DNA from: an uncultured Actinomycetota bacterium
GTDB taxonomy: Bacteria; Actinomycetota; Humimicrobiia; Humimicrobiales; Humimicrobiaceae
DNA length: 64,000 nucleotides
Direction: 5' to 3'
Assembly: GCA_964387355.1 (NCBI GenBank)
Contig: CAYLWJ010000107.1
Coordinates: 1,669-65,668 of the forward strand
In this document: piece after piece, positions 1 to 64,000 of the stretch
How positions within the stretch are numbered: the stretch's first letter is position 1
How the letters are laid out: every line of letters begins with the position of its first letter
Translations under genes and position numbers: made by a program
The notes under the pieces: model-generated
What the model saw: the letters and a program-made list of their open reading frames with translations, nothing else
Told to the model about the DNA's origin: nothing
Database searches by the model: none

Positions 1-660
1 AACAATCTCAAGAACTGAAATGTCCATATCTTCAATTTCCTGCTTAGAAGGTATGTAAACCATATCCTGGTCATTAAGTTTCAAAGCCAAATTTACAACC
101 TCCAAACAGGCTTCTTTATCTGCTCCACCTGCAATTTTTAATAAATCAGCAATTCTAGCTTCTTTTGATAGCTCATAAACACCTGGATTTAATACACTTC
201 CACATATATAAGCTTTAATTTGGTCATTTTCTAAGTTATCAGTATAATAATTTTCCATATTGTTTTCGTTTTCCATATTTTTCCCGCTACTATTTAAACC
301 ATTATCCAAAACAGAATTACTTTTGGAATTTAAATAAGAAGCAGAATCACTTTTTGAATTTACAGGTGAACTGCTATCATAGTGTTTATCTTCTGAGTCA
401 CTTCCTGAAGAAGTTTTACCTAAATTATTTAAATCCTTTTCATTATTTTTTTCTATATCTGAATAATAACTCTTTAAAATATTTTCTTTTACTTTTATTT
501 GCTTTTTTTGATAAAAATATATACCAACAGCCGTAAGCGAAATAATAATTACCAGCATAAATATGGCAATAAAGTAATGCTTCTCCCTACTGTATACAAT
601 CCTTTCTAATGCAAATTTTATTTTTAATAATTTTTCTTTAATGTCTATAAAATTAAGCAT
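1..660 (-). CDS. comEA: ComEA-like competence/DNA-binding protein, partial (C-terminal HhH part runs off the window start)
   Basis: Manual minus-strand translation from the ATG at 660-658 gives an N-terminal TM segment, a Ser/Asn-rich linker, then the SLBB-type motif IKAYICGSVLNPGVYELSKEARIADLLKIAGGADKEACLEVVNLALKLNDQDMVYIPSK typical of ComEA. The ORF is open to coordinate 1. Confidence 0.6.
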   Translation of the reverse strand, partial: MLNFIDIKEKLLKIKFALERIVYSREKHYFIAIFMLVIIISLTAVGIYFYQKKQIKVKENILKSYYSDIEKNNEKDLNNLGKTSSGSDSEDKHYDSSSPVNSKSDSASYLNSKSNSVLDNGLNSSGKNMENENNMENYYTDNLENDQIKAYICGSVLNPGVYELSKEARIADLLKIAGGADKEACLEVVNLALKLNDQDMVYIPSKQEIEDMDISVLEIV

Positions 661-1271
661 CTCTAATTTTTAAGTTTAAAATTTTAAGTTATTAAATTTT
701 AATTTTTATTATTTTTAAAATACATTAATACATATTTAATTTTTGATATATTTATTTATTTATATTATAGCATAAATATATATATTATAAAGCCCTTTTT
801 TATTTTTATATTATTTCTTATATCATTCTTTTTTGTTTTTATTTTTTTCCCCTATATTTATTCCTTATTTTATATTTCTTTATTCTATATAAATTGTTTT
901 AAAAATTTTAAGCAATACAACTAAATTAAAGAAAACGAATAGACATAATTAACCTAAAACGAAAAATAAAATATCCTAGCTTTAAATAAAAAATTAACAA
1001 CAACAACAATAATAATAATGATGATGATAATAAAATTTAAAACGAAAATTTTGTTTATAAATAACATTTATTTATAAAAAACTTGACAAAAAATTTATAA
1101 AATTTAAAATTACAATATATAAAAATATTGATATATATTTATATGTTTATAGACTCAATATTTTTCCTAAATATCTAATATATGTTTAATCTAAGATCTA
1201 ATATCTAAGATCTAAGAATTTAATAAAAAAAATTATTATAATTTAAAAAAACTACTGGAGGGTTAATTTTA

Positions 1272-4200
1272 ATGAAAAAAAACGCTAAATTGGAACTTAT
1301 AAAGGAATTTAACGATAGAATCTCCTTTGAACTAACCGAAAGAAAAATCTACAGTCATGACATTGCTTCAATTCCCAGCATTATTAAACCATTATTAGGC
1401 AGCAAAGTAGCCGAAGCAGTTGTCCAGCCTATTTCTGAAGAAGAACTTATATTTTTAACTAAATGGGCATCTGAAAATAAAATTGCACTAGTCCCTAGAG
1501 GAAAAGCAACATCTGGGTATGGTGGTGTACTACCATTAAAAAGAAGTATTATAGTTGATTTTTTTAGGATGAATAAAATTATTAATATTAATAAACAAAA
1601 TAATACTGTAACTGTTCAACCAGGAATAATTTGGGAAAAATTAGATAAAGAGTTAAAAAAACATGGACTAGCTTTAAGGCTTTACCCTTCAAGCTATCCT
1701 GGCTCTACAGTTGGTGGTTGGTTTGCTCAAGGTGGTGCAGGTATTGGGTCATATGAATTTGGATTTTTTAAAGAAAATGTTGAAAGTATAAAAATTGTTT
1801 TGCCAAATGGCAATGTAGAAAAATTTGAAAAAGAAAATTTAGATTTAATTTCAGAAGCCGAAGGAATTACAGGTTTTATAAGTGAAATAACTTTTAAAGT
1901 TATGCCATTTGAAGAATTAGAGATTTTAGCAGTTTCAACACCTGATGTTTATAATTTACAAAAGTTCTTAAGTCTAATTATTGATTTTAAAATTCCAATT
2001 TGGTCTGTTCTTTTTATTAACCCAAAAATGGCTGAGTTAAAAAATCAAACTCCACCAAAAGAACATGTTCATTTTAATTCAGACAATAAAATCGACAATA
2101 AAAGTACTTTAACAGATGAAATAATTTTACCAGAAAGCTATATTTCCACTCTAGCTTTTCCTAAAAAAAGCAGCAGTCAAGTTAAAGATGGCCTTGAAAG
2201 TATTCTAAATGAAACAAATTCAACTCTACTTAGCAGTAATATAGCTCAACACGAATGGGAAAACCGCTTTAATACTATGGTAGTAAAAAGGCTTGGACCT
2301 AGCATGGTTCCTTCTGAATTTATCATACCTCTTAATAAGTTAGGAGATACCCTTACAGAAATCATAACAAAGGTAAAGCAGCCAATTATTAAAGAAGGCA
2401 TGGTTATAAAAAGAGACCAAAGTGGCAAGTCTGAAGTTGTAATACTTGGCTTTATACCCAGTGATGAAAGAAAATTTAGTTATAACTTTGTGTTTGCATT
2501 AACTCTTACAATTTTAAAAATAGCACAAAAAAATAACGGCAGACCTTACTCAACCGGATTGTATTTTGCAAATAAAGCTCAGATGGTTTTGGGTAAGGAA
2601 AGACTCCAGAAATTGCTAAATTTTAAAAATGAAGTTGACCCATTTAACATTTTAAATCCAAATAAAGTTTTTGGACTTGGCAGAGTAAATTTATTAATGA
2701 AAACTGCTGAAACCTTAGAACCCTTAATTAAGCCAATTGCCAATAGGGTTATAACAAATATTGGGCAACGATTTGATAAAAAAGACATAAAAGACATTCC
2801 CGCTGACGTTGCATGGTATGCATACTGCTGTTCTCAGTGCGGGTATTGTGTCCCAGAGTGCGACCAATTTTATGGAAGAGGCTGGGAAAGCCAAAGCCCA
2901 CGAGGCAGGTGGTATTGGCTAAGGTTATATTTAGAAGGTAAAGAAAAATGGTCGCAAAAAATGGTGGACTCCTTTTTAGCATGTACAACCTGTGAACTTT
3001 GCAATCTTAAATGCTCTGTAAACCTTCCAATAGAACCATCATGGATGAAAATGAGAGGACGTTTAATTCATGATGAGCATAAAATGACAATTCCTCCTTT
3101 TGAAATGATGGCTGCAGCATTAAATAGAAATGGAGACATTTGGGCTGGATACAGAGAAAATAGAGAGAAATGGTTTCCTCAAGATTTAAAGGAAAAACAT
3201 TATAATCCAAATATTAAAAAAGATACCATATATTTTGCTGGGTGTACTGCAAGCTATGTTGAAAATGATATAGCAATGGCAACAGTAAGACTGCTTGACA
3301 GCGCTGGAGTTGATTTTGATTATTTAGGAACAGAAGAGAATTGCTGCGGCATACCAATGCTAGTAGCAGGAAAATGGGATGATTTTATAAATACAATGAA
3401 AAACAATATAGAAGCAGTAAAAAGCAGAGGTGCTTCAACTGTAATAGCATCTTGTCCTGCCTGTGATATGATGTGGAGAACTGTTTATGTCCAATGGGCA
3501 AAAAAATTGGGGCTTGAATATAATATTAAGGCAAAACATTATAGTGAAGTTATTGCAGAAAAAATTAGAAATAAAGAATTCCATTTCCCTCAAAAAGCAG
3601 AACTTAAAGAAAAAATCAATGTTACTTGGCATGATTCCTGCCATATTGGACGAGCCTCTGGTGTTTATGATCCACCAAGGGAAATTATAAAAGCTATTCC
3701 AAATGTTAATTTAATTGAAATGGAAAATAATAAAGAAAATGCTCACTGTTGCGGTAGCGTCCTAACTTTAATTAAAGAACCTCCAGTAGCAGCAGAAGTA
3801 GGAAAAATTAGGCTAGATGAAGCAGTAGAATGCGGAGCTGAAAAAGTATTATCACTTTGCCCATGCTGTGAATTTCAATTTAGGGTAACAAAGGAAAAAA
3901 AGAATATAAATTTAGAAATAGTTGATTTAGCAAGATTTGCATCCAAAGCTCTAGGCTATGATTTTCCTGAGCCAAACCCTGAAGTTCAGCGACAATGGGC
4001 TGTTTTTGAAGCCATGATTTCTCTTATGAGCCCAGAAGGCTTTGCATCCGTAATGAAAAGTATGTGGCCTCAGCTGATTTCAGCAATGCCTTTAAAAATG
4101 GGCTCAATGATGAAGCTCATGGGAAAAATTCCAGGCGCGCTTAAAATGATGAAACCTCTTTTCCCAGTTTTATTTCCAATACTTTTACCCAAGATGATGC

Positions 4201-4382
4201 CAAAAGTAATGGGTACTATGCTAAAAATCATATCAGATAAAATACCAATGCCTGATTATATGCTTGAACAGATGCCAGAGCTAATGCCAAGAGTTATGGA
4301 TAATTTAATGCCCCATATGATTGGAGATGTTATCCCGCTTGTTGCAGATGATATGATAAATTATCTTCAAAATAAAAAATAA
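1272..4382 (+). CDS. FAD-linked oxidase (PCMH FAD-binding domain) fused to a 4Fe-4S ferredoxin domain and two Cys-rich CCG domains (Dld / GlcD-GlcF-fusion-like, plausibly D-lactate or glycolate dehydrogenase), with an unusual Met/Pro-rich C-terminal tail
   Basis: N-terminal VVQPISEEELIFLTKWASENKIALVPRGKATSGYGG matches the FAD_binding_4 signature. CCSQCGYCVPECDQF and CTTCELCNLKC are 4Fe-4S motifs. CTASY...NCCGIP and WHDSCHIG...AHCCGS are CCG-domain motifs as in GlcF/GlpC/HdrD. The final ~130 aa are Met-rich. Confidence 0.75.
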   Translation: MKKNAKLELIKEFNDRISFELTERKIYSHDIASIPSIIKPLLGSKVAEAVVQPISEEELIFLTKWASENKIALVPRGKATSGYGGVLPLKRSIIVDFFRMNKIININKQNNTVTVQPGIIWEKLDKELKKHGLALRLYPSSYPGSTVGGWFAQGGAGIGSYEFGFFKENVESIKIVLPNGNVEKFEKENLDLISEAEGITGFISEITFKVMPFEELEILAVSTPDVYNLQKFLSLIIDFKIPIWSVLFINPKMAELKNQTPPKEHVHFNSDNKIDNKSTLTDEIILPESYISTLAFPKKSSSQVKDGLESILNETNSTLLSSNIAQHEWENRFNTMVVKRLGPSMVPSEFIIPLNKLGDTLTEIITKVKQPIIKEGMVIKRDQSGKSEVVILGFIPSDERKFSYNFVFALTLTILKIAQKNNGRPYSTGLYFANKAQMVLGKERLQKLLNFKNEVDPFNILNPNKVFGLGRVNLLMKTAETLEPLIKPIANRVITNIGQRFDKKDIKDIPADVAWYAYCCSQCGYCVPECDQFYGRGWESQSPRGRWYWLRLYLEGKEKWSQKMVDSFLACTTCELCNLKCSVNLPIEPSWMKMRGRLIHDEHKMTIPPFEMMAAALNRNGDIWAGYRENREKWFPQDLKEKHYNPNIKKDTIYFAGCTASYVENDIAMATVRLLDSAGVDFDYLGTEENCCGIPMLVAGKWDDFINTMKNNIEAVKSRGASTVIASCPACDMMWRTVYVQWAKKLGLEYNIKAKHYSEVIAEKIRNKEFHFPQKAELKEKINVTWHDSCHIGRASGVYDPPREIIKAIPNVNLIEMENNKENAHCCGSVLTLIKEPPVAAEVGKIRLDEAVECGAEKVLSLCPCCEFQFRVTKEKKNINLEIVDLARFASKALGYDFPEPNPEVQRQWAVFEAMISLMSPEGFASVMKSMWPQLISAMPLKMGSMMKLMGKIPGALKMMKPLFPVLFPILLPKMMPKVMGTMLKIISDKIPMPDYMLEQMPELMPRVMDNLMPHMIGDVIPLVADDMINYLQNKK

Positions 4383-4530
4383 GAAAAGATAAAAGTATAT
4401 TTATAGAGATACATTATAAAGGTATATTTTTTAAAAGGTATATTTATATATAGATACATATTTTCCGAATTTGCTGAAAAAATCGCTGAATTTGCCAATC
4501 TAGCTGGACTAACTGAATTTGAAAATTTAT

Positions 4531-5706
4531 TTACTGAAGATGTAACTTCCAATTTATATCAACCCATTTGTTTTTATTAACGCTTTCGAGTATAGCATCA
4601 ATTATTACCATAATTTTATACCCTTCTTCAAAAGTTGGAAAGTCAGGAACAATACCCTTATCTGCTCCATCATTTTTAATATATTCATAAATTCTAGACA
4701 TAATGTTTTTCCATGAATCTCCATAACCTTCAGTAAGCCCGCCTGAAAATGCACTGTACTTTCTAGAGTTTTGGCTCATAAGATTTGGGTCTTTAAACAA
4801 TATTTCATTAGGTTTGGATCTATTACCAATCCATAATTTATTTGGCTCTTCTCCATGCCATGAAATGCTTTTATCTAAGCCAATAATTTCCCATTCAATT
4901 CGTTGTTTTCTTCCTGGACAAACTTGTGCAGCCATTAAAACACCTTTAATGTTATCTTCAAATTTAAACATAACTGTTGCATGATCTTCTGTATCCACCC
5001 TTATTTCTTCATACTCGCCAGGTTTTAATTCTCTTTCCTCAAAAGTTGTAATTCTTATTGTAGGCTTTTTTCTTATTGGAATGAAAGTAGTAATATCTCC
5101 AAAAACTGAAATTATTTTTTTGCCTAAAATCATTTGAACCATCTGCATCCAATGAGAAGCTATATCTGATAGTACCCTTGAGCTTCCCTGATACTTTGCT
5201 TCAACTCTCCAGTTGTAATCACTGTCTCTTGAAAGCCAGTCCTGCATATATCTGCCAAATACAAGATTAATTTTTCCTAGATCTCCTTTCTTAACTATTT
5301 CCTTAGCTTCTTGAACCATTGGATAAAAACCCATATTAAATGTTGTTGCATTAACAACATTTGCTTTTTTTGCTAGTTCTACTAAGTGTCTTGCTTCTTT
5401 TAAGTCCATAGAGAGCGGTTTTTCACAAATTACATGTTTTCTTGCCTCAAGGCATGCTTTTGATACAGGATAATGAAGATTATTAGAACATGTAACATGC
5501 ACAACATCAATTTCAGGGTCATTAACTAAATCTTGCCAGTTTCCATATGCTTTAGGTATATTTAACTGTCTAGCTGCTAAATTGGCTGTCTCTTGATTAA
5601 TTTCAGCTACAGCTAAAATTTCTGGATAACCAAGTCTTCTTACGCTTTCAATATGAACTGGACCAATAAAGCCAGCCCCTACAAACCCTACTCTTATTCT
5701 ATCCAT
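4531..5706 (-). CDS. Gfo/Idh/MocA family NAD(P)-dependent oxidoreductase
   Basis: N-terminus MDRIRVGFVGAGFIGPVHIESVRRLGYPEILAVAE is a Rossmann GxGxxG motif, with a conserved EKP motif (CEKPLSM). Length 391 aa is typical. Confidence 0.8.
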   Translation of the reverse strand: MDRIRVGFVGAGFIGPVHIESVRRLGYPEILAVAEINQETANLAARQLNIPKAYGNWQDLVNDPEIDVVHVTCSNNLHYPVSKACLEARKHVICEKPLSMDLKEARHLVELAKKANVVNATTFNMGFYPMVQEAKEIVKKGDLGKINLVFGRYMQDWLSRDSDYNWRVEAKYQGSSRVLSDIASHWMQMVQMILGKKIISVFGDITTFIPIRKKPTIRITTFEERELKPGEYEEIRVDTEDHATVMFKFEDNIKGVLMAAQVCPGRKQRIEWEIIGLDKSISWHGEEPNKLWIGNRSKPNEILFKDPNLMSQNSRKYSAFSGGLTEGYGDSWKNIMSRIYEYIKNDGADKGIVPDFPTFEEGYKIMVIIDAILESVNKNKWVDINWKLHLQ

Positions 5707-5900
5707 AAGAACTCCTTATATTGTTATATAAAATTAAAATTATGGTAAAAAATTATTTATTTTGACATTTAAGTATTATAATGCAAATATTAAATAAGTT
5801 TAATAGCTTTAATTTAGTAATATATTTAAGTAAAATAGATAAAAATAACAGTATTATTACAGAATATAAATATATAATATAGTTTTATTGTAAAAATATT

Positions 5901-5924
5901 AAATTAAATTAAATTAAATTAATT
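5901..5924. repeat. (AAATT)n pentanucleotide microsatellite
   Basis: aaattaaattaaattaaattaatt. Confidence 0.5.
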
Positions 5925-5953
5925 AGATTAAGTTAACAAAGATAGTAAAGGAG

Positions 5954-6373
5954 TTGATTATAATGACTGAATTGCAAAAAAAAATTGAAAAGAAACTTAA
6001 AGAAGCAAAGGTCGATTTTGTTTGTGAATATATGGGAATAGACTTTTTTAAAATTTTCATAGAACCTTATGAAAATTGGGATAAAGACCCATACGAAAAC
6101 CACATTTGGAAAATAACAAAGTCTTCCAAGGTTGGCTATACAATAAGTGCAATACCCCCAAGTAATATGTTTAATGAAATCCCATGGGAAGAATGGTTCC
6201 CGGAAAATGGGAAAAACAACCACTTCCTCTTGTATACAGTTAAAAAGGAAAACTCTACAGGCCAATGGAAGGGAGAACTTGATGATAAAGACCATCCTTC
6301 AGAAGTTTTAGGCTACCAATGGTACTTTGTACCTGATGATAATTTGGTCCCACTGCTTCTCAGGAAAAAATAA
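5954..6373 (+). CDS. hypothetical protein (139 aa), no recognisable domain
   Basis: Intact ORF in an otherwise non-coding AT-rich interval. Trp/Glu-rich. No homology recognised by eye. Confidence 0.35.
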   Translation: MIIMTELQKKIEKKLKEAKVDFVCEYMGIDFFKIFIEPYENWDKDPYENHIWKITKSSKVGYTISAIPPSNMFNEIPWEEWFPENGKNNHFLLYTVKKENSTGQWKGELDDKDHPSEVLGYQWYFVPDDNLVPLLLRKK

Positions 6374-6558
6374 AACAATATCGATTTTTTATAAAAATAA
6401 TTATAAAATTGAAAAATACTAAACATAAAAGCAATTCTAGCCAAAGCAGTTTTAATATAATTTAGTAAATATGTTTTAGTATTTTTAGTATTAAATATAA
6501 TAAAATAAATTAAATAACTAATTAAACAATTAACTAAGTAACCAACTAGATAACTAAT

Positions 6559-6969
6559 ATGAAACTTATTACAAGAGATACAGATTACTCAATTAGAGCA
6601 TTAATTTATATTGCTCAAAATAACAATCGTATAACTTCAATAACAGAATTGGTAAAAAAATTAGATACCCCAAGACCATTTTTAAGAAAAATTCTTCAAA
6701 TTTTAAGCAATAATAATATTTTAGAGTCTTATAAAGGTAAAAATGGTGGTTTTAAACTTGCTAAAAAACCTGAGGAAATATATCTTTTAGATTTAATAGA
6801 AATATTTCAGGGTAAATTTAAGATAAATGAATGTCTATTTAAGAAAAAAATCTGCCCAGACCAAGCAAACTGCAGATTAAAATATAAGCTTGATGAAATA
6901 GAAAAACTTGTTGAACGTAAAATAAAAGAAATTAACCTCCAATCATTGTTAGCTGCAGATAAACAATAA
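6559..6969 (+). CDS. Rrf2-family (IscR/NsrR-like) transcriptional regulator with a 3-Cys putative Fe-S ligand motif
   Basis: MKLITRDTDYSIRALIYIA...ITSITELVKKLDTPRPFLRKILQILSNNNILESYKGKNGGFKLAKKPEEI is a canonical Rrf2 wHTH. C-terminal CLFKKKICPDQANC has three Cys spaced 6 and 5 apart, like the IscR cluster ligands. Confidence 0.8.
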   Translation: MKLITRDTDYSIRALIYIAQNNNRITSITELVKKLDTPRPFLRKILQILSNNNILESYKGKNGGFKLAKKPEEIYLLDLIEIFQGKFKINECLFKKKICPDQANCRLKYKLDEIEKLVERKIKEINLQSLLAADKQ

Positions 6970-7023
6970 CTTTGATTGACTGCAATACTGCTAAATATTG
7001 ATTGCAATATTTACTCTATTACT

Positions 7024-9882
7024 CTATTTTACAACAATATTTACCAGCTTATCAGGAACAGTTACAATCTTTAAAATCTTTTTACCTTCAATAAATTTTA
7101 AAACTTTATCGCTCCTTAATGCTTGCTCTTTAAGTTCAGCCTCAGATGCGCCTGCAGGTAATTCTTTCTTATCCCTTAATTTTCCATTTACCTGAAATAC
7201 AATAGTTAATAGTTCCTGTTTTGCAATTTCTTCATCAAATTCTGGCCATTTTTGCCTATGTATGCTAACTGGCATTCCAAACAAATGCCATAACTCTTCA
7301 GTTATAAAAGGAGCAATAGGTGAAAGAAGCTGAAGAATTTTTAAACTTACTTCAAATAATAGATCAGGATTTTTATTCAAATCATCTACTTCTTCATTGT
7401 ATTTATTAATGGAATTTGTCAGCTCCATTATTGCACTAATTGCAGTATTAAAATTAAATCTATTTAAAATATCAAAAGTTACTTTTTTTATCGTTTGATG
7501 AAGCTTTCTAAAAAGCTCCTTGTCATTAGCCGATATTTTATTTGACTTAAAATCTTTCCTTAAATTTTGCTCTATTTGTTCTAATTGCTCTAATCGTTTT
7601 AAATATCCTAGCTGTTCAACTGGTTCACGCTGCTTTTCTTGCGTAGGCTGCTTTTCTTGTATAAGTAGCTTATCTCGTTGATTCTGCTTAAGCTGAACTT
7701 GTTGTCTAAGCTGTTCCTTATTTTCTAACTGTTCTTGCTGTTTAAACTGACTCTCTATAATTGTATTAATTGTATTGCTTTTTCCATCATTATTTTTTAT
7801 AAAATATAGATTTTCACTAATTATTCTCCAAAACCTTTTTAAAAATCTATTGGCTCCTTCTACACCTGTATCACTCCAATCAACCATTGAATCTGCAGGC
7901 CCTATAAACAATATATATAACCTTAGGGTATCTGCACCATACTTATTATATATCTCAGACGGATTTACAATATTGCCCTTTGACTTTGACATTTTTTGTC
8001 CGCCTAATGTAACAATTCCATGAGGGTAGTATTTTGTAAATGGCTCTTTAAAATCAACTAGTCCAGCATCAAATAATACTTTTGTAAAAAAACGGGCATA
8101 AATTAAATGCATTGTTGCATGTTCAATCCCGCCAATGTACTGGTCCACTGGCATCCAATACTTTACAGAATCTTTACTAAAAGCTGTATTATTTTCATGC
8201 GGACTGCAATACCTTAAAAAATACCATGAAGAACAAACAAAAGTGTCCATTGTATCAGTTTCTCTTTTTGCTTTACCTTTACACTTTGGACAAGTGGTGT
8301 TAACAAAATCTTCACAATACAAAAGTGGTGAAAGTCCAGTTGGTCTAAAGTCAACATTATAAGGAAGCAACACAGGCAAATCTTTTTCAGGAACCGGGAC
8401 TATACCGCATTTATCACAATAAATTATTGGTATGGGCGCTCCCCAGTATCTTTGCCTTGAAATAAGCCAATCTTTTAACTTATAATTTACTTCAAAATCA
8501 CCAATAGCCTTTTCCTTTAAAAACTTGGTAATCTCTTTTTTACCAAGCTCTGAAGACATTCCACTAAACTTTCCAGAATTAATCATTATACCTTTTTCAA
8601 CATAAGCTTCATTTAATGAATCCGAAGGCTTTCCGTCGGGAGAAATCACCTGTCTTATTGGTATTTTATATTTTTTTGCAAATTCAAAATCCCTAGAATC
8701 ATGTGCAGGAACAGCCATAACAGCGCCTGTACCATACTCAAGAAGAACATAATTTGCAATCCAAACTGGAACTCTTTCATTATTTACTGGGTTTATAACA
8801 TACCGCCCTGTAAAACAGCCAATTTTTTCAGCTTCAGTTGAACCTCTTTCAATATCTGTCTGCCTAGAAATAATATCTTTAATTTTTTCAACTTCTGCCT
8901 TTCTTTCACTATCAACAACAATCTTATCAACTAATGGATGTTCGGGGGCAAGGATAAAAAAGGTGACTCCAAAAAGTGTATCAGGCCTTGTTGTAAATAC
9001 AGGAATTTCAATATCGCCATCAATACCCTCAATATTATCATTGCTTTCTTGATTGAGGTTGTTATTAATTTCTTCAGATTTAATTTTTTCTAATTTAAAA
9101 ACTACTCTTGCACCTTCGCTTCTTCCAATCCAGTTTTGCTGAATAGTAAGAACTCTTTCTGGCCACCCGTCCTTAATAATTTCCATATCATCTAATAGCC
9201 TTTGTGCATAATTAGTTATTTTAAAAAACCATTGTGAAAGAGTCCTTCTTCTTACTGGATTATCACATCTTTCGCATTTCCCATCTATAACCTGCTCATT
9301 TGCAAGAACAGTTTGACATGAATCACACCAGTTAACTGGGCCTTCCTTTTTTTCAGCAAGTCCCATTTTATATAAAAGTAAAAAAAGCCATTGCGTCCAT
9401 TTATAATAATCTGGTTCACTTGTAATTATTTCATCCTCAAAATTATAGGTCATACCCATTCTTTTAAGAGCTTTCCGCATCTTCTCAATATTTGCCATTG
9501 TGCTATCTTTTGGATGAATTCCATTTTTAATTGCAGCATTTTCAGCAGGTAGACCAAATGCATCATATCCAATTGGGTGTAAAACATTATAGCCTTTTCT
9601 TGAGAATATTCTTGCCAGTACATCGCCAATTGTATAATTTCTAGCATGGCCCATATGAGGCTCGCCAGATGGATATGGAAACATTTCAAGGATATAATAT
9701 TTTATTAATTTATCTGGAAGGTCATTGTTTTTAATTTCAAGGACATTTGTTTTATTTTCTTCCCAAACCTTAAGCCATTTTTGTTCTATCTTTTCTGGAA
9801 TATACTCAAGGTATTTTTGCTTTATTTTTTTTCCAAAATTGTCTATTTCATAGCTTTTTTTTTCTGAATCTTTTATATCCAA
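7024..9882 (-). CDS. leuS: leucyl-tRNA synthetase
   Basis: HIGH-type motif PYPSGEPHMGHARNYTIGDV and KMSKS motif GQKMSKSKGN. Includes a CP1 editing domain. Length 952 aa, with a Q-rich low-complexity insertion near aa 700-765. Confidence 0.95.
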   Translation of the reverse strand: MDIKDSEKKSYEIDNFGKKIKQKYLEYIPEKIEQKWLKVWEENKTNVLEIKNNDLPDKLIKYYILEMFPYPSGEPHMGHARNYTIGDVLARIFSRKGYNVLHPIGYDAFGLPAENAAIKNGIHPKDSTMANIEKMRKALKRMGMTYNFEDEIITSEPDYYKWTQWLFLLLYKMGLAEKKEGPVNWCDSCQTVLANEQVIDGKCERCDNPVRRRTLSQWFFKITNYAQRLLDDMEIIKDGWPERVLTIQQNWIGRSEGARVVFKLEKIKSEEINNNLNQESNDNIEGIDGDIEIPVFTTRPDTLFGVTFFILAPEHPLVDKIVVDSERKAEVEKIKDIISRQTDIERGSTEAEKIGCFTGRYVINPVNNERVPVWIANYVLLEYGTGAVMAVPAHDSRDFEFAKKYKIPIRQVISPDGKPSDSLNEAYVEKGIMINSGKFSGMSSELGKKEITKFLKEKAIGDFEVNYKLKDWLISRQRYWGAPIPIIYCDKCGIVPVPEKDLPVLLPYNVDFRPTGLSPLLYCEDFVNTTCPKCKGKAKRETDTMDTFVCSSWYFLRYCSPHENNTAFSKDSVKYWMPVDQYIGGIEHATMHLIYARFFTKVLFDAGLVDFKEPFTKYYPHGIVTLGGQKMSKSKGNIVNPSEIYNKYGADTLRLYILFIGPADSMVDWSDTGVEGANRFLKRFWRIISENLYFIKNNDGKSNTINTIIESQFKQQEQLENKEQLRQQVQLKQNQRDKLLIQEKQPTQEKQREPVEQLGYLKRLEQLEQIEQNLRKDFKSNKISANDKELFRKLHQTIKKVTFDILNRFNFNTAISAIMELTNSINKYNEEVDDLNKNPDLLFEVSLKILQLLSPIAPFITEELWHLFGMPVSIHRQKWPEFDEEIAKQELLTIVFQVNGKLRDKKELPAGASEAELKEQALRSDKVLKFIEGKKILKIVTVPDKLVNIVVK

Positions 9883-10042
9883 TTTCTTTCTTTCCAGCCT
9901 ATTGTTTCAAATTTTTCTAACCAATTTCTAGTTTTATTTCTAGTTTTTATTTAAACTTTTATTTAAATTTTTATTTGTAAAAAAACATTTGCTTTTTGTA
10001 TTTTTAATTTTAATTTAGCTTCTCTTTACATATTTAAGCAAT

Positions 10043-10435
10043 TTAGCTTCTTTTTGTGTAGAATCTCAAAGCTTTAGAATCTCTCCATAACCTTTCAAGA
10101 TCATAATATGTTCTATATTCTTCAGTAAAAATGTGAACTACAAAATCATTATAATCTATTAGTATCCAGTTTCCCTCAATTAGTCCGCTTACATTTAGAG
10201 GCTTAATGCCAAACTTACTTAGATTTAAGTCAATTTCTTCAGCAATCCTTCTAGTAAGCCTAGTATTGCTTGCGCTAATTATTATAAAATAATCAGTAAT
10301 AATTAAACGCGGACCAACATTTAAAATTTTGATATAGTCAGCTTTTTTTTCGTCTGCAATTTTAGCAACAAATTTTACGGCGTCAACTGTATTTTTTATT
10401 TTTTTAACTATTTGCTTTTTTTCTCTATTTTCTAT
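10043..10435 (-). CDS. rsfS: ribosomal silencing factor RsfS (iojap); start codon uncertain (no in-frame ATG/GTG/TTG)
   Basis: Manual translation gives ...ADYIKILNVGPRLIITDYFIIISASNTRLTRRIAEEIDLNLSKFGIKPLNVSGLIEGNWILIDYNDFVVHIFTEEYRTYYDLERLWRD, a classical RsfS signature, with stop at 10045-10043. It was absent from the ORF track because the frame between the upstream TGA (10447-10445) and the conserved core holds only ATA/ATT candidates. Confidence 0.7.
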   Translation of the reverse strand: MENREKKQIVKKIKNTVDAVKFVAKIADEKKADYIKILNVGPRLIITDYFIIISASNTRLTRRIAEEIDLNLSKFGIKPLNVSGLIEGNWILIDYNDFVVHIFTEEYRTYYDLERLWRDSKALRFYTKRS

Positions 10436-12432
10436 TTTGTATAATCACTCCCTATAATTAAAGTAATGTCTACATTATCTGGATTATTCGATGATTGTGA
10501 TATCGCTCCAACTCCTAAAATTTTCTTAATCTGATCAGCAACAATTTGCACACCTTCTTTTTCAGTATGAATTAATATCTTTGTAACGTTGTAATTAAAG
10601 CTATCAGCATTTTTAGTTTCTTTTACATTAATAACTTTTGCATTTTTATTTAAAGCTTTTTCAATAATACCCTTAACAGTTATAGCTATTCCTTGAGTTC
10701 CTTCCCCATTTAAAATATTTATATCATAGGTTTGGCCTTCAGGTATTTGGGCAGAAGAACCACTCTGAGTGTCTTTCTGCTCAGTAGTTTGACTTTCTAC
10801 AGCTGTACTTTCTGCTTGCTCTTCACTTGTACCGTATGTTTCTGACTCTTGTAGCAGAGCTTTTAGCTGAGCTACACTTTCAGCTGCCTTATCATAATTA
10901 AAATCTTTCCCAATTATAACAACTATATCATTTTTTTGGCTGCTGTTTTCAGATAAAATAATATTTCCAACAAGTATAGCTTTAACAAGAAACTCAGCTG
11001 ACTTTTTTATATTTTCATCTTCAGTTTTGATAATAATTTGAGTTCTTTCATAATTATAATTATCAGCATCCCCTGGAACATCCACTTGATATACAGGATT
11101 GCCATTTGGAAATTTTAATGATTTTAACAAATCAGATGTTTTACCAGCAATACCTTTTGTACCAACTCCATTTAAAACAATTAGACTTGCTGTTTTGTCT
11201 GTTCCTACATCTGTTGCGCTGCTTTCCTGAGTAGCTTCCTCTTTATTAAATATAGTACTGATTCTAGAAATATCAGGAACAAATACTATTGTATTTTCAT
11301 CAAATGGCTCAAATCTTCCATCAAGCCCATAAGTTTTATTATTTTGGCTGCTAAGGCTTGCAAATGTTAATATTACTTCTGATAGTTCTTCTAAATTTAA
11401 ATCTGTTTCAATGTAATCATTAATTATTGAAAGATTTTTTGTTAAATCTCCTTCCTTAGTTCCAATAATCTTTTTTAATATTCCATCAATTAAAATCTTC
11501 TGCATGATAATATCAGATTTTTCTATATCTTCTTTAGTTCCATTAAAATTACTTAAAAAACTTAAAGCAGTTTCACCATTTAAAATATTGTCACCTTCTT
11601 TTAATTTAAAAGATGCATTATCCTGGCCGACAATAGTTATTTCTTTTTCAAGATTAATCTTTATACCTTCAAGCTTATTAACTATATTTAAAACATCAAG
11701 TAAAATATAGTTTTGCACATCCATCCCAATATTGTTTTTTAATGTCAATTTCATTAAATCCATTCCGCCATATTCAACTGTTTTATCAACCGTATCAAGT
11801 CCAAATCCAGGTATTTCAAATATTGTATTAACAGGGATACACAGAGAAATTAGTTCTTCATTCTTTGAATTATAGCTTGAAAATATAACAGTGTTAATTT
11901 CAGGTTCTGTTAGATTATCATTTGCACATGCAAATAAAATATTTATGTCTTTTCCAAGCTTAATATTTCCTGGAACTACAATAGACTCCTCTACTGTATC
12001 AGTTGTAGAAGTCTTAGAAAAATACTTATTTTTTATAAATCTATAACCAAAGACAATACCAATAGCAACTAAAACTAAAATTACCATTATGGCTATAGAA
12101 GAAAAAATCATTTTCCTTTTTCTTTTTTTTGCTTTAATTTTAGCAATCCTTGCACCCTTAATATCTTCTATGCCATACTCATATTCCTCAAAATCTTTTA
12201 ATTCAAAATCTTCATCACTAAAAAAGCTTTCCACCTCTTCTTCTTCAATTTCTTCTCCTTCTAATTTATCACTTTTGCTTTCTTCATCATATTTTTCAGA
12301 ATTCCTTTTGAGAAAATCTTCTAAATTTTCATCATCACTATCATCATACTTTCCATGCTTATAGAATCTTTCATATTTTTCTTCATCATTATTTTTTGAT
12401 TCATCATCTAGTGGCATTTTTAAAACCTCCAC
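10432..12432 (-). CDS. LytR-CpsA-Psr (LCP) family cell-envelope phosphotransferase with an acidic N-terminus, TM anchor, LCP domain and two C-terminal LytR_C domains
   Basis: LCP core LGKDINILFACANDNLTEPEINTVIFSSYN...LCIPVNTIFEIPGFGLDTVDKTVEYGG. Two C-terminal LytR_C-like repeats (LIVLNGVGTKGIAGKTSDLL... and INILNGEGTQGIAITVKG...NVDITLIIGSDYTK). Overlaps yqeK by 29 nt. Confidence 0.85.
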   Translation of the reverse strand: MEVLKMPLDDESKNNDEEKYERFYKHGKYDDSDDENLEDFLKRNSEKYDEESKSDKLEGEEIEEEEVESFFSDEDFELKDFEEYEYGIEDIKGARIAKIKAKKRKRKMIFSSIAIMVILVLVAIGIVFGYRFIKNKYFSKTSTTDTVEESIVVPGNIKLGKDINILFACANDNLTEPEINTVIFSSYNSKNEELISLCIPVNTIFEIPGFGLDTVDKTVEYGGMDLMKLTLKNNIGMDVQNYILLDVLNIVNKLEGIKINLEKEITIVGQDNASFKLKEGDNILNGETALSFLSNFNGTKEDIEKSDIIMQKILIDGILKKIIGTKEGDLTKNLSIINDYIETDLNLEELSEVILTFASLSSQNNKTYGLDGRFEPFDENTIVFVPDISRISTIFNKEEATQESSATDVGTDKTASLIVLNGVGTKGIAGKTSDLLKSLKFPNGNPVYQVDVPGDADNYNYERTQIIIKTEDENIKKSAEFLVKAILVGNIILSENSSQKNDIVVIIGKDFNYDKAAESVAQLKALLQESETYGTSEEQAESTAVESQTTEQKDTQSGSSAQIPEGQTYDINILNGEGTQGIAITVKGIIEKALNKNAKVINVKETKNADSFNYNVTKILIHTEKEGVQIVADQIKKILGVGAISQSSNNPDNVDITLIIGSDYTK

Positions 12433-13141
12433 AGATATTATTCCAAATTTTACTTGTATCTGGATGTAATAAATAATTTTTACTTATTACATATATTATA
12501 TTACTTTTATAAACTTCCAGTAAACATAAATTAAAATCTTCTTTAGATAATTTCCTTAAATAATCAATGTCGTCATAATTTCTTGTAGGCTCAAGCTTAT
12601 CAGAAATATAAATAATCTTGTCCACTATATTCATTTCTCTTGCGCCAATAGTGTGCTTTTTAACTGCACTAAGAACAACATTATCGTAAATATTAAAATC
12701 CCTTTTTAAAAGAAAAGGTGCTATAAAACTATGAATAATTTTTGGATTATTTTTTTCAAAACTGGGTATTTTTAAGTTATTCTTTTCAATAATTTTTAAA
12801 ATTTCATTGTATGAAAATATCTTGCCATAATCATGAAGTAATGCTGCAGCTAAAGTTTTATTAAAAACTTTATTAACATCAATTCCTCTAATATTTTTTT
12901 TAATATCATCAATATTTTTAATATTATTAATATTATTTATGTTCACTTTTTTCTTTTTAGGATTTTCTTCGGGATTTTCTTTCTGCTCTTTTACATTTTC
13001 TCCACTTATGTGGGTATTTAGCAGCATTAAAGAATAATTATAAGTGGCAACTGAATGTTCAAACAAATCTTTCGGCATACTCTTTTTTAAAATTTTCATT
13101 ATACTTTCTAAATCAATACCTTCTTTAAGCGTTGTTTCCAT
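12404..13141 (-). CDS. yqeK: HD-domain protein YqeK (bis(5'-nucleosyl)-tetraphosphatase family)
   Basis: HD motif AALLHDYGK and HSFIAPFLL...HTIGAREM, in the conserved position after nadD. Contains a K/N-rich insertion. Confidence 0.8.
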   Translation of the reverse strand: METTLKEGIDLESIMKILKKSMPKDLFEHSVATYNYSLMLLNTHISGENVKEQKENPEENPKKKKVNINNINNIKNIDDIKKNIRGIDVNKVFNKTLAAALLHDYGKIFSYNEILKIIEKNNLKIPSFEKNNPKIIHSFIAPFLLKRDFNIYDNVVLSAVKKHTIGAREMNIVDKIIYISDKLEPTRNYDDIDYLRKLSKEDFNLCLLEVYKSNIIYVISKNYLLHPDTSKIWNNICGGFKNATR

Positions 13142-13173
13142 GTTTTAAAAAAATAAAAAATATTTACATATTT

Positions 13174-13839
13174 TTATATATTTTTATATAACTTGTGCTT
13201 TAACAAGTAATTGCAAACTCCTTCAGGCAATAAATAGTTAATTGGTCTATTTTCTTTAATTCTTTTTCTAATGTCTGTAGATGAAATAGCAAGTGCAGGT
13301 ATTTCCATTAAGTAAATATAATTTTGCTTAGCAGGAGTTAAATTAAAATCTTTTGCTATTTTTTTCTTTAAATCTTCTATTTTGGCTATATCATATCCAG
13401 GCCTTGTTGCAGCAATAAACCTACAAAGTTTTAAAATTTCATCAGTATCTTTCCAGGTCAATATTTCAAGAATTGCATCAGCTCCAGTTATAAAATACAA
13501 AGTGGCTTTATCGCCAAAAAAACTTTTCAAATGCCTTAAAGTATCAATGGTATATGATTTTTCTTTTCTGTCTATCTCAATTCTTGAAACAAAAAAATCT
13601 TTATTTGATGCTGTTGCAATAACTGTCATTAAATATCTATCTTCTGCACTGGCTAAAATCCCTTCTGTTTTATGAGGCGGTATTCCAGTAGGTATAAAAA
13701 TTACTTTATCCAACTTAAATTGCTTTAAAGCTTCTTCAGCTGTAACTAAATGCCCATAATGAATAGGGTTAAATGTCCCACCCATAATGCCAATTTTTAG
13801 GTGCTTTTTTTTGCTTAATTTTAGAAGTTTTTCCTCCAA
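13174..13839 (-). CDS. nadD: nicotinate-nucleotide adenylyltransferase
   Basis: IGIMGGTFNPIHYGHL is the (H/T)xGH nucleotidyltransferase motif. TTG start. Located in the obg-nadD-yqeK synteny. Confidence 0.9.
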   Translation of the reverse strand: MEEKLLKLSKKKHLKIGIMGGTFNPIHYGHLVTAEEALKQFKLDKVIFIPTGIPPHKTEGILASAEDRYLMTVIATASNKDFFVSRIEIDRKEKSYTIDTLRHLKSFFGDKATLYFITGADAILEILTWKDTDEILKLCRFIAATRPGYDIAKIEDLKKKIAKDFNLTPAKQNYIYLMEIPALAISSTDIRKRIKENRPINYLLPEGVCNYLLKHKLYKNI

Positions 13840-13845
13840 CTAGAT

Positions 13846-13893
13846 ACCTTTCTTAGTTTTCTTAGCTTTCTTAGTTTTCTTAGTTATCTTAAA
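13846..13893. repeat. tandem 9-nt repeat (TTTCTTAGY)x5 immediately upstream of the nadD TTG start
   Basis: ctttcttagttttcttagctttcttagttttcttagttatctt read directly from the sequence. Confidence 0.5.
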
Positions 13894-13928
13894 AAATATT
13901 TTTATTATTAAAATTTTTTTATATTTTA

Positions 13929-15254
13929 CTATTCTCTTATCTGTCCATTTCCGAAAACTACAAATTTATTTGTAGTAATCTGTTCAAGACCCATTGGTCC
14001 TCTCCAGTGAAGCTTTTGAGTACTTATGCCAATTTCTGCTCCCATCCCAAATTGACCGCCATCTGTAAATCTTGTCGAGGCATTTACAAACACAGTTGAT
14101 GAATCACAAGCATTAGTAAAATAAATTGAATTATCATAGTCTGAAGTAATAATAGTTTCAGTATGATGCGAGCCATATTTATTTATATGTTCTACGGCTT
14201 CTTGAATATTATTAACTATTTTTATTGCAATTATTAAATCTAAATATTCTTCATACCAGTCATCTTCTTGTGCTAATACAATATCAGCAAAAATTTCTTT
14301 TGTTCTTAAACATCCTTTTATTGTAACGCCTTTATCCTTTAAAGAATTAACAATTGAAGGCAGAATTTTACCAGCAATATCTTTATGCACTAATAATTTT
14401 TCTGCAGCATTGCAAACACTAGGCCTTTGAGTTTTAGAATTTATTACTATTTTTATAATCGTATCTAGATTCAAGTTCTCGATTTTATTATCTATATACA
14501 CATGACAATTACCTGCACCTGTTTCTATTACTGGAACTTTTGAATTATTAACCACACTGTCAATTAAACTTTTTCCACCTCTTGGTATTAAAACGTCTAT
14601 ATATTGCCTTAACTGCATAAGTTTTTCAGCATCTTCTCTTTTTTCAGAGGGAATTATTGAAATTATATCTTCAGGAAATCCATTTTTTCTTAAAGAATCT
14701 CGCATTATTTCAACAATTTTGATATTTGTATTAAGAGCATGAGAACTTCCTCTTAATATAACACAGCTTCCTGCTTTAATGCAAAGAACTGCTGAATCTA
14801 CAGTAACATTAGGTCTTGCCTCATAAATAATACCTATAACCCCAAAAGGAACCCTTATATTTTTTAGAATTAGTCCATTTGGTAAGTTATATCCAAAAAT
14901 TACCTGCCCAACTGGATCTTTGAGCATTATCACCTCATTTATGCTATCTGCAATTTTTTGAATCCTATCTTTATCTAAAGCTAATCTATCAAGAAGGCTT
15001 TTAGAAATGCCAAGCTTTTTTGAATACTCTATATCTTTTAAATTTTCAGAAATAATAGCATTAGAATATTTTATTAAATTGTTTGCAATGTCTGCTAAAA
15101 TTTTATTTTTTTCATCAGTTTTTGCTGAAGCAATTATATATGAGCACTCTTTTGCTTTTCTTGCAATTTCAGTAACATCTGTTTGTAAATCAATTCCATT
15201 TATTTTATTTTTTAGCTTATTTTCATTAATTATTTCATTACTTATTTTTATCAC
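13929..15254 (-). CDS. proA: gamma-glutamyl phosphate reductase
   Basis: 441 aa aldehyde-dehydrogenase-fold protein with a catalytic Cys region (...PSVCNAAEKLLVH). Downstream of proB. Confidence 0.9.
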   Translation of the reverse strand: MIKISNEIINENKLKNKINGIDLQTDVTEIARKAKECSYIIASAKTDEKNKILADIANNLIKYSNAIISENLKDIEYSKKLGISKSLLDRLALDKDRIQKIADSINEVIMLKDPVGQVIFGYNLPNGLILKNIRVPFGVIGIIYEARPNVTVDSAVLCIKAGSCVILRGSSHALNTNIKIVEIMRDSLRKNGFPEDIISIIPSEKREDAEKLMQLRQYIDVLIPRGGKSLIDSVVNNSKVPVIETGAGNCHVYIDNKIENLNLDTIIKIVINSKTQRPSVCNAAEKLLVHKDIAGKILPSIVNSLKDKGVTIKGCLRTKEIFADIVLAQEDDWYEEYLDLIIAIKIVNNIQEAVEHINKYGSHHTETIITSDYDNSIYFTNACDSSTVFVNASTRFTDGGQFGMGAEIGISTQKLHWRGPMGLEQITTNKFVVFGNGQIRE

Positions 15255-15311
15255 CCCTTAATTAAAACTTACTTAAATTTTACTGCTACTAATTTTACTA
15301 ATACTATTTTT

Positions 15312-16460
15312 CTATTCTTCGCATTCATTTTCGTTAAATATAACAAGACTGTCCCTGTGTATTACTTCAGAGCACATTTTTTTTCCAAAAGTATCTTTTA
15401 TCTGATTTTCATTTTTACCCATAATCTTTAAAAGCTCTTCATACTCAAAGTTACTTATCCCTTTTGCAAAAACCTTGCCGTTAGTATCATAAACTTTCAG
15501 AATGTCACCTTTATTAAAATTGCCCTCCACTCTTATAACTCCAACTGGTAAAATACTTTTACCTTTTTTTTCGATAGCTTCAACAGCTCCACTATCAAGG
15601 TAAATGCTTCCCTTCGCTTTAACGCCAAAAGCAATCCATCTTTTTATACCCTTAATTTTTTTATTTGTTTGAGGTGCAAAAAAAGTACCCACAGGTTCAA
15701 AATTTATGATTTTTTCTAGAACATTCTCTTTCTGACTATTTGCTATTACCATAGGTATGCCCGAAAATGAACAGATTTTTGCTGCTTTTATTTTTGAAGC
15801 CATGCCACCAAGGCTATATATGGATCCCGCCTTACCAGCAAGATTTTCTATAGCAGGGGTAATTTTATCCACAAAGGAAACAAGTTCAGAATTTTTATTT
15901 TTTTGCGGATCCTGCTTATATAAACCCTCTATATCTGAAAGAATTATTAATATATCAGCCTCAATTAAAGTAGAAACCATTGCTGCAAGCCTGTCATTAT
16001 CACCAAACTTAATTTCTTCTACAGCTACGCTATCATTTTCATTTATAATAGGAATCACTTTTAAATCAATTAATTTTTCAATTGTATTCTTAATATTTAA
16101 ATACTGAACTCTTTTAATCATATCTTCCCTTGTAAGCAAAATTTGGCCAACTTTTAAATTAAAATCTTCAAAAATATTTTTATAAAGCCTCATAAGCTCA
16201 ACTTGTCCAACTGATGCTGAAGCTTGTAGAATTGAAATCTCAGTGGGTCTTTTATCAAAACCTAAAACTCCCAAACCTGCAGCAATTGCACCGCTTGTTA
16301 CAATAATCGGCTTTACTCCACTCAAAACAATTAGATAAATTTCTTTAGCAAATTTCTTTATTTTTTCTTTATCAAGCATTCCATTTGAGCCAGCTAAACT
16401 GCTTGTTCCAATTTTTATAACAGCTTTTTTTATTTCTTTTAAATATTTTTTTCTTTCCAT
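15312..16460 (-). CDS. proB: glutamate 5-kinase with C-terminal PUA domain
   Basis: AAK-family kinase motifs (VIKIGTSSLA, GGMASKIKAA) and a C-terminal PUA domain. 382 aa. Confidence 0.9.
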   Translation of the reverse strand: MERKKYLKEIKKAVIKIGTSSLAGSNGMLDKEKIKKFAKEIYLIVLSGVKPIIVTSGAIAAGLGVLGFDKRPTEISILQASASVGQVELMRLYKNIFEDFNLKVGQILLTREDMIKRVQYLNIKNTIEKLIDLKVIPIINENDSVAVEEIKFGDNDRLAAMVSTLIEADILIILSDIEGLYKQDPQKNKNSELVSFVDKITPAIENLAGKAGSIYSLGGMASKIKAAKICSFSGIPMVIANSQKENVLEKIINFEPVGTFFAPQTNKKIKGIKRWIAFGVKAKGSIYLDSGAVEAIEKKGKSILPVGVIRVEGNFNKGDILKVYDTNGKVFAKGISNFEYEELLKIMGKNENQIKDTFGKKMCSEVIHRDSLVIFNENECEE

Positions 16461-16547
16461 TAAGTTTTTTTATAGTTAATTTTATATTATTTAATTTTAT
16501 ATCTTTTTATATTATTAAGTAGTTTTATATTATTATAATATCTTTTG

Positions 16548-17933
16548 TTAATTAATGTTATCATCATATAGTTCAAAAACCAAATCACCTATTATTACAG
16601 TACTTCCAATTGGCACACCCATTTTCTTTAGCTTATCACCGATTCCCATTTTTTTAAGCCTATCCTTTAAATAATCAAGTGCCTCTTCATTTTCTAAATC
16701 AGTCATTGAAACAAGTCTTTCAAGTTCTTTGTCTTTTACAATATATTCATTTTCACTTTTTACAATCTGAAGTTCTTTTAAATTAAATTTATTTTTCAAA
16801 TTAAAACCGCTTTTAACAAAATCTTCTATATTATCCACTGAGTAAACTTTAAAAGATGAGTAATCTTCTTTCACTTCTTCAGTTCTAATTTGACTTTCTC
16901 TAACAGCTGACAGCTTTTCATGCATAAGTTTTACAAGCTCTACAACTCCTTTACCTGTAACAGCAGAAATAAGCAAAACTTCATTTGTGCTTTTAGACTT
17001 TAATTTTTTAATAGCTTTCTCTAATTCATTATTAAGTTTCAAATCTTGCATGGAAATTAAATCCGTTTTATTTATTACTATAAAAAAAGGCTTTTTATAC
17101 AATGATTCATTATAAAGCTTAAGCTCGCTTCTTAAGATATTAAAAGTATTTAGAAACTCATCCTTTCCTTTAATTAACAATATAGAAGCATCTAAGACAA
17201 AAACAATTAATTTAGAACGTAAAACATGTCTTAAGAACTTATCACCCAGACCAACTCCTTTGTGAGCACCTTCAATGAGTCCAGGAACATCAGCTACAAC
17301 AAAAGAATCTTCATTAAAAGTAACCACACCTAAATTAGGAACTAGTGTTGTAAATGGATAATCAGCAATTTTTGGCTTTGATGCTGAGATTTTACTTATA
17401 ATTGTTGATTTACCTACATTAGGGAAGCCTACTAAGGCAATATCAGCCAATACTCGAAGTTCAAGTTCAACCCACTTATCTGATACTTTTTCACCTTTTT
17501 CAGCAAAACCTGGAAATCTTCTTTGTTGAGAAACAAAACTAGCATTTCCTCTACCACCTATGCCACCAATTGCGGCCACATACTCTGCTCCCTCATAATT
17601 TAAATCTGCACATATTATTCCCTCATATCTAATAATTGTGCCTACTGGAACATAGATGATGCAGTCTTTGCCTCTTCTTCCTTGCCTGTTATTTGGCATT
17701 CCCTGCTGGCCATTTTCAGCTTTAAAATGAATTTTTTTCTTAAAGCTGTAAAGTGTCGACATACTGCTTGTAGCCTTAAAAACAACATCACCGCCCTTGC
17801 CGCCACTTCCGCCACTGGCAATCTTTTTATGGCTCCCTTTTAAAACAAAAAAGCTTACAATTCCTGCTCCGCCATCCCCTGCTTTTATATTAATTTTTGC
17901 TTCGTCTAAAAATAAACTTGTATCGTTTTTCAT
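16548..17933 (-). CDS. obg: GTPase Obg/CgtA
   Basis: Glycine-rich Obg fold (GGAGIVSF...GGSGGKGGDV), G1 GFPNVGKST, G3 DVPGLIEGA, and a C-terminal OCT-like extension. Located after rpmA as in Firmicutes. Confidence 0.9.
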   Translation of the reverse strand: MKNDTSLFLDEAKINIKAGDGGAGIVSFFVLKGSHKKIASGGSGGKGGDVVFKATSSMSTLYSFKKKIHFKAENGQQGMPNNRQGRRGKDCIIYVPVGTIIRYEGIICADLNYEGAEYVAAIGGIGGRGNASFVSQQRRFPGFAEKGEKVSDKWVELELRVLADIALVGFPNVGKSTIISKISASKPKIADYPFTTLVPNLGVVTFNEDSFVVADVPGLIEGAHKGVGLGDKFLRHVLRSKLIVFVLDASILLIKGKDEFLNTFNILRSELKLYNESLYKKPFFIVINKTDLISMQDLKLNNELEKAIKKLKSKSTNEVLLISAVTGKGVVELVKLMHEKLSAVRESQIRTEEVKEDYSSFKVYSVDNIEDFVKSGFNLKNKFNLKELQIVKSENEYIVKDKELERLVSMTDLENEEALDYLKDRLKKMGIGDKLKKMGVPIGSTVIIGDLVFELYDDNIN

Positions 17934-18144
17934 TTTTTATCTATTTATATTATAATTTTCAAAAATTGTCTAACAAACTAAAGTGTGAAATTTATAAACA
18001 AAATAAAATAAAATAAATAAAATTAAATAATATAACAAAATAAATTAAAAATTAGAAAAAATAGAAATAATTATAAAAAAAAGTTAATAAGAAAATAAAA
18101 TAAAAAGGTTATAAAATAAAAAATAACAAATTAAAATAATTTAA

Positions 18145-19083
18145 ATGCTTATATTATTATACTTAATAATTATTGGAATACTAGCAGGACTGGTTGGCTC
18201 CATTATAGGAATAGGCGGCGGTGTATTAATTGTTCCTGCATTAACACTGATATTAAAAGTTCCTATTAAATATGCTCTTGGCACAAGTATAATTTGTGTA
18301 ATGGTAACTTCCCTTTCTACCTCATCTCGATTCCTTAGAAAAAACTTAGTAAATATACCGCTTGGTTTAACCTTAGAAATACCAACAACTATTGGTGGTA
18401 TAATAGGAAGTTTTTCTGTAGCATTTTTAAATAACAAAATTTTATTTATAATTTTTGCAAGTTTTACTGCAGCTGCAGGAATTTTTGTCTATGTTAAAAA
18501 CAGATTATCATTACTACAAAAAAAATTCCCTGTTAACTTAAAAGACAACAATAGCAACAATAACAACAATAACAATAACTACAACAGTAGTAGCAATAAT
18601 TATAACAATAAAAATAATAATATTAATGCTAATAATAAAACAGGGCTATCAATGTTTTCTTCAAAATACTATGATGAAAATTTAAGAAACGAGATGAATT
18701 ATAAAGTTGGACACACATTTTACGGTGGAATTGTTTCTTTTTTTGCAGGTATATTTTCCGGCTTATTAGGAATAGGCGGAGGTGTTTTAAAGGTTCCTGC
18801 TATGAATATTATTATGGGTGTTCCTCTTAAGGTAGCAACTGCAACGAGCAACTATATGATAGGTATTACTGCAGTTGTCTCAAGTATTATTTATTTTTTT
18901 AATGGTTATATAAATACAGGTTTAACAATCCCTGTATTAGTTGGAGTTGTAGGAGGTGCAACTATAGGTTCATATTTAGCAGTCAAATTAAAAAACATTT
19001 ATATTTCAATAATAATACTATTAATATTTATTTTAATTTCTATAACAATGTTTTTAAGGGCATTTGGGATTTTATCCTATTAA
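18145..19083 (+). CDS. TauE/SafE (TSUP, DUF81) family anion-exporter-type membrane protein
   Basis: Two homologous halves with the G-rich motifs GGGVLIVPALTL and GGGVLKVPAMNI typical of TSUP. Has an Asn-rich central insertion. Confidence 0.75.
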   Translation: MLILLYLIIIGILAGLVGSIIGIGGGVLIVPALTLILKVPIKYALGTSIICVMVTSLSTSSRFLRKNLVNIPLGLTLEIPTTIGGIIGSFSVAFLNNKILFIIFASFTAAAGIFVYVKNRLSLLQKKFPVNLKDNNSNNNNNNNNYNSSSNNYNNKNNNINANNKTGLSMFSSKYYDENLRNEMNYKVGHTFYGGIVSFFAGIFSGLLGIGGGVLKVPAMNIIMGVPLKVATATSNYMIGITAVVSSIIYFFNGYINTGLTIPVLVGVVGGATIGSYLAVKLKNIYISIIILLIFILISITMFLRAFGILSY

Positions 19084-19159
19084 ATATCTTATTAAATATC
19101 TCATTAAAATTATAAAAATAAATCTATAAAAAGTATAAATAGCAAAACTATAAAAGATA

Positions 19160-19663
19160 ATGGTAAAAAACAATATAAAAATAAAAACCAATAATAAAAA
19201 AATTAACAAAAATTTACTTTCTAAAATATTTTTTATTGGTCTTTTAGTTTCGCTTGCTATCTTAGTTAGTGCAATACTGCTTAAAACAATTACATTAAAA
19301 CTAAATAATTATCAATCAGATAATACTACAAACTTTAATTATAGTTATAATTTTAGCTACAATGTAACTAGTGAAGAATTTTTAAAAGAAAATTCGCTAA
19401 GCTTTAAGCAGTTAATCAAACTTTTCAAAAAATTTGGCGAACTTAAACTTAATAACAATAATTTTAAACACATATATTATTTAAACAATTTAGCAGATTT
19501 TCTTAGTTTTTTAGGAATTACAATTTTAATTTTAATTCCTGTTATCGGGGTATTCTATACTTTGTTTTATTATTTAAGAAAAAGAAATCTAAAAATAACC
19601 ACAATTACAATAATTGTAATATTGCTTCTTATAATAAGTTTCCTTGTAGGATTTTTTAAGTAA
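19160..19663 (+). CDS. hypothetical membrane protein (2-3 TM)
   Basis: Hydrophobic segments at the N- and C-termini. No recognised domain. Confidence 0.4.
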   Translation: MVKNNIKIKTNNKKINKNLLSKIFFIGLLVSLAILVSAILLKTITLKLNNYQSDNTTNFNYSYNFSYNVTSEEFLKENSLSFKQLIKLFKKFGELKLNNNNFKHIYYLNNLADFLSFLGITILILIPVIGVFYTLFYYLRKRNLKITTITIIVILLLIISFLVGFFK

Positions 19664-19763
19664 ATTATATAAATTTAATATAAATTACAATAATTATATA
19701 AATTATATAAGTTACTTTATAATGATCTTCTATAAATTGATTTTAATTAGTTTTCAGTTTTAA

Positions 19764-20021
19764 TTAGTTTTCAGGTATTACGTTTACTAATTTCCCCTTT
19801 TTGCTTTTACCAACAAACTCCACAATACCATTAGCTGTTGCAAAAATAGTATAATCTTTACCAAGCCCTACATTTTTGCCTGGTTTAAATTTTGTACCTC
19901 TTTGTCTTACTATTATATTTCCAGCAACAACTTTTTGACCTCCAAATACTTTTATTCCAAGGTATTGAGCATTGCTGTCACGTCCATTTCTGGAACTTCC
20001 AACACCTTTTTTACTTGACAT
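19764..20021 (-). CDS. rpmA: 50S ribosomal protein L27
   Basis: [31 protein letters not shown] is the canonical L27 N-terminus. Confidence 0.95.
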
Positions 20022-20080
20022 GTCAATTCCCCCTAAAAATTTAAAAATTAATTAGCCAAAAACCCTAAAAAAACTTTATA

Positions 20081-20395
20081 TTACTTTACAACAATTTTAT
20101 CTAGATGAAGCAGTGTTAAAGGCATCCTGTAGCCAACTTTTCTCCTATACCTTTTTTTTGGCTTATATTTAAAAGCAATAACCTTATCACCTTTAAACTG
20201 TTTTTTTATTGTTGCTTCAACAACTACTTTTTCAAGCAAGGGACTTCCAACTTCGACTTTTTCACCATCACTAAAAAGAACAACTTCAGAAAATTGAATT
20301 TTATCTCCTTCTTTTCCCTCTATTGCCTCAATTACAATATTTTCATTTTCTTTAACTTTATATTGTTTTCCACCACTAGTAATTACAGCGTAAAT
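20081..20395 (-). CDS. rplU: 50S ribosomal protein L21; apparent ATT initiation codon at 20395-20393
   Basis: Manual translation: (I)YAVITSGGKQYKVKENENIVIEAIEGKEGDKIQFSEVVLFSDGEKVEVGSPLLEKVVVEATIKKQFKGDKVIAFKYKPKKRYRRKVGYRMPLTLLHLDKIVVK. An in-frame TAA lies immediately upstream of AGGAGGCCCAAAATT. There is no ATG/GTG/TTG in frame. Confidence 0.8.
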   Translation of the reverse strand: MYAVITSGGKQYKVKENENIVIEAIEGKEGDKIQFSEVVLFSDGEKVEVGSPLLEKVVVEATIKKQFKGDKVIAFKYKPKKRYRRKVGYRMPLTLLHLDKIVVK

Positions 20396-20672
20396 TTTGG
20401 GCCTCCTTTATAAATTTATCTAAATCTCTATATTTATTATCTTTATTTATTATCTTTATTATCCAAATATCTATATTTATTATCCAAATATATATGTTAA
20501 GCTTGAAATTTAGATTTAAACTCTTAATTATTCCATTGACAAATTATTACTTTTAAATTGCAAATGTGTAATTTATCACACACTTAAAGAAAAAGCAACA
20601 CTTTGTAAACTACAAGTTTTTAAAAAAATTAATATTTTCATATATTTTCACAATAAATACTTAAAAACTATT

Positions 20673-22352
20673 TTATTGCTTTTGCAAAATCCTAGCAACT
20701 GCACTTGTCTTTGCCATTGTAATAATTTCAACTCTTACCCGCTGGCCTAAATATTTTCTGCCGTCCAAAATATGTATTAAATTGCCATTAATCCTAGAAA
20801 TTGCATCAACTCTATTATGAGAATAAGGTTCTTCAATTATTAAATCAATTATATCACCTACTTTAAAAGGCTTTGAAGCTTCAGTTATTTCCTGAATTGA
20901 ACCTTCTGCTTCAACAACAAATGCATCCATAGCAAGACTATCATCACTTTTAATAGCAATAAATTTTTTTGTTGCTGCTTCTAAGTTTTTTAAATTCTTT
21001 CCGCCTTTACCTATAGTTAAAGATGCAACACTCGGATGAAGCCTTATTAAGAAAGCTTTTGAACTAGAGCTTCTTGCTAATTTCTTAATTTTTCTTTCAA
21101 TTTCCAGCCTTATAGTTTCCTCAGATTTCACAAACCCTGAACCGTTACAACATGGGCATGTTTTACATAAAGTCCCAACTATTCCATCAGAGACATTTTT
21201 TCTTGTCATTTCAATAAGACCAAATTTTGAAAAATTTAATACTTCTGTTTTTGTTTTATCTTTCTCTAAGAGCTGTTTAAATCTTGATAGAACTCTTTGC
21301 CTGTCATCTTCACTGCTCATGTCAATAAAATCTATAACTATTATCCCTCCAATATCTCTTAAGCGAAGCTGGGCAGTAATAATTTCTGCTGCTTCTAAAT
21401 TAGTCTTTAAAATAGTTTGTGCAGAAGACCTACCTGAAGTAAATTTTCCAGTATTTACATCTATTGCTGTTAAAGCTTCACCATAATCAATAACAATAAA
21501 ACCTCCAGATTTTAACCAGACCTTCTTTTCAAGTGCGCTATCTATTACTTCATTTACACTAAATTCCTCAAAAAGATCATTTTCACCATGATGAACAATT
21601 ATATTATTGAAGTTCAAGCCGATACTTTTTAAATATCTTAAAATTTCTTTTTTAATATCTTTTTTATCAACATAAATTGCGTCAAAATCCTCAGAAAATA
21701 TATCCCTTAAAAGTCTTATAACAAGCGGCTGCTCTTCATATATCAGCCCAGGTTCTCTTAAAGTTGATGCTTTCTTTTTTACATAATTTAGAATTTTTAA
21801 AAGATTATTTAATTCTTTTTTCAGCTTAGATTTTGAAGCATTTTTAGATGCCGTTCTTGCAATTAACCCACAATCTTTTGGTTTAATTTCCTTTAAAACA
21901 TCTTTAATTGCTTGGCGCTGTTCAGGGTCAATTTTTCTTGAAACACCTATCCCATCATTAAAAGGAGCAAGCACGAGATAACGCCCAGGAATTGAAATAA
22001 ATGTTGTTAACCTTGCACCTTTCCCCTTCATAGGATCTTTAGTTACCTGAACAATAATCATTTGATTAGGTTTTAATATGTGTTGAATTTTTCTTGTTAT
22101 TTCCTCTCTCTCTTCTAATTCATAATCATAAGCAACCTCATTTATATAAAGAAATGCATTTTTTTCTTCACCAATATCAACAAATGCTGCATCAAGGCCT
22201 GAAAGAACATTTTCAATTCTCCCAAGATAAATATTACCTACTAAAGACTTATTCCTTTTTCTATCAAAAAAAAGTTGAGTTACTTGTTTTGATTCCAAAA
22301 TAGCAACTCTAGTCTCATTTTTATCTGAACTGACTAACATTTCTATACTCAA
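20673..22352 (-). CDS. rng: Rne/Rng-family ribonuclease (RNase G-like)
   Basis: S1 domain GNIYLGRIENVLSGLDAAFVDIGEEKNAFLY, an RNase E/G catalytic core, and a Zn-link-like CKTCPCCNGSG. Syntenic position upstream of rplU. Confidence 0.85.
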   Translation of the reverse strand: MSIEMLVSSDKNETRVAILESKQVTQLFFDRKRNKSLVGNIYLGRIENVLSGLDAAFVDIGEEKNAFLYINEVAYDYELEEREEITRKIQHILKPNQMIIVQVTKDPMKGKGARLTTFISIPGRYLVLAPFNDGIGVSRKIDPEQRQAIKDVLKEIKPKDCGLIARTASKNASKSKLKKELNNLLKILNYVKKKASTLREPGLIYEEQPLVIRLLRDIFSEDFDAIYVDKKDIKKEILRYLKSIGLNFNNIIVHHGENDLFEEFSVNEVIDSALEKKVWLKSGGFIVIDYGEALTAIDVNTGKFTSGRSSAQTILKTNLEAAEIITAQLRLRDIGGIIVIDFIDMSSEDDRQRVLSRFKQLLEKDKTKTEVLNFSKFGLIEMTRKNVSDGIVGTLCKTCPCCNGSGFVKSEETIRLEIERKIKKLARSSSSKAFLIRLHPSVASLTIGKGGKNLKNLEAATKKFIAIKSDDSLAMDAFVVEAEGSIQEITEASKPFKVGDIIDLIIEEPYSHNRVDAISRINGNLIHILDGRKYLGQRVRVEIITMAKTSAVARILQKQ

Positions 22353-22386
22353 TTTTTACCTCACAATGTTATAAAAATTTAAAAAA

Positions 22387-25300
22387 TTAAAAACACTCCA
22401 GTGGTGTTAAAAGTTTTCCATTTCTTATAATAAACATCTCAATCTTTTTTACATCAAAAATTTTTAAATTTTTTAAATTTAAAAAATCACTTAATTTCTC
22501 TAAAAATTCCTTTAATTTAAATATTTTATTAGACTTTTTTTTATCTTCATTTTGAATTATTTTTAAAAACCCATAGACTTTTAGACTAGTATCTATTTCA
22601 ATTTTATATATTGACTCTTTAATGTCACTATTATTTTCCAGAAATACAGCAAAAAATTTTTCAAAATCCTCTTTTAAATAATTTTTTAAATCATATTTTA
22701 CAGCATATTTTAAATCATGCTTATTATTATCATTATTATCATTTTCTATATTAATATCATTTATATTTAAAATACCCAAATCATATAATATCAAATCTGC
22801 CTGAGACATTACACTTAAATATTTATTATTACTGCTTTGTTTTACAGCTTTATCAACAATAATTCTATCAGGCAATTTAGAATTTAAGAGGTCTTTAAAT
22901 TCACCAATATCTATATCTTCTTCAAGCTCAATGTCACAATATTCTGCAAAACTTTCAAAACCAAGTGGAATAGGATTAGAAAGAATTATTTTCGGTTTTG
23001 GGTTAAAACCCTTACTGTATTTTAATTTTAAACCTGCCCGTAGTAATGCTTTTATCAAAATGTTTAAAACATCTAAATGCGATAGATATTTAAACTCCTT
23101 CACTTTAAAAAATTTAAATCTTATATAATAACTAGAATAATAATTAGAGTTACCATAACCTAAAATATTATATTTATTATATTGTTTACTATTGTAAGTA
23201 TTATTACTAGTATTATTGCTAGAATGATTGCTAGTATTATCGCAAGTATGATTATTAGTATGATTGTTGGTATTATTGCTAGAATGATTGGTAAAATGAC
23301 TGGTAAAATGATTAGTAAAATGACTGTCAGAGTGATTTTTAAAATGATTGTCAGAGTGGAATTTTTCAGCATTGCTTTTAGTTTCTTTTCTACCTTTAAG
23401 CTTTACGATATTTTTAATAATATCCACTTTCATATCTTCTTTTGTTGCCGCTATATCTGCTGCTGCCTTATTAGTTAAGACTTTATTATTTGCCGCTTTA
23501 TTAGCCAATTCATACTCTTTTAAAAAAAATTCTTTTTTAATTCCAATATCAATTACATCCCAAGGAAGTATCTCATTTAATAAATACTGCCTTTCACTGT
23601 AAAAAAAAGGATCTATTTTTAGTTCTTTAAAACTCTCTGCCCAAAGCTCATAATTAAAAAAATCAGTCCAATTTTCAAATTTTGCACCTTTCTTATGCAG
23701 GATTTCAATAACGTTACATATTTTGTCATCTCCTCGAGAAAGGATACACTCAATATGACTTTTGTAAGGAGATGTCCAGTTAATCTTTACATACTTCTTC
23801 ATTGGTCTGAAATCTTCATTAATTAAAGAATTTATGAGAGAAATTTTTCTTTTTATTCCTTGTATACTATCTTGACTTACCCATTGAAAAGGAGTAAAAG
23901 GTTTAGGGCAAAAAGCATTAATACTAACATTTATCTGAATCCTGGAAAATTTTTCTTTTGGTAAAACTTGTTTTGCTAAAGTAATGATTTTATTTAAAAG
24001 AAAGACAATAGACTTAATATCATCTTCTGTCTCTGTAGGAAGGCCAATCATAAAATATAGTTTTATTTTTGTCCATCCTTTCAAAAAAGCAAGCTTAATG
24101 CTTCCAAGCAGGTCTTCTTCATGTAAATCTTTTTTAATAACCTCTCTTAATCTCTGACTTCCTGCTTCTGGCGCAAAAGTTAATCCTGTTTTTCTTCCAG
24201 AAATTAGTTTTTCAATAATTTCTATATTAAGACTATCGAGCCTTATTGAAGGAAGTGATACCGAAATTTTTCTAAATTCTGGCTGTGAAGTGATTGAAAT
24301 TATTAAATCTGCAAGACTCTTATAATCAGTCGAAGATAGTGATGTAAATGAAATTTCATCATATCCAGTATTTCTTAGTCCGCTTACACTCTGTAAAATT
24401 AAATTATCAATCTTTTTTTGCCTAACTGGTCTGTAAAGAAATCCAGCCTGGCAAAACCTGCATCCCCTAAAACAACCCCGCATTATTTCAACATTTAACC
24501 TGTCATGAATTGTTTTTATGTTTGGAACTACAATATCGGTAAGATTTTGAAAACTATCTAAATTTTTTAACACTGCTTTTTTTACTGGAATTTGTTTAGC
24601 ATCTTTTTGACATACTTTAAATTCTTTTATTGTGGAATCAAAGTTATAAATTGTTTTGTAATATGCTGGAACAAAAACACCATCAATTAAGCTAATTTTT
24701 TTTAAAATGTAATTTTTTTTATTTTTTGAAATTCCACTAAAATCAAAAGTCTTTCTCTTTTTTCCTTTAGACAGAATAAAATCAGATAAAATTAATTTAA
24801 ATTCCTTAATTTCTTTTAATATAGAAATAATTACCTCTTCGCCATCACCAATTACAAAAAAATCCATAAATTTTGACATAGGCCATGGATTTACACAGCT
24901 TGCTCCTCCAGAACATATAAGGGGAAAAATGCTGTTTCTTTTAGATGAACTGGTTTCAATTTCTGAAAGGTTTAATATGTTTAATATATTTGTGTACAGC
25001 ATTTCATGTGCAGCATTAAAACCAATTAAGTCAAAGCAATCTAAAAAAATCCGATTTTCTAAAGAAAAAAGTTTTATCTTTTCTTTTCTTAAGTTATTTT
25101 CAAAGTCAATCCATGGAGAAAAAACTCTTTCTGCTGAAAAGTCAGGATTTCTGTTTATTACATCATATAAAATTTGAATTCCAAGGTTAGACATTCCTAC
25201 TTCATAAATATCAGGAAAAACAAGTGCTGCAATAACAGGTGCTTTAAGACTTGATAAAAACTCTAAGCTTTTACTTTTAATACCATATTCATGTCCTATG

Positions 25301-25416
25301 TACCTGCCAGGTTTTTCAACACCTACAAGTAATTTTTCTAACTTTGAAAATGACAACGTTTTAATATAATTCAAATTATTATTCAAATTAATATTCAAAT
25401 TAATCAAATTCTTCAT
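22387..25416 (-). CDS. B12-binding-domain radical SAM protein (TIGR03960-like) fused in one ORF to a DUF2344/TIGR03936-like C-terminal module via a His/Asn/Thr-rich linker
   Basis: Radical SAM CFRGCRFCQAGF (Cx3Cx2C). The C-terminal ~300 aa resemble the separate DUF2344 protein usually encoded next to it. Linker HFTNHFTSHFTNHSSNNTNNHTNNH... Confidence 0.75.
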   Translation of the reverse strand: MKNLINLNINLNNNLNYIKTLSFSKLEKLLVGVEKPGRYIGHEYGIKSKSLEFLSSLKAPVIAALVFPDIYEVGMSNLGIQILYDVINRNPDFSAERVFSPWIDFENNLRKEKIKLFSLENRIFLDCFDLIGFNAAHEMLYTNILNILNLSEIETSSSKRNSIFPLICSGGASCVNPWPMSKFMDFFVIGDGEEVIISILKEIKEFKLILSDFILSKGKKRKTFDFSGISKNKKNYILKKISLIDGVFVPAYYKTIYNFDSTIKEFKVCQKDAKQIPVKKAVLKNLDSFQNLTDIVVPNIKTIHDRLNVEIMRGCFRGCRFCQAGFLYRPVRQKKIDNLILQSVSGLRNTGYDEISFTSLSSTDYKSLADLIISITSQPEFRKISVSLPSIRLDSLNIEIIEKLISGRKTGLTFAPEAGSQRLREVIKKDLHEEDLLGSIKLAFLKGWTKIKLYFMIGLPTETEDDIKSIVFLLNKIITLAKQVLPKEKFSRIQINVSINAFCPKPFTPFQWVSQDSIQGIKRKISLINSLINEDFRPMKKYVKINWTSPYKSHIECILSRGDDKICNVIEILHKKGAKFENWTDFFNYELWAESFKELKIDPFFYSERQYLLNEILPWDVIDIGIKKEFFLKEYELANKAANNKVLTNKAAADIAATKEDMKVDIIKNIVKLKGRKETKSNAEKFHSDNHFKNHSDSHFTNHFTSHFTNHSSNNTNNHTNNHTCDNTSNHSSNNTSNNTYNSKQYNKYNILGYGNSNYYSSYYIRFKFFKVKEFKYLSHLDVLNILIKALLRAGLKLKYSKGFNPKPKIILSNPIPLGFESFAEYCDIELEEDIDIGEFKDLLNSKLPDRIIVDKAVKQSSNNKYLSVMSQADLILYDLGILNINDINIENDNNDNNKHDLKYAVKYDLKNYLKEDFEKFFAVFLENNSDIKESIYKIEIDTSLKVYGFLKIIQNEDKKKSNKIFKLKEFLEKLSDFLNLKNLKIFDVKKIEMFIIRNGKLLTPLECF

Positions 25417-26662
25417 AAGCTATCTCATAATCTTTTCTTAATTCTCTTCTTAAGTAAACATTTTCTACAAAAGCAATTCCAATAAAAATAGCTAATAAAT
25501 TTGAGCCCCCATAGCTTAAAAAAGGAAGAGGTATCCCAATTATAGGCATGATACCCATAGTCATGCCTATGTTAATTAAAACTTGAGAAAGAAGTATAAA
25601 TCCTATCCCGCTTGCAATTAAAGTTCCAAGGCTGTTACCTGCACGGTTAGCTATAAAAAAACATCGCCAAATTATAAAGCCTAAAATCAAAATAATTGCA
25701 ACAGCCCCAAAAAACCCTATTTCTTCGCCAATTACTGAGAAAATAAAATCTGTATGATGTTCAGGAACATAGTTTAAATTTGTTTGTTTTCCTAAAAACA
25801 AGCCTTTTCCCCAAAGACCGCCTGAGCCTATTGCAAGTTTAGATTGAAATAAATTATAACCAATACCTTGCTTATCAGCTTCTGGCTTTAAAAAAACAAG
25901 TATCCTGTCAAGCTGATATTGTTTAATTATTTCAAGTTTTACTGCACCGATAATACCACCAATTGATAAGGCCAGAAGGCCAAAAAAATAAAGTAGGTTT
26001 GCACCAGATATAAAAAGCATTCCTAAATAGGTAGTAAAAAAAATAAGAGCTGTGCCATAATCAGGCTCAAGAATTACAAGTACAATAAAAATTAATGTAA
26101 TAACAAATGAAATTGCTACTTTTTTAAATCCAACTAAATTTGTTTTTTCACGCGGCCATTTAGATAAGACAGCAGCGTTAATAAGAACCATAAAAATTCT
26201 AGCAAATTCAGAAGGTTGAGCAGAAGTAAATTTAAGATCAATCCAGCTTTTTGAACCGTGAACTTCATAACCAAAGAAAAGAACACTTATAAGTATAATT
26301 ATTGATATTATAAATAAAGCCCACCAATACTTTGAAAGAAACCTATAATTTAAAAACTGAATAGCTGCTAATACAACTACAGCTATAGCTAAAGCAAAAC
26401 CCTGTTTTTTTAAATAAAACATTGGGTCTGTTACATTATTTGGAAGGCTATACTTAGTAGCACTGTAAATTATCAATACACCAAACCCTGAAACAAGCAA
26501 GACTGCTGCTAAAAGCAAAAAGTCAAAATAAAGAATTCTTTTTTTAGGCTTTTCATCTTCAGCCAGCAACGGTTCTTTGAATAAAAAACCATTATTTAGA
26601 TTATTTAATTTTTTTACATTATTTAAATTATTTGATTTGTTTATATTATTTATATTTTTCAT
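25400..26662 (-). CDS. rodA: SEDS-family peptidoglycan glycosyltransferase RodA (FtsW/RodA/SpoVE family)
   Basis: ~10-TM SEDS architecture. Located next to the PBP2 gene, after the mreBCD genes. Has an N-terminal Asn-rich extension. Confidence 0.85.
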   Translation of the reverse strand: MKNINNINKSNNLNNVKKLNNLNNGFLFKEPLLAEDEKPKKRILYFDFLLLAAVLLVSGFGVLIIYSATKYSLPNNVTDPMFYLKKQGFALAIAVVVLAAIQFLNYRFLSKYWWALFIISIIILISVLFFGYEVHGSKSWIDLKFTSAQPSEFARIFMVLINAAVLSKWPREKTNLVGFKKVAISFVITLIFIVLVILEPDYGTALIFFTTYLGMLFISGANLLYFFGLLALSIGGIIGAVKLEIIKQYQLDRILVFLKPEADKQGIGYNLFQSKLAIGSGGLWGKGLFLGKQTNLNYVPEHHTDFIFSVIGEEIGFFGAVAIILILGFIIWRCFFIANRAGNSLGTLIASGIGFILLSQVLINIGMTMGIMPIIGIPLPFLSYGGSNLLAIFIGIAFVENVYLRRELRKDYEIAYEEFD

Positions 26663-26726
26663 TGTTTATATTATTTATATTTTTATTCGTTACTTTATAT
26701 AATTTATATTTTTATCCCTTATGTTC

Positions 26727-26766
26727 CTTTACCTTTTACCTTTACCTTTTACCTTTACCTTTTTCT
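26727..26766. repeat. microsatellite (ACCTTT/ACCTTTT)n in the PBP2-rodA intergenic region
   Basis: cctttaccttttacctttaccttttacctttaccttttt. Confidence 0.5.
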
Positions 26767-26949
26767 TTTATCTTATATCTCTTATTTTTTATTTTTTTTA
26801 TCTTTATTTTTATCTTCATATTTAGTTTTACTTTTGTTTTTTACTTTTATATTTATCTTTAAAATTATTTATTACCCTTAATTATTCTTAAAATTATTAT
26901 TTTTAATCCTAATCCTGCTTAATCATAATAAAGGATGCTTAAGACACTA

Positions 26950-28827
26950 CTAATGCTGAAAACCTTGCTGTTGTAGCCCAAATAAATACTCCAGAATTTT
27001 TCTTGCCACTGGCGCAGCCGATGCTGAACCTCCACCGGCTTGTTCAAGCATCACTACTATAAGGTATTGAGGATTTTCCACTGGTGCATAGCACACAAAC
27101 CAGGCAAAATCCTGCTTTCCGATAACCTCAGCTGTGCCTGTTTTACCTGCCACAGAAATCTGTTTTAAAGGAAAATCCGCAAACCTTCCTGATGCAGTTC
27201 CCTGCATTACTACCTGCTGTAGCCCTTTTTCAATTATATCGCAGTAATTTTTATTCAAGTCAAGGTTTAAAGTATTGTTTTGTACACTTAAGGCGGAAAT
27301 GTCCCCAACAATATTATCTTCAGAGTCCCTTGTCAACAAACCTAAATGAGGTATATACTTTATGCCTCTATTGATTAGTATTGAGTATGCAAGCGCCATT
27401 TGTAATGGTGAGGTAAGTACATCTCCTTGGCCAATTGCCATATTTACAGTATCACCAGGAAACCAAATGGTTTTTCCAATTTGTCCCTTAAAATATTCTT
27501 TTTTCCAAGCCTTATCAGGAACAATTCCTGGGTCTTCATGAGGCAAATCAACCCCTGTAGGTAGCCCAAAACCAAAAATGTGAGCATATTTTTGCAGCAA
27601 CTCATCAGCATTATTGTTTTTTAAAAATAACTCAAAACCAACCTGATAAAAAAATATATCACAAGAATTTTGAATTGCACCGTAAATATTTAAACTGCCA
27701 TGCCCGCTTTTTGCCCAGCACCATTTTGGAAAATCTCTTCCAAGTCCATACCAAACACCACCACAGCTTATATATCTGTTTGTATTTATTATATTCTCAT
27801 TAAGACCTGCATAAGCTGTAACAATCTTAAAAACTGAACCTGATGGGTAGCCCATTATTGCTCTGTTGTTTAATGGAAATTGATTTTGAGGGTCATTTAA
27901 ATAATTCCAGTCAGAAGTTGAAATACCACCAATAAAAACTGAAGGATCATATGTAGGATAACTAGCCATTGCTAAAATTTCACCATTTTGGGGGTTTAAA
28001 ACAACAACTGCACCACCAGGAACTTTGTAATATTCATCAGATTTTGGGACTTTTTTCTGTTTTATCTCTAAAATTGAATTTGCAAGTATTTCCTCTACTG
28101 CTTTTTGCAAATCTATATCTAAGGTTAAATATAAATCATTTCCAGGAGTGTAAGGTGTGCTTTCAATAACTTGTTTTGGTCTTCCAATTGGATCAACTTC
28201 ATAAACAACTTTACCTTTAATTCCTCTTAAAACATCCTCATATGTATCCTCTATTCCAGTAAGACCAATTTGGTCTCCACCTTCATAACCAACGCTGTAT
28301 CTGTTGCTTTTTAAACGTTGTTCGTCTATTTCACCTGTATAGCCAAGTATATGTGCAGCTACATTCCCATATTCATATTCTCGAAAAAAAATATCTATTA
28401 TTTCCACACCTGCAAGACTTCCTGCATTCTCTTTTAAATAAATTAAAGTATTATAATCTATATTTTTCTTTAATATTACACGATCAATATAAGAAACATT
28501 GCTTTTTTGAAGCTTACTTATTATTTCTTGCTTTGGTATGCCAAGTACTCTACTTAATATACCAATAGTATCTTCATTTTCTAAAACTACTTTTGGCTCA
28601 ACAGCAACTGAAGGCGCAGGTATACTTTTTACAAGAAGCTTGCCGTTTCTGTCATAAATATCACCTCTCTGAGCAGGGATTGTTTTTGTCCTTAAAATAT
28701 TTTCAGAAGCTTGCTTTGCAAATAGCTCACCACTCATTACTTGTAAAAAGTAAAGTCTTCCAACCAACACTATAATAGCAATAAAGACAATATATGATAT
28801 TATCCTAACCCTAATCTTTATAGACAA
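26950..28827 (-). CDS. mrdA: penicillin-binding protein 2 (class B transpeptidase)
   Basis: N-terminal TM segment, SxxK (SVFK) and KTG (AGKTGTAEV) motifs. Position after mreD. Confidence 0.85.
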   Translation of the reverse strand: MSIKIRVRIISYIVFIAIIVLVGRLYFLQVMSGELFAKQASENILRTKTIPAQRGDIYDRNGKLLVKSIPAPSVAVEPKVVLENEDTIGILSRVLGIPKQEIISKLQKSNVSYIDRVILKKNIDYNTLIYLKENAGSLAGVEIIDIFFREYEYGNVAAHILGYTGEIDEQRLKSNRYSVGYEGGDQIGLTGIEDTYEDVLRGIKGKVVYEVDPIGRPKQVIESTPYTPGNDLYLTLDIDLQKAVEEILANSILEIKQKKVPKSDEYYKVPGGAVVVLNPQNGEILAMASYPTYDPSVFIGGISTSDWNYLNDPQNQFPLNNRAIMGYPSGSVFKIVTAYAGLNENIINTNRYISCGGVWYGLGRDFPKWCWAKSGHGSLNIYGAIQNSCDIFFYQVGFELFLKNNNADELLQKYAHIFGFGLPTGVDLPHEDPGIVPDKAWKKEYFKGQIGKTIWFPGDTVNMAIGQGDVLTSPLQMALAYSILINRGIKYIPHLGLLTRDSEDNIVGDISALSVQNNTLNLDLNKNYCDIIEKGLQQVVMQGTASGRFADFPLKQISVAGKTGTAEVIGKQDFAWFVCYAPVENPQYLIVVMLEQAGGGSASAAPVARKILEYLFGLQQQGFQH

Positions 28828-29323
28828 AACCTATTTCCTCCTTTTTAACTGTTCCTGCTTTAATTAATGGAAATACTAAAAACATAATTAAAATATTGCA
28901 AACAGGATTTATAATCATTTCAAGTGCAAGTTTTGCTGAACTTGACTGTAAACTAAACAAATAGTAAATCCCTGAATAAAGTAAAATATCAATTTCAGAA
29001 AAAAAGAATATAAGTATTATATAATTTAAGATTGTTTTCTTTAAACCCAGTTCTTTTATTTTAAAGGTTAAATAGCCTATTAAAGAATAAATAAGAGCAT
29101 TTACACCAACTATTTTTGAAGTAACTAAGTCAAGAAGTAATCCTGCCAAAAATCCATAAAAAATTCCATAAACTCCACCATCAAATAAAGCAACAGCTAT
29201 AACTACAACAAGTATTAAATCAATACTTATAAAAAATATTCTTAAATGTTCAATAAAAGATATTTGTATTATTACGCATATTAAAACAAATAAAAAGTGG
29301 GCAAATTTTAAAAAACTTTTCAT
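28811..29323 (-). CDS. mreD: rod shape-determining protein MreD
   Basis: 170-aa polytopic membrane protein immediately after mreC. Synteny-based call. Confidence 0.6.
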   Translation of the reverse strand: MKSFLKFAHFLFVLICVIIQISFIEHLRIFFISIDLILVVVIAVALFDGGVYGIFYGFLAGLLLDLVTSKIVGVNALIYSLIGYLTFKIKELGLKKTILNYIILIFFFSEIDILLYSGIYYLFSLQSSSAKLALEMIINPVCNILIMFLVFPLIKAGTVKKEEIGFVYKD

Positions 29324-29340
29324 TTTTTCATTTTAAAAAT

Positions 29341-30162
29341 TTATTTCTTTAAACCTTTAATTACTAAAACATACTCGACTTCCTTAAAGTCTGCAAATAA
29401 GTCAACAACAATTTTTTTATAAGGACTTGTTGGAATAATACTAATTTTACTCACTCTTCCAATTAAAATACCTTCTGGTATTAAATCATTTAATCCAGCT
29501 GTAATTAATACATCACCTTTAAATACATCCTCACTTATTTTTATATAATTTAAATAGGCTAATTTATCAATACCGCCTTCAACAACACCAAGTTTTCTTG
29601 ATGAAAGTATCCTTGCCCCAATGCTACTTTGAGGATCAGTTAATAGCCTCACTTGCGAGCTTTTCTCTGCAGAAGCAATTATAATACCAATTAAGCCTTT
29701 TTCGTTTACAACAGCCATACCTTCATAAACTCCACTTGTCTTACCAACATTAATTATAATTTCTGATTGCCATTTTGAATCATAATAACCAATAACTTTA
29801 GCTGGCACTGTATCATAATCTTTTCTTATTTCAAGGCCAATTAATTTTCTTAAAGCATTGTTTTCTATTTTTAAATTTATATTTTCTGCATAATCTTTCA
29901 AAAGACTAGCATTTTCTTTTTCTAATAGTTCTATTTTTTGATTTAAATCAATATAATTTTTAATACTTAAAAAAAACTTTAAAAGAGGGTTAAAAAAACT
30001 ATAAACTTTTTCCTGAATTGGATTTAAAAAATCAAGAGAGACTGTTCTTAAACTTTGAAAAATATTGGACTGCTTAAAACTAATTGTAATAATTATTACA
30101 CATAAAACTACTATTACCAATAAAACTATTAAATTCTTAAAATTTCCATTTTTAAAAGCCAT
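29341..30162 (-). CDS. mreC: rod shape-determining protein MreC
   Basis: N-terminal TM segment, a coiled-coil region, and a C-terminal beta domain with GMAVVNEKGLIGII. Follows mreB. Confidence 0.75.
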   Translation of the reverse strand: MAFKNGNFKNLIVLLVIVVLCVIIITISFKQSNIFQSLRTVSLDFLNPIQEKVYSFFNPLLKFFLSIKNYIDLNQKIELLEKENASLLKDYAENINLKIENNALRKLIGLEIRKDYDTVPAKVIGYYDSKWQSEIIINVGKTSGVYEGMAVVNEKGLIGIIIASAEKSSQVRLLTDPQSSIGARILSSRKLGVVEGGIDKLAYLNYIKISEDVFKGDVLITAGLNDLIPEGILIGRVSKISIIPTSPYKKIVVDLFADFKEVEYVLVIKGLKK

Positions 30163-30237
30163 TTAAATAAAATATTAATAGCTAAAATATATTAAATAGC
30201 TAAATATATATATTACCTTAAATTACTGATTAGAATA

Positions 30238-31269
30238 TTACTGCTTAGAATACCTAAGGTATTTTTTTAAAGAATTAAAATCCTCCGCACATTTTCCTGC
30301 TCCAAGTGCAACTGCTCCTAAAGGATCTTCAGCTAAATAAACAGGGCAATGGGTTTCTCTGCTTATTCTTTCTGCCAATCCTTTAAGCAATGCACCTCCA
30401 CCGCTTAATACAATTCCTCGCTTCATAATATCCGAAGCTAACTCAGGTGGGGTGTTATCAAGTACCTCTAAGATTGCATTTATTATATCGCTAATAGTCT
30501 TTTCAAGTGCTTGTCTTATTTGCTGACTTGTTATTATAATTGTTTTTGGAAGTCCGGTAACCAAGTCCCTACCATTTACTTCCATTTTTCCTTCATTTTC
30601 TAATGGAAATGCAGAACCTATCTCCATTTTTATTTTTTCTGCTGTGCTCTCACCTATCAATAAATTATTCTCCTTTTTTAAATAATAGATAATAGCTTCA
30701 TCCATTTCGTCACCGCCAATTCTTAAAGACTGATAAGCTACTATTCCACCTAATGAAATTATTGCAACCTCAGAAGTTCCACCACCAATATCAACAATCA
30801 TGCTTCCTGTGGGTTCATCAATAGGCAAGCCAGCTCCAATTGCTGCTGCTAAAGGCTCCTCTATAATATATGCTGCCCTTGCGCCTGCCTGCTCAGTTGC
30901 TTCAACTACAGCTTTTTTTTCAACAGCAGTTATACCAGAAGGAACACAAATTACTATTCTTGGTCTTGCAATAACCATATTTTTATGAACTTTTTGAATA
31001 AAATACCTTAACATTTTTTCTGTGGTATCAAAATCTGCAATTACTCCATCTTTAAGAGGTCTTATTGCTACTATATTTCCTGGAGTTCTCCCAACCATTT
31101 TCTTTGCTTCTATGCCAACTGCAAGAATTTTTTTGTTTTCCTTATCTATTGCTACAATTGATGGTTCGTTTAAAACTATTCCTTTATTTTTAACAAAAAC
31201 AAGGGTATTGGCGGTTCCAAGGTCTATACCCATATCTCTACCTATTACATTTAAAAAAAACTCGAACAT
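30238..31269 (-). CDS. mreB: rod shape-determining protein MreB (actin-like ATPase)
   Basis: [12 protein letters not shown] phosphate-1 motif and [10 protein letters not shown]. 343 aa. Confidence 0.95.
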
Positions 31270-31530
31270 AAAAACTCCTTTGGTTGCCTTCTGTTTTTAT
31301 AAATATATAATAATATAATAATATATAACAATATTGTATGCTTATTATGTGCTTATTTTTTAAAGGCTATATAATTACTTACTTATGATAACCTTTTATT
31401 ATTCTTATATTATTCTTCTTATATTATTCTTATATTATTCTTAATAATAATAAAATAAAATATGTCTTATTATTACTTTTAACTTATATTATAAGCTCAT
31501 TTTCAAGCTTATTTCTCTATTTATTACATT

Positions 31531-32199
31531 TTATATTATTTTATAACCAAGTTCTTCTAGTAACTTTAAAAATTTAGAAACAGGAAAACCTGCAATATTG
31601 TAAAAACATCCACAAATTTTTTCAACTAAAATACTCCCAAAACCACTTATATCGTAAGCGCCTGCTTTATCAAAAACGTTTTCTATTTTTAAATAATTAT
31701 TTATTTCATCATCATTTAAATTTTTAAATTTTACCTTTGTTTTTTCATAATCTCTAACAATTTTGTTGGTGTAAACATCGATTAAAGCTACACCTGTTAT
31801 TACAAAATGATATTTATCCGATAATTTTTTTAAAATTTCTTCAGCCTCATACTTATTCTTTGGTTTTCCTAATATTTCCCTATCTAAATAAACCACAGTG
31901 TCAAAACCAGCAATAACAGCTTTTTTATATTTTATTTTATTTAAATTATTAATTATAACACGATTGTAAACATTTTGTGCTTTTAGATTTGCATTAAATA
32001 AAACAGTTGTATATGGGCTTTTAAATTTTTTTTCAGAAACATTTTCAGGGGTTACAATAAAAAAATCCAGTTTTAATTTCTCAATTATTGCTTTTCTTCT
32101 TGGAGAGGCTGTAGCAAGTATAATTTTAAAATTGTTATTTTGTTTTATATTATTTTTTTTTATGCTTAAATTATTTCCTTCTTCTTCCAAGGTCAGCAA
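31531..32199 (-). CDS. maf: Maf-family nucleoside triphosphate pyrophosphatase
   Basis: KIILATASPRRKAII...GFDTVV motifs. Located upstream of mreB as in Firmicutes. Confidence 0.85.
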   Translation of the reverse strand: MLTLEEEGNNLSIKKNNIKQNNNFKIILATASPRRKAIIEKLKLDFFIVTPENVSEKKFKSPYTTVLFNANLKAQNVYNRVIINNLNKIKYKKAVIAGFDTVVYLDREILGKPKNKYEAEEILKKLSDKYHFVITGVALIDVYTNKIVRDYEKTKVKFKNLNDDEINNYLKIENVFDKAGAYDISGFGSILVEKICGCFYNIAGFPVSKFLKLLEELGYKII

Positions 32200-32425
32200 T
32201 TAAAAAAGCTATTAAAATTCCTAAAACAGCGGCTAATGTTATATTTACATGAATACTAAAACTTGCATCAATTAAATAAAGATTAAAGCTTAACTGGTCA
32301 GTTCCTACTTTTAAACCTCTGTCAAGAATTGGGATAATATCACGTAACACATGGCCAACAATAGCGCCAATTACTCCACCAGCTAACACTATAAAAAATG
32401 TAATTATTCCTCTTATTTTATTCAT
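32171..32425 (-). CDS. small membrane protein, DUF4321-like
   Basis: 84 aa, two hydrophobic segments. Positional equivalent of the DUF4321 gene that sits between maf and mreB in clostridia. Confidence 0.45.
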   Translation of the reverse strand: MNKIRGIITFFIVLAGGVIGAIVGHVLRDIIPILDRGLKVGTDQLSFNLYLIDASFSIHVNITLAAVLGILIAFLIADLGRRRK

Positions 32426-32620
32426 AATAATAATTTTAATTAAAAAACTTTACTGGGTGTAAACCCATCTTGTAAATAGTTAAGTTAATTTAATTACTTG
32501 ATTACTCGCTTAATTTTTTAAATTTATTTTATTTTTTTATATTACTTTGTTTATTAATTTTTACTAATTTTATTATTATTTATTATTATATATTATTATA
32601 ATTATTGTTGTTAGTGTTAT

Positions 32621-33070
32621 TTATTGTTCTGTTTTACAATAAGGGCAAATTTTCCAATCCAATTTTAATGGCTTTTCACAAGAAATGCAGCTCTTTTTTA
32701 GTTTTTTTCTACAGTTAGGACAGATTATAAAATCTTCTTTTACCTCTTTTCCGCAAGATGGGCATCTAATTATGCTTGATGCTAAAAGCATTTCCATTCT
32801 TTTTATTTCAAGGTCCCTTTCCATAACATCTTCTATATATTCAGGCGGTCTAAGAATTAAATAAATAATCAGACCTAAGTAATTAAATAAAAATACAATT
32901 AAAGCCCAAAAAAGAGCACTTGTATTTCTTAGTTTTGCATCCCTGTATGTCCAGTAAACAAATGAAAGCCATATAATAATTAAAACAAAAACAACTCCAT
33001 AAATTAAATATCTCCATATAGGAAGTTTAAAAAATAAAAGTATATTTTCAAAATACTTTAAAAAATCCAT
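32621..33070 (-). CDS. membrane protein with C-terminal double zinc-ribbon
   Basis: Two N-terminal TM helices. CPSCGKE...CPNCRKK...CISCEKP...CPYCK are four CxxC pairs. Confidence 0.5.
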   Translation of the reverse strand: MDFLKYFENILLFFKLPIWRYLIYGVVFVLIIIWLSFVYWTYRDAKLRNTSALFWALIVFLFNYLGLIIYLILRPPEYIEDVMERDLEIKRMEMLLASSIIRCPSCGKEVKEDFIICPNCRKKLKKSCISCEKPLKLDWKICPYCKTEQ

Positions 33071-33123
33071 TTATCCCCCAATATATCATTTAAAATATTA
33101 AAAATATTAAATTTTTCAATTAA

Positions 33124-34485
33124 TTAAATAATTGTTTCTAAATTTGTTATAGAACCAGTAATGCATATAATATCACTACTAGCTGCAATTTTTAAAGCAA
33201 AATCTAAAGAATCTTTTATATTATTTATCGTATAAACTTGTGAAGGCTTACTTTTTAGTTTCTCAGCAAAAAATTTAAATTTGTTTTCAAGTTCAGAGAC
33301 AGGCAGGCTTCTTTTAGTATTGCTTGAAGTCAATATTAATATATCAGCGGCAGGTATAACCGAGTTTAACATTTTTTTATAATCTTTATCTTTCAGTACT
33401 GAAAATATAATTATTTTTTTTGCAACACTATCTTTTGCAACATAGTCCTTTTCATTAAAGATTTCATTTAAATTGCTAATAAAATTTTGCACACCTTCTG
33501 GATTATGCGATGTATCTGCAATAACCAAAGGCCTCTTATTTAGTATTTCAAACCTACCCTTTATATTAATAGAAGCTAATGCTTTTTTTACCCTTTTTTC
33601 ATTTAAAATCTTGCTTTTGTAGTTTAAATAAAGATCTGAAACAGCTGCAGATAAAGAAAAGTTTAATGGCTGATAATTTCCTAAAAGCGGCAAAAAAACA
33701 TTATTAAGACTTGTAAAAATAGTTTTTAAAGAAATATGCCAACCATTTAAAAAAACTCTTTCTTTTTCAGTTATGTAGAAATCTTTTCCATATAAATAAA
33801 GTATAGAATTTGTTTTTAAAGTTTGTTCTTTTAAAATTTTTAAAACCTTTTCATCCTGAGTTGTAGTTGCAACTAAAGCATTCTCCTTTATAACTTTAGA
33901 TTTCTCTTCTGTTATTTTTTCAATAGTATCGCCAAGAATTTGGGTATGCTCAAGACTAACTCCAGTTAAACCAACAACCTTTGAATCTACAGCATTTGTA
34001 GCATCCCACCTGCCTCCCAAGCCAGCCTCCAACACCATAACATCAATTTTTTCTTTAAAACACAACCAAAAAGCCATAGCTGCAATTATTTCAAATTGTG
34101 TTATAGGTCCCCCTAAATCAGCCTCATTTACTTTTAATATAAAGGGATAAATTTCATTAAACAGCTGAGTAAATTCGTTTTGTCTTATTTGTCTGCCGCA
34201 AAACCATAACCTCTCTGTGTATTTTTTTATGTGCGGAGATATATGATAAGCAGAACGAAATCCATGAAAATTTAAAATATGCGCTGTCATTATAGTTGTT
34301 GAAGTCTTGCCATTAGTTCCAACAATGTGAATAAAATCTGTATGATTACTTTTATGTGGATTCCCAAGAAGTTCAAGAATTTTATTTATTCTAAGTAGAT
34401 TTGGTTTTATTCCAAAAATTAATGAATCGTCTAAATATTTCTCAACTTGAGCATAATTAAATTTAGAACTGTAATTTTTTTTCAT
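33124..34485 (-). CDS. folC: folylpolyglutamate synthase / dihydrofolate synthase (Mur-ligase family)
   Basis: P-loop HIVGTNGKTSTT. Mur ligase middle and C-terminal domains. Sits after valS as in Firmicutes. Confidence 0.8.
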   Translation of the reverse strand: MKKNYSSKFNYAQVEKYLDDSLIFGIKPNLLRINKILELLGNPHKSNHTDFIHIVGTNGKTSTTIMTAHILNFHGFRSAYHISPHIKKYTERLWFCGRQIRQNEFTQLFNEIYPFILKVNEADLGGPITQFEIIAAMAFWLCFKEKIDVMVLEAGLGGRWDATNAVDSKVVGLTGVSLEHTQILGDTIEKITEEKSKVIKENALVATTTQDEKVLKILKEQTLKTNSILYLYGKDFYITEKERVFLNGWHISLKTIFTSLNNVFLPLLGNYQPLNFSLSAAVSDLYLNYKSKILNEKRVKKALASINIKGRFEILNKRPLVIADTSHNPEGVQNFISNLNEIFNEKDYVAKDSVAKKIIIFSVLKDKDYKKMLNSVIPAADILILTSSNTKRSLPVSELENKFKFFAEKLKSKPSQVYTINNIKDSLDFALKIAASSDIICITGSITNLETII

Positions 34486-34500
34486 ACTTTATTAATCTCT

Positions 34501-34621
34501 ATATTATCCAATGCTATGCATAATTATCCGATACCCTGTATAATTATCCATCATTCTGTGTAATATCCAACACCTATATAATTATTCAATACTATGCATA
34601 ATTATCCAACAACCCGCGTAA
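34501..34621. repeat. array of ~6 degenerate ~20-nt tandem repeats (RTGYATAATTATCCAAYA...) in the valS-folC intergenic region
   Basis: Units atgcataattatccgataccct / gtataattatccatcattct / gtgtaatatccaacacct / atataattattcaatact / atgcataattatccaacaaccc read directly from the sequence. Confidence 0.6.
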
Positions 34622-37393
34622 TCATCTTAAATTCTGCATACTTTTAATAGTATTTAACTGTTCTTTTAAAACCTTAAGCTCTTCTAAACCCTTTTCTAAT
34701 TTAATTTTTTCCTTATTAATTATATCTTTAGGCGCTTTACTAACAAATTGAGGATTTGAAAGTTTTTTAGAACTTTTTTCAATTTCTTCATTTAACTTTT
34801 CAATTACAGATAAAATTCTTTTAATTTCTGCATCAATGTTTATTACATCAAGTAAATAAATAAAAATTTGACTGTTATTTTTTATAGTCTTAATATAGCC
34901 TTTTTTCTCTACTGGTTCAGCAAAATCTAAAACTTCTATTTTTGCAAGATTTTTAATAAATAATTCATTATCTTTTAAAAGCTTAAGGGTATTTTCATCC
35001 GAAGGTTTTATACTTGCTTTTATATTAACTCCTGGATTTATTTTTTGTTCTGTTCTAATCCTTCTAATTTCGCTTACTATCTGAATTATTTCATTTACTT
35101 TATTCTCAGCTATTTCATCAATGTTATCTAAAATTTTATTGTTATTTTTAGGATAACTGGAAAGCATAATGCTTTCCCCTTCATGAGGTATGTTTTGCCA
35201 TATTTTTTCAGTTATAAAAGGCATAAAAGGATGAAGTAGTCTTAAATACTTTTCTAAAACATACCATAAAACAAAAAGGGTTGAGTTAATCTTCATTTGT
35301 TGATTTAAATTTGAAGAGTTAAAAAGTATCGCCTTTGAAAATACCACTTTTGAAATTTCAATATACCAATCACAAAATTCATTCCAAAAAAAACTTGTAA
35401 GAGTTCTACAAGCAAAAGACATGTTATATTTAGATAGATATTTTTCTATTGATTTAACAGCTTTTGAAAGCCTTGATAAAATCCACTTTTCCCACAACCC
35501 AAGATCTAAATCTTTATAAGATACTTGGATTGACTTTATAAGTTCTTCTTTAAAATTAAAGTTTTGAAAATTTGAAAGGACAAACTTAGAAGCATTCCAA
35601 ATTTTATTAGCAAAATTTCTGCTTCCTTCAATTTTCTCTTCTCCAAGCAATAAATTTTTACCAGGAGTTGTTAATGACGCAAGAGTAAACCTTAAAGAAT
35701 CTGCACCAAATTTTTCAATTATTGAGAGCGGATCAATGACATTTCCCTTTGACTTACTCATTTTCTGCCCATAAATGTCATTAACTAACGGATTTACAAA
35801 AACCTCTTTAAAAGGCACATCTTTCATAAAATAAAGGCTCATCATTATCATTCTTGCAACCCAAAAGAAAATAATATCATGACCTGTAACAAGAAGAGTC
35901 GTTGGAAAATAATATTCTAGTTCTTTAGTTTTATTTGGCCACCCTAAAGAAGCAAAGGGCCAAAGACATGAAGAAAACCAAGTATCTAATACATCACTAT
36001 CTTGGATTAAATTCTTGCTTCCGCACTTACATTTTAAGGGCTCATGCTCTGAAACTATCGTTTCATTACAATCACCGCAGTACCAAACAGGTATTCGATG
36101 CCCCCACCACAGCTGTCTGGAGATACACCAGTCTTTAATATTTTCAATCCAGTTAAAATATATTTTTTCCCACTTTTTTGGAATAAATTTAACTTTACCG
36201 TCTTTAACTGCCTCAATTGCTGGTTTGGCAAGTTTCTTCATTGATACAAACCATTGATTTGAAATTCTTGGTTCAATTACGCTATCACATCTTGAGCAAA
36301 AACCAATTGAAGATACATGCTGCCTTACTCTTTCAAGTAAACCCATATTATTTAAATCACTAATAATCTTTTTCCTTGCTTCATATCTTTCCATTCCTTT
36401 GTATTTTCCGGCATTCTCATTTAAGACAGCATTGTCATCCATAATATTGATTATCTCAAGATTATGTTTTTTAGAAAGTTCAAAATCGTTTGGGTCATGT
36501 GCAGGAGTAACTTTTAAAGCACCTGTTCCAAAGTTCATATCAACATAAGAATCAGCAATTACAGGTATTTTTCTCTCAGCTAAAGGCAGCAAAATAAATC
36601 TGCCTATGTATTTTTTATATCTTTTGTCTTGGGGATTTACTGCAACTGCAGTATCTCCAAGCATAGTTTCTGGACGAGTGGTAGAAACTGTTATAAATTC
36701 ATTCTTACTTGCAAGACCAGTTTTTTCGTCAATTAGAGGATATTTTATATCCCAAAGACTGCCTTTTTTTTGTTTATGTTCAACTTCAATATCAGAAATA
36801 GCAGTCAGACATCTTGGGCACCAATTTATCATATAATTTCCGCGATAAATTAACCCATTATTATATAGCGTAACAAATTCATGTGTAACTGCCTTGCAGT
36901 AATCCTCATCTAATGTAAATCTTAACCTTTGCCAGTCACAAGAGCAACCTAAAGCCTTTAGCTGTGAAATTATCCTTGAACCATAGTTTTCTTTCCATTC
37001 CCATACTTTTTTTACAAACTGTTCTCTGCCTAAATCAAATCTTGTAATACCCTGCTTGTTTAACTCTCTTTCGACAACATTTTGAGTAGCAATACCTGCA
37101 TGATCTGTCCCTGGAATCCAGCAAGCAGAATAACCCTTCATTCTTGCAATTCTTATCATTATATCCTGAAGTGAGTTGTTTAATGCATGGCCAATATGCA
37201 AATAACCAGTTACATTTGGAGGAGGTATAACAATACTGTATGGGATTTTATCCGGGTTTATTTCGCCATGAAAATAATTCTTTTCTTGCCAGAACTGGTA
37301 AATTTCTTTTTCAAATTCAAATGGATTATATTTACCAAGTGGTGTTTGAATATTTTCTTTTGTTAGTGAATTTTTCTTGCTTGTTTGCGGCAT
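34622..37393 (-). CDS. valS: valyl-tRNA synthetase
   Basis: HIGH motif PPPNVTGYLHIGHALNN, KMSKS motif GQKMSKSKGN, and a C-terminal coiled coil. 923 aa. Confidence 0.95.
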   Translation of the reverse strand: MPQTSKKNSLTKENIQTPLGKYNPFEFEKEIYQFWQEKNYFHGEINPDKIPYSIVIPPPNVTGYLHIGHALNNSLQDIMIRIARMKGYSACWIPGTDHAGIATQNVVERELNKQGITRFDLGREQFVKKVWEWKENYGSRIISQLKALGCSCDWQRLRFTLDEDYCKAVTHEFVTLYNNGLIYRGNYMINWCPRCLTAISDIEVEHKQKKGSLWDIKYPLIDEKTGLASKNEFITVSTTRPETMLGDTAVAVNPQDKRYKKYIGRFILLPLAERKIPVIADSYVDMNFGTGALKVTPAHDPNDFELSKKHNLEIINIMDDNAVLNENAGKYKGMERYEARKKIISDLNNMGLLERVRQHVSSIGFCSRCDSVIEPRISNQWFVSMKKLAKPAIEAVKDGKVKFIPKKWEKIYFNWIENIKDWCISRQLWWGHRIPVWYCGDCNETIVSEHEPLKCKCGSKNLIQDSDVLDTWFSSCLWPFASLGWPNKTKELEYYFPTTLLVTGHDIIFFWVARMIMMSLYFMKDVPFKEVFVNPLVNDIYGQKMSKSKGNVIDPLSIIEKFGADSLRFTLASLTTPGKNLLLGEEKIEGSRNFANKIWNASKFVLSNFQNFNFKEELIKSIQVSYKDLDLGLWEKWILSRLSKAVKSIEKYLSKYNMSFACRTLTSFFWNEFCDWYIEISKVVFSKAILFNSSNLNQQMKINSTLFVLWYVLEKYLRLLHPFMPFITEKIWQNIPHEGESIMLSSYPKNNNKILDNIDEIAENKVNEIIQIVSEIRRIRTEQKINPGVNIKASIKPSDENTLKLLKDNELFIKNLAKIEVLDFAEPVEKKGYIKTIKNNSQIFIYLLDVINIDAEIKRILSVIEKLNEEIEKSSKKLSNPQFVSKAPKDIINKEKIKLEKGLEELKVLKEQLNTIKSMQNLR

Positions 37394-37475
37394 TAAACTT
37401 CCCTTTATAATTATAATTTTATTGGTTGTAATGTTAATTTATTGCTTATAATGTTAAGAAAGCTTTTCAAGATTC

Positions 37476-38759
37476 TTAAGCAAGCTTTTCAAAACTCTGG
37501 TTGTCTAAGCTTAAACTTTCCTTATCAGAAAGTAGTAAAGGATTTATTTTACTTTCAACTACCTCTTTTGTAATTACACATCTTTTTATATCTTTTCTTG
37601 AAGGAATTTCAAACATTACTTCAAGCATAATTTCTTCCATAATTGAACGCAAGCCCCTAGCACCTGTACCACGCTTTAGTGCAAGCAAAGCAATAGATTC
37701 CAATGCATCCTTTTTAAAAATCAACTCAACATTATCCATTGAAAATATTTTCTTATACTGCTTAACCAGTGAATTTTTTGGCTCTGTTAATATTCTTATA
37801 AGGTCTTGTTCATTTAGACTTGATAAAGTTGTTATGACTGGAAGCCTTCCAACAAACTCAGGAATCATGCCATACTTTAAAAGATCTTCTGGCAAAATCT
37901 GGGGCAGTAAATTATCCATCCTTTCAGTCTTTTTCTGTATTTTTTCAGGAATAAAACCCACAGAATTTTTATTTAATCTTTTCTCAATTATTTTTTCAAT
38001 ACCATCAAATGTTCCTCCACAGATAAATAATATATTTGATGTATTAATCTGAATAAAATCCTGGTGAGGATGTTTTCTTCCTCCATGAGGAGGTACATTA
38101 GCTTCTGTTCCTTCCAAAATCTTAAGCAATGCTTGCTGAACACCTTCACCAGATACATCTCTTGTTATTGATGGATTTTCAGACTTCCTGCTTATTTTAT
38201 CAACTTCATCAAGATAAATTATGCCTGTTTCTGCTCTTTTAATATCAAAATCGGCATTCTGAATAAGTTTTAATAAAATATTTTCTACATCTTCACCAAC
38301 ATATCCAGCTTCAGTTAGAGCAGTTGCATCAGCTATTGCAAAAGGAACATTTAAAATTTTTGCAAGAGTTTGTGCAAGTAAAGTTTTGCCACAACCTGTT
38401 GGACCAATTAATAAAATATTGCTTTTTTGTATTTCAACATCATCTTTTAAAGAGTTATATCCATATTTAACTCTTTTGTAATGATTATATACTGCAACTG
38501 ATAAAACTTTTTTTGCTTTTTCCTGTCCAATTACATAATCATTAAGAATAGAAAAAATTTCATTTGGCTTTGGAAGGTCTTTAAAATCAACTTCTTTTTC
38601 TTCTTTTAATTCTTCATCAATTATTTCATTACACAGCTCAATACATTCATCACAAATATAAACACCAGGACCAGCAATAAGCTTTCTTACCTGATTTTGG
38701 CTCTTGTTGCAAAAAGAGCATTTGAGAAAATCTGTTCTTTTTTTATCTTCTTGAGACAA
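37476..38759 (-). CDS. clpX: ATP-dependent Clp protease ATP-binding subunit ClpX
   Basis: N-terminal zinc-binding domain CSFCNKSQ...CDEC. Walker A GPTGCGKT. Confidence 0.95.
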
Positions 38760-39014
38760 ATTACCTCATTCCTCTCCTATAATTAAATTAAATAATAAAT
38801 TTTAATTTGAAAGTATAATCTTAAAATATTAACCAGTATTAGTATTAATTATTATTATTTATTATTTATTATTTATTATTTGTATTATTTTTATTATCTG
38901 TATTATTTAATAAATTATATTTTAACTATTCTGTATTTTTTGCTTTTTTAATTCTTGCTATTTTTTACTATTTTTTTATTATATCTTAATTTTATTATAT
39001 CTTAACTTTTTCTA

Positions 39015-39611
39015 TTATTTTTTCACTATTATTTCATCAATGATGCCATATTCTTTTGCACCTTGAGCGTCTAAGATAAAATCTCTTTCAGTATCTTTTT
39101 CTATTTTCTTTATGTCCTGTCCAGTATGTTTTGCAATTATTTCATTTAACAGCCTTCTAAGCCTAACCATTTCTCTTGTCTGAATTTCAACATCCATGGA
39201 AGTGCCTTGAACTCCGCCAGATGGCTGGTGCAAAAGTATCCTAGCATGTGGCAAAGAGTATCTTTTGCCCTTTTCCCCTGCAAGCAAGAGAACTGCTGCA
39301 GCGCTTGCAGCCTGTCCAATACAAATGGATGATACCGGAGATTTGATAAACTGCATTGTATCGTAAATAGCAAGTGCTGCGGTTACAACACCGCCAGGAC
39401 TATTTATATATAATTGTATATCTTTTTCAGGATCTTCTGCATCTAAATGAAGCATTTGTGCCATAACAACATTTGCCATATTATCATCTATTTCAGAACC
39501 TAAAAAGATAATTCTTTCTTGCAAAAGCCTTGAATAAATATCAAAAGACCTCTCACCTCTATTTGTCTGCTCTATTACCATCGGTATTAAATAATCATTT
39601 ACAACTCTCAT
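39015..39611 (-). CDS. clpP: ATP-dependent Clp protease proteolytic subunit ClpP
   Basis: ClpP fold with [12 protein letters not shown] around the active Ser and the HQPSGG region. 198 aa. Confidence 0.95.
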
Positions 39612-39737
39612 TACTTTTCACCCTTTTTAATTAGTCTAACTTTTCACCCTTTTTAATTAATTTAATTTTAATTTAATCAGTTTGCTTCATCAATTGTCAA
39701 TTATCTGTATAATTTGCTTAATTACTGTTATTTTACA

Positions 39738-39763
39738 CATAGCTATGATTTTACATATAGCTA
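39738..39763. promoter_or_regulatory. two copies of the palindromic octamer ATAGCTAT (within CATAGCTATG), 18 nt centre-to-centre, upstream of clpP; candidate operator
   Basis: acaCATAGCTATGattttacatATAGCTATGg in the tig-clpP intergenic region. The same region also holds a 21-nt perfect direct repeat TACTTTTCACCCTTTTTAATTA (39613-39660), which duplicates the clpP ribosome-binding region. Confidence 0.35.
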
Positions 39764-39856
39764 TGGTGTAATGATTTATTTACTTATTTATTTACTTATT
39801 TATTTATTTATTATTTATTTATTTGGAAACCATAATTATATATTTAAAACCTATAA

Positions 39857-41230
39857 CTATTTATTTGGAACCCATAATTTTTTATCACTCAAATTTTCTT
39901 TTTTCAAGTCTTTTTCTTCTTTAATCTTTGCATTTTTAATTAATAGGTCAAATAAATTTCGCTGCCTAAGACTTAAAATCAAATCGTCTTTTCCTTTTTC
40001 ACTATCTAAATATTCTTTTACTTTTGCTTTATCTTCTTCATTTTCATAAGAATTTATAATTTTTTCTTTTTCTTCTAATATTTGTTCGTTAGTTGGCTCA
40101 ATATTTTTGGCTTCAATTCTACTAATAGCAGAAATAATTAAATATTCTTTAGTTTCATTAATAGCACGCTCCATTATAAGCTGGTTGTGTTTCTCCTCAG
40201 TTAAATTAAATGCTTTAAGATAGTCTTCTTTTGAAATTTTATTTTTTTCCAAATAGTTCTGTAAATCCTCCTCAAACATTCTCACTCTGCTATCTATCAT
40301 TGGCTTAGGAACTTCAAAATTTGCATTTTCAACCAAATATTTCAAAATATCAGCAATCATTCTTTCTCTTCTAGCCTTTTTTTTCTGCTCACCAATTTTT
40401 TGTTTAATAAAATCCTTAAACTCCTCTACATTTTTATAATCGCCAAACATACTTAAAAATTCATTATCAAGCTCTGGTAAAACTTTTACTTTTATTTCTT
40501 TTAAATCTATAGAAAAGTGCGCAACCTTTCCTGCTATACTTTGATTTGCTATATTTGGTGGAAGAAGCAAGTCAACTTCTTTATGCTCACCCTTTTTCAT
40601 GCCAATTAGAGTATTTTCAAAATCCTCAAACAATGTTTTTGAACCTATTTCCAGTGTGTAATCCTGAGCGCTATTTCCTTCAAATTCCTGACCATCAATA
40701 GTGCCTGTAAAATCAACAATTACAAAATCCCCTGCTTTTGCTGGTCTACCTTCATCTAGTGTTTCAAGAGTCGCATAATTATTTCTTAATTGCTCTATTT
40801 GCTTTTCTACTTCTTCATCGCTAACACCTTCGCTAAGACCAACAACCTCAATGCCCTTATATTTTGGAGGCTCAATTTCAGGTTCAACTTCAACTGTTAT
40901 CTCAAAATCAAGAGGAATATTTTCACCAATGCTGTTAATTTTTATCTTTGGATAATCAATAGGCTTAATTTTTGATTCATCTATAATTTGTGGATAAAGT
41001 TCTGATATTGCAATACTTGCAGCTTCATTTAAAACATACTCTTTACCAAAATTTAAATCAATTATATTGTAAGGAATTTTCCCTGGTCTAAATCCTGGAA
41101 TTTTAGCTTTAGATGAAATTTCTTTATATGCTGTATTTAAGGATTTTTTTAAATAATTATTTGCAATTTCCAAATCAAGCATAACCTTATTTTTTTCAAT
41201 TTTTTTTATACTTTTAACTTTATAGCTCAA
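39857..41230 (-). CDS. tig: trigger factor
   Basis: N-terminal ribosome-binding domain, a central FKBP-type PPIase, and a C-terminal domain. The tig-clpP-clpX order is conserved. Confidence 0.9.
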   Translation of the reverse strand: MSYKVKSIKKIEKNKVMLDLEIANNYLKKSLNTAYKEISSKAKIPGFRPGKIPYNIIDLNFGKEYVLNEAASIAISELYPQIIDESKIKPIDYPKIKINSIGENIPLDFEITVEVEPEIEPPKYKGIEVVGLSEGVSDEEVEKQIEQLRNNYATLETLDEGRPAKAGDFVIVDFTGTIDGQEFEGNSAQDYTLEIGSKTLFEDFENTLIGMKKGEHKEVDLLLPPNIANQSIAGKVAHFSIDLKEIKVKVLPELDNEFLSMFGDYKNVEEFKDFIKQKIGEQKKKARRERMIADILKYLVENANFEVPKPMIDSRVRMFEEDLQNYLEKNKISKEDYLKAFNLTEEKHNQLIMERAINETKEYLIISAISRIEAKNIEPTNEQILEEKEKIINSYENEEDKAKVKEYLDSEKGKDDLILSLRQRNLFDLLIKNAKIKEEKDLKKENLSDKKLWVPNK

Positions 41231-41328
41231 AACTATCTCACTCCAATCTAAATAAAAAAATTTTATTAATAAATTTATTAAATTTAAAATTTATATGTAT
41301 TATAAAATTTAAATTTATAATACTTTTA

Positions 41329-41416
41329 TGGTGCGAGAGAGGGGATTTGAACCCCTACAGGTTGTTAGCCCACTAGATCCTAAGTCTAGCGCGTCTGCCA
41401 ATTCCGCCACTCTCGC
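41329..41416 (-). tRNA. tRNA-Leu (anticodon TAG), CCA encoded
   Basis: Reverse complement GCGAGAGTGGCGGAATTGGCAGACGCGCTAGACTTAGGATCTAGTGGGCTAACAACCTGTAGGGGTTCAAATCCCCTCTCTCGCACCA. Long variable arm. Anticodon loop CTTAGGA. Confidence 0.85.
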
Positions 41417-41445
41417 AAAAAACTAAGAAAACTATATAAAAACTA

Positions 41446-41521
41446 TGGTGGGTCGTACAGGCTTCGAACCTGTGACCCCCTGATTAAGAGTCAGGTGCTC
41501 TGCCAGCTGAGCTAACGACCC
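41446..41521 (-). tRNA. tRNA-Lys (anticodon CTT), CCA encoded
   Basis: Reverse complement GGGTCGTTAGCTCAGCTGGCAGAGCACCTGACTCTTAATCAGGGGGTCACAGGTTCGAAGCCTGTACGACCCACCA. Anticodon loop CTCTTAA. Confidence 0.85.
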
Positions 41522-41584
41522 ATTGCAACCTATAGCAACGCATATTGCTTAAAATATATAATAATTAATACCTAAAATAACCAA

Positions 41585-41661
41585 TGGCACGCCTGGAGGG
41601 ATTCGAACCCCCGACGCACGGATTCGAAGTCCGACGCTCTATCCAACTGAGCTACAGGCGC
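41585..41661 (-). tRNA. tRNA-Arg (anticodon TCG), CCA encoded
   Basis: Reverse complement GCGCCTGTAGCTCAGTTGGATAGAGCGTCGGACTTCGAATCCGTGCGTCGGGGGTTCGAATCCCTCCAGGCGTGCCA. Anticodon loop CTTCGAA. Confidence 0.8.
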
Positions 41662-41763
41662 TAATCATACAATAAAGTCACAAGCACTAAATAAATTAAC
41701 AAAATAAAATCATATAATTTATATAATTAAATCATATAATAAAACATATAATAAAAATAAAAA

Positions 41764-41842
41764 TGGGGTGAGAAACGGGATTCGAACCCGCGGCCTCAGG
41801 AGCCACAATCCTGCGCTCTAATCCAGCTGAGCTATTCCCACC
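41764..41842 (-). tRNA. tRNA-His (anticodon GTG) with encoded G-1 and CCA
   Basis: Reverse complement GGTGGGAATAGCTCAGCTGGATTAGAGCGCAGGATTGTGGCTCCTGAGGCCGCGGGTTCGAATCCCGTTTCTCACCCCA. The extra 5' G pairs with the discriminator C. Confidence 0.85.
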
Positions 41843-41895
41843 ACAAAATTTAAAATAATTTACTAATTTTTAAAATAATTTACTAATTTACTTAA

Positions 41896-41972
41896 TGGCG
41901 CGCTTGAAAGGATTCGAACCTTCGACCTACGGATTAGAAGTCCGTCGCTCTATCCAACTGAGCTACAAGCGC
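41896..41972 (-). tRNA. tRNA-Arg (anticodon TCT), CCA encoded
   Basis: Reverse complement GCGCTTGTAGCTCAGTTGGATAGAGCGACGGACTTCTAATCCGTAGGTCGAAGGTTCGAATCCTTTCAAGCGCGCCA. Anticodon loop CTTCTAA. Confidence 0.85.
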
Positions 41973-42245
41973 ATCAGACAAATAACTTTATAGAACAATT
42001 CTATAATCTTATATAATCAAAATAAACCTATCAAAACAAACCTATATTATTATATCAAAACAAAAAAATTTAACAAAATACCAGTATATAATTACTAATT
42101 CAAATAAGAATTGTCAATAATAATTTTTTTTGAAATTCAAAATAATAATCTAATATAACTAAAAATACAAGCCTAATTATTTAAAAGCGTTAGCATCTAA
42201 AATTTCTCATAACAATAAAAGTTAAGCTTAATTGATACGGCTTAT

Positions 42246-42392
42246 AGATATGGCTTTCTATTGAAAAAACGTTTTGAAGGCTTAAAGCGGGCATGGTTCC
42301 TCCTTTAGAAGGAAAGCGAAGCCTTAAAACTTGAACTATCTTTTTTTCGCTGGGAAAAAGCTAGCGTGTTTTTGAAATAGAAAGCCATATCT
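42246..42392. ncRNA. candidate structured non-coding RNA (long imperfect hairpin, ~28-bp closing stem plus internal helices; 6S-RNA-like architecture, family not identified)
   Basis: AGATATGGCTTTCTATTGAAAAAACG (42246-) pairs with CGTGTTTTTGAAATAGAAAGCCATATCT (-42392). Internal complementary AAGGCTT/AAGCCTT and CCTT/AAGG helices. A local GC-richer island inside a 700-nt non-coding gap between tRNA-Arg and the ADH gene. Confidence 0.25.
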
Positions 42393-42676
42393 TTTATTTT
42401 ACTTTTCATCACGAAATTTTAGGTGCTTCCTTTAAAAGCTAATTATTTAAAATGTTATTTTAAAATGCTAAAACTGCAGAAATAATCGCAGAACTAATTA
42501 TGAACTAATTATAGAAATAAAAGATTAGAAATAACTACCAATTTTTTAGTTTAACTTTATATTAACAATTTAAATTTTTTTGCACTTTATAAAAAATGTT
42601 TATATAGATGCCATATACCTATGAATATCGACAAAAGATATTAAAATTAGGTATCTTAAAAACAATATAAAGAACA

Positions 42677-43849
42677 TTATAAGCATAAACTCAAAATTTC
42701 CTTAACCTTATTAATATCGTAATCTTTAACATTCCAAACATCTGCAAGCTCAAGTATACTGCCTGCTAACTTATCAATTTCATTTGTTGGAATATTTGCA
42801 TCTTTAAATGATACAGGGCTTTTTATTTGGATAAACCAATTCTTTAAAGCTTCTATTCCTTTTAAAGCAGTATCTTCATCATCACTGCCTTTTATCTCAA
42901 AAACATTTTTAGCAAATTTTACATATTTAGAAATATTTTTCTTATAATTATATTTCATCCAACCTGGCACAATAATTGAAAGAGTTGCTCCATGAGCTAA
43001 ATCATAGTAAGCACCTAAAATGTGTCCAAACATGTGGTTAGGAACTGAAAAATCACCAATTCCAGCTGTTCCAAGACCATTCCATGCAAGTGAAGCTGCC
43101 CACATAAAAGTAGCCCTTGCCTGATAATTAGTTAAATCTTTTAAAATTGTATTTGTTGCTTCAATAATAGTTTTTACTAATCCTTCAACATATCTATCTT
43201 GTATAGGACAGTTAGGGTCATTTGAAGTAAAATAACCCTCTAAAAGATGTATAACAGCATCAACTGCAGCATAAGCAGTATAGTCAGCAGGTATAGTCAA
43301 AGTAACCGATGGGTCAAGTATAGATACTTTTGGATATAGATTCTGATTAATAAACCCAAATTTTTGTTTTTTCTCTTCATTTGTCAACACTGTTCCGCCA
43401 TTATATTCAGAAGCTGTTGCAGGAACAGTTAACACTGTTAAAACAGGCAAGGCTTTTTTTATCTCAGATTTGCCATTATAAAAATCCCAGACATCTCCAT
43501 CGTATAGGGCACCTGCTGCAATTGCTTTTCCTTCATCAATTACACTACCACCTCCAACAGCTAAAATAAAATCAACTTTTTGGCTTTTTGCAATTTCGAT
43601 ACCTTTTCTAGCATGCGAAACCACTGGATTCGGTTTAACTCCGCTATGCTCAATTATTTCAAGGTTATTATCTTTAAGGGATTTTATTACTGTCTGGTAA
43701 ACTCCATTTTTCTTAATAGAACCCATACCATAAACTAATAAAAGTTTTTTGCCATAATCCTTTGCAAAGCTTCCAATTAAAGAAATTTTACCTTTGCCAA
43801 ATACTATTTTAGTAGGAAGACATAATTCAAAATCTTGCATTTTTATCAC
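42677..43849 (-). CDS. iron-containing (group III) alcohol dehydrogenase
   Basis: Fe-ADH signature GGGSVIDEGKAIA, plus His-rich metal-ligand motifs in the C-terminal half. 390 aa. Confidence 0.85.
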   Translation of the reverse strand: MIKMQDFELCLPTKIVFGKGKISLIGSFAKDYGKKLLLVYGMGSIKKNGVYQTVIKSLKDNNLEIIEHSGVKPNPVVSHARKGIEIAKSQKVDFILAVGGGSVIDEGKAIAAGALYDGDVWDFYNGKSEIKKALPVLTVLTVPATASEYNGGTVLTNEEKKQKFGFINQNLYPKVSILDPSVTLTIPADYTAYAAVDAVIHLLEGYFTSNDPNCPIQDRYVEGLVKTIIEATNTILKDLTNYQARATFMWAASLAWNGLGTAGIGDFSVPNHMFGHILGAYYDLAHGATLSIIVPGWMKYNYKKNISKYVKFAKNVFEIKGSDDEDTALKGIEALKNWFIQIKSPVSFKDANIPTNEIDKLAGSILELADVWNVKDYDINKVKEILSLCL

Positions 43850-43921
43850 CTTCTCATATTAATCAATCTAATATATATCAATGCTTTTATACTTCACTTT
43901 AAATTTTATTTGGAAAAAAAA

Positions 43922-43998
43922 TGGAGCGGGAAACGGGATTCGAACCCGCGACCCTCAACTTGGAAGGCTGATGCTCTAGCCAACTGAGCTATTCCCGC
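43922..43998 (-). tRNA. tRNA-Gly (anticodon TCC), CCA encoded
   Basis: Reverse complement GCGGGAATAGCTCAGTTGGCTAGAGCATCAGCCTTCCAAGTTGAGGGTCGCGGGTTCGAATCCCGTTTCCCGCTCCA. Confidence 0.85.
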
Positions 43999-44039
43999 TC
44001 GTAAAGGAAACAAATTTTTGCAAAACACATTAATTTTAA

Positions 44040-44118
44040 TGGTCGGGGTGAGTGGATTTGAACCACCGACCTCCTGCTCCCAAAGCAGGCGCGCTAAACC
44101 AAGCTACGCCACACCCCG
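44040..44118 (-). tRNA. tRNA-Pro (anticodon TGG), CCA encoded
   Basis: Reverse complement CGGGGTGTGGCGTAGCTTGGTTTAGCGCGCCTGCTTTGGGAGCAGGAGGTCGGTGGTTCAAATCCACTCACCCCGACCA. Anticodon loop TTTGGGA. Confidence 0.8.
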
Positions 44119-44370
44119 AAATTTACAAAGTCATAAAAAAATTATCTTTTACCAATTTGTGTATATTATCACATATTTTAAATTTTTCAACAACCAGCCA
44201 ATGTTTTGCTTTATTATATCTTAATATACTTTACTATAATATAATTTAATATAGTGTTAATTTAACATTTAATAGATCATTAACATATCATTTATGACAA
44301 AAAAGTAATACTTATTTTAATATTGTAATGCATATAAATTTTATGTAAAATTGTATGCAGGTGAGTTAAA

Positions 44371-44580
44371 ATGAGAACAACAATAAATATCAATAATGAA
44401 GTAATAAAAGAAGCCCAAGCTTTATACAACACAAATAATCGTTCTAAGGCTATAGAAAATGCCATAAAAGATGCAGTAAGATTTAATAAATTGAAAGAGT
44501 TAATGTCTTTAAAACTAAAAATAAATTTTGATGAAGAATATATAAAAAAAATAAGAAACAGTGAAATAAATGAAGCATAA
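44371..44580 (+). CDS. vapB: type II antitoxin, VapB-like
   Basis: 69-aa protein (MRTTININNEVIKEAQALYNTNNRSKAIENAIKDAV...) overlapping the downstream PIN gene by 11 nt. Confidence 0.65.
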   Translation: MRTTININNEVIKEAQALYNTNNRSKAIENAIKDAVRFNKLKELMSLKLKINFDEEYIKKIRNSEINEA

Positions 44581-44956
44581 AATTATTGTCGATACTTCTG
44601 CATGGATTGAATATTTTAAAAACAACACAACTTTTGTAAAATTTATTGAAGAGAATTTATATATTGATTCAATTTTTATCACAGGTCCAATAATTTCTGA
44701 GCTTCTTCAAGGCACAAAAACTGAAAAAGAGTTAGACCTACTTCTATATTCAATTAAAGCAGTTCCATTTATAGAGTGCAGTTACGATGATTGGGTATCT
44801 GCTGGTCAATTGTCTTTCAATTTAAGAAAAAATGGTAAAATTATCCCGTTAACAGATTTGCTTATTGCTGTAATTGCGCTAAAAAACGATGCTAAAGTAT
44901 TAACACTTGACAATCACTTTAAAGAAATACCTAAAGTCAAATTAATAGAATTGTAG
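44570..44956 (+). CDS. vapC: PIN-domain toxin VapC
   Basis: MKHKIIVDTSAWIEYF... supplies the first acidic residue. The central ELLQG region and LLIAVIALKNDAKVLTLDNHF at the C-terminus give the PIN acidic quartet pattern. Confidence 0.75.
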   Translation: MKHKIIVDTSAWIEYFKNNTTFVKFIEENLYIDSIFITGPIISELLQGTKTEKELDLLLYSIKAVPFIECSYDDWVSAGQLSFNLRKNGKIIPLTDLLIAVIALKNDAKVLTLDNHFKEIPKVKLIEL

Positions 44957-45175
44957 TCTTTAATTGTAGTCTTTTTAAATATAATATTAATATAATATTA
45001 ACTATTATTTGGACTTTGTCAGTTAATCCTTATTTCACCATTTAAAACCTCAAATTTAAGCCCAAAATAACTAAATCTTATTTAAATTACAATATACGCA
45101 TACACTGCTTTATAAATTATAGGCTATTATAGACTATTATATACTATTTGCCATTTTAGCTTTAAAATCATTATA

Positions 45176-45925
45176 CTAAAAAGAACTTAAGTAAACTGCA
45201 ATTTTTGTAAGCGCTTTTGCTCTATGGCTGATTTTATTTTTTTCATTTGTATCAAGCTCAGCCATAGTACAAACATAACCATCCGGAATAAAAATCGGGT
45301 CATAACCAAATCCACCCATTCCCTTCTCTTCAAAGCCTATTGTGCCTTCACAAACACCATTTGATATGTTTAATATTCCTTTAAGAGGGTCATATAAAAC
45401 CATATAACAGATAAATCTTGCTTTTCTATCTTCAATATTTTTGTAAGGTTTTAATTTTTCAAGAAGTTTTATTCTGTTTTCTTCATCAGTGGCATTATCT
45501 CCTGCGTACACTGAGGAAATAACTCCCGGCTCTCCATCTAGGATATCTACTTCAAGACCCGAATCATCTGCTAAAGTTAGCCTTTTTGTAAATTCTGAAA
45601 CAGTTTTGGCCTTTAACACAGCATTTTCTAAAAAACTTTTTTCGCCTTCTATAACATCTGGAAAATTTCTAAAATTTTCAAAAGTTAACCAGTTTATATT
45701 TTTTAGCTTTGCTATATTGTCTTTTATTTTTAATAATTTTTTTTCGCTTAAGTTTTTATTTTTATTTTTATTTTTATTTTTACTAAGGCCAAAATTGTAT
45801 AAATCTAAAAACTGCTTATCTTCAATTCTTATATCTTGAAAAAAATTAATAATTTCTAAAATTTTTCCTTTATTTTTTGTTGCAATTACAATTTCTATAA
45901 CTTTTTCTTTTTCTTCTTTATTCAA
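45176..45925 (-). CDS. rdgB: non-canonical purine NTP pyrophosphatase (RdgB/Ham1 family) with a KN-repeat insertion
   Basis: VIATKNKGKILEI N-terminal motif. C-terminal FGYDPIF and KISHRAKAL motifs. Insertion KNKNKNKNKN. Confidence 0.8.
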   Translation of the reverse strand: MNKEEKEKVIEIVIATKNKGKILEIINFFQDIRIEDKQFLDLYNFGLSKNKNKNKNKNLSEKKLLKIKDNIAKLKNINWLTFENFRNFPDVIEGEKSFLENAVLKAKTVSEFTKRLTLADDSGLEVDILDGEPGVISSVYAGDNATDEENRIKLLEKLKPYKNIEDRKARFICYMVLYDPLKGILNISNGVCEGTIGFEEKGMGGFGYDPIFIPDGYVCTMAELDTNEKNKISHRAKALTKIAVYLSSF

Positions 45926-46199
45926 ATCTTTCCTTTCTGTTCTCTTTATGAATTTTCAAATTTGTAATTTAACTTAAAAACCTTATAAACCTTGAATTAT
46001 ATAATAATGTAATTAATCATAAACCAATTAGTTATTTCTGAATAATTGACTAAAATTTAAAAACTAAAAAAATTTGTGCTTAATGAATTCAAATTTTTTA
46101 CAAAGTAATGAATCATTTAGCAAGAACTACTTAATAAACAAATTTTTTTATATTGATTATAAAACATATATGCCAACATAAGGTTATTACAAAAATATA

Positions 46200-46388
46200 T
46201 TGACATTTTTAAATGAAAGAATAAACACCATGAAAAGGACTACAATTTATTTAGAAGATATAAAAATCAATAAATTACAGGAATATTCGTATAAAAATAA
46301 AATTAATACAGTCTTTACTTTTGATAGAAAATATTTCAATATATACAAACCTAAAAATTTTAAAACCCTAAATATTGTCCCTCTTTAA
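46200..46388 (+). CDS. small ORF, possible relic of a ribbon-helix-helix antitoxin
   Basis: MKRTTIYLEDIKINKLQEY resembles RHH antitoxin N-termini (KRTTIYLxEDL). It sits alone in an 800-nt non-coding interval. Confidence 0.2.
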   Translation: MTFLNERINTMKRTTIYLEDIKINKLQEYSYKNKINTVFTFDRKYFNIYKPKNFKTLNIVPL

Positions 46389-46722
46389 CTAACCAGTCTT
46401 AACATTAATACTATTATCAGGATGCAAAATATTTCAGAAAAAAATTTTTTATTATATTTTATGACTTCAACACCTGCTTATTTTAACATACCTACCATAT
46501 GTCTAAAATAACTTGACATTTTATAATCTCCATTTGATCCTAAAGTAAATATCTATTTATCTATATATATTTTTAAAACAACACTGGATAAAAAATAATA
46601 ATTATGTTTAATTTTTTTAAGTCATTGAAATATAATAAATATTATACTAAAAATATAGAATAATAATTGAATAAATGATATAAAATTATAATAAATAGCA
46701 AATAGTATAATTTAATTATAAA

Positions 46723-47352
46723 ATGAAAACAAAAAGGATAACAAAAAAAGGTATTGTAGTTTTATTTTTTACTTTATCTATTTTTATTGCAGTAGCTGTC
46801 CTGCAAGCTTTTATTTCTGCACATAATATTCTTAACTTTTTTATAAGATTTTTTGGTCTATGGGGTTATTTATCAATGGCAATTGCAGCAATTATGACCC
46901 CATTTTTAAAGGAAATTAACCAAATGTTTGGTAGACCATTTCTAATAATACATCATATCTTTGCATATGCCGGCTTATTTTTAATAACACTACATCCTAT
47001 TTTTTTTGCAATATATTCATCAACTATAGATGTTTTTATCCCAGATTTCTCATCATGGTATAACTTCTGGCTTACTGCAGGCAGGCCTTCTCTAATAGTC
47101 CTTTATATAGCACTTATTGCAATACTACTTCGAAGAAAAATAAAACCTTGGAGAATAATACATGCTCTTATGCATTTAATGCTTTTATTAGGGTTTATCC
47201 ATGCTATATTAATAGGAACGGATTTTAACTCTAAAGCAATACTTGTTATTTATTCTGTTGTTTTTGCAGCAGTAATTGTTTCATTTATAATAAAAAGACT
47301 GCAGCTTTACAGAAATTTAATAAAAAAGAAAAAAATACAAAAAGGATGGTAG
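46723..47352 (+). CDS. ferric-reductase-like transmembrane (FRD; YedZ/MsrQ-type) bis-heme b membrane protein
   Basis: Six predicted TM helices. TM3 HHIFAYAGLFLITLH and TM5 HALMHLMLLLGFIH each carry a His pair spaced 13 residues apart, the classic bis-heme FRD signature. The stop overlaps the next gene's start (ATGGTAG). Confidence 0.7.
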   Translation: MKTKRITKKGIVVLFFTLSIFIAVAVLQAFISAHNILNFFIRFFGLWGYLSMAIAAIMTPFLKEINQMFGRPFLIIHHIFAYAGLFLITLHPIFFAIYSSTIDVFIPDFSSWYNFWLTAGRPSLIVLYIALIAILLRRKIKPWRIIHALMHLMLLLGFIHAILIGTDFNSKAILVIYSVVFAAVIVSFIIKRLQLYRNLIKKKKIQKGW

Positions 47353-48050
47353 AAATGAATTTTAATTTAATACAAAAAAGAAAACTCAATAGTAAATATA
47401 ATATTGTTTATAATATTACTCAAATATCAACAGTTTTTATACTTGGCTTAGTAATTATCCTTATAGCATTGACCAGTAGTTGTAAAAGTTCAAGCAATTT
47501 ACCTGACAAGACAACTGAATTATCCAATACAGAAGCTTCTTTAGACAAAAATTTAGACAAAAACATCGAAACAACTTTTAAAGCTGACGGAATTATAGAG
47601 AGTGGAGAGTATTATGGTTATAAAGATTTAGATGGCTTTGAGGTCTTCTGGTCAAATGCTAATGAAATTGCTTATGTTGCAATTAAAGCCAAAACTGAAG
47701 GATTTGTAGCAATTGGTCTACAACCTGGCAAGACAATGAAAGATGCCGATATGATATTTGGTTTTATTAAAGATGGTAATGTCACAATATATGATATGTT
47801 CAGCACTGGTAATTTTGGGCCTCATAAACCTGATGTTGAGCTGGGCGGTACTAATGATATTATCGATTTTGGTGGTTCAGAGTCAGGCGGATTTACAATA
47901 CTGGAGTTTTCAAGAAAGCTTGTAACTGGCGATAATTTTGACATTGATATAACATTAGGTATTAATAAAATTATATGGGCAATAGGTTCAACGGACAATA
48001 CTGAAATTAAACATATAAAAAGAGGTTATGGTGAAATAGAGCTTAAATAA
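47346..48050 (+). CDS. extracytoplasmic DOMON-domain protein (probable lipoprotein; putative heme b / electron-transfer domain)
   Basis: N-terminal signal sequence with a Cys (ALTSSC). DOMON-type motifs EGFVAIGLQPGKTMKDADMIFGF. ~120-aa beta-rich domain. Translationally coupled to the FRD gene. Confidence 0.65.
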   Translation: MVEMNFNLIQKRKLNSKYNIVYNITQISTVFILGLVIILIALTSSCKSSSNLPDKTTELSNTEASLDKNLDKNIETTFKADGIIESGEYYGYKDLDGFEVFWSNANEIAYVAIKAKTEGFVAIGLQPGKTMKDADMIFGFIKDGNVTIYDMFSTGNFGPHKPDVELGGTNDIIDFGGSESGGFTILEFSRKLVTGDNFDIDITLGINKIIWAIGSTDNTEIKHIKRGYGEIELK

Positions 48051-48436
48051 TCAGTGATTTTATTTCTTTAATATTATTAATTATAAATTTACAGAATATA
48101 AAAATAAAAATTTGAACCTCCAAATTTTATTTTCTAAAATACTTTTCCTATTTTATCTTTAAAAATTTATTTTTTTTCAAATTATATATTGGCATAAATT
48201 GAGTCTGCACCTTTTCCTACTACAATATCTATAATCATATTTTATTGAATAATGATTAAGATAATAAATAATTTTACAAATTAATATATTTATATTATAA
48301 TTTATAAAAGTTTATATTATTATTTAAATATATATATACTATAAATTATTATTATAAATATTTATAAAAATATTTTTTAATTATTAACATTTTTATAAAA
48401 TATTATTAAAGTGACATAATAATTCTGGGGGATAAA

Positions 48437-48916
48437 ATGATTTGGGTTAAGATATTAATTAATTTTATACATTTGGCATCATCTTATGCTTGGTTAGGCT
48501 CAATAATATTTATTGCTTTTGTAGTAAAACCAATACTTAAAAAAGAAATTGAAGCAATTTCTTCTGAGATACTTAAGGTTTTCTTTTCGGTATTCAGAAA
48601 AATTACAGTAATTTCTGTGATATTAATTATTTTCTCAGGTATACTTATGTCTGTTAGGTTAACTAGTAATGAGCTTTCCATCCTTAGTACATACGGAATC
48701 ATTTTTCTTATAAAACATCTATTAATAGCTGTTATAATTGCTCTTTCGCTTGTAGCAAATTTTTATGTTTTTCCTAAAATCAGAAAACTTTGCCAATTAA
48801 AAGCTCCAAATGAGTTATGCTACTATCAGAAACAACTTATAGCTGTATTATCTATAGCAATGATTTTTGGTTTTATTGTTTTGGCGCTCACTGCAACAAT
48901 GCAATTTTTGTCTTAA
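48437..48916 (+). CDS. 4-TM membrane protein, possibly CopD-family-like
   Basis: 159 aa, four hydrophobic helices, with a conserved His in TM1 (INFIHLASSYAWLGS). The assignment is tentative. Confidence 0.35.
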   Translation: MIWVKILINFIHLASSYAWLGSIIFIAFVVKPILKKEIEAISSEILKVFFSVFRKITVISVILIIFSGILMSVRLTSNELSILSTYGIIFLIKHLLIAVIIALSLVANFYVFPKIRKLCQLKAPNELCYYQKQLIAVLSIAMIFGFIVLALTATMQFLS

Positions 48917-48961
48917 AAAAATTACCAAAATTTTAAATCAAATAAATTTGGAGGATAAGAA

Positions 48962-49696
48962 ATGTACAGTTCAACTTCTAACAAAGAAAAAACAATTGAA
49001 AAGTCCATCGCTACAGGCATAGCAGTGGTTATTTTAGGTTTTTTATTACTATTGTTTCCTATGCATAGTATTTTTGCAAAACCTTCAGAATGTGATGACA
49101 TGCCTAAAAGTGGAAGTGTTAAATTAAAAGATGAGCATATTGGAAAAGACTGGGATAGCTTTAATCATGAAAACTGCAATGAATATAAAATTGATAGTGG
49201 ACAAATTTTATGGCATCTTGTTCTTAGCCCGGTTGGAAAAGATGCTGCTGCAACAATCAATGGTGTTTCAGGAGTCAATAAAGGAGGAAGCATTCACTGG
49301 ACCTTTATTATCTCATCTAAAACTGCAGAGGCGTGGGTCGCAGAAGTGAGTAATGGCTTGTGGTATACAGGACCAGATTGCAAATTACAGACGGAACTTA
49401 GGGTAAGCCATACTTGTTCTGGAGAAACGGACACCACAGAGACTACTGCTCCTGAAACAACTGCTGCTGAGACAATTGCTGCCGAAACAACTGTATCAGA
49501 AACCATAACTACTGAAACTACAACAACACCAACTTTAGAGACACAACAATTAGTAAACCTAGAGCCAAAAGGAATAATCGAAGTGCTGGGAATTTCAACT
49601 TTAGCTTATACAGGATTTAACTTTATATACCTTGTTTTTGGTGTTATTTCTTTTATTGCTGGTCTTGTAATACTAGCAGTTAAAAGGATTTTCTAA
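48962..49696 (+). CDS. cell-surface protein with a Cys/His-containing N-terminal domain, Thr/Glu-rich stalk and LAYTG sortase-type sorting signal
   Basis: N-terminal signal/TM segment. A ~115-aa domain with 4 Cys and several His. (TETTAPETTAAETIAAETT...) stalk. LAYTG followed by a hydrophobic stretch and a KR tail. Strong RBS GGAGGA 6 nt before the ATG. Confidence 0.6.
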   Translation: MYSSTSNKEKTIEKSIATGIAVVILGFLLLLFPMHSIFAKPSECDDMPKSGSVKLKDEHIGKDWDSFNHENCNEYKIDSGQILWHLVLSPVGKDAAATINGVSGVNKGGSIHWTFIISSKTAEAWVAEVSNGLWYTGPDCKLQTELRVSHTCSGETDTTETTAPETTAAETIAAETTVSETITTETTTTPTLETQQLVNLEPKGIIEVLGISTLAYTGFNFIYLVFGVISFIAGLVILAVKRIF

Positions 49697-49851
49697 TTGT
49701 CTTCTAATTGTGGGTGTAAGTCTTAGTTTATATTAATATTTAATATGATTGGTCAAAATATTGATTAAAAAAGTTTGCCAAAAAATAAGCTTTTTTAAGC
49801 ATGTAGCTTTTTACAAAATATTTAAAAATATTTTATATGCCGATAAAGCCT

Positions 49852-50492
49852 TCAATGTAAAAAATTATAATTTGAAACAATACTTTGAAAAAAGTTCTTT
49901 ACCTCTTCAACACTGTATTTCTCTTTTAAAAATTCTACATTAAAATCTTTAATATCTTCAAAATAAACAAGCTGAGACAGAAAAAGTTTTTCAGAAAATT
50001 GCCCAGAAAATTTCTCCTTGGCATCTGCAATTACTTGGCTAAAGCTAAAACCATTTTTTAGAATAATAAATAGATCAACATAATCACGATATTCAGATCT
50101 TCTTCCAATAGCGTATGCTTTGTCTGAAGCAATATCTTTATAAGATGACAGTTTTATAAAATTTTTAACTACAACCGGTTTGTATTTTCTTTTAAAAGGG
50201 AAAAAAATAAATGAAACTTTTATTATGCTATTTGCAATAAATGTAAGCTCATCCCAATTGTCAACAAGAATTTCAATTTGTGAATTAAAAGCCTTTGATG
50301 CTAGCTTTACAAAACCTGATGGAATTTCATATGTGGAAAAAATAAGTCAAAAACGTATGATCTCCTGATAGGTTTTTGCAGCATAAGCGCAGTCCCGCCT
50401 GAAAGAAATCCTTTCTTGTTAAAAAAGGGTTCAAGGCTAATTAGGATTTTTTCTTCGCTCTTTTTAAGCAGATTAATAAAAACTTCTGACAT
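49852..50492 (-). pseudogene. AbiEii/AbiGii-like nucleotidyltransferase (type IV TA / abortive-infection toxin family), frameshifted in a poly-A run near 50335-50341
   Basis: N-terminal part (50307..50492) reads ...FLSGGTALMLQKPIRRSYVFDLFF, matching the GGTAL...HRxSxDLDxF motif. After a +1 shift the frame continues ...KAFNSQIEILVDNWDELTFIANS...YAIGRRSEYRDYVDLFIILKNGFSFSQ... to a stop at 49854-49852. Confidence 0.55.
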
Positions 50493-50847
50493 AGTTACTT
50501 TCTTTAAGCTCTGTCTTTATTTTAAACATATAATTCTTTATAAATAGAAAAACAGGCCTTGTATATACTTTTAAAGGATTATTCATAAAAACATTTATTA
50601 CTTCCTCTTTTGAATATATACCTACTATATACTTTATATCTTCAATACTGCCATAAGCTAAAACCTGATTAATTATATAAATTTTGTCTTTTTTAAAATC
50701 CAAGGTTTTTATATCTCTTGACCACAGAAGGGGCTTTAGGCTTTTAAGGATAATATTATTGTCTTTTTCATATTTTTCTTTAAAAACAGATTTTTCAGGG
50801 TTTATTTTATTAGGTTTTTTTATATTAGCTGTATTTACTTTTTCCAT
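50473..50847 (-). CDS. small protein encoded immediately upstream of the AbiEii-like gene (putative cognate antitoxin/partner)
   Basis: 124 aa. ...LLWSRDIKTLDFKKDKIYIINQVLAYGSIEDIKYIVGIYSKEEVINVF. Overlaps the downstream gene start by 20 nt. Confidence 0.45.
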   Translation of the reverse strand: MEKVNTANIKKPNKINPEKSVFKEKYEKDNNIILKSLKPLLWSRDIKTLDFKKDKIYIINQVLAYGSIEDIKYIVGIYSKEEVINVFMNNPLKVYTRPVFLFIKNYMFKIKTELKESNYVRSFY

Positions 50848-51191
50848 ATGTTAAATCAGTTAATGATGAATAATTGATAAAAATAAAAAATTTAAAATAA
50901 TTTGTGCTAACTAAACAATAATTTCTTAGTAAATAAGTAATTATTAAGCTTACCTAGTATAAGCATAGGCTAATTATAGCATAATATTTGAACAATTTCT
51001 TAAAAGAGTAATTTTTGTCAAAACTTAGTCTTACTGTAAAGACCTGTGAATATAGCTCTGATTTACTTATAAGGCTTTGCTTGCAAGAAAAGTTTAAGGT
51101 ATTAAGAAGCCTCACTTATGAGGCTGATTTGCTTATATAGCTTGTTTTATACCTTATAGCCCTAATAAAAAATAGCAATTAAATACAAATT

Positions 51192-51629
51192 TTACTGGCT
51201 TTCTTTTACATCATTTATAAATTCTTTAACTTTTTCTTTTATAATATCTCTAATCTGCCTTGTTTTTTGTAGTTTTTCTTCATAAGTGCCCTCAAGGCTT
51301 GAAGGATCTTCTATATCCCAGTGAATACGCTTAGGAACACCAGGAAAAATTGGACATTTTTGCCCCCTTGATTCATCACATACAGTTATTATATAGCCAT
51401 AAAATCTCTTCTCTTTAAAAAAATCTTTTACATCATCTACACTATTATTTGAAATATCAATTCCATCTTCTTTCATTACCTGTACTGCAAGAGGGTTCAA
51501 CTTTCCAGGCTCAAATCCTGCACTTTCAGCATAAAACATATCACCCCCAAGTGTGTTTAAATAAGCTTCAGCCATTTGGCTTCTTGCAGAATTATGAACA
51601 CATAAAAAAAGTACTCTTATTTTATCCAT
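51192..51629 (-). CDS. arsC: arsenate reductase, LMW-PTP family (thioredoxin-coupled ArsC)
   Basis: CX5R P-loop VLFLCVHNSARSQMAEAY, plus downstream Cys residues (TVCDES...KCP). 145 aa. Confidence 0.8.
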   Translation of the reverse strand: MDKIRVLFLCVHNSARSQMAEAYLNTLGGDMFYAESAGFEPGKLNPLAVQVMKEDGIDISNNSVDDVKDFFKEKRFYGYIITVCDESRGQKCPIFPGVPKRIHWDIEDPSSLEGTYEEKLQKTRQIRDIIKEKVKEFINDVKESQ

Positions 51630-52339
51630 ATAACCTCCTAGAAAATAATTTGTAAAAATATTTTATATTCCCTTCTTTTTAAGAGTTTTTGGCTAAAATT
51701 AGGTGTTAATTAAATATTATACTCCTATTATCTAGAAACTTTTACTATCTATAATGTTTTTATACTGATATATATTACACTATTTAAGCCAACTTCTAAA
51801 ATTAAGTAAAAAAAATTCATAAAAATTTAACATTTATTATTAAACATAGAAAACTTTTAAAAACTATCGTAGAAATCTTTATTAATATATTTTACAAAAA
51901 CTTACTTTTGATCTTTTATAAAACTTTGACAGAAAAGCTTTTTAGATTTTGCTGCAAATTTTGCTAAAAATATTTGTGAAAAACTTTTTTATGAAAAATT
52001 GCTTGAAAAATTAAAAAATTGCTTATTGATGATATATTTAAGGAATAAAGGCATGGTGAAAGAGTATTTTTATTTAATAGTTTTTAAATAACACTTGCAG
52101 ATTCTTTTAATTTTTTTCCAGTTTTCTTTCAATATACATTTTTTAAAATATACCTTACTTACTCTAAAAATATAAAAGCATTAATTTTAACTTTGCTATT
52201 ATTTAATAATATTTAATTTTAGCAGGGTTAATGAATCTAAAAAATGTACACGTTTTTACAAATTATTTTCACAAACTTTTTCCAATGTTAAGAAAGTCTT
52301 TTTTATTTTTAATTTCTTAAGAAAATGTTTCACATAAGG

Positions 52340-53566
52340 CTATTCTTCATAAAAATTATCAATAGCATTATTTATTCTTTCTATTACTGGAGGATGACTA
52401 AAGATAATAAATTTTAGCACTGGACTAGGTTTAACATTTGATAGATTTGAAATAGCAAGCTTTTTAAAGATATTTATCTGGGTTTCTAAATCACCTGTAA
52501 GCTTTAGTGCTGTATAGTCTGCTTGCTCTTCAAATTTTCGTGAAATATAGTTTTGAAATGGAATAGTTATATATGAAATTAAACTAAATAATATAAACAA
52601 TATTAAAACAGACTTTACGCTGACATTTAAATTTAAACCTAACTGAAATAACTTTAAAATAAATAATAATAGAATTATTGAAGCGCTCCCTATTATTAAA
52701 CTTATAAATATATGCTTATATTTCCAATGGCCTATCTCATGCGCAATTACAGAAAGAACTTCATTTTTAGGGCTTTTGTTTAAAAGATTGTCATAAATTA
52801 CTATTCTTTTTGTTTTTCCCATTCCGGTAAAATATGCATTAATTCTTGTTGTTTTTCTGCTTGCATCTGCAACAAGTATCTTATCAACATGTATATCAGC
52901 TTTACCAGCAATTTTTATAATTTCATCTTTAAGCTCTTTATCTTCAAGCTCCTTAAAATTATAAAATAAAGGATCTATAAGAATTGGGAAAATAAAAATT
53001 GCTATTACTAAAAATAAAATAAATATTGCAGAGGCAGCAAGCCACCAATTTTTATGCAGGTGTATAATGAGTATATATATTATTGTAAGTATAAATGTAT
53101 TTATTAAAAGTGAAATAGCTTTATCTTTTAAAATATCCAAAAACCATTCATAAAATGTTTGTTTTGAAAGACCAAACCTATGCTCTAATACAAAGCCACG
53201 GTAGTATTGCAGAGGAAATAAAATAATATAAAGAATGATATTAAAAAGTGCAAAAATACCACATGCAAGTAGGATTGGAATTCTGCTGTTTGAATAAAAA
53301 TTTTTCCAGAAGATAAAAATTATTCCAAACATAAAAATCCAGGAAATAAGCCTTTGTAATACAGAAATTAAAAGAGCAGCCTTGTTGTAGGAGCTAGCTG
53401 TTGTTAAAAAATCAGTATTGAAATACTTTAGTACATCTGGATTATTTGAAGGCTTTATAATGACAGCTGAGATGAAAATTGTTACCAGCATTAAAAAAGC
53501 CAGAAATGTAAGTAAAATAAAAGAGTAAAAAGCCCAGTTATAATTTGCCATTTTTGAAAACTTCAA
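52340..53566 (-). CDS. M48-family (HtpX/Ste24-like) zinc metalloprotease, polytopic membrane protein
   Basis: HExxH VIAHEIGHWKYKH, multiple TM helices, and a downstream glutamate (EEQADYTAL) as third ligand. Confidence 0.8.
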   Translation of the reverse strand: MKFSKMANYNWAFYSFILLTFLAFLMLVTIFISAVIIKPSNNPDVLKYFNTDFLTTASSYNKAALLISVLQRLISWIFMFGIIFIFWKNFYSNSRIPILLACGIFALFNIILYIILFPLQYYRGFVLEHRFGLSKQTFYEWFLDILKDKAISLLINTFILTIIYILIIHLHKNWWLAASAIFILFLVIAIFIFPILIDPLFYNFKELEDKELKDEIIKIAGKADIHVDKILVADASRKTTRINAYFTGMGKTKRIVIYDNLLNKSPKNEVLSVIAHEIGHWKYKHIFISLIIGSASIILLLFILKLFQLGLNLNVSVKSVLILFILFSLISYITIPFQNYISRKFEEQADYTALKLTGDLETQINIFKKLAISNLSNVKPSPVLKFIIFSHPPVIERINNAIDNFYEE

Positions 53567-53623
53567 AATATTTTTATTTTATAAATTTTAATATAAATTT
53601 TGAATATGCTGATACCATCTGTT

Positions 53624-53861
53624 TTGCTTTCCTGACTTCCGCATTTTTAATCTAAACTATACCATAATAAAGTTAACTTAAGTATAAAAATATTGCCTAG
53701 AGGTTAAAAAGCAAATGCATTGACCAGTTAAAAAATAATACTTTACAAATATTAGTATTTTAAACTTTAGCTGAATTTGCAAGAGTAAAAAAATAAAGAA
53801 AATGTAGTGCCCATGAAAAGCTAAATTTAATCTTAATTTTTATAAAAAGTGCGGAAGTCGG
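53624..53861. repeat. 16/18-nt inverted repeat pair (CCTGACTTCCGCATTTTT ... AAAAAGTGCGGAAGTCGG) flanking ~200 nt between the M48 and amidase genes; MITE-like or large RNA hairpin
   Basis: Reverse-complement match read directly from the sequence. The arms are locally GC-rich relative to the surroundings. Confidence 0.4.
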
Positions 53862-53893
53862 AAAATAAGTGTGTTTGCTTAAAAGAAATATAG

Positions 53894-55663
53894 CTATCCT
53901 CTATAATCACTACCAAGAATAATTGTTATATCCACATTATCAATGTTATTACTTGATTGTGAAATCTGACCGACACCTAAATATTTCTTTAAATCTTCTG
54001 CTATTAAGTTTATATCCTGTTTAGAGGTAAATATAATTATTTTAGTAGTTTTATAATTAAAATTATCTGCATTCTTAGTTTCTTTAACAATAATCTGAAC
54101 TTTATCTTTGTTAAAGAATGACTCAATTTTACCTTTAAGTCTTGCAGCAATACCTTGTGTTCCCTGACCATTTAATATGTTTATAGTATATTGGCTTAAC
54201 TGTGTTGAGGACTTAACCAGCTGACTTTGGCTAAAGTCACTTCCAATTATTATAACTATATCTGACACCTGCAAATAGCCTTTGCGGGTGGAAATAACTC
54301 CTGTCTTTAATATACTTTTTATCTCGTCTGCAGCTTTTAAAATTTCCTGATTATTGTTTTTGCATATAATTTGGGTATTTTTGTAGCTAAAACTTTTTGC
54401 ATCAGCAACTTCTACCACTTTATATTTAAAATTTCCATTTAAATCTTTTATTGATGAAACTAATTGTGAAGTTTGAGCAGCTATTCCTTTTATACCAACA
54501 CCGTTTAAAACAGTTATAGTAAATGCAGAACTGGAAATATTTGTATCTTCGCTTTTTGTATTTATATTATTTACACTACTGTTTGCAGTAGTTGCACTAT
54601 AAGTATAGCCGTTTTTTATGTAATTATTTATAAGGCTGTTAAACTCAGGTGATGAAAGAAAATAAGAAAGAACAGCTGATCTTTTCTGATATTTAAGCTG
54701 AGAAATCCAGTAAGCCTCTCCGTTTGGGTCAGGATTTCTATCAAGAACAGTATTATATAGAATATTAATATACTGGGCGTCTGTCAAATTTCTACTATTA
54801 AATTGGTTGCTTAAAATAATGCCTTTTATAACATCTGCATAACTAATTTCACCTGAACTTAACCTACCTGCCCAATTATTTATTGTAGCTGCATCAGGGT
54901 CTATATTTAAACCTTTTTGGTATACTTTTTTGACAAATGCTTGAGCTGATGCAAGCTTTCTTGCCTCTAATATTTCTTTTTCACTTATTTTAAGGTAATC
55001 AAGAATACCATTATAAATTCCAGTTGCAATTTTATCTCTGAAGCCTGCATCATTTAGTTTAGCTTCTTCATCTGGATTTGAAATAAAAGCTGCCTCAACT
55101 AAAGCTGAGACCATTTTTACATTTTTTATTTCTGAAAAATCTGAAGCCTTTACTCCCCTGTTTGCTGTTTTTATCTGTTCTATTACTCTGCTGTTTAAAT
55201 AACTTGCAAGAACTCTGCTGTTAGGTGACTGACTGTAGTAAAAAGTTTCTGTTCCATTTTTTTCTCGGGAAGTATGGCTGTTATTGTGAATACTTATAAA
55301 AATGTTTGCATTGCTTGAATTTACAAAATTAGCAATTTCTTCAAGGGATTTTTTTGTATCATCTTCACGTGTAAGTAGAACTTTAAAGCCAGAGTTTGCA
55401 AGTTTGTCTTTTAGCCTAAAAGCAATATCAAGATTTACATCCTTTTCTTTTAACCCGGATGGGCCTGTTGCACCATGATCATTTCCTCCATGACCTGGAT
55501 TAATGCATATTATAATTTGTGAGTTAGTATCTGCATAGATTGTTTTAACTAAAGTAAGATAAAAAGATGCAAATACAATTACAACTGTTATAAGAATTAA
55601 GAGTGATATTAAAGCTGACTTAAAAACATTTGGACAAGCATTTATTTTTCTTTTTATAAACAT
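53894..55663 (-). CDS. N-acetylmuramoyl-L-alanine amidase (Amidase_3) - DUF4214 - 2x LytR_C domain protein
   Basis: IICINPGHGGNDHGATGPSGLKEKDVNLDIA...FISIHNN is the Amidase_3 motif. DUF4214-like NWAGRLSSGEISYADVIKGIILSNQF. The two C-terminal repeats are near-identical in motif to the LCP protein's C-terminus (GVGQISQSSNNIDNVDITIILGSDY). Confidence 0.8.
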   Translation of the reverse strand: MFIKRKINACPNVFKSALISLLILITVVIVFASFYLTLVKTIYADTNSQIIICINPGHGGNDHGATGPSGLKEKDVNLDIAFRLKDKLANSGFKVLLTREDDTKKSLEEIANFVNSSNANIFISIHNNSHTSREKNGTETFYYSQSPNSRVLASYLNSRVIEQIKTANRGVKASDFSEIKNVKMVSALVEAAFISNPDEEAKLNDAGFRDKIATGIYNGILDYLKISEKEILEARKLASAQAFVKKVYQKGLNIDPDAATINNWAGRLSSGEISYADVIKGIILSNQFNSRNLTDAQYINILYNTVLDRNPDPNGEAYWISQLKYQKRSAVLSYFLSSPEFNSLINNYIKNGYTYSATTANSSVNNINTKSEDTNISSSAFTITVLNGVGIKGIAAQTSQLVSSIKDLNGNFKYKVVEVADAKSFSYKNTQIICKNNNQEILKAADEIKSILKTGVISTRKGYLQVSDIVIIIGSDFSQSQLVKSSTQLSQYTINILNGQGTQGIAARLKGKIESFFNKDKVQIIVKETKNADNFNYKTTKIIIFTSKQDINLIAEDLKKYLGVGQISQSSNNIDNVDITIILGSDYRG

Positions 55664-56125
55664 TTCTACTTAATTGCTATAATAATTGCTATGAATTTAA
55701 AATATAAATTATTTATATTCTAATTTTTATGCTTAATGCTACTTTTTAGGCTACTTCTAAAATAAATAATTGCTTTCTACAATTTTGCTTTTTATAATTT
55801 GCTACTAATAAATACAACAGAATTATTAATTTTAATAATTTAATATTAATATTTACAATATTTATAATATTTACACATAAATATTACACTGTCAATAAAA
55901 ATTGTAATTATAGTTAGCGTCTCAAATCTGGTGACTTGTACCACTCACTTCTGGGCTTTAGGTTCAGTAATTTATTAATTTTTTATATTTTAAAAGGTAA
56001 ATTCATTCCTTTTTTTAATATTTTAATGCTATTTTAATGATATTTTTGTTCTATATGCAAAATTGAATAAAAAACTAAATCATAAGTATTTACTTATAAA
56101 TTGAATAATAAATTAATATTTTACT

Positions 56126-56179
56126 ATAAATAACGCTCAGAAATTAAGTTATTAAAAAATTCATAATAATTTAATATTC
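56126..56179. repeat. ~53-nt dispersed repeat, copy A (copy B at 61305..61357, 2-3 mismatches)
   Basis: tataaataacgctcagaaattaagttattaaaaaattcataataatttaatatt versus tataaataacgctcataattaagttactaaaaaattcataataatttaatatt. Confidence 0.6.
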
Positions 56180-56387
56180 TTAATAAAACTTTAACAAATA
56201 AGTTTAATGTGAATTATTATCTTGTAAGTCCTTGTTGTTAGGTTAAGGAGGTTTTAATTGAAAAACAATAGTGTATTATGCGATGATGATTTAGGAAAAA
56301 TAATGTTTTCTGACGAATACTGGAAAAGTAAAGTATAATATTTAGCCTTTAAGGAATTTTAACAATATGTTTAAGCAACAACAGCTG

Positions 56388-56489
56388 GAAAAAATGTTTC
56401 ACATCAGGCTATTCTTAATAAAAATTATCAATAGCATTATTTATTCTTTCTATTACTGAAGGATGACTAAAAATAGTGAATTTTAATAA
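56388..56489 (-). repeat. duplicated ~100-nt fragment of the 3' end of the M48 protease gene (copy of 52321..52422, ~95% identical), now carrying a premature stop
   Basis: Direct comparison: gaaaatgtttcacataaggctattcttcataaaaattatcaatagcattatttattctttctattactggaggatgactaaagataat versus aaaatgtttcacatcaggctattcttaataaaaattatcaatagcattatttattctttctattactgaaggatgactaaaaatagt. Confidence 0.7.
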
Positions 56490-56698
56490 GGGTAAGTCTT
56501 TATTTTTATAAAGCTAAAATTTATAAAAACTCTTAAGCTAAACCATAATAATAATTAACTATTAAAATAAATTATAATATTATACATTTTGTATATGTAG
56601 CCATATACATAACTAAATTAAATCTCTTTTAAATGGCAAATTAAAGGTTTAAATTAAATTAAAAGCATATAAGATAGATGAGGAGAAGTTTTTAAGGC

Positions 56699-56939
56699 AT
56701 TAAAAAAACAACACTTTTATTTGAAGAAGATGTCTACAATAAATTAAAAGAACGAGCAAAAAGAGAAAATGTATCCATTGGAGAGCTGGTAAGAGAAGCT
56801 GCGGCAACTTTCTATAATATAAAAAGTAAAGAAGATAAATTAGATGCACTTGAAAAGTTAAAATTACTTAATCTGCCCATTGCCGATCAAGAACAAATCG
56901 AAAAAGAAATATTAAAAGGGGTGCTAAATGATAAGTAAA
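56699..56939 (+). pseudogene. ribbon-helix-helix (CopG/VapB-type) antitoxin relic lacking a canonical start (in-frame ATT at 56699)
   Basis: Manual translation (I)KKTTLLFEEDVYNKLKERAKRENVSIGELVREAAATFYNIKSKEDKLDALEKLKLLNLPIADQEQIEKEILKGVLNDK*. An in-frame TAA lies 2 codons upstream. There is no ATG/GTG/TTG in frame. Confidence 0.5.
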
Positions 56940-57128
56940 TATAAGGTATTTATTGATTCAAAAATACCAATGTATGCTGCAGGAAAAGAACATGAAAATA
57001 AGAAACCTGCCATTAGAAATTTTATAGCTTGTTTCCAATGGTGGAATAATTGGTATTACATCTACAGAGGTTCTCCAAGAAATATTATATAGAGAATTAT
57101 ATAGAGTTTATAATATTGAAATCATTTA
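56929..57128 (+). pseudogene. truncated, frameshifted PIN-domain (VapC) toxin relic
   Basis: MISKYKVFIDSKIPMYAAGKEHENKKPAIRNFIA... then, in another frame, ...SNGGIIGITSTEVLQEILYRELYRVYNIEII*. This matches the first ~60 aa of VapC-type PIN proteins. Overlaps the RHH relic by 11 nt. Confidence 0.5.
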
Positions 57129-57282
57129 AAGATTAATAGTAATCTGACTTTAACATTACCTTTAATATTACTATAAAAAACTTAATAAAACTGCAAGAAG
57201 CACACCGTTTGAAATAGGTTAATATAGACTAAATTAGTATTAACAATTACCTTCTTTCAATTTAAATCTCGTTTGTTAGTGG

Positions 57283-58311
57283 TTATTTTTTAGGTATCCT
57301 ATAATTCTTTCCTGTTTCTATAAATGCTTTTATATTAGCTTCAGGAGTTTCTTGTGGTAAATCACACCCTGTACTTAATATAAAATTAGGATAAGGATCC
57401 ATTTCTTTTAGTAAATTACTAACCTCTTCTTTTACCTCATCAGGAGTTCCTCTAAGTATTGTATTAGTTGGACTTATATTTCCAATTAAAACTACATTTT
57501 TTGTAAGAATTTTGGCAGCCTCTTTAAGATCAACTCCAACTTCTTTTGAATCAAGGCTTAAACCATCTACACCTGCGTTTACCATCTCATTAAGCAAATG
57601 CATTGTGTTTCCACATGTATGATAAACTGTATTTACCCCACTATATATACAGCTTTCAACGATATGTCTAACATAATGTGCTGAAAAATTTCTAAATTGT
57701 TCAGGTCCCAGCATTACTGCAGTTGGTTCAAGAACACAAATTATATCTGCTCCAGCAGAAATAAGCATATTTACATATTCCTGTATTTTTTCGGTGGTAA
57801 TATCACATATTTTTCTTAATTTTTCTGGTTCCATAATAGATGCCATAGCTGCTTCATCAGCACCCATTAATAAAGCAGCAACAGAATAAGGACCTGTTAC
57901 ATAAGCTCCTTTTATTACATATTCAGGAAGTCCTATTTTCATAAGCTTAACAGTATTTACATAACCATTAATTCTACTATCAAAAGAAATATTTATACTA
58001 GCAATTCGATCAAGTTCGTTTATGTCAAATTTATCCTTTGGAACAGTTGCAGAATCTTCTCTTGGAAATACAGTAAATCTTCCTAAAGCATTTGCTTCAA
58101 CTGATAAATCCATTAGCGGAAATATTACATCAGGTTTAAATTTTTCTACTAATATTTTTAATACCTTGTAATGCTCACCATAATTTTGTTGAGCAATTTT
58201 AATATTGCTTCCAATAAGCTCAACTCCTGGGAAACCTAAAAGTGGAGCAACTAGCCTTTTGCCTTCCTTGTATTTGTCTTTAACTATTTCTATTAATGAT
58301 TTTCGTTTCAT
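57283..58311 (-). CDS. uroporphyrinogen-decarboxylase (URO-D) family protein (MtaA/CmuA-like methyltransferase or HemE-like)
   Basis: 342 aa TIM-barrel family protein. The N-terminal KRLVAPLLGFPGVELIGSNIKIAQQN and the central YHTCGNT motif are typical of URO-D-like enzymes. Confidence 0.65.
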   Translation of the reverse strand: MKRKSLIEIVKDKYKEGKRLVAPLLGFPGVELIGSNIKIAQQNYGEHYKVLKILVEKFKPDVIFPLMDLSVEANALGRFTVFPREDSATVPKDKFDINELDRIASINISFDSRINGYVNTVKLMKIGLPEYVIKGAYVTGPYSVAALLMGADEAAMASIMEPEKLRKICDITTEKIQEYVNMLISAGADIICVLEPTAVMLGPEQFRNFSAHYVRHIVESCIYSGVNTVYHTCGNTMHLLNEMVNAGVDGLSLDSKEVGVDLKEAAKILTKNVVLIGNISPTNTILRGTPDEVKEEVSNLLKEMDPYPNFILSTGCDLPQETPEANIKAFIETGKNYRIPKK

Positions 58312-58785
58312 ATTAACTTTTATTATACTTTATAATTTATATTTTACTATTTAAAAATTTTATAAAAAAGCCAACCCAATGATAAACATTAAACTATAAA
58401 CCAATTTTTTTAATTTAATAATTAATAGATAATGCTTAAAATAAACAAATTTATTTTATTTTATTTTATTTAGTATACTTATTTCAATGAATAAAATTAT
58501 ATTTGGCAAAAATACATTTAACAAGAAAAGTAAGTATATAATTATCAAGCTTTTTTCACTTTAGAAAATTTTTAAAATAAGAATTTTACGGTTAAAGTTT
58601 TTAACGAAAATTTCATTTACTTGTAAAATTATTATAATATGTGTATATTATTATTATATATTATGAAATAAAAGTAATTAAACAAAAGCAAAAATATTAA
58701 TAACATTAAAGTTAATACAAATTAAAATTATTTAATAAGTAAAAGTATAAAATTATTTATAACATAACAAGGAGATTTAATAAAA

Positions 58786-61203
58786 ATGAAATTTCAAGCT
58801 AAAAAAAGACATTTACTTACCCATAATTTTTATTTCAAATCAACCATTATCATATCAGTTATTACAACAATTTTTACTTTATTTACCTTTTTTAATTTAG
58901 CAGGATGTAATAAAACTATATCTGAACAATCACAATTAAAGGAAACTGCTACAACTACAGAAACTAATTCTTCTACTACTGAAACAATATCTTTAGAAAC
59001 AAAAATCGAAACAACAACCACAATACAGGATAAGTTGTTTGATATAAGAAATGTTACAGAACAACAGAGAAATGAAGCACGAAAATTATTTCCCTCTCAT
59101 ATTACCAGCGCATTTCTGGAAGGAACCATGGAACCCCCCGAAGGGTTTGATTCATGCATAGAAGCCCAAATTGGAAAAAATCGTTTAGATGAAATTCGCA
59201 AAGGACTGAGTAAACCCACAGGAGAAGAAAATGATATTGCTGCACTTTGCTTAATGAGTTTAGGCATAAATCCTGATTTACTTTTAAGTGGTTCTTTTAT
59301 AACCTCAGTAAAAAATGTAGAATCAAAATATAAAGTTGCACCTGGAAATCTTTCTGGTTGGTTTAAAGAAGGTCAAGAAGCTGATATTATGCTTTCAGGT
59401 TTTGGGTTTAACAACTCTGGCGGTCCCCTCTCTTTTAATCATCCTAAAGGCATCGCTACTGATGGTAAACGCCTGCTTCTTGCAGATGGAAACAATAATC
59501 GAATACTTATATGGAATAATCTTCCCAATGGAAATACACCTCCAGATATTGTTTTAGGACAACCTGATTTTAATACCAACGAGCCTGGTGACGGACCTAA
59601 TCAGATGAATTGGCCAGTAGGTGTTGCAACTGATGGAACTCGAGTAGTTGTTGCTGATACTAACAACGACAGGATTTTAATTTGGAATAAATTTCCAACC
59701 AGTAATGGACAATCAGCAGATATTATTTTAGATGGAAAAGCAGGTCGAGAGGACATAAGAGTAAATAAAAGCACATTTACCTGGCCATGGGGCATTTGGA
59801 CTGATGGTAAAAAGCTTGTTATAAGCAGTACTTTTGGTGGCTATGTACTTATATGGAATACATTTCCTATAAAAAATAACCAACCAGCTGATATCTTTCT
59901 TACTGCTGGTGGTAAAATGGGAACACCTAGAACTATTACAAGTAATGGTAAGTATCTAATAGTTGGTGACCATAATGCTAAGGAAACAAGCTCTGAAATT
60001 GGAAATTTTTTCTGGAAAGAGTTCCCTACAAAAGATGACCAGCCTTTTGACTTTTTTGCACCCGATCCAATAGATAAAAAGGGGGCATGGATGACAGGTG
60101 ATTTTACCTCTGATGATAAACTTATTATGATAGGCTCAACCCTTCACATATGGGACTTGCCACCTTCAAGTGAAGATGATAAACCATCCATTTCAATATC
60201 AGAAAAAGCATATAGATTTATCGGTGGTGATGGGGCAAGTCTTGCCATAGCTGGAAATAAAGTTTATATATCTTTATACAATGCAAATTGCATTGTTGGA
60301 TATAATAATATTCCAAATGATTTACAAGCAAAACCAGATTTCTCTATAGGAAGCCCAGATATTAACACTAATACTCTTGAAACAAATTATTTTATTACTA
60401 ATGGTGTCCCAGCCACCAATGGAGAAAACCTTTTAGTCTCATCAGATTTTGATAAAAAATTATATGTTTGGAAAAAAATTCCTGATGAAAATGGTGCATG
60501 GCCAGACTTAGTTTACAGCTTATCTGAAGAATTTTGGGATAATGCACTCTGGGAAAATATATTTGCTTTGGCTGGAAAAACTTCAGTTGTAATATGGAAA
60601 AATCTACCTCTTGACGGCCAAAAACCAGATATTACCTTTAAGGATAATATTGGGGGTATATCTTTAAAGGATTTAAAAGGTGTTGCCCTAGATGATAAGT
60701 ATTTTTATTTGTCTGATAATGAAGCTAATAAGGTTTATATATGGCAAGGCATACCTGACGGTAGAACTCCACCAATTTACAGTCTGTCAGTTAATGGTCC
60801 ATGGAGACTATCAAGTGATGGAAATTATTTAGTTGTTACATCAATTTTCAATCACACAGTTAACATCTATAAAGTTTCTGAACTATCATCTAATTCAAAA
60901 CCTGTTACTGTTATTGGTGAAAAAATTAAGATGTTTAATTTACCGCAAAATGCAATAGCATCAAAAGGTAGCTTGTTTATTGCTGATACAGGTTTCCATA
61001 GAGTTCAAATATGGAAAAATATAAAAGATGCAATAAACGGAAAAGAACCAGATGTAATCCTTGGAAAAGGTGGTCCAAATATTCCTCCTATGCCAACAAG
61101 AAATTCATTTTTTAATCCGGCTGGACTTGCCTTTGACGGTAGTTATCTTTGGGTAAGTGAATTAAAATTTAGTTTCAGAATTTTACGCTTTTCAGTTAAA
61201 TAG
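58786..61203 (+). CDS. large NHL-repeat beta-propeller lipoprotein
   Basis: Lipobox FFNLAGC, a Thr-rich linker, then about 12 repeats of the pattern P(D/E)IVLGQPDF...G(I/V)ATDG..L.VAD..NNRILIWN, typical of NHL repeats. Confidence 0.75.
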   Translation: MKFQAKKRHLLTHNFYFKSTIIISVITTIFTLFTFFNLAGCNKTISEQSQLKETATTTETNSSTTETISLETKIETTTTIQDKLFDIRNVTEQQRNEARKLFPSHITSAFLEGTMEPPEGFDSCIEAQIGKNRLDEIRKGLSKPTGEENDIAALCLMSLGINPDLLLSGSFITSVKNVESKYKVAPGNLSGWFKEGQEADIMLSGFGFNNSGGPLSFNHPKGIATDGKRLLLADGNNNRILIWNNLPNGNTPPDIVLGQPDFNTNEPGDGPNQMNWPVGVATDGTRVVVADTNNDRILIWNKFPTSNGQSADIILDGKAGREDIRVNKSTFTWPWGIWTDGKKLVISSTFGGYVLIWNTFPIKNNQPADIFLTAGGKMGTPRTITSNGKYLIVGDHNAKETSSEIGNFFWKEFPTKDDQPFDFFAPDPIDKKGAWMTGDFTSDDKLIMIGSTLHIWDLPPSSEDDKPSISISEKAYRFIGGDGASLAIAGNKVYISLYNANCIVGYNNIPNDLQAKPDFSIGSPDINTNTLETNYFITNGVPATNGENLLVSSDFDKKLYVWKKIPDENGAWPDLVYSLSEEFWDNALWENIFALAGKTSVVIWKNLPLDGQKPDITFKDNIGGISLKDLKGVALDDKYFYLSDNEANKVYIWQGIPDGRTPPIYSLSVNGPWRLSSDGNYLVVTSIFNHTVNIYKVSELSSNSKPVTVIGEKIKMFNLPQNAIASKGSLFIADTGFHRVQIWKNIKDAINGKEPDVILGKGGPNIPPMPTRNSFFNPAGLAFDGSYLWVSELKFSFRILRFSVK

Positions 61204-61304
61204 TTTTTAAAAATAATATATAAAAATATAGACTGAGAGCTAAATAAAGGGTAATAGTTTATAAAAATTATTATTAATTATTACTATTAATAAATTACTA
61301 TTTT

Positions 61305-61357
61305 ATTATAAATAACGCTCATAATTAAGTTACTAAAAAATTCATAATAATTTAATA
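61305..61357. repeat. ~53-nt dispersed repeat, copy B (see 56126..56179)
   Basis: Same alignment as copy A. Lies ~100 nt downstream of the NHL-repeat lipoprotein gene. Confidence 0.6.
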
Positions 61358-61486
61358 TTTTTTTAGCCAATTTGTAAAACTATTATTTAAAGAATTTTTG
61401 CTATTACTCCGTTATGTTTTAAACTTAGATTTTTAACAAGAATATTTATATTTGCAAAATAAATAAAACTTATTTTTTACTTATTG

Positions 61487-61759
61487 CTAATAATTACTCC
61501 TAAAAACATATTTTATTACACCTTTAGGGCAAATATCAATGCATTTTCCACAGAGTATGCACTCAGAATTTTCCATTTTGCCTGTCTGAACCATTTTCAT
61601 TACATCAAGACTCATTGTACAAGCTTTTGAGCATTTCTCGCATTTTATGCATTTATCCTTTTCAGCCCTTAATCTAAGTGAGGGAATTTTTAAAATAATT
61701 CCAAGCTTTCTTCCAGCTACCAGTAAAAATGATAGTAACTTGTATATGAGAGAGTTCAA
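61487..61759 (-). CDS. 2x[4Fe-4S] ferredoxin-domain protein with N-terminal hydrophobic segment
   Basis: CIKCEKCSKAC and CILCGKCIDICP motifs (CxxCxxCxxxCP). Confidence 0.65.
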   Translation of the reverse strand: MNSLIYKLLSFLLVAGRKLGIILKIPSLRLRAEKDKCIKCEKCSKACTMSLDVMKMVQTGKMENSECILCGKCIDICPKGVIKYVFRSNY

Positions 61760-62015
61760 AAGGCATAAAAAATATCACTATGAAGTATTTCAGCTATTTA
61801 TAATTAAAGTCTCTCGACTATAGTTTTAACTTTACAACTTTAATAATAATTAACTTTAAAATTTATATACTAAACATATTTTAAAATGGTAAATTTAATT
61901 GTATAAATAAAATAAATTTAATTTTTATTTTTAATATTTTCCGTTAAAATATCAATATATTTAAAATTAATTTATTAAATTTTACTAACATTCATTTAAT
62001 TAAAATTGATTTAAA

Positions 62016-63479
62016 TTGATTTATAATACTGAAGAAAATAGAGCAAAATGCATTTGTCCTTCATGCCCTAGTTTTCCTCGAACCTGTATTGGAGAGTTAC
62101 TTTACTGTTCTACTGGGGCAAGTAAATGTGACATTGAAATCCACAAATGTATTTGTGACAAATGTGAAGTATATATTGAAAATAAATTGGGTGGGCTTTA
62201 TTTTTGTGCAAGAAATATCACAAGTAGTGGCAAGCACTTATCCCGTAAAAGAAAAAATGATGAAGAGATTTCCTTTTACAATAAAATGCTTTATATTAAG
62301 CAAATTGCTGAAAGTGGCAAAAGTATAATTAGTTCCATGGGCTCTCAAAAATTTATCCCATTTAGCTTTGACCAAATTCATTTTATCCCAGCACAAATCC
62401 ATAAAATACCTCTAGAAAGAGATGATTTTGTAAACACTGAAATTATTATAGGAAAATCATCAAAAAACCCATTAAGGTTATCATCACCTATAATGTTAAC
62501 TGGAATGAGTCTAGGTGCAGTATCAAAAAATTTAAAATTAGTATTTGCAAAAACAGCATCATTGCTTAAAATAGCGTTTAATTCAGGTGAAGGCGGAATA
62601 CTTGATGAAGAACTGGATATAGCAGGTAGCTTTCTTATAGGCCAGTATTGCACAGTAGATAATAAAGTTGATTTAGAAAGATTAAATAGGGTCGCAGCAA
62701 TAGAAATTAGGTTTGGACAAGGAGCATATCCTGGTTGGGAAAGTTACCTTCCACCAGAAAAATTAAGCCCTGAAATTGCAAACATTAGAGGCATAAGAGG
62801 CACAGAACCAATATATTCACCTGCTCATCACTCTGATATAAATAATAAAGCTGAGCTAAAAGCAAAAATAAACTGGATAAGAAAAAATACTGCTGGCATT
62901 CCTGTTGGGGCAAAAATCGGCTGCGGAGATATTGAAAATGATATTAAAATTCTTGCCAGCGCTGGTGTTGACTTTATAGCAATTGATGGATTCGGTGGTG
63001 GGACAGGTGCTACGGAGAGTTTTGTCAGAGAAAACGTTGGTCTACCTTTAATTGCTGCCCTTCCAAGAGCAAATAAAACTTTAAAAAAACTCGGTGTTAA
63101 AAATAGAGTTTCACTTATTGCAGGTGGAGGCCTAAGAACTTCTGCTGATTTTGCAAAATGCCTAGCAATGGGTGCTGATGCAGTATATATAGGAACAGCA
63201 GCTTTAATTGCAGTTAATTGTGATCAATACAGAGTGTGTCACACTGGACTTTGCCCAACGGGTATAACAACTCATAAAGAGGAACTTACAAAACACTTAG
63301 TTATAGAACATGGAGTAAAAAAACTTACAAATTTTATCAAAGTGTCAACTGAAGAGATTGCTAATTTTTCTAGAATAGTTGGCAAAAACGATATTAATTT
63401 GCTTAACATACAAGATTTAGTATCAATTAATAAAGAGCTATCTGAGCTTACAGGCATAAAATGGCTTAATGGTCACTAA
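62016..63479 (+). CDS. glutamate-synthase (GltB FMN-binding domain) family protein with Cys-rich N-terminal extension; TTG start
   Basis: FMN-domain motifs IIIGKSSKNPLRLSSPIMLTGMSLGAVS, GEGG, IEIRFGQGA.PG, DGFGGGTGA, GGGLRT. The N-terminal ~60 aa contain 10 Cys (CICPSCPS...CIGELLYC...CDIEIHKCICDKCEV). Confidence 0.75.
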   Translation: MIYNTEENRAKCICPSCPSFPRTCIGELLYCSTGASKCDIEIHKCICDKCEVYIENKLGGLYFCARNITSSGKHLSRKRKNDEEISFYNKMLYIKQIAESGKSIISSMGSQKFIPFSFDQIHFIPAQIHKIPLERDDFVNTEIIIGKSSKNPLRLSSPIMLTGMSLGAVSKNLKLVFAKTASLLKIAFNSGEGGILDEELDIAGSFLIGQYCTVDNKVDLERLNRVAAIEIRFGQGAYPGWESYLPPEKLSPEIANIRGIRGTEPIYSPAHHSDINNKAELKAKINWIRKNTAGIPVGAKIGCGDIENDIKILASAGVDFIAIDGFGGGTGATESFVRENVGLPLIAALPRANKTLKKLGVKNRVSLIAGGGLRTSADFAKCLAMGADAVYIGTAALIAVNCDQYRVCHTGLCPTGITTHKEELTKHLVIEHGVKKLTNFIKVSTEEIANFSRIVGKNDINLLNIQDLVSINKELSELTGIKWLNGH

Positions 63480-63498
63480 AAATAAAGAATAAAGTAAA

Positions 63499-64000
63499 TT
63501 AACCAAGAAAAAATATATCAAATGGAATTGCTGCTAATTTTTCATTAAATATAACACTTTTATTTCCGGGGTATAAAAAAATAACATATTTTAATCGGTC
63601 TTTTAAATTTTCAATAAAAAAATTTGCTGATTTTAAATCTTGCTTTGAAATTTTACCTAACCATTTTACTTCAATTCCTACAAGATTTTCTCCATATTCA
63701 AGCAAAAAATCTATTTCCTGTCCTGAATGTGAACGCAAAAAATAAACATTTGGTTTTTGTTTAGAATAGGAAATAATTTTTCTTAGCTCATTAGATACCC
63801 ATGTTTCAATGATAAAGCCAACCCTACCAACCCTATTTTGAAGTTCTAATGTTTTCCAGTTACTGGTTGCTGTGATATTACATACCATTCCTGTATCTGT
63901 ATAATAAACCTTTGGTGTTTTAACTAGGCGTTTACCAATATTAGAGTAATATGGGTATGAAAAATAAATTTGATATGTTAACTCAAGCAATGATATGTAT
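63499..64000 (-). CDS. C-terminal part of a DUF4143-containing AAA-type ATPase (partial; gene continues past the window end)
   Basis: KTPKVYYTDTGMVCNI matches the DUF4143 KxPKxYFxDtGL motif. The frame is open upstream of the listed TTG to coordinate 64000. Confidence 0.55.
   Translation of the reverse strand, partial: YISLLELTYQIYFSYPYYSNIGKRLVKTPKVYYTDTGMVCNITATSNWKTLELQNRVGRVGFIIETWVSNELRKIISYSKQKPNVYFLRSHSGQEIDFLLEYGENLVGIEVKWLGKISKQDLKSANFFIENLKDRLKYVIFLYPGNKSVIFNEKLAAIPFDIFFLG

Follow-up and report, generated by a model that had tools for sequence, protein, structure and literature searches.

Architecture of the gene and its product

The window, a stretch of 64,000 nucleotides from an uncultured Actinomycetota bacterium, has a low G+C content (28.5%) and contains, at 1272..4382 on the plus strand, a gene for an oxidoreductase of 1036 amino acids (aa). 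The gene stands by itself; its neighbors, a ComEA-like gene on one side and a Gfo/Idh/MocA gene on the other, provide no functional context. Upstream of it lie an AT-rich intergenic region of roughly 610 bp and a divergent SLBB-domain ORF (1-657, minus strand). A consensus scan yielded, as its best match (11/12 positions), a sigma-70-like promoter candidate, TTGACA-16-TAAAAT (1083..1110, plus strand). No regulator gene is located between the SLBB-domain ORF and the oxidoreductase gene, no ArsR gene lies beside the latter, and an Rfam scan detected no riboswitch or other RNA in the upstream spacer and only tRNAs elsewhere in the window. LeuRS, judged by inspection, looks bacterial in type.

According to the ORF list and the Pfam and NCBIfam searches, a single polypeptide combines an FAD domain, two [4Fe-4S] motifs, two CCG motifs and a Met/Pro-rich tail. 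The FAD_binding_4 domain (aa 48-184; 1413..1823, plus strand; Pfam E=1.7e-34) is followed by a cap domain that extends to about aa 466 and by a ferredoxin-like segment (aa 518-585; 2823..3026, plus strand) that matches Pfam Fer4_17 (aa 520-585) and Fer4_8 and contains two CxxCxxCxxxC motifs, the cysteines of which (520/523/526/530 and 571/574/577/581) are invariant in an alignment of 67 orthologues. The two CCG domains, of the HdrB/HdrD/GlpC type, occupy about aa 652-871 (3225..3884, plus strand; Pfam CCG E=8.5e-31, two stretches). The orthologue alignment shows invariant Cys 658, 691, 692, 728 and 731 in the first of these; the second contains Cys 790, 826, 827, 863, 865 and 866, and its motif CX(n)CCX(n)CXXC (790, 826/827 and 863/866) is likewise invariant. 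In its predicted structure, the N-terminal half matches both AGPS and D-lactate dehydrogenase with E about 1e-18, the TM for the latter being 0.80 on the target. With a VAO-type FAD domain, ferredoxin motifs and CCG motifs all present, the protein belongs to the FAD-FeS-CCG oxidoreductase superfamily (GlcD/GlcF-, Dld-II-, HdrD-like architecture). The database contains a 100% identical entry (P0121) and, among the matches listed, about 2,400 homologues. By inspection, the N-terminus, MKKNAKLELIKEFNDR, includes neither a signal nor a twin-arginine motif, and because the protein also carries Fe-S clusters, it is read as cytoplasmic.

The C-terminal part of the protein, aa 894-1036 (143 aa; 3951..4379 on the plus strand, followed by the stop codon), is the Met/Pro tail, delineated by composition, periodicity, AlphaFold2 (AF2) modeling and conservation. 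The sequence-only reading had correctly placed such a tail after the second CCG domain, the CCG stretches ending at aa 871; the start that it gave, 3950, falls within one base of the true one, ahead of the codon boundary.

Relationship to known CCG and FAD/Fe-S enzymes

Like GlcF, GlpC, the LdhH/LutA-type proteins, TfrB, HdrD/HdrB and DsrK, the enzyme has two CxxCxxCxxxC ferredoxin motifs followed by two complete CCG motifs. However, known CCG Fe-S subunits operate together with separate flavoprotein and/or membrane subunits, whereas here the FAD and CCG modules reside on one polypeptide. The best NCBIfam matches are to LdhH (6e-38), TfrB (2e-37) and GlpC (8e-27), and none of the equivalog cut-offs is even approached (scores versus cut-offs: LdhH, 130/800; TfrB, 129/385; GlcD, 101/568; GlpC, 94/278; YdiJ, 71/1350; GlcF, 64/333; the cut-offs of DsrK and HdrB are not reached either). 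Unlike the enzyme, GlcF, GlpC, LdhH and TfrB stop directly after the second CCG motif: the matches to the four respective models end at aa 867-889, and in the alignment with Escherichia coli GlcF nothing is aligned opposite the tail. The tail is therefore indeed not a standard part of GlcF-type proteins, as had been proposed.

The initial classification of the protein as Dld/GlcDF-like holds at the level of the fold, as indicated by the D-lactate dehydrogenase and AGPS matches, but not at the level of motifs or equivalog assignment. The H-x-G-D/x-G-N/x-x-H and G-E-H-G cap motifs of D-2-hydroxyacid dehydrogenases of the GlcD/LDHD/D2HGDH/YdiJ type contain metal and catalytic residues. In a MAFFT alignment with E. 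coli GlcD and YdiJ, the window protein and its relatives lack the H-x-GDGN-x-H and GEHG motifs and read KRDQSGKSE and PYS---TGLYF at the respective positions, which is suggestive rather than final because the alignment is at only about 20% identity; the Pfam FAD-oxidase_C model matches the enzyme with E=0.21 only. The fused FAD/Fe-S type is represented by E. coli YdiJ, a D-2-hydroxyglutarate dehydrogenase (PMC9504171), and by the Dld-II-type D-lactate dehydrogenases (PMC4481167) which, like the enzyme, are single polypeptides of ~1,000 aa that carry an Fe-S module behind a VAO-type FAD domain. The alignment with YdiJ, however, is confined to 139 aa of the FAD domain (31% identity), and YdiJ has neither a Pfam CCG match nor a Met-rich tail. 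Orthology with E. coli YdiJ, GlcD or GlcF was rejected on the grounds of the limited alignment, the missing motifs and the lack of a counterpart of the tail. Full-text literature searches retrieved no paper on this enzyme family or on its tail.

Composition and predicted structure of the tail

The tail contains 23 Met (16%) and 18 Pro (12.6%) in 143 aa, compared with 1.48% Met and 3.41% Pro outside it, in a background set of 15,326 residues that consists of the other long ORFs of the window and the core of the enzyme itself (binomial probabilities of 3e-17 for Met and 2e-6 for Pro); no other 143-aa stretch of the background ORFs contains over 10 Met. Strongly hydrophobic residues account for 47% of the tail versus 35% of the core. 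The methionines recur with a regular spacing: Met-Met pairs peak at lag 4 (10 pairs), lag 8 (7) and lag 12 (7), the lag-4 count is matched by only 0.04% of shuffles, and MxM (lag 2) is absent. The ORF ends with exactly the peptide quoted in the sequence-only reading, and the periodic Met-rich tail described there is real.

When modeled alone with AF2, the tail yields six helices with a pLDDT of 86 and a pTM of 0.75; in the full-length model, its pLDDT is 68-91. The folded part spans aa 904-1032 (nt 3981-4367). Helices H1-H4 (aa 904-918, 921-929, 932-937 and 940-951; 3981..4124, plus strand) are short, and the orthologue alignment shows the invariant residues W909, F912, M928, W932, P933, M939 and P940 in this region. 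Helix H5 (aa 956-990; 4137..4241, plus strand; net charge +5) is built of five P-x-hydrophobic-hydrophobic tetrads (P965, P969, P973 and P977, with Pro at 981 in most orthologues), and helix H6 (aa 995-1032; 4254..4367, plus strand; net charge -6) of about nine (P/D/G)-polar-hydrophobic-Met tetrads (M997, M1001, M1005, M1009, M1013 onward). Across orthologues, three of the four tetrad positions are conserved. The AF2 models thus predict that the tail folds by itself into an entirely helical domain of about 130 aa, in which four short helices precede a 35+38-residue hairpin of Pro-x-hydrophobic-Met tetrads.

For both long helices, the hydrophobic moment is low at 100 degrees per residue (0.05 for H5 and 0.10 for H6) and reaches its maximum (0.38 and 0.48, respectively) at 92 degrees; the charge of H6 is opposite to the net positive charge expected of an in-plane amphipathic anchor. 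The tail has no significant profile match in Pfam-A 2025 (none even at E<=1) or NCBIfam 20.0, nor a sequence or fold match in the PDB, and is accordingly a domain that so far lacks annotation in these databases. As a sequence-structure motif, the helix of Pro-x-hydrophobic-Met tetrads is unusual and would deserve a domain-family definition even if the tail proved to be a purely structural arm.

Conservation and phyletic distribution

Among the regions of the enzyme, the tail shows the highest mean pairwise identity (83%), followed by the FeS (82%), CCG (76%) and FAD (68%) regions. About 250 tail matches at ~70% identity are among the matches listed. A search with the tail alone, one of the checks suggested at the outset, matched no known domain; in the exhaustive HMMER scan (195 clusters), the tail was found solely as the C-terminus of proteins of ~1,000-1,030 aa, or in fragments. 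Apparent stand-alone tail proteins did not withstand scrutiny: two of these, on long contigs (P0080 and P0002), stem from genes that frameshifts interrupt in error-prone assemblies, and two others (P0305 and P0246) are fragments cut at the N-terminus.

The full-length gene is carried by at least 572 species from many phyla, with hosts that include the Chloroflexota, Actinomycetota, Zixibacteria, Desulfobacterota, Gemmatimonadota, Planctomycetota, Ignavibacteria and the Methanoperedens archaea, and members from different phyla, bacteria versus archaea included, are 60-73% identical. The Met content of the tail is 12.6-20% over a range of gene G+C from 32 to 69%, with r=-0.17 between the two. 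In divergent members (24-57% identity), it still amounts to 16-22%, with a single exception (6.8%), and Met is retained at 67% of the Met columns; the replacements are Leu, Ile, Phe, Val or Ala, with Cys occurring twice only and His never. Throughout the family, the tail contains 0% Cys and 0-2.3% His. The tail is a fixed, family-defining component, and the most strongly conserved part, of a distinct and widespread family of FAD/two-[4Fe-4S]/two-CCG enzymes. The family occurs very widely in anoxic sediments, peat and aquifers, and the domain conserved best in it is missing from the databases.

One locus (L085) encodes a divergent member as two proteins, a natural split that separates FAD+Fer4 from both CCG domains and the tail; the two ORFs overlap at TAATG, and the second has its own Shine-Dalgarno site. 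Because GlcF, GlpC, TfrB and LdhH stop where the tail starts, and because this split leaves the tail with the CCG half, the tail is tied to the CCG module and, judging from these sequence comparisons, is in function a part of the HdrD/GlpC-like CCG half.

Genomic context of the orthologues

In about 40% of the orthologous loci, a gene for an ArsR/SmtB-family regulator is located directly upstream of the enzyme gene. These linked regulators carry conserved Cys and are closest to the non-metal members of the family, namely Rv0081, HlyU, NolR, SqrR and BigR. In 7 Desulfobacterota loci, and also in locus L083, a gene for a FadL/TodX outer-membrane channel is inserted between the regulator gene and the enzyme gene, a hint of a hydrophobic substrate. 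Glutaredoxin, ferredoxin-thioredoxin reductase, rubredoxin, WrbA and nitroreductase genes are occasional neighbors. In about 90 loci, no conserved membrane-subunit gene adjoins the enzyme gene.

Possible functions of the tail

CCG modules, of the heterodisulfide reductase type, are central to anaerobic energy metabolism, and the route from them to their acceptors is a recurring question. The CCG subunits found in quinone-linked enzymes are believed to serve as monotopic anchors (PMC2754724), and in the membrane oxidoreductase EtfD, the CCG module is fused to a membrane domain (PMC8593149). In SdhE and EtfD, the CCG site must reach the quinone, so that the enzyme brings its own membrane-contact element, and the same logic could apply to the tail; however, in SdhE, the proposed amphipathic helices lie within the CCG fold, whereas here the element would be an extra C-terminal, non-transmembrane Met/Pro helical domain, with a putative membrane contact.

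It is quite possible, although somewhat short of probable, that the tail acts as a plastic hydrophobic surface, lined with Met, by which the CCG redox site is coupled to something lipophilic, be it a quinone, the membrane or a substrate. In favor of such a role are the hydrophobic replacements in the Met columns, the raised share of strongly hydrophobic residues, the conservation of three of four register positions, the tie to the CCG module, the lack of a conserved membrane-subunit neighbor in about 90 loci and the linked FadL/TodX genes. Under this scenario, electrons would pass from FAD to the two ferredoxin-type clusters and on to the CCG clusters, directly behind the last of which the tail would supply the hydrophobic surface. 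The surface is envisaged as plastic because flexible Met side chains would be displayed on helices loosened by regularly spaced Pro. On it the CCG site would dock to its lipophilic partner, for which a quinone or the membrane surface is the likeliest candidate and another hydrophobic substrate an alternative. In this capacity the tail would stand in for the separate or fused membrane modules of the HdrDE-, DsrMK- and EtfD-type relatives.

The tether to the membrane or quinone, already envisioned in the sequence-only reading, is still the most attractive idea, but H5 and H6 do not show the amphipathic signature of a classical in-plane anchor. The weak moment at 100 degrees and the charge of H6 lower the claim of a classical anchor, not that of membrane or lipid contact in general. 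The negative charge of H6 would be unfavorable on an anionic membrane. Among the hosts are groups reported to lack quinone synthesis, for example the Dehalococcoidaceae (L030), which would count against a quinone partner. Binding of a quinone, lipid or the membrane, if borne out, would amount to both a new solution and a new fold, and would give a clue to what this orphan enzyme acts on.

A more specific scenario, and as a whole a rather unlikely one, is that the family represents a new type of monotopic redox enzyme, self-contained and probably controlled by thiol-based regulators of the ArsR type. Its Pro/Met tetrad domain, of a hitherto unknown fold, would bind quinones or other lipophilic electrophiles or disulfides and pass them on to the HdrB-like CCG site. 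CCG chemistry would then have a third route to hydrophobic substrates, beside cytochrome b partners and fused membrane domains, and horizontal transfer would have carried the family into anaerobic bacteria and the Methanoperedens archaea alike.

The predicted compact fold of the isolated tail implies that the Met residues could simply form its own core or a dimer interface. The tail would then be a structural or oligomerization arm, the hairpin of which pairs with that of a second subunit or packs on the core, with Met as ordinary core residues that bind no ligand. The complementary charges of H5 and H6 suggest that these helices pair, the conservation of three of four register positions is expected of a helix contacted on most sides, and Met is exchangeable for Leu, Ile or Phe. 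However, Leu or Ile would be equally suitable in a plain core, which would neither hold Met at two thirds of the Met columns in members as divergent as those described above nor keep the Met content so high across phyla and G+C contents; and such an arm leaves the conservation of the tail, the highest in the enzyme, unaccounted for. We consider this explanation unlikely but by no means negligible.

That the tail instead offers a docking groove to a protein or peptide, as SRP54 M, Get3 and Sgt2-C do with their Met-lined grooves, and takes up a hydrophobic helix from a redox partner or membrane protein, seems improbable. The tail is Met-rich, helical and flexible in character, as is the M domain of SRP54/Ffh, which is thought to present a malleable hydrophobic surface, and the resemblance noticed earlier is valid as an analogy, to which a local patch of 18 residues adds. 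It does not extend to homology: the sole stretch resembling the finger loop of SRP54/Ffh, KMGSMMKLMGKIPGALKM (aa 942-959; 4095..4148, plus strand), aligns with residues 343-360 of E. coli Ffh at 50% identity over 18 columns with an hhalign probability of 7%, there is no Pfam SRP_SPB match at E<=1 and no fold match, and Ffh lacks the Pro tetrad repeat. Met-rich client-binding domains are an established principle: in Sgt2/SGTA-C and Get3, Met-lined amphipathic helices bind hydrophobic helices (PMC8010706, PMC6593721), which provides a working analogy for a "Met bristle" surface. These proteins, however, are chaperones rather than redox enzymes, no sequence or fold similarity between them and the tail was found, and the orthologous loci contain no conserved neighbor gene that could encode a partner.

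Binding of a soft metal, Cu(I), Ag(I) or Hg(II), by Met thioethers for sensing, buffering or catalysis is decidedly improbable. The dense Met and frequent i/i+4 Met pairs are reminiscent of the MxxM, MxM and MxxxM motifs of CopC/PcoC, CusF, Ctr1 and CueO, and the frequent upstream ArsR/SmtB-family regulator would fit such a role. The Cu(I) Met-motif proteins, however, are extracytoplasmic or transmembrane, with Met usually paired with His, whereas the tail appears to be cytoplasmic, where metal sites mostly use Cys, and contains no Cys and almost no His. Moreover, MxM is absent, Met is swapped for Leu, Ile, Phe or Val, one member has a tail with only 6.8% Met, and the linked regulators are nearest to non-metal ArsR-family members. 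On these sequence features, the suggestion that the tail binds Cu(I) is disfavored.

A sacrificial shield, in which surface Met would scavenge oxidants and so protect the oxygen-sensitive CCG and Fe-S clusters, could be considered in view of the anaerobic hosts, the thiol and redox genes that are sometimes nearby and the conserved Cys of the regulators. It is very unlikely to be the function of the tail, given that scavenging requires no precise register, invariant Pro or 83% identity, and no methionine sulfoxide reductase gene is linked to the enzyme gene in the orthologous loci.

Finally, a low-complexity artefact of an AT-rich window with a repetitive-looking sequence, or an out-of-frame read-through, can be dismissed almost entirely: the frame is intact in the window gene, 79 of the 80 orthologous loci likewise carry the gene at full length, and the tail has the same Met content over the entire range of gene G+C and is the most conserved region of the enzyme, with a confident predicted fold.

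Composition and predicted structure of the C-terminal tail

The enzyme is encoded by a single long ORF (positions 1272-4382, forward strand; 1036 aa), the last 143 residues of which (aa 894-1036, nt 3951-4379) form a tail with 23 Met (16.1%) and 18 Pro (12.6%). The background frequencies in the window's other long ORFs and the enzyme core, i.e., the enzyme minus the tail (15,326 residues), are 1.48% and 3.41%, which gives binomial probabilities of 3e-17 for Met and 2e-6 for Pro; no other 143-aa stretch of these sequences contains more than 10 Met. Strongly hydrophobic residues make up 47% of the tail vs 35% of the core. Counts of Met-Met pairs show maxima at lags 4, 8 and 12, and the lag-4 count is matched by just 0.04% of shuffles. 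The peptide quoted in the sequence-only reading is identical to this tail, and the composition and lag statistics agree with the Met/Pro-rich periodicity described there; the position assigned to the tail also holds except for its start, the codon boundary being 3951 rather than 3950.

In the AlphaFold2 model of the full enzyme (67-sequence alignment; mean pLDDT 78.8), the tail consists of helices (pLDDT 68-91), and the isolated tail is modeled with a mean pLDDT of 86 and a pTM of 0.75. Four short helices (aa 904-918, 921-929, 932-937 and 940-951) are followed by two long ones, H5 (aa 956-990) and H6 (aa 995-1032). The long helices follow a four-residue register, with Pro (sometimes Asp or Gly) in position 1, a variable polar residue in position 2, a hydrophobic residue in position 3 and Met or another hydrophobic residue in position 4; the register repeats about five times in H5 and about nine times in H6, and three of its four positions are conserved. 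At 100 degrees per residue, the hydrophobic moment all but vanishes (0.05 for H5 and 0.10 for H6); its maximum lies at 92 degrees (0.38 and 0.48, respectively). The net charge is +5 for H5 and -6 for H6.

Domain architecture and family placement

Pfam assigns to the enzyme an FAD_binding_4 domain (aa 48-184), a weak FAD-oxidase_C match (aa 219-466), a 4Fe-4S dicluster segment (aa 518-585) and two CCG stretches extending to aa 871; past that residue, there is no hit even at E<=1. There is also no NCBIfam match for aa 894-1036, and the tail has no match in the PDB. The Cys pattern of the enzyme, two CxxCxxCxxxC motifs and two complete CCG motifs, shows the same arrangement as in HdrD, GlpC, GlcF, TfrB and LdhH, which are also the best NCBIfam matches, with scores far under the curated cut-offs. 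The NCBIfam models of these CCG proteins and E. coli GlcF stop at aa 867-889 of the enzyme, where the tail starts, so the earlier claim that the tail is not a standard part of such proteins survives.

As modeled, the N-terminal half can be superposed on D-lactate dehydrogenase (TM 0.80 on target) and likewise on alkyl-DHAP synthase. Where E. coli GlcD and YdiJ have their H-x-G-x-G-x-x-H and G-E-H-G motifs, the aligned residues of the enzyme are unrelated, and YdiJ aligns over 139 aa only. The FAD cap (window positions 2400-2600, approximately aa 377-440) reads KRDQSGKSE... and PYSTGLYF where GlcD and YdiJ have the His-pair and Glu-His. Given this cap, the enzyme and the D-2-hydroxyacid dehydrogenases are unlikely to share the same substrate chemistry. 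The label "Dld/GlcDF-like" is accordingly apt for fold and architecture and misleading for family membership. Enzymes of this class are already known; what is new is the tail, an accessory domain whose Pro-x-hydrophobic-Met tetrad architecture is unusual.

Distribution and conservation

The tail-bearing family is widespread, highly conserved and uncharacterized; our literature search found no paper on it. The tail alone, used as query, yielded 250 listed matches with approximately 66-77% identity over its full length. The whole enzyme has about 2,400 scored homologs, the best 120 of which are all 1011-1059 aa long. When 1.84 billion cluster representatives were scanned exhaustively with HMMER, just 195 clusters proved to contain the tail, always either at the C-terminal end of proteins about 1,000-1,030 aa long or within fragments of such proteins; it is therefore a domain specific to this family.

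In a survey of one genome per species, at least 572 species encode the enzyme. The best 80 loci come from bacteria (Chloroflexota, Actinomycetota, Zixibacteria, Desulfobacterota, Gemmatimonadota, Planctomycetota and Ignavibacteria) and archaea (Candidatus Methanoperedens); they are 59-73% identical to the window enzyme, and every match reaches residue 1032-1036. Such identity over at least eight phyla suggests horizontal spread under strong constraint. Full-length archaeal copies 61-62% identical to the window enzyme are found in three Candidatus Methanoperedens loci (L014, L029, L077) and two from an uncultured archaeon (L026, L037).

Across 67 aligned orthologs, Met and Pro of the tail are mostly invariant, and sequence pairs share on average 83% identity in the tail, compared with 82% for the Fe-S segment, 76% for the CCG domains and 68% for the FAD region. 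Orthologous tails contain 12.6-20% Met over a gene G+C range of 32% to 69% (r=-0.17). Nineteen divergent tails (24-57% identical) have Pro contents of 10-16% and, apart from one with 6.8%, Met contents of 16-22%; in relatives of this divergence, 67% of Met columns retain Met, and the substituted residue elsewhere is Leu, Ile, Phe, Val or Ala, in just two cases Cys and in none His. As judged from these alignments, Met-richness itself is under selection.

A divergent member (L085, 730-3695) is naturally split into two genes, FAD+Fer4 (590 aa) and CCGx2 plus tail (397 aa), which overlap at TAATG, the second having its own AGGAGGG ribosome-binding site; the tail therefore belongs with the CCG module. 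The tail is an autonomous, family-specific and very strongly constrained helical domain on the CCG half of the enzyme.

Gene neighborhoods

The enzyme gene of the window is solitary, with a divergent SLBB-domain (ComEA-like) ORF beyond an AT-rich spacer of about 610 bp and a convergent Gfo/Idh/MocA gene on its 3' side. The spacer (660-1271) has no Rfam match; it contains a run of caa, taa and tga triplet repeats (~1001-1035) and repeated atctaagatctaa words (~1190-1215). Farther downstream, 2 kb from the enzyme gene, is an Rrf2-family regulator (6559-6969, forward strand; Pfam E=4e-31), which is preceded by a 139-aa ORF without a Pfam match (5954-6373, forward strand).

When ORFs were called in 80 orthologous loci and clustered, the sole recurrent neighbor was an ArsR/SmtB-type regulator of about 110 aa, which is absent beside the window's own enzyme gene. 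Of the 72 loci with sufficient upstream DNA, 23 carry it immediately 5' of the enzyme gene in the same orientation (L002, L007-L010, L020, L030, L038, L040, L041, L044-L046, L049, L050, L054, L063, L067-L069, L072, L074 and L078), and it occurs in three further loci (L082, 2701-3042; L083, 1454-1819; L085, 334-603); overall, about one-third to 40% of the orthologous loci have it next to the enzyme gene. These regulators have a near-invariant Cys in helix 1 (A-E/D-L/I-C-K) and, in ~70% of cases, a second Cys (A-C-D); among solved structures, the relatives nearest to them are Rv0081, HlyU, NolR, SqrR and BigR, not the classical metal sensors. In L083, a FadL/TodX outer-membrane channel gene (2027-3259) lies between regulator and enzyme. 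This order is found in six more loci, all from Desulfobacterota, and in a seventh Desulfobacterota locus the channel gene is upstream with no regulator detected (channel gene just upstream of the enzyme in L031, L034, L036, L052, L060, L065 and L071; hosts Syntrophaceae, Smithella and Desulfomonilia). This linkage to a channel for hydrophobic compounds suggests that the inducer or substrate is hydrophobic and of exogenous origin. No conserved membrane-subunit gene adjoins the enzyme gene in about 90 loci.

Possible roles of the tail

Other CCG modules gain access to quinones by way of a partner cytochrome b; in EtfD, the route is a fused membrane domain (PMC8593149), and monotopic helices have been proposed as the route for SdhE, GlpC and GlcF (PMC2754724). 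The present enzyme has no partner gene. On the most economical view, the tail itself would be the docking surface that links a lipophilic partner with the CCG site, a proposal to which we give somewhat less than an even chance. Pro at every fourth residue would loosen helices bearing flexible Met side chains, and the two features together could create a deformable hydrophobic surface beside the terminal redox site, docking it to a partner that may be a hydrophobic substrate, a quinone or the surface of the membrane. Such a role would also fit the FadL-type channel encoded in the Desulfobacterota operons. Two features speak against lipophilic docking, namely the lack of the classical signature of an in-plane anchor and the acidity of H6. 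The interpretation given in the sequence-only reading is partly supported, in that the idea of a hydrophobic or membrane role still stands.

Among the alternatives to docking, a groove for a partner protein of the SRP54/Get3/Sgt2 type is unlikely: the resemblance to the SRP54 M-domain is useful as an analogy and fails as homology, the sole likeness to Ffh being 18 finger-loop residues with an hhalign probability of 7%. Slightly less probable still is soft-metal binding, which only the Met spacing and the ArsR-family neighbor favor; however, the enzyme is apparently cytoplasmic, the tail lacks His and Cys, its Met are exchanged for hydrophobic residues and the linked regulators are of a non-metal type, all of which makes the suggested Cu(I) binding unlikely. 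That the tail might serve as an oxidant shield is quite improbable. Finally, the view of the tail as an artefact, either low complexity without periodicity or conservation or an out-of-frame reading, is refuted almost beyond doubt, because the tail is conserved, its Met content is independent of G+C and the "tail-only" proteins are explained. These short proteins on long contigs are pieces of frameshift-broken genes in error-prone assemblies: in two long ENA contigs (L082, 3102-6456; L083, 3385-6468), the enzyme gene is called as three or four successive pieces that look like assembly indel errors and account for the database proteins P0080 and P0002.

Other features of the window

The leucyl-tRNA synthetase ORF (7024-9882, reverse strand; 952 aa) carries, ahead of its C-terminal domain, a low-complexity insertion of ~90 aa rich in Gln, Glu and Lys (QFKQQEQLENKEQLRQQVQLKQNQ...EQLEQIEQNLRKDF). 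A cluster of seven tRNA genes (Rfam tRNA, 60-76 bits) occupies positions 41332-44118 of the reverse strand.

Follow-up and report, generated by a model that had tools for sequence, protein, structure and literature searches.

A 242-bp unit with nested inverted repeats is very probably one copy of a previously undescribed MITE family in an AT-rich actinobacterial lineage

We asked what kind of element is formed by the strongly folding stretch at 42246-42392 of the window, the whole 64-kb piece of DNA that was analysed. The initial annotation had read this stretch as a structured RNA with a 6S-like architecture, and had offered a minus-strand small protein or leader peptide and an att-site or MITE remnant as alternatives. 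The order of features on the minus strand is tRNA-Pro, tRNA-Gly, a Fe-ADH gene (42677-43840), the element, tRNA-Arg/His/Arg/Lys/Leu, tig, clpP and clpX. The window has a GC content of 28.5% and its genes are bacterial, including those for trigger factor (tig), clpP, clpX, a bacterial-type valS, LeuS and MreBCD/PBP2/RodA. An archaeal source, which an AT-rich genome with GC-rich RNA islands had brought to mind, was rejected in view of tig, clpP, clpX and this valS; the host is probably a low-GC Actinomycetota. Among named organisms, the flanking proteins have their closest relatives in MAGs of Actinomycetota / Candidatus Humimicrobiaceae, at only 60-68% identity, and 'Actinobacteria bacterium ADurb.Bin346' is among the closest named relatives of the window proteins. 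The same region also holds a pair of genes for a VapB-like antitoxin (69 aa) and a VapC PIN toxin (128 aa) at 44371-44956 on the plus strand; it sits between tRNA-Pro and the RdgB/Ham1 gene on the strand opposite to all its neighbours.

The long end-to-end stem that had been described at 42246-42392 was recovered at that position. Its arms, 42246-42270 and 42368-42392, are 25 nt each, are 92% complementary and enclose a gap of 97 nt, and the pair ranked first among the inverted repeats of the 64-kb window. The perfect part of this repeat, the 17-mer AGATATGGCTTTCTATT, occurs at only two sites in the window, one in each arm. A 161-nt stretch covering the stem folded at -52.5 kcal/mol on the plus strand (z -4.5) and at -48.9 kcal/mol on the minus strand (z -6.2), and none of the 200 shuffled controls folded as well. 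The predicted fold of the module is a three-way junction. The internal pairings that had been pointed out are present, and the pairings AAGGCTT/AAGCCTT and CCUUC...GGAGG are part of the fold. The description of the stretch as a GC-richer island was also borne out, if modestly, with a GC fraction of 0.32-0.38 compared to 0.13-0.25 in the flanking spacer.

The earlier reading covered this one stem only and missed a pair of outer inverted repeats and a flanking 9-bp direct repeat. When the copies described below were aligned together with their flanks, their similarity ran from GTTAGCATC to GATGCTTCC, giving a unit of 242 bp at 42189-42430. Outer terminal inverted repeats of ~23 nt, with the consensus G(T/G)(T/A)AGCATCTAAAATTTCGTGAT, lie at these limits, and when the whole unit is folded, 42189-42210 and 42408-42430 pair with each other. 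The left outer repeat of the window copy departs from the family consensus by a 1-nt deletion and one substitution. Since both the limits of similarity and the outer repeats fall at 42189 and 42430, the stem noticed earlier is a second, inner inverted repeat; the 147-nt stretch is an internal module of the 242-bp unit, nested within the outer pair. The features of the unit are given below, where L numbers denote loci in other sequences.

42180-42188: left target-site duplication TTTAAAAGC, identical (9/9) to 42431-42439
42189-42210: outer terminal inverted repeat, left, GTTAGCATCTAAAATTTC-TCAT; the similarity between copies starts exactly here
42190-42294, minus strand: 34-codon open reading frame behind AGGAGGAACC, judged not to be a gene
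42211-42245: left arm, 35 nt, holding AAAGTTAAGCTTAAT, which is kept in all copies in the alignments
42246-42270: left arm of the inner inverted repeat (5' end of the stem noticed earlier)
42271-42367: core between the inner repeats, 97 nt, with two sub-hairpins; inverted relative to the arms in L005/L008
42273-42329: core hairpin 2, with the outer stem AAGGCUU/AAGCCUU in the consensus fold
42298-42313: inner stem-loop of core hairpin 2, UCCUUC-UAAA-GGAGGA
42335-42376, plus strand only: core hairpin 1 followed by TGTTTTTGAA, terminator-like in the terminator scan
42368-42392: right arm of the inner inverted repeat (3' end of the stem noticed earlier)
42393-42407, plus strand: right arm TTTATTTTACTTTTC, 15 nt, a T-run directly after the long hairpin, as read from the sequence
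42408-42430: outer terminal inverted repeat, right (reverse complement GGAAGCACCTAAAATTTCGTGAT)
42431-42439: right target-site duplication TTTAAAAGC

The coding capacity of the unit is limited to open reading frames of 34-35 codons, none of which is conserved. Elsewhere in the window, 54332-54351 (plus strand) matches the outer repeat at 17 of 20 positions; this site is inside an amidase/LytR_C gene, has no partner and was judged a chance match.

Metagenome contigs were scanned for the inner-repeat pattern, and five homologous loci and one unrelated palindrome were found. The latter, L007 908-1043 (Ga0115007_10265732), was rejected as a copy, as it is a near-perfect palindrome of 136 nt that has only the 12-nt pattern ends in common with the unit by chance. 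Five distinct contexts were documented including that of the window, four of them in a single metagenome. By BLAST, the match to the window is confined to about 260-300 bp at and around the element in L006, L009 and L010 and to about 150 bp in L005/L008. The neighbours differ at every site: lepA and a malic enzyme gene at L006, genes for a DHH/CBS/CCA-adding protein and argJ at L009, aroC and aroK at L010, and a DUF4349 protein gene convergent with an ABC-2 transporter at L005/L008. Looking for further copies had been suggested as a way to recognize a repeat element, and the presence of near-identical units in four other intergenic contexts favours that reading. There are no tRNA genes near the copies at L005/L008, L006, L009 or L010, so the tRNA setting in the window, which had been regarded as an integration hotspot, is incidental. 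Across the inner 147 nt, the copy in the window does not differ from that in L006, and both have the same three substitutions weakening core hairpin 1, as would be expected if one variant was copied recently. A search of the window and all loci with an nhmmer profile of the unit gave no further copies, and the inner-repeat pattern had no exact match in the GTDB species representatives. Two scans of viral contigs with the outer and inner repeat sequences returned 0 matches, and the whole unit had no blastn match in plasmid and phage collections.

The behaviour of metagenome assemblies at the element also reflects the repeat. Four contigs, L001-L004, encode exactly the Fe-ADH of the window and are 98-99.9% identical to it, and each stops either inside the element or shortly after it. 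Independent assemblies break at the element in L001, L003, L004 and L037 (Logan SRR7048518, SRR10519663; JGI 3300022548); L037, an aroK contig from another sample, starts 18 nt inside the outer repeat of the element. A trigger-factor contig, L036, stops in the tRNA cluster. In L002 (3179-3328) and L003 (2508-2710), the flanks are those of the window while the element differs at about 8-14 positions, and the version in L002 equals the L009 copy. Most simply, these foreign versions arose when the assembler crossed the repeat via another copy; gene conversion between copies is the alternative.

The unit is flanked by a 9-bp direct repeat that is identical at all nine positions in the window (TTTAAAAGC), in L009 (ATTAATTAC) and in L010 (TTTAAATTC), while the flanking 9-mers agree at 8/9 positions in L005/L008 and at 6/9 in L006. 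As background, 9/9 identity at the same spacing occurs at 1 of 63,731 positions of the window. The flanks appeared permuted at first look, in the order X-Y-element-Y-X, and a second duplication mechanism was considered and rejected as an explanation; the pattern arises because the insertions sit within short AT-rich tandem arrays, which are common in the spacers. At each site, the 9-mer bears a variant specific to that unit and is duplicated exactly, and it is therefore a true target-site duplication. As for the arrays themselves, short tandem duplications of 8-22 nt crowd 41266-42045, in the spacers of the tRNA cluster, and 42476-42512, downstream of Fe-ADH, and there is a perfect 20-nt x2 repeat at 41849-41889; the copies of the window and of L010 sit inside such arrays.

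A trigger-factor search of the GTDB genomes provided one useful syntenic relative, L028 (CAWKAO010000007.1). This nearest GTDB representative is syntenic with the window at about 70% nucleotide identity and has a GC content of 36.5%. Its spacer from the Fe-ADH gene to tRNA-Arg measures about 140 nt, lacks the element and, at ~70% nucleotide identity, is unalignable. Among close strains no empty site was found, as homologues of Fe-ADH and of the L010 aroK drop from 99-100% to 60-68% identity, and the sole close contig in this comparison, L037, begins inside the element.

The presence of multiple copies at unrelated sites, the terminal inverted repeats at the limits of the unit, the flanking duplications with a fixed length of 9 bp, and the small non-coding size without a transposase gene together identify a MITE. 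We conclude that 42189-42430 is very probably one copy of a non-autonomous DNA transposon of this type, from a previously undescribed family with the end sequence GGAAGCATCTAAAATTTCGTGAT. The suggestion of a MITE remnant was thus right as to the MITE and wrong as to the remnant, since what is present is an intact unit of 242 bp instead of 147 bp. We also considered a nested MITE, in which the inner element would have inserted independently into the outer one, and rejected it; the inner boundaries carry no duplication, and an inner element without arms was not seen. We propose that a transposase encoded elsewhere in the genome would bind the ~23-nt terminal repeats and cut AT-rich intergenic DNA with a 9-bp stagger, giving rise to the 9-bp duplication. 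A duplication of this length fits several DDE families, such as IS1, the IS10/IS50 group of IS4, the IS903 group of IS5, IS256 and ISLre2. No parent IS or transposase with matching ends was present in the scanned window ORFs of at least 120 aa, at the studied loci or in the plasmid and phage collections.

Correia elements duplicate TA on insertion. The Correia repeat-enclosed elements (CREE) of Neisseria fold into hairpins, influence their neighbours and have been reported to invert (PMC10969869; PMC2649163). Like them, the element described here is a dispersed repeat of about 100-200 bp with inverted repeats around a conserved core, and it would form a long hairpin when transcribed. Unlike it, CREE have one pair of 26-nt repeats, documented promoters, and IHF and RNase III sites, and here the inner core alone is inverted and not the whole element. 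MITEAba12 of Acinetobacter, one of the bacterial MITEs that derive from DDE insertion sequences, is an AT-rich element of 113 bp with 16-bp terminal repeats and 9-bp duplications, and its parent is ISAba12 (PMC6382973). Both it and the window unit are short, AT-rich and without an ORF, with terminal inverted repeats, 9-bp duplications, AT-rich intergenic sites and several near-identical copies. However, the window unit is longer (242 bp vs 113 bp), has longer terminal repeats (23 nt vs 16 nt) and contains a second, internal inverted repeat of 25 nt, and the two share no sequence similarity. SPRITE of Streptococcus pneumoniae has the form of a Rho-independent terminator (PMC3049150; PMC10969869). 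SPRITE, RUP and BOX are likewise small interspersed repeats, and the terminator form of SPRITE parallels the strand-specific signals described below, but they have other sequences and belong to another phylum, and SPRITE is much shorter and lacks nested repeats. By analogy, the Correia elements are the closest in behaviour, and MITEAba12 is a close formal analogue.

The copies at L005 and L008, which come from two independent assemblies, differ from the others in the orientation of the core. Their arms align with the window in the plus orientation and have AAAGTTAAGCTTAAT (left) and CTTTTATTTTACTTT (right) in common with it, including the first 13 nt of the right arm, whereas their core matches the opposite strand at 86-89%. 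These observations indicate that the core was inverted at least once in the history of the family. A tandem G-A/T-C mismatch within the inner stem is also flipped in L005/L008, which locates the exchange in the 17 nt over which the repeat is perfect. The inversion most likely took place via recombination or replication template-switching between the perfect 17-nt parts of the inner repeats. For hairpin loops at quasi-palindromes, template switching can produce an inversion with no enzyme involved.

Conservation within the unit is uneven. In the alignment of the inner element, columns 4-33 and 91-147 are invariant in all copies, barring one indel and one C/G site. The left inner arm, 42246-42270, is invariant across seven copies except for positions 2-3, and the 3' side of core hairpin 2 (columns 91-122 of alignment A1) is nearly so. 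The invariant inner ends amount to 88 nt. Variation is found in the central part of the core, and compared with the window, L005 retains only 60% identity in its left arm and 74% in its right arm. Invariant inner ends beside diverged arms are not predicted by passive decay of a selfish repeat, which counts against a plain MITE, and need either selection on these ends or gene conversion among copies.

We examined the copies for signals that could affect transcription of their neighbours. On the plus strand of the window and its equivalent in the other copies, a small G+C-based hairpin is followed by TGTTTTTGAA (UGUUUUU), and the long hairpin is followed by the T-run TTTTATTTTACTTTTC (UUUUAUUUUACUUUU in RNA). 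In a consensus scan for terminators, a G+C-based hairpin with a U-run was present on one strand in every copy. The terminator-like signal of core hairpin 1, a hairpin weakened in the window copy by substitutions that break pairs, is also found in L006, L009 and L010, and on the other strand in L005. In all four contexts where the element lies between co-directional genes (window, L006, L009 and L010), the terminator-like strand is opposite to both flanking genes; with a one-sided p of 0.06, this orientation bias of predicted terminator signals is suggestive only. At L005, an ABC operon ends at the element, and with the core flipped the small terminator comes to lie on the strand of this operon; the long hairpin with its T-run faces the converging DUF4349 gene, and thus the signals face both genes. 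We propose that the module may act as an intrinsic terminator when transcribed on the strand equivalent to the plus strand of the window, the other strand having no such signal. Because the module would terminate on one strand, copies between co-directional genes may persist only in the harmless, non-terminating orientation. Separately, a weak promoter-like sequence, TTGAAA-17-TATTTT (9-10 of 12), occurs at 42372-42400 on the plus strand and in the same place in L006, L009 and L010. Spanning the inner repeat and the right arm, it points out of the element and runs antisense to the genes on either side; L005 has lost its first hexamer, which falls within the invertible part.

The flipped core raises the possibility that the MITE bears an inverton, in which a site-specific recombinase acting in trans flips the 97-nt core at the inner repeats and so phase-varies read-through. 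Invertons are invertible promoter or terminator switches, such as fimS of E. coli and cwpV of C. difficile, and in cwpV the orientation decides whether a terminator forms. In this explanation, each flip would redirect a unidirectional terminator and possibly a -35 element; it is compatible with a MITE origin and adds an active function to it. The family does resemble known invertons in that a segment of about 100-300 bp has short inverted repeats at its two ends and exists in both orientations; at 147 bp, with repeats of 17-25 bp, the module here is of typical inverton size. Flipping shifts the small terminator-like hairpin to the other strand, and the inner repeats and adjacent bases are invariant despite the 60-74% identity of the arms. 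Inversion of Correia MITEs has been reported as well (PMC10969869). However, the two orientations were seen between paralogous copies only and there is no locus with both, since the orientation is the same in the window, L002 and L003 at the Fe-ADH locus and in L005 and L008 at theirs. Of all copies, the flipped one has also diverged the most, and one ancient event therefore suffices. Moreover, no recombinase gene was found in the scanned window ORFs (at least 120 aa) or beside the other copies, template switching can invert a hairpin loop without any such enzyme, and, unlike known invertons, the segment here lies within a multi-copy transposable unit. Taken together, we regard an actively flipping core as unlikely, both as a recombinase-driven event and as a switch of read-through. 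We consider it slightly less probable again that the family is a mobile inverton, that is, a MITE spreading an invertible terminator (perhaps promoter) cassette whose inner repeats serve as sites for one trans-acting recombinase. If this were true, such an element could phase-vary many operon junctions together, for example aroC|aroK and Fe-ADH|tRNA cluster.

The reading from which the analysis started was that of a stand-alone regulatory RNA gene, 6S-like or another sRNA, with its own promoter and with 42246-42392 as the mature RNA. The strong, non-random fold, the T-run after the stem on the plus strand, and the sub-hairpins kept in the diverged L005 copy are all consistent with it. One compensatory pair, a change from C-G to U-A in L005/L008 in the small stem-loop of core hairpin 2, points in the same direction. 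Covariation in the consensus fold is minimal, however, since this lone pair is set against several pairs broken by substitutions in single copies, the window copy included. At gathering thresholds, the only Rfam matches in the whole window were seven tRNAs; over 42050-42700, there were only chance-level matches at E<=10 and no family was recovered from a library that includes 6S, SRP, RNase P, tmRNA and T-box. In particular, the 6S model (RF00013) had no match at E<=10, and apart from a long imperfect hairpin the element is unlike 6S RNA in size and topology, being 147 nt with a three-way junction and no central bubble. Promoter-like sites over the region were not above chance, with 7 found and 4.7 +/- 2.6 expected. 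In addition, the element is multi-copy with target-site duplications, and it is absent from the syntenic relative L028. We therefore abandoned the structured-RNA interpretation, which has become very improbable, in favour of the MITE.

It is similarly improbable that the element is a REPIN or an IS200/IS605-type palindrome, moved as single-stranded DNA by a Y1 (RAYT/TnpA) transposase, with the inner hairpin as the mobile unit and the outer arms as incidental sequence. REPINs have highly conserved inverted ends and a variable spacer, and the inner element resembles them in this respect. But the outer arms are present at 6/6 homologous loci found via the inner repeat, the 9-bp duplications flank the outer unit, with none at the ends of the inner element, and a Y1 transposase was not found. 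To our knowledge, Y1 elements make no target duplications.

The minus-strand open reading frame behind AGGAGGAACCATG does exist, with 34 codons (MPALSLQNVF...), but its reading as a small protein or leader peptide translated from AGGAGGAACCAUG is almost certainly wrong: despite a strong Shine-Dalgarno-like sequence 5 nt before the ATG, the frame is not conserved, as the T of the ATG is deleted (1 nt) in L003 and L009 and the flipped core in L005/L008 makes the frame extend into a different arm, the GGAGG forms one strand of a hairpin stem that is conserved, an exact look-up of the peptide among 153 billion gene positions gave no record, and a homologue search with the 56-aa stop-to-stop frame gave none.

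With the unit identified as a MITE, a false candidate ncRNA can be struck off, and the breaks at the element in metagenome assemblies of the host are explained. It also provides a defined family, with its ends, 9-bp duplication and consensus, that is usable for repeat masking and for a search for the parent transposase. The element is an ordinary kind of selfish repeat, and the flipped core in one family member is its unusual trait; if flipping were seen in read-level data, it would link MITEs with phase-variable switches. The family belongs to a poorly known, unusually AT-rich actinobacterial lineage, and its nested repeats, flipped core and orientation-matched terminator signals make it a small natural test case for selfish repeats that are tolerated or co-opted as terminators.

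Follow-up and report, generated by a model that had tools for sequence, protein, structure and literature searches.

The four genes A to D of the locus analysed here appear to form two autonomous two-gene modules, A-B and C-D, which lie side by side in the window species, the first a predicted haem wire and the second a predicted surface-capture module (probability about 0.55). The analysis covered a DNA stretch of 64,000 nucleotides, hereafter the window, and its ORF list contained all four ORFs that a preliminary description had proposed, each at the coordinates given there (Table 1). The four genes are real and uncharacterised. The A-B and C-D pairings and the domain carried by D are new, and the underlying kinds of protein and system are already known. 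At least five further lineages have A-B but no C-D, at least five further contexts have C-D but no A-B, and A, B, C and D occurred all together only in the window species. The preliminary description had taken the four genes as one system and had itself named a lack of co-occurrence in related genomes as refuting it; on that count the single system was not supported.

Table 1. Features of the A-D locus and of its flanks, in window coordinates.
Feature	Position	Strand	Basis or remark
tRNA-Gly and tRNA-Pro	43922-44118		near A-D
VapB/VapC	44371-44956		left flank of A-D
96-nt direct repeat, left copy	46026-46121	+	family D1; blastn breakpoint and alignment
Decayed toxin-antitoxin remnant	46200-46388		left flank of A-D
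Gene A, 209-aa 6-TM FRD (MsrQ-like) protein	46723-47352	+	Pfam, His pattern, hydrophobic segments
Gene B, DOMON lipoprotein	47346-48050; probable start 47355	+	Pfam, lipobox, alignments
Weak A/U-rich hairpin, then U-rich tract, 3' of B	48101-48133	+	possible terminator, not statistically distinctive
Sigma-70-like promoter match, TTTACA-17-TATAAT, 11/12	48273-48301	+	best in region; 136 nt upstream of C
Gene C, 159-aa 4-TM truncated CopD	48437-48916	+	Pfam, NCBIfam, YebZ alignment
Gene D, sortase substrate	48962-49696	+	ORF, motif, repeat and structure analyses
Gene D, signal peptide	residues 1-39	+	
Gene D, beta-sandwich domain, 115 residues	residues 40-154; DNA 49079-49423	+	predicted structure
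Gene D, Thr/Glu stalk with 15-nt repeats	49439-49513	+	
Gene D, LAYTG, then TM segment and KR tail	49601-49615	+	
DUF6922 antitoxin-like gene and adjoining broken toxin gene	49750-50847		right flank of A-D
96-nt direct repeat, right copy	50854-50949	+	family D1; alignment

The organisation of the locus also points to a division between B and C. The two genes are separated by 386 bp, and this gap with the best promoter-like site of the region, together with a promoter-like motif conserved directly upstream of the A homologues, argues for separate transcription units. In the window, A has no Shine-Dalgarno sequence and is preceded by a TATAAT at 46706-46711, 11 nt before its ATG. A search for a shared operator upstream of the A homologues returned no palindrome and only the promoter-like motif. 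The 100-nt stretch 48051-48150, which contains the hairpin following B, gave a z-score of -1.4.

The A-D block was described earlier as lying in an accessory region, flanked by toxin-antitoxin modules and close to tRNA genes; the region is a variable one, and each of these elements was located (Table 1). The two copies of the 96-nt direct repeat are 73% identical with a spacing of 4828 nt. The identity with the metagenome contigs L001/L089 starts exactly at the left copy, and the upstream flank of these contigs differs from that of the window. The Rfam scan of the window returned tRNAs only, and PADLOC gave a defence-system match for none of A, B, C, D or a 62-aa ORF. The Firmicutes setting implied by the first reading is doubtful; the closest relatives are MAGs labelled Actinomycetota, and LAxTG is the motif of class E sortases, so the host is probably not a Firmicute.

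Reductive metal uptake by one four-gene system, in which B fed by A would reduce Cu(II) or Fe(III), D would capture the metal and C would import it, as in yeast Fre1 with its permease, is improbable. The four genes do share one strand and fall within a single block of 3 kb, and two metagenome contigs of the window species carry this block as a unit at 99.7% conservation despite the different upstream flank; CYBDOM proteins reduce ferric and cupric substrates (PMC10784544), and copper is imported by CopD/YebZ (PMC11923076). Set against this, none of the other A-B loci (0 of at least five) has C-D and none of the other C-D loci (0 of at least five) has A-B, the promoter-like site and the gap divide the pairs, and D has no recognisable metal-chaperone fold. 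A combined cupric/ferric reductase and copper uptake function is possible on the ground of adjacency in one species only.

The product of gene A showed the bis-haem signature of the ferric-reductase domain (FRD) superfamily, as had been proposed, with six hydrophobic segments and two His in each of TM3 and TM5. The match to Pfam Ferric_reduct (PF01794) covered nearly the whole model (positions 1-120 of 121; 24.5 bits, E 2.9e-5), just under the gathering cut-off of 28, and 25 of the 33 members of the A family matched this model at E<1e-3. The candidate ligands are H77/H78 and H147 for the inner haem and H91 and H160 for the outer one. The family alignment shows no variation at H77, H78, H147 and H160, and only four distant members lack H91. 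The spacing of 13-14 residues in TM3 and of 13 in TM5 is the NOX/FRE pattern. The protein of 209 aa ends 17 residues past TM6 and has no dehydrogenase domain of the kind found in full-length NOX/FRE proteins. Homologues of A are sometimes annotated as YedZ or MsrQ. NCBIfam gave zero matches for A at E<=1, the MsrQ model included, and the window holds no molybdoenzyme (MsrP, Oxidored_molyb), so neither profile nor context makes A an MsrQ. Sequence and profile searches of the PDB with A returned no relatives.

Gene B was claimed to encode a DOMON lipoprotein, and the analysis bore this out. It matched DOMON PF03351 with 84.5 bits (cut-off 32.7; E 9e-24), a domain carried by all of the B homologues listed, and both of the motifs quoted for it, GFVAIGL and MKDADMIFG, are present. 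The protein consists of a lipobox with Cys46, a low-complexity linker and the DOMON domain at residues ~80-234. The lipobox (...IALTSSC) has a Cys that is near-invariant across 27 homologues, as in bacterial lipoproteins. The candidate haem ligands M131 (80/80), H160 (80/80) and H223 (78/78) are invariant over bacterial and archaeal loci. M131 and H223 are 92 residues apart in the sequence; the DOMON haem of CYBDOM and of cellobiose dehydrogenase is held by a Met/His pair, and in HYP1 these ligands, M90 and H174, are 84 residues apart (PMC10784544). Sequence and profile searches of the PDB with B returned no relatives. Both haem and sugars are reported as ligands of DOMON domains (PMC10784544), and if B bound a sugar or another ligand then A-B would be no haem wire. 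This is very improbable, as one Met and two His are invariant in all 78-80 loci, the domain is paired with bis-His membrane proteins, and elsewhere it is fused to redox partners. The fusions of B-type DOMON to PQQ dehydrogenases, cytochrome b561 and DUF2202 in other proteins mark it as a redox module.

The coupling of A and B stood with either start of B. The stop codon of A overlaps the first ATG of B (ATGGTAG), and the homologues and a 231-aa database version of B suggest that B starts at the second ATG, 2 nt after the stop of A. A neighbourhood search for FRD and DOMON genes, proposed earlier as a check, returned a conserved and tightly linked pair in other lineages. A is followed immediately by B in the window species and in L169, L009/L099, L091, L094 and L095, and in L169 the pair is isolated between opposite-strand genes. 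No DOMON gene adjoins the more distant A relatives (58% identity or less), and one close A lineage keeps only a remnant of B. In Dehalococcoidia, a DOMON gene is followed by a gene for a ~80-aa 2-TM protein with two invariant His 14 residues apart, and a protein of this kind is also encoded after an MsrP-like gene. The presence of DOMON in such slots indicates that the DOMON protein occupies the place of the periplasmic partner of a membrane haem protein. When these 2-TM proteins were aligned with the A family by hhalign, the match was not significant (probability 0.2%) and only the His-x13-His stretch of TM3 was aligned; they are thus treated as analogues of A. The literature searched for DOMON with MsrQ/YedZ, Methanothrix or Dehalococcoidia held no description of such pairings.

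Most likely, A-B is a three-haem electron conduit across the membrane, as judged from sequence. In this scheme, the His pairs of TM3 and TM5 would let A hold two b-haems, one above the other within the membrane, and B would be a lipid-anchored DOMON on the outer membrane face with a third b-haem held by Met131 and either His160 or His223. The inner end of the wire would meet a donor in the cytoplasm or the membrane, be it quinol or a soluble reductase, and its outer end would be an exposed cytochrome in the wall space, reducing or oxidising an extracytoplasmic partner. The domains and residues are what is observed; that they bind haem, and from which donor to which acceptor and in which direction electrons pass, is inferred. 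Like MsrPQ (YedYZ) of E. coli, A-B combines a short FRD-only membrane haem protein with the extracytoplasmic redox protein that it would serve, but the partner is a predicted haem DOMON lipoprotein and not the molybdoenzyme MsrP, the gene for the membrane protein comes first, and A has no NCBIfam MsrQ match. With CYBDOM (Arabidopsis HYP1/CRR) and the FRD-DOMON fusions of Naegleria and oomycetes, A-B shares the conduit of two membrane b-haems and a DOMON b-haem, predicted in the case of A-B. The DOMON of CYBDOM is from the same Pfam family; however, the membrane part of A-B is FRD and not cytochrome b561, no b561 domain being found by Pfam in A or B. A-B is also split into two proteins with B lipid-anchored, has no ascorbate site or dehydrogenase domain, and belongs to an anaerobic prokaryotic host. 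A true prokaryotic DOMON-b561 fusion was found elsewhere (L066).

The electrons could also run inward, B accepting them from dehydrogenases outside the cytoplasm or from a reductant in the surroundings, and A passing them to the quinone pool or the cytoplasm, so that the pair would serve uptake and not export. We consider this unlikely, since the known FRD proteins (NOX, FRE, STEAP and MsrQ) all move electrons outward (PMC3591440) and no PQQ dehydrogenase is present among the window proteins. On the other side, PQQ beta-propeller dehydrogenases of Humimicrobiia, Atribacterota, Dehalococcoidia and Methanothrix bear B-type DOMON as a C-terminal fusion, and the family is concentrated in strict anaerobes, Methanothrix among them. 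The haem domain of the fungal cytochrome-domain dehydrogenases is an electron acceptor, and by analogy the haem domain in the PQQ-dehydrogenase fusions would be one as well.

The CopD-like nature suggested for C was supported by its match to CopD PF05425 (41.5 bits; cut-off 32.1). The match to NF033808 (50.6 bits; cut-off 195) was confined to model positions 145-290, and C corresponds to the C-terminal four-helix half of CopD/YebZ. Full-length CopD/YebZ has eight TM helices, both conserved His (H135 and H154) and a CopC partner; C has four TM segments and only the equivalent of H154, and the His135 region is missing. H12 of C aligns with His154 of E. coli YebZ, although hhalign gave a low probability (7.9%, E 0.004). 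In YebZ, H154A abolishes copper uptake, and "truncated CopD" proteins make up about one third of the CopD family in the sequence set analysed there (PMC11923076). Within the C subfamily H94, C119 and C128 do not vary, and the Cys pair C119/C128 (Cys-x8-Cys) is placed in a cytoplasmic loop by the positive-inside rule. None of the scanned window proteins has a CopC domain, and sequence and profile searches of the PDB with C returned no relatives.

The description of D as a sortase substrate with a 4-Cys/multi-His domain on a Thr/Glu stalk was upheld by its signal peptide and by its C-terminus, in which LAYTG is followed by 23 hydrophobic residues and KRIF. The strong ribosome-binding site ascribed to it is also there, GGAGGA at 48950-48955, 6 nt before the ATG. 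Of 9 close homologues, 8 retain an L[AP]xTG signal, which is seen in more distant relatives as well, and no sortase gene was found among the window proteins. The suggested YcnI/CopC/DUF1775-like module was not recovered. The domain has no Pfam or NCBIfam match, and its high-confidence model (pLDDT 92) has no structural neighbour, the CopC, YcnI, DUF1775 and PCuAC folds included. Comparison with the BFVD viral structures gave none at E<=0.001, and viral contigs held no relative. With 27 representatives among 1.84 billion proteins and no Pfam model, the N-terminal domain of D is a new and very rare surface domain family, with a beta-sandwich fold as predicted by the model. The domain had been put forward as possibly metal-binding; in the homologues the Cys are lost together in pairs and the His triad is lost together, and the four Cys look like two disulfides, with C44-C140 and C72-C152 as the predicted pairs, and not metal ligands.

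The pairing of C with D is nearly constant. Seven distinct contexts of D have sufficient upstream sequence, and in six of them C is the gene immediately before D, at a distance of 6-110 nt. These six are the window and the D homologues P0002, P0003, P0005, P0006 and P0176, and the sole exception is P0009 on a phage-like contig with no C. Linkage this constant implies that C and D share a function. In P0176 all three His of the triad are missing and a C homologue is still present upstream, which makes the link independent of the triad site. The literature searched for CopD with sortase held no description of this pairing. In the module proposed here C, half the size of CopD, retains the outer-face His on which copper uptake by YebZ depends, and D would be displayed on the cell wall by sortase through its Thr/Glu stalk, its putatively disulfide-braced beta-sandwich bearing the conserved His triad. 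The most likely role of C-D, by analogy with CopC-CopD and YcnI-YcnJ and from gene linkage alone, would be surface capture or binding coupled to a CopD-type membrane step. As in E. coli YobA-YebZ-YebY and B. subtilis YcnI-YcnJ, a CopD-family membrane protein stands beside an extracytoplasmic beta-sandwich partner, and the equivalent of YebZ His154 is kept. In contrast to CopC-CopD systems, C is only the C-terminal four-helix half with no His135 region. D shows no relation to CopC, YcnI or PCuAC in either sequence or fold, and sortase anchors it to the wall, where their partners are periplasmic or membrane-tethered. D resembles the sortase-anchored Gram-positive proteins (class E LAxTG, Isd-type relays) in its signal peptide, N-terminal ligand-type domain, repetitive stalk and LAxTG-TM-basic tail, and differs from them in that its N-terminal domain is a new family and the window has no sortase gene. 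Alternatively, D might be just an adhesin or a wall protein that plays no part in metal handling, and C a small membrane protein that is unrelated to D or only accessory. The distant members of the D family are large, multi-domain SpaA/Big_2 LPxTG proteins adjoining sortase, which adhesion fits better than metal handling; one homologue is phage-borne, and the triad is dispensable for linkage to C. We hold this less likely, as the close linkage of C to D in nearly every context speaks against it.

The constant linkage of D to a half-size CopD offers a handle on the role of the "truncated CopD" proteins. If the three-haem wire is true, A-B would be a prokaryotic, split, FRD-based counterpart of the plant CYBDOM ferric/cupric reductases, and would give uncultured anaerobes with no multihaem c-type cytochromes a simple electron route to or from the wall space. 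Dehalococcoidia, Atribacterota and Methanothrix have the same type of DOMON, there combined with different membrane partners or fused to dehydrogenases, so one biochemical characterisation would annotate hundreds of "hypothetical" proteins. More speculatively, and with low likelihood, B-type DOMON lipoproteins with a small membrane b-haem partner may form a widespread and hitherto unrecognised route of extracellular electron exchange in strict anaerobes that needs no c-type cytochromes and that, in the window species, would also feed D and the half-CopD C. The partner is FRD in the Actinomycetota-like lineage and the ~80-aa two-His 2-TM protein in Dehalococcoidia. Methanothrix, which takes up electrons in direct interspecies electron transfer, is among the hosts.

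The four plus-strand genes, for a ferric reductase domain (FRD) membrane protein (A), a DOMON lipoprotein (B), a truncated CopD (C) and a sortase substrate with an LAYTG signal (D), were all found as ORFs where the preliminary description had placed them. The first ATG of B is overlapped by the TAG stop of A and a second ATG, 2 nt past this stop, is favoured by the homologues and by a 231-aa database version; the proposed A–B coupling is tight with either start. The 386-bp gap between B and C is strongly A+T-rich and contains the region's best sigma-70-like match, and a weak A/U hairpin that is statistically not distinctive lies 3' of B. The GGAGGA ribosome-binding site reported before D is present. 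The window, with a G+C content of 28.5% and housekeeping genes for LeuRS, ValRS, MreBCD, PBP2, RodA, ClpXP, trigger factor and Obg, is ordinary chromosome. The reported proximity to tRNA genes and toxin-antitoxin modules was borne out, as seven tRNA genes lie upstream, VapBC and Ham1 flank the locus on the left, and a DUF6922 gene, a broken toxin gene and a low-molecular-weight phosphatase gene flank it on the right. Elsewhere in the window, a FAD_binding_4 fusion gene or a URO-D family gene may be relevant to how the host supplies electrons or makes haem.

Features of the window and of related loci (window positions unless a locus, L, or a D-domain protein, P, is named)
Feature	Location	Strand	Detail
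FAD_binding_4 dehydrogenase fusion	1272-4382		1036 aa; 4Fe-4S dicluster domain and two CCG (HdrD-like) domains
Direct repeat, left copy	46026-46121		96 nt; starts at the exact breakpoint of identity to differently flanked metagenome contigs
Decayed toxin-antitoxin	46200-46388		62-aa ORF resembling the start of an RHH antitoxin joined to the end of a PIN toxin
Gene A	46723-47352	+	209 aa
Gene B	47346-48050	+	probable start 47355 (second ATG)
Sigma-70-like match	48273-48301		11/12 positions
Gene C	48437-48916	+	
GGAGGA	48950-48955		
Gene D	48962-49696	+	starts 45 nt after C
Decayed nucleotidyltransferase-toxin-like gene	49750-50492	-	broken after 61 codons
DUF6922 gene	50473-50847		intact; adjoins the preceding broken gene
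Direct repeat, right copy	50854-50949		96 nt; 73% identity to left copy
URO-D family gene	57283-58311		
PQQ beta-propeller dehydrogenase with C-terminal B-type DOMON	L022 119-1063		Ca. Calidifonticultor (class Humimicrobiia, Actinomycetota)
Same fusion	L028 31-2061; L031 6321-8471; L042 6309-8498		
B-type DOMON with DUF2202	L079 7917-9062 and other Methanothrix loci		381-388 aa
Ig-like/Glucodextran_B repeats, B-type DOMON and cytochrome b561 domain in one protein	L066 1562-4252		archaeon
DOMON lipoprotein, ~82-aa 2-TM, MsrP-like molybdoenzyme, ~80-aa 2-TM in tandem	L017 1418-3316; L025 7848-9775; L021 7770-9708; L032		Dehalococcoidia
DOMON remnant downstream of FRD gene	L093 941-1099		~53 C-terminal codons
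B directly downstream of A	L001, L088, L089		window species
B directly downstream of A	L169		A 71%, B 53% identity
B directly downstream of A	L009/L099, L091, L094, L095		
C homologue directly upstream of D homologue	P0002 (L004, L005), P0003, P0005, P0006 (L007), P0176 (L171)		C homologue 152-159 aa
D homologue P0009	L002 (ENA k141_176414) 8001-8801		LPMTG signal

The A protein has six hydrophobic segments, and its described ferric-reductase signature was recovered as a full-length alignment (positions 1–120 of 121) to Pfam Ferric_reduct with a bis-His pattern, at a score of 24.5 bits (E 2.9e-5) that just misses the curated cut-off of 28. Relatives of A make up only 39 clusters among 5.8 billion proteins; 33 of them were aligned, and 25 of these 33 matched Ferric_reduct at E<1e-3. 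H77, H78, H147 and H160 are invariant in the alignment and only four distant members lack H91; the spacings are 13–14 (H77/78–H91) and 13 (H147–H160) residues. Given an inside N-terminus by the positive-inside rule, H77/78 and H147 would lie near the cytoplasmic ends of TM3 and TM5, and H91 and H160 near their outer ends. Some relatives are named YedZ or MsrQ in their sources. Because A is devoid of a dehydrogenase domain and matched no NCBIfam model, it is probably a short MsrQ-type FRD, its identity as MsrQ itself being only putative. The promoter-like motif TGGACT–about 17 nt–TGnTATAAAT is conserved upstream of A homologues, its end lying about 13 nt from the ATG; in the window TATAAT lies 11 nt before the ATG with no Shine-Dalgarno sequence, which suggests that A–B is transcribed as a separate and nearly leaderless unit.

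The DOMON assignment of B was supported by a PF03351 match of 84.5 bits and its lipoprotein-type signal by a lipobox Cys that is near-invariant among homologues. The relatives of B form 234 clusters, and all 120 listed carry DOMON and are mostly 200–260 aa long. They occur in Dehalococcoidia and other Chloroflexota, MAGs labelled Actinomycetota (which hold the nearest relatives of both A and B) and Atribacterota, and among archaea in Methanothrix and other Methanotrichaceae, Methanospirillum, Heimdall-, Hadarchaeota and Thermoplasmatota. M131, H160 and H223 are invariant in all 78–80 genomic loci from both domains. The DOMON b-haem of CYBDOM (cytochrome b561 plus DOMON) proteins and cellobiose dehydrogenase is ligated by one Met and one His, and the ligands of HYP1, M90 and H174, are 84 residues apart (PMC10784544), as compared with 92 for M131–H223. 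B-type DOMONs are also fused to PQQ dehydrogenases of Humimicrobiia, Atribacterota, Dehalococcoidia and Methanothrix harundinacea, which look like quinohaemoproteins using a DOMON cytochrome domain, to DUF2202, and to cytochrome b561 in an archaeal protein with a prokaryotic CYBDOM-type architecture. The invariance of ligand-type residues and the fusion of this DOMON type to redox partners mark B as a redox (cytochrome) module with predicted haem binding.

A and B are a pair, but within one clade only. At L169 the pair stands alone between opposite-strand genes with no C- or D-like gene within 10 kb, and in one close lineage (L092/L093) B is left only as a C-terminal remnant. Relatives of A with no more than 58% identity have neither a DOMON neighbour nor a constant neighbour of any kind, and only 1 (L009) of the 80 genomic loci that carry a B relative also has an A relative. 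The DOMON gene of about a dozen Dehalococcoidia loci is followed by one for an 80–85-aa, 2-TM protein, and several of these loci continue with genes for an MsrP-like molybdoenzyme (Oxidored_molyb, E 4e-36) and a second 2-TM protein. TM2 of either kind of 2-TM protein has two invariant His, 14 residues apart; the DOMON-adjacent one at L025:8562-8810 matched no Pfam family. Homology of these proteins to A was not detectable; they may be minimal dimeric haem-b anchors replacing MsrQ. Since the DOMON and MsrP-like genes each adjoin a bis-His 2-TM gene, the DOMON lipoprotein occupies the genomic slot of MsrP beside a small bis-His membrane protein, which supports the reading of a membrane haem protein with an extracytoplasmic redox partner.

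The CopD-like nature of C was upheld by Pfam CopD (41.5 bits, threshold 32.1); its residues 3–156 correspond to positions 145–290 of 295 in the NCBIfam CopD model, with 50.6 bits where the cut-off is 195. About 35% of the family are "truncated" CopDs that have fewer than five helices (PMC11923076). When three C homologues were aligned by hhalign with YebZ, the CopD-family copper importer of E. coli, C 10–117 fell on YebZ 152–254 with E 0.004 and low probability; in this low-probability alignment, which has the register of the NCBIfam mapping, H12 of C (FIHLASSYAWLG) falls on His154 (AIHLICAAAWFG), whose replacement by Ala abolishes copper uptake (PMC11923076). All members of the C subfamily share H12, H94, C119 and C128, and the positive-inside rule would place H12 and H94 in the outer half of the membrane and Cys-x8-Cys in a cytoplasmic loop.

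The suggestion that D might be a YcnI/CopC-like module was not sustained, as D matched no Pfam or NCBIfam family and lies outside those chaperone families. Its close relatives form only nine clusters among 5.8 billion proteins, and a profile search with the D-domain gave 27 representatives among 1.84 billion. Because loss of C72 goes with loss of C152 (P0180, P0181), and loss of C44 with that of C140 (e.g. P0177, P0178), the four Cys behave as two putative disulfides. H59, H85 and H150 are conserved widely in the wider family and their simultaneous replacement by D, N and T in P0176 suggests that they form a single site. The distant members are large proteins of the LPxTG/LAxTG type that contain SpaA or Big_2 domains, and one of them is encoded beside a sortase gene; LAxTG is the class E sortase motif. 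Together with the MAG labels of the nearest A and B relatives, this motif points to a host that is probably a low-G+C, Actinomycetota-like organism of deep branching and not a Firmicute. A CAP + DUF4214 protein is encoded close to the distant member P0183.

C and D are also a pair, and no FRD or DOMON gene was found near the five other D homologues with an upstream C homologue. P0176, which has lost the His triad, keeps its C neighbour, and therefore the C–D partnership is independent of that site. The exception is P0009, in whose phage-like contig no C homologue was found; this contig carries RecT, YqaJ and Phage_rep_org_N, and the D homologue directly follows a CAP-domain gene.

The sequence-level observations of the preliminary description were thus confirmed, and its single four-gene unit resolves into two pairs that recur separately. 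A joint reductive copper-uptake role for A–D is possible, but nothing beyond adjacency in one species speaks for it. The A–D block is placed in a variable, toxin-antitoxin-littered region: window 46026–50315 shares 99.7% identity with a JGI metagenome contig that has a different upstream flank (fucosidase, GGDEF and radical-SAM genes), a second contig (L089) has the same arrangement, and the direct repeat brackets a 4.8-kb segment with the four genes and toxin-antitoxin remnants, at which no integrase was seen. Of the two pairs, A–B is best interpreted as an FRD-based trans-membrane conduit of three haems, split over two proteins and with predicted haem binding, which would work like MsrPQ or CYBDOM yet belongs to neither, and C–D combines a half-CopD with a new wall-anchored partner, arranged like CopC–CopD and YcnI–YcnJ but with D from outside those families.

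Follow-up and report, generated by a model that had tools for sequence, protein, structure and literature searches.

The 1.6-kb gap between the amidase and URO-D genes, at positions 55664–57283 of the 64-kb window (the whole stretch of DNA analysed here), is very probably inert debris (probability about 0.85) in which two unrelated scars, a dead VapBC toxin-antitoxin cassette and a duplicated scrap of an M48 protease gene, meet at a breakpoint near 56486–56527. Their combination is ordinary genome decay and no new system.

Content of the amidase–URO-D gap

With 1619 nt, it exceeds every other ORF-free gap in the window, and the longest ORFs inside it in an ORF scan were 54, 49, 33 and 32 aa, in agreement with an earlier note on this DNA that no intact ORF lies between the two genes. 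The features of the gap, and the source of the duplicated fragment, are as follows.

52322..52416, minus strand: source copy, comprising the last 25 codons, the stop and 18 nt downstream of the M48 gene
55664..55904, no strand: extremely AT-rich region (7–27% GC) 5' of the amidase gene in the composition profile, without ORF or Rfam match
56079..56189, plus strand: intergenic repeat, also present at 61261–61362 and, in weaker form, at 51772–51845
56244..56335, plus strand: AAGGAGG Shine-Dalgarno and a 26-codon TTG ORF (MKNNSVLCDDDLGKIMFSDEYWKSKV)
56391..56485, minus strand: non-functional M48 3' fragment (codons 382–408 plus 18 nt past the stop)
56527..56693, plus strand: promoter/operator region belonging to the dead cassette; its L081 homologue lies 5' of intact vapB
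56694..56938, plus strand: vapB-type ribbon-helix-helix (RHH) antitoxin pseudogene, 95% identical at the aa level to P0001 (81 aa, intact)
56928..57128, plus strand: vapC-type PIN toxin pseudogene
57129..57282, no strand: convergent intergenic spacer from the cassette to the 3' end of the URO-D gene, 87% identical to the homologous L081 sequence

In comparisons of the zone with all 97 fetched loci by six-frame fragments, blastn and tblastx, nothing was recognisable apart from the M48 fragment and the toxin-antitoxin relic. The earlier description of the zone as decayed non-coding debris is supported. The Rfam covariance-model scan of 51000–62500 on both strands (E<=1) gave a single chance match at 60391 and none in the zone, the tRNA/tmRNA scan found zero in the zone, and promoter and terminator scans were not above shuffled expectation, bar one weak hairpin at 55951–55967. 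RNA folding of the GC-richer island at 55890–55995 and of both M48-fragment copies showed no significant stability (z-scores -1.2 to +1.5).

The AT-rich region presumably holds the amidase promoter and 5' leader, and this presumed promoter is the sole assignment across the ~700 nt at 55664–56390. The intergenic repeat copies at 56079–56189 and 61261–61362 share 84% identity over 105 nt, rising to 92% in a 76-nt core, and the 25-nt core of the repeat occurs three times in the window against zero expected. A longer decayed duplication, in which the two M48 copies would extend to the r51/r56 motif, was rejected since the intervening sequence does not align and repeat copy r56 is much more similar to r61 than to r51. 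Among the fetched loci, a homologue of the 26-codon ORF was found only in the same-species contig L087.

A resident VapBC cassette that decayed in place

VapBC systems consist of a ribbon-helix-helix VapB antitoxin and a PIN-domain VapC ribonuclease. Comparison with related genomes, as the earlier note had proposed, identified an intact cassette in the related metagenome contig L081, encoding an 81-aa antitoxin and a 138-aa PIN toxin with the same 11-nt overlap as in the window and lying in the same place, orientation and distance relative to a URO-D orthologue of 96.2% nt identity. This shared position indicates that the common ancestor already had the cassette at this locus and that it decayed there. 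The zone had been interpreted as the scar of a rearrangement or insertion that deposited and then inactivated a toxin-antitoxin cassette; inactivated RHH and PIN genes and a rearrangement breakpoint are indeed present, the latter between the M48 fragment and the cassette (~56486–56527) where homology to L081 starts, but deposition by that rearrangement is contradicted by the intact cassette beside URO-D in L081. Homology is collinear between 56527–58471 of the window and 1441–3624 of L081, broken only by a 250-nt deletion (L081 1991–2240).

Intact cassettes were also found in L083 and L084. The intact L081 toxin (1826–2242) scored 42.4 bits with Pfam PIN PF01850 (cut-off 23.6) and the antitoxin matched RHH_1 above its cut-off; NCBIfam and PDB sequence searches with intact toxin and antitoxin gave nothing above threshold. 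The intact relatives additionally possess a conserved 40-codon ORF 5' of vapB, and strains with intact cassettes likewise differ in what lies to the left of the cassette (break at L081:1233). The flanking genes of L081 and L089 (EVE, photolyase, Fer4, PAS-GGDEF, radical SAM) were sought in the window and none was found.

Five disabling lesions were mapped in the window cassette, so that its two genes are not both intact and translatable. The antitoxin gene has lost its start codon (ATG>AAG, 56695) and carries an A8>A7 frameshift in the run at 56702–56708. Its RHH frame (56696–56935) lacks any ATG, GTG or TTG start, as had been noticed before, and still scores 22.9 bits with Pfam RHH_1, for which the curated cut-off is 20.5. 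The 11-nt overlap that had been described between the two relics is present at 56928–56938 (ATGATAAGTAA) and is identical in the intact L081 cassette. Upstream, at 56590–56609, an imperfect palindrome (TGTATATGT-AG-CCATATACA), which is a perfect 9+9 in L085 and L086, may represent the antitoxin operator.

In the toxin gene, an additional T at 57013 (codon 29) shifts the frame, GAG>TAG at 57025 (codon 33) introduces a nonsense codon, and 250 nt have been deleted between 9-nt direct repeats (TTATATAGA, present at both deletion ends), with loss of codons 56–138 and the junction at 57085–57093. The frameshift reported earlier was found, but at codon 29 instead of after ~50 aa, with the shifted ORF running to 54 aa; the nonsense codon and the 250-nt deletion had escaped that first reading. 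It had also been considered that the PIN frame might prove continuous after correction, and no single-base change restores it. Toxin codons 1–55 share 95% aa identity (52/55) with the intact L081 orthologue, and a Pfam search with the window PIN relic alone gave no match. Of the acidic residues D10, E47, D105 and D124, which were assigned by motif inspection rather than structural alignment, D105 and D124 fall within the lost codons and E47 is out of frame. Synonymous to non-synonymous codon differences were 6:4 for the RHH gene and 6:3 for the PIN gene in comparison to 32:6 for URO-D, which points to a relaxed constraint whose loss is recent.

All five lesions were common to L085, L086 and L087, which align to the window without gaps at 99.1–99.8% identity. 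L087, from a JGI metagenome (Ga0136652), spans the whole locus including the complete M48 fragment, and L085 and L086, from two Logan runs (SRR7048519, SRR7983873), cover the fragment partly. Since lesions and fragment recur in these three further assemblies, misassembly is very unlikely; the earlier concern that the duplicated fragment might lack support in the assembly is answered by the recurrence of the fragment and every indel. That the locus truly encodes a working VapBC, disguised by assembly or sequencing errors, is hardly credible. The A8>A7 lesion does lie in an error-prone homopolymer and the window does derive from an assembly of an uncultured organism, but all five independent lesions would need to be errors, and three assemblies from different samples repeat each indel, the nonsense codon, the start change and the 250-nt deletion while differing from the window at scattered SNPs, which argues against common erroneous reads.

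A separate reading, which we regard as improbable, is that the antitoxin part of the cassette retains some function. After the ATG>AAG change and the loss of one A, an ATT at 56699 remains in frame, 12 nt past a GAGGAG Shine-Dalgarno. Translation could conceivably start there and give a 79-aa RHH protein short of just two N-terminal residues; if so, this protein may have been kept as an orphan regulator or an anti-addiction antitoxin. Equally improbable, and independent of it, is the notion that the site is a hot spot repeatedly capturing ~100-nt copies of nearby sequence.

Our preferred reading is that the VapBC operon was a long-standing resident immediately 3' of the URO-D gene that decayed in situ. 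The 250-nt toxin deletion probably arose by slippage between the 9-nt direct repeats, removing two of the four catalytic acidic residues, and the toxin may have been disabled first, rendering the antitoxin dispensable, an order of events suggested by toxin-antitoxin biology.

A duplicated 3' fragment of the M48 protease gene

In its intact form (52340–53566), the protease gene encodes a 408-aa product that matches Pfam Peptidase_M48 and M48_N. Within the gap, a copy of its 3' end at ~95% identity had been reported, and this was confirmed as a 95-nt match of 94% identity in direct orientation, 4069 nt from the source copy. Comparison of the window with itself, also proposed earlier, returned this pair as the strongest non-self match in the 64 kb (E 6e-35; 143 bits, a value taken from the equivalent match in L087), whereas five Markov-shuffled control windows gave a self-match maximum of 45 bits. 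No M48 fragment besides this one was found in the window, and the 32-nt core of the fragment had no copy in viral contigs.

Read on the minus strand, the fragment gives KFTIFSHPSVIERINNAIDNFY followed by a stop, against M48 residues 382–408. The new in-frame stop that had been noted is present in the window (GAA>TAA, 56417) but absent from the near-identical contig L087, and is therefore a strain-level polymorphism. In both copies the ancestral stop has been lost by TAG>TAT, a change specific to this lineage, and both include the 18 nt downstream of the gene, indicating that the fragment was copied recently within this genome and is no old paralogue. Where differences between the copies could be polarised with outgroups, three of the four arose in the fragment, two of them non-synonymous. 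The fragment is drifting neutrally 4 kb from its source.

Origin of the M48 fragment

The most economical history for the fragment would be duplication followed by collapse. A tandem duplication of a ~4.07-kb unit (52322–56390), comprising the M48 gene, the amidase gene and the upstream spacer, would have been followed by a deletion that collapsed the second copy and left its first 95 nt. The same deletion may also have taken the small ORF found ahead of vapB where the cassette is intact. Both the mechanism and the sequence of these steps are reconstructed. Among the genomes compared, no intermediate state was found, either as a full tandem duplication or as a locus without the fragment. In the species-representative genomes, the closest URO-D matches in the synteny search (79% and 78%) had different neighbours; the closest other relatives of the M48 and amidase proteins (84% and 60% aa identity) likewise lay beside different genes, and no neighbours were shared among M48 homologues (84%, 75%, 69%) and amidase homologues (60%, 59%), so that the ancestral arrangement could not be reconstructed. 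Exact-protein look-ups for the window URO-D and amidase returned no record.

A competing explanation, which we consider unlikely though less so than any other alternative, is that the fragment is a templated filler patch of ~95 nt copied from 4 kb away during break repair or template switch. Here the copying would have occurred at the left border of the cassette and the full tandem duplication would never have existed. The discrete edges of the fragment, where the 94% identity gives way to background over a few bases on either side, agree with such a patch, as does the coincidence of its right edge with the breakpoint. The two strongest repeats independent of protein genes each place one copy in the same ~400-nt area, a clustering that would fit a site repeatedly capturing short copies; however, the second of these families comprises three copies, and copying among them could have run in either direction. 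No convincing microhomology was present at the patch borders, and bacterial repair is, to our knowledge, not commonly documented to yield templated insertions of this size (~100 nt). Given the variable left flank in strains with intact cassettes, the breakpoint beside the fragment could also be a general hot spot instead of the product of a collapsed duplication.

Direct repeats that include a gene 3' end are a classic signature of integrative elements, and toxin-antitoxin cassettes frequently ride on such elements, so the two copies might be read as attachment-site duplications left by integration into the M48 3' end. This is highly improbable, as the layout does not fit: seen from the intact M48 gene, the fragment is on the 5' side and not distal to the 3' end, and the segment between the repeats (52417–56390) contains only the M48 gene and the cell-wall amidase gene. 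Neither integrase, transposase nor replication gene occurs between or beside the repeats, and the cassette, which is ancestral at this locus, is not part of the segment bounded by the repeats. Furthermore, neither the PIN protein query nor the 32-nt M48-fragment pattern matched anything in viral contigs.

Significance and comparison with known systems

For annotation, the 1.6-kb gap corresponds to a vapB/vapC pseudogene pair and an M48 gene fragment and not to a novel element. The locus provides a clean, dated example of toxin-antitoxin decay in a poorly known low-GC Actinomycetota lineage, its five lesions being mapped by reference to an intact same-locus orthologue, and it illustrates that gene order around this site is fluid in a Humimicrobiia-like lineage. 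Beyond annotation, its significance is small.

The cassette resembles type II VapBC systems in its antitoxin-first, bicistronic arrangement with an 11-nt stop/start overlap, in the predicted N-terminal RHH DNA-binding fold of the antitoxin (Pfam RHH_1 / RH3_dom), in the PIN domain of its intact 138-aa orthologue, where acidic residues occupy what appear to be the canonical positions D10, E47, D105 and D124, and in a palindrome just 5' that would suit putative autoregulation. It differs in that the window copy is a pseudogene pair, with a frameshifted vapB without start codon and a vapC in which a frameshift, a nonsense codon and the loss of the C-terminal 60% have removed two catalytic acidic residues, and in that intact relatives have the conserved 40-codon ORF upstream. 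The M48 fragment is comparable to remnants of collapsed tandem duplications, as the end of a gene is repeated, over a short length and in direct orientation, a few kb from the intact gene and evolves neutrally (non-synonymous changes, a polymorphic stop), although only 95 nt are left here and the unit 52322–56390 is deduced and not observed. With decayed chromosomal toxin-antitoxin loci the zone shares multiple independent disabling mutations, a slippage deletion between short direct repeats and a position at a variable junction of gene content; it departs from them in nothing unusual and is a typical case in an uncultured low-GC Actinomycetota (Humimicrobiia-like) lineage.

Setting of the ORF-free zone

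The zone between the amidase and URO-D genes (55664-57283; 1619 nt) is the biggest ORF-free gap within 64 kb, in a window of 28.5% G+C, and its ORFs reach at most 54, 49, 33 and 32 codons, in agreement with the earlier note, which had found no intact ORF there. As the nearest species-representative matches of the URO-D-family gene were uncultured Actinomycetota MAGs, including Candidatus Humimicrobium oleiphilum (72% amino-acid identity), placement of the source as a low-GC Humimicrobiia-like actinomycete is approximate. Searches of the zone for Rfam families, tRNA and gene relics recognised only an M48 protease gene fragment and a toxin-antitoxin (TA) relic.

Features of the zone and its borders (window positions)
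53894-55663, minus: cell-wall amidase gene (Amidase_3, DUF4214 and LytR_C), one border
55664-55904: presumed amidase promoter and leader, 7-27% G+C
55905-55970: G+C-richer island, 43% G+C (surrounding stretch 7-18%)
56244-56335, plus: small ORF of 26 codons, MKNNSVLCDDDLGKIMFSDEYWKSKV, TTG start, perfect Shine-Dalgarno AAGGAGG 6 nt ahead
56391-56485: copy of the M48 gene 3' end
56696-56935: vapB-type ribbon-helix-helix (RHH) relic, 80 residues, Pfam RHH_1 22.9 bits (cut-off 20.5)
57283-58311, minus: URO-D-family gene, other border
51810-51834, 56154-56178 and 61335-61359, plus: 25-nt core AAAAAATTCATAATAATTTAATATT, three copies within 10 kb

The island contains a weak hairpin and T-run at 55951-55967 (plus strand), and its fold was not significant on either strand. 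The 26-codon ORF could encode a small protein or a leader peptide, or be all that is left of a vanished gene; among all fetched loci no relative was detectable except the identical copy in L087, another assembly of this locus. No further copy of the 25-nt core occurs in the 64 kb (expected 0), and all three are found in long intergenic regions, past the 3' terminus of a gene or gene fragment on the minus strand, with about 105 nt shared at 84% in the wider repeat (56079-56189 vs 61261-61362). One repeat copy adjoins a 4Fe-4S ferredoxin-like ORF (61487-61759, minus; 90 codons, TTG start) that resembles the C-terminus of a longer protein, possibly a further case of gene truncation.

The vapBC relic and its intact relatives

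A database search with the RHH relic retrieved an intact antitoxin (P0001, 81 aa, 95% identical), and the contigs encoding it carry an intact two-gene cassette. In one of these, the related metagenome contig L081 (ENA ERZ27247220, 5.3 kb), the two genes overlap by 11 nt, ATGATAAGTAA, identical to the window overlap. The cassette is followed by a convergent URO-D gene with 96.2% nucleotide identity to that of the window, and collinear homology spans window 56527-58471. An intact cassette beside an orthologous URO-D gene in a collinear block shows that vapBC is an ancestral resident of this position that decayed in place. The earlier note, which had proposed a comparison with related genomes, read the zone as the scar of a rearrangement or insertion that deposited and then inactivated a TA cassette; the inactivated cassette stands, but its delivery by rearrangement does not. 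Upstream of URO-D, positions 58327-58367 resemble the region upstream of the L081 photolyase gene (5134-5175; 88% over 42 nt), so the two may have a promoter or leader motif in common.

Intact cassette (L081 positions)
1591-1836: antitoxin gene
1826-2242: PIN-domain gene, 138 codons, Pfam PF01850, 42.4 bits (cut-off 23.6)

Scored against this cassette, the window copy carries five disabling lesions.

Lesions of the window cassette
56695: vapB start codon ATG>AAG
56702-56708: vapB A8 run minus one A
57013: vapC extra T, frame shifted at codon 29
57025: vapC GAG>TAG, codon 33
57085-93 (junction): vapC 250-nt deletion, codons 56-138 gone

The RHH frame thus exceeds the Pfam cut-off and lacks an ATG, GTG or TTG start, as first noticed; translation of a near-full-length antitoxin from an in-frame ATT (56699), 12 nt after GAGGAG, is unlikely. 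The toxin frameshift, previously placed after about 50 aa, is real but lies at codon 29, the shifted ORF continuing to 54 codons. The ends of the 250-nt deletion fall in two TTATATAGA copies of the intact sequence (L081 1983-1991 and 2233-2241), a hallmark of deletion by slippage across short direct repeats, and the deleted part covers D105 (PRDAIHVA) and D124 (SFDKHF), by motif inspection putatively two of the four acidic residues of the PIN active site.

Synonymous to non-synonymous codon differences from L081 were 6:4 for vapB and 6:3 for vapC (frame-corrected relic) and 32:6 for URO-D. Together with the 95% identity of the relic coding parts vs 87-90% in surrounding non-coding DNA, these ratios indicate that, on the time scale of the divergence from the L081 lineage, the cassette escaped constraint rather recently. 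A conserved block upstream of the relic contains TATAAT and a palindrome, TGTATATGG-AG-CCATATACA (56590-56609), perfect in the assemblies L085 and L086 and carrying a single mismatch in both the window and L081. We infer it to be a putative antitoxin operator.

Recurrence in other assemblies

L087 (JGI Ga0136652_1002183) aligns collinearly with window 50908-58476 (99.79% identity, 16 substitutions, no gap), and two Logan assemblies, L085 (SRR7048519) and L086 (SRR7983873), match 56443-57807 at 99.2% and 56429-57560 at 99.1%, both gapless. Every cassette lesion was present in all three, while scattered SNPs differed, and the M48 fragment is complete in L087; L085 and L086 begin inside it (last 43 and 57 nt only), leaving base 56417 outside. 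Assembly or sequencing error, raised earlier as a possible refutation, is therefore effectively excluded. Half of the 16 L087 substitutions lie in two 22-23-nt clusters, upstream of M48 (53579-53600) and inside the amidase gene (55072-55094), a pattern that may reflect short tracts exchanged between strains by recombination or conversion.

Origin of the M48 fragment

The copy of the M48 3' end and downstream sequence described in the earlier note proved to be a direct repeat (52322-52416 vs 56391-56485; 95 nt, 94% identical, spacing 4069 nt) and the top non-self match of the whole-window self-comparison, at about 143 bits (score from the equivalent L087 match) against a maximum of 45 bits in five Markov-shuffled windows. 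Its minus-strand reading, ...KFTIFSHPSVIERINNAIDNFY-stop, aligns with residues 382-408 of M48 at 85% protein identity and is followed by the same 18 nt found past the intact gene's stop; no further M48 piece was found in the window. Outgroup M48 genes in L088 and L089 (84% and 75% identical proteins) have a TAG stop three codons earlier (L088 ~1657, L089 ~3165, vs window 52340-52351), whose loss added three residues (YEE) to the window protease. Because this derived TAG>TAT change is common to both window copies, the fragment is a recent copy that arose within the lineage, and an old paralogue is ruled out. Of four outgroup-polarisable differences, three arose in the fragment, two of them non-synonymous. 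Its new in-frame stop (GAA>TAA, base 56417) was confirmed and is missing from the 99.8%-identical L087, so that it is a polymorphism in freely drifting sequence.

The fragment ends at about 56485-56490 and L081 homology starts at about 56527, inside the final codons of an ORF of 40 codons, which places a breakpoint between fragment and cassette block within about 40 nt. Every intact cassette has this conserved ORF ahead of vapB (40 codons in L081 and L082, 47 in L083), with no Pfam match for its 40-codon form.

Region of the ORF ahead of intact vapBC (MINLVFCIKSKESFKRIVNTLKIDNNFELEDFTPNLETLQ, 40 codons; 47 codons in L083)
L081 1233-1454
L082 516-737
L083 172-416

From L081:1233 onward these three contigs are mutually 97.5-99% identical, and upstream of it L082 and L083 stop matching L081 (L081 carries an EVE-domain gene there, L082 the end of another gene plus a terminator), which makes the site of the cassette a hot spot of variable gene content.

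Since the copied gene runs on the minus strand and the fragment represents its 3' end, the missing body of that copy would have occupied the very spot where the upstream region of the cassette now starts. The simplest history would be tandem duplication of a 4069-nt unit (52322-56390; M48, amidase and spacer), then a deletion that spared just the first 95 nt of the second unit and also took the start of the cassette block. A patch copied in one step is a rather unlikely alternative, lent a little weight by the repeat that ranks second in strength in the window once tRNAs are set aside (56106-56181 vs 61288-61362, 92%), one copy of which lies 200 nt from the fragment. An integrative element was rejected as the source: the repeat-bounded segment holds M48 and amidase only, relative to the intact gene the fragment is on the wrong side, and a search of viral contigs gave no match. 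Homologues of M48 and of the amidase at the next level of similarity (84% and 60% aa, respectively) have entirely different neighbours.

Comparison with known TA systems

The cassette resembles VapBC type II TA modules in its RHH antitoxin, PIN-domain toxin, translational coupling and upstream palindrome, and the dead VapBC cassette first suspected is borne out by this architecture and its five lesions. The intact L081 orthologue passed the Pfam domain tests, and the window copy fails those for an intact active site and translatability; on these sequence tests its place is therefore among vapBC pseudogenes and not among functional modules. Decay of TA loci is commonplace, and so are the fragment scars that collapsed duplications leave; the present locus adds one more example of an already known phenomenon.
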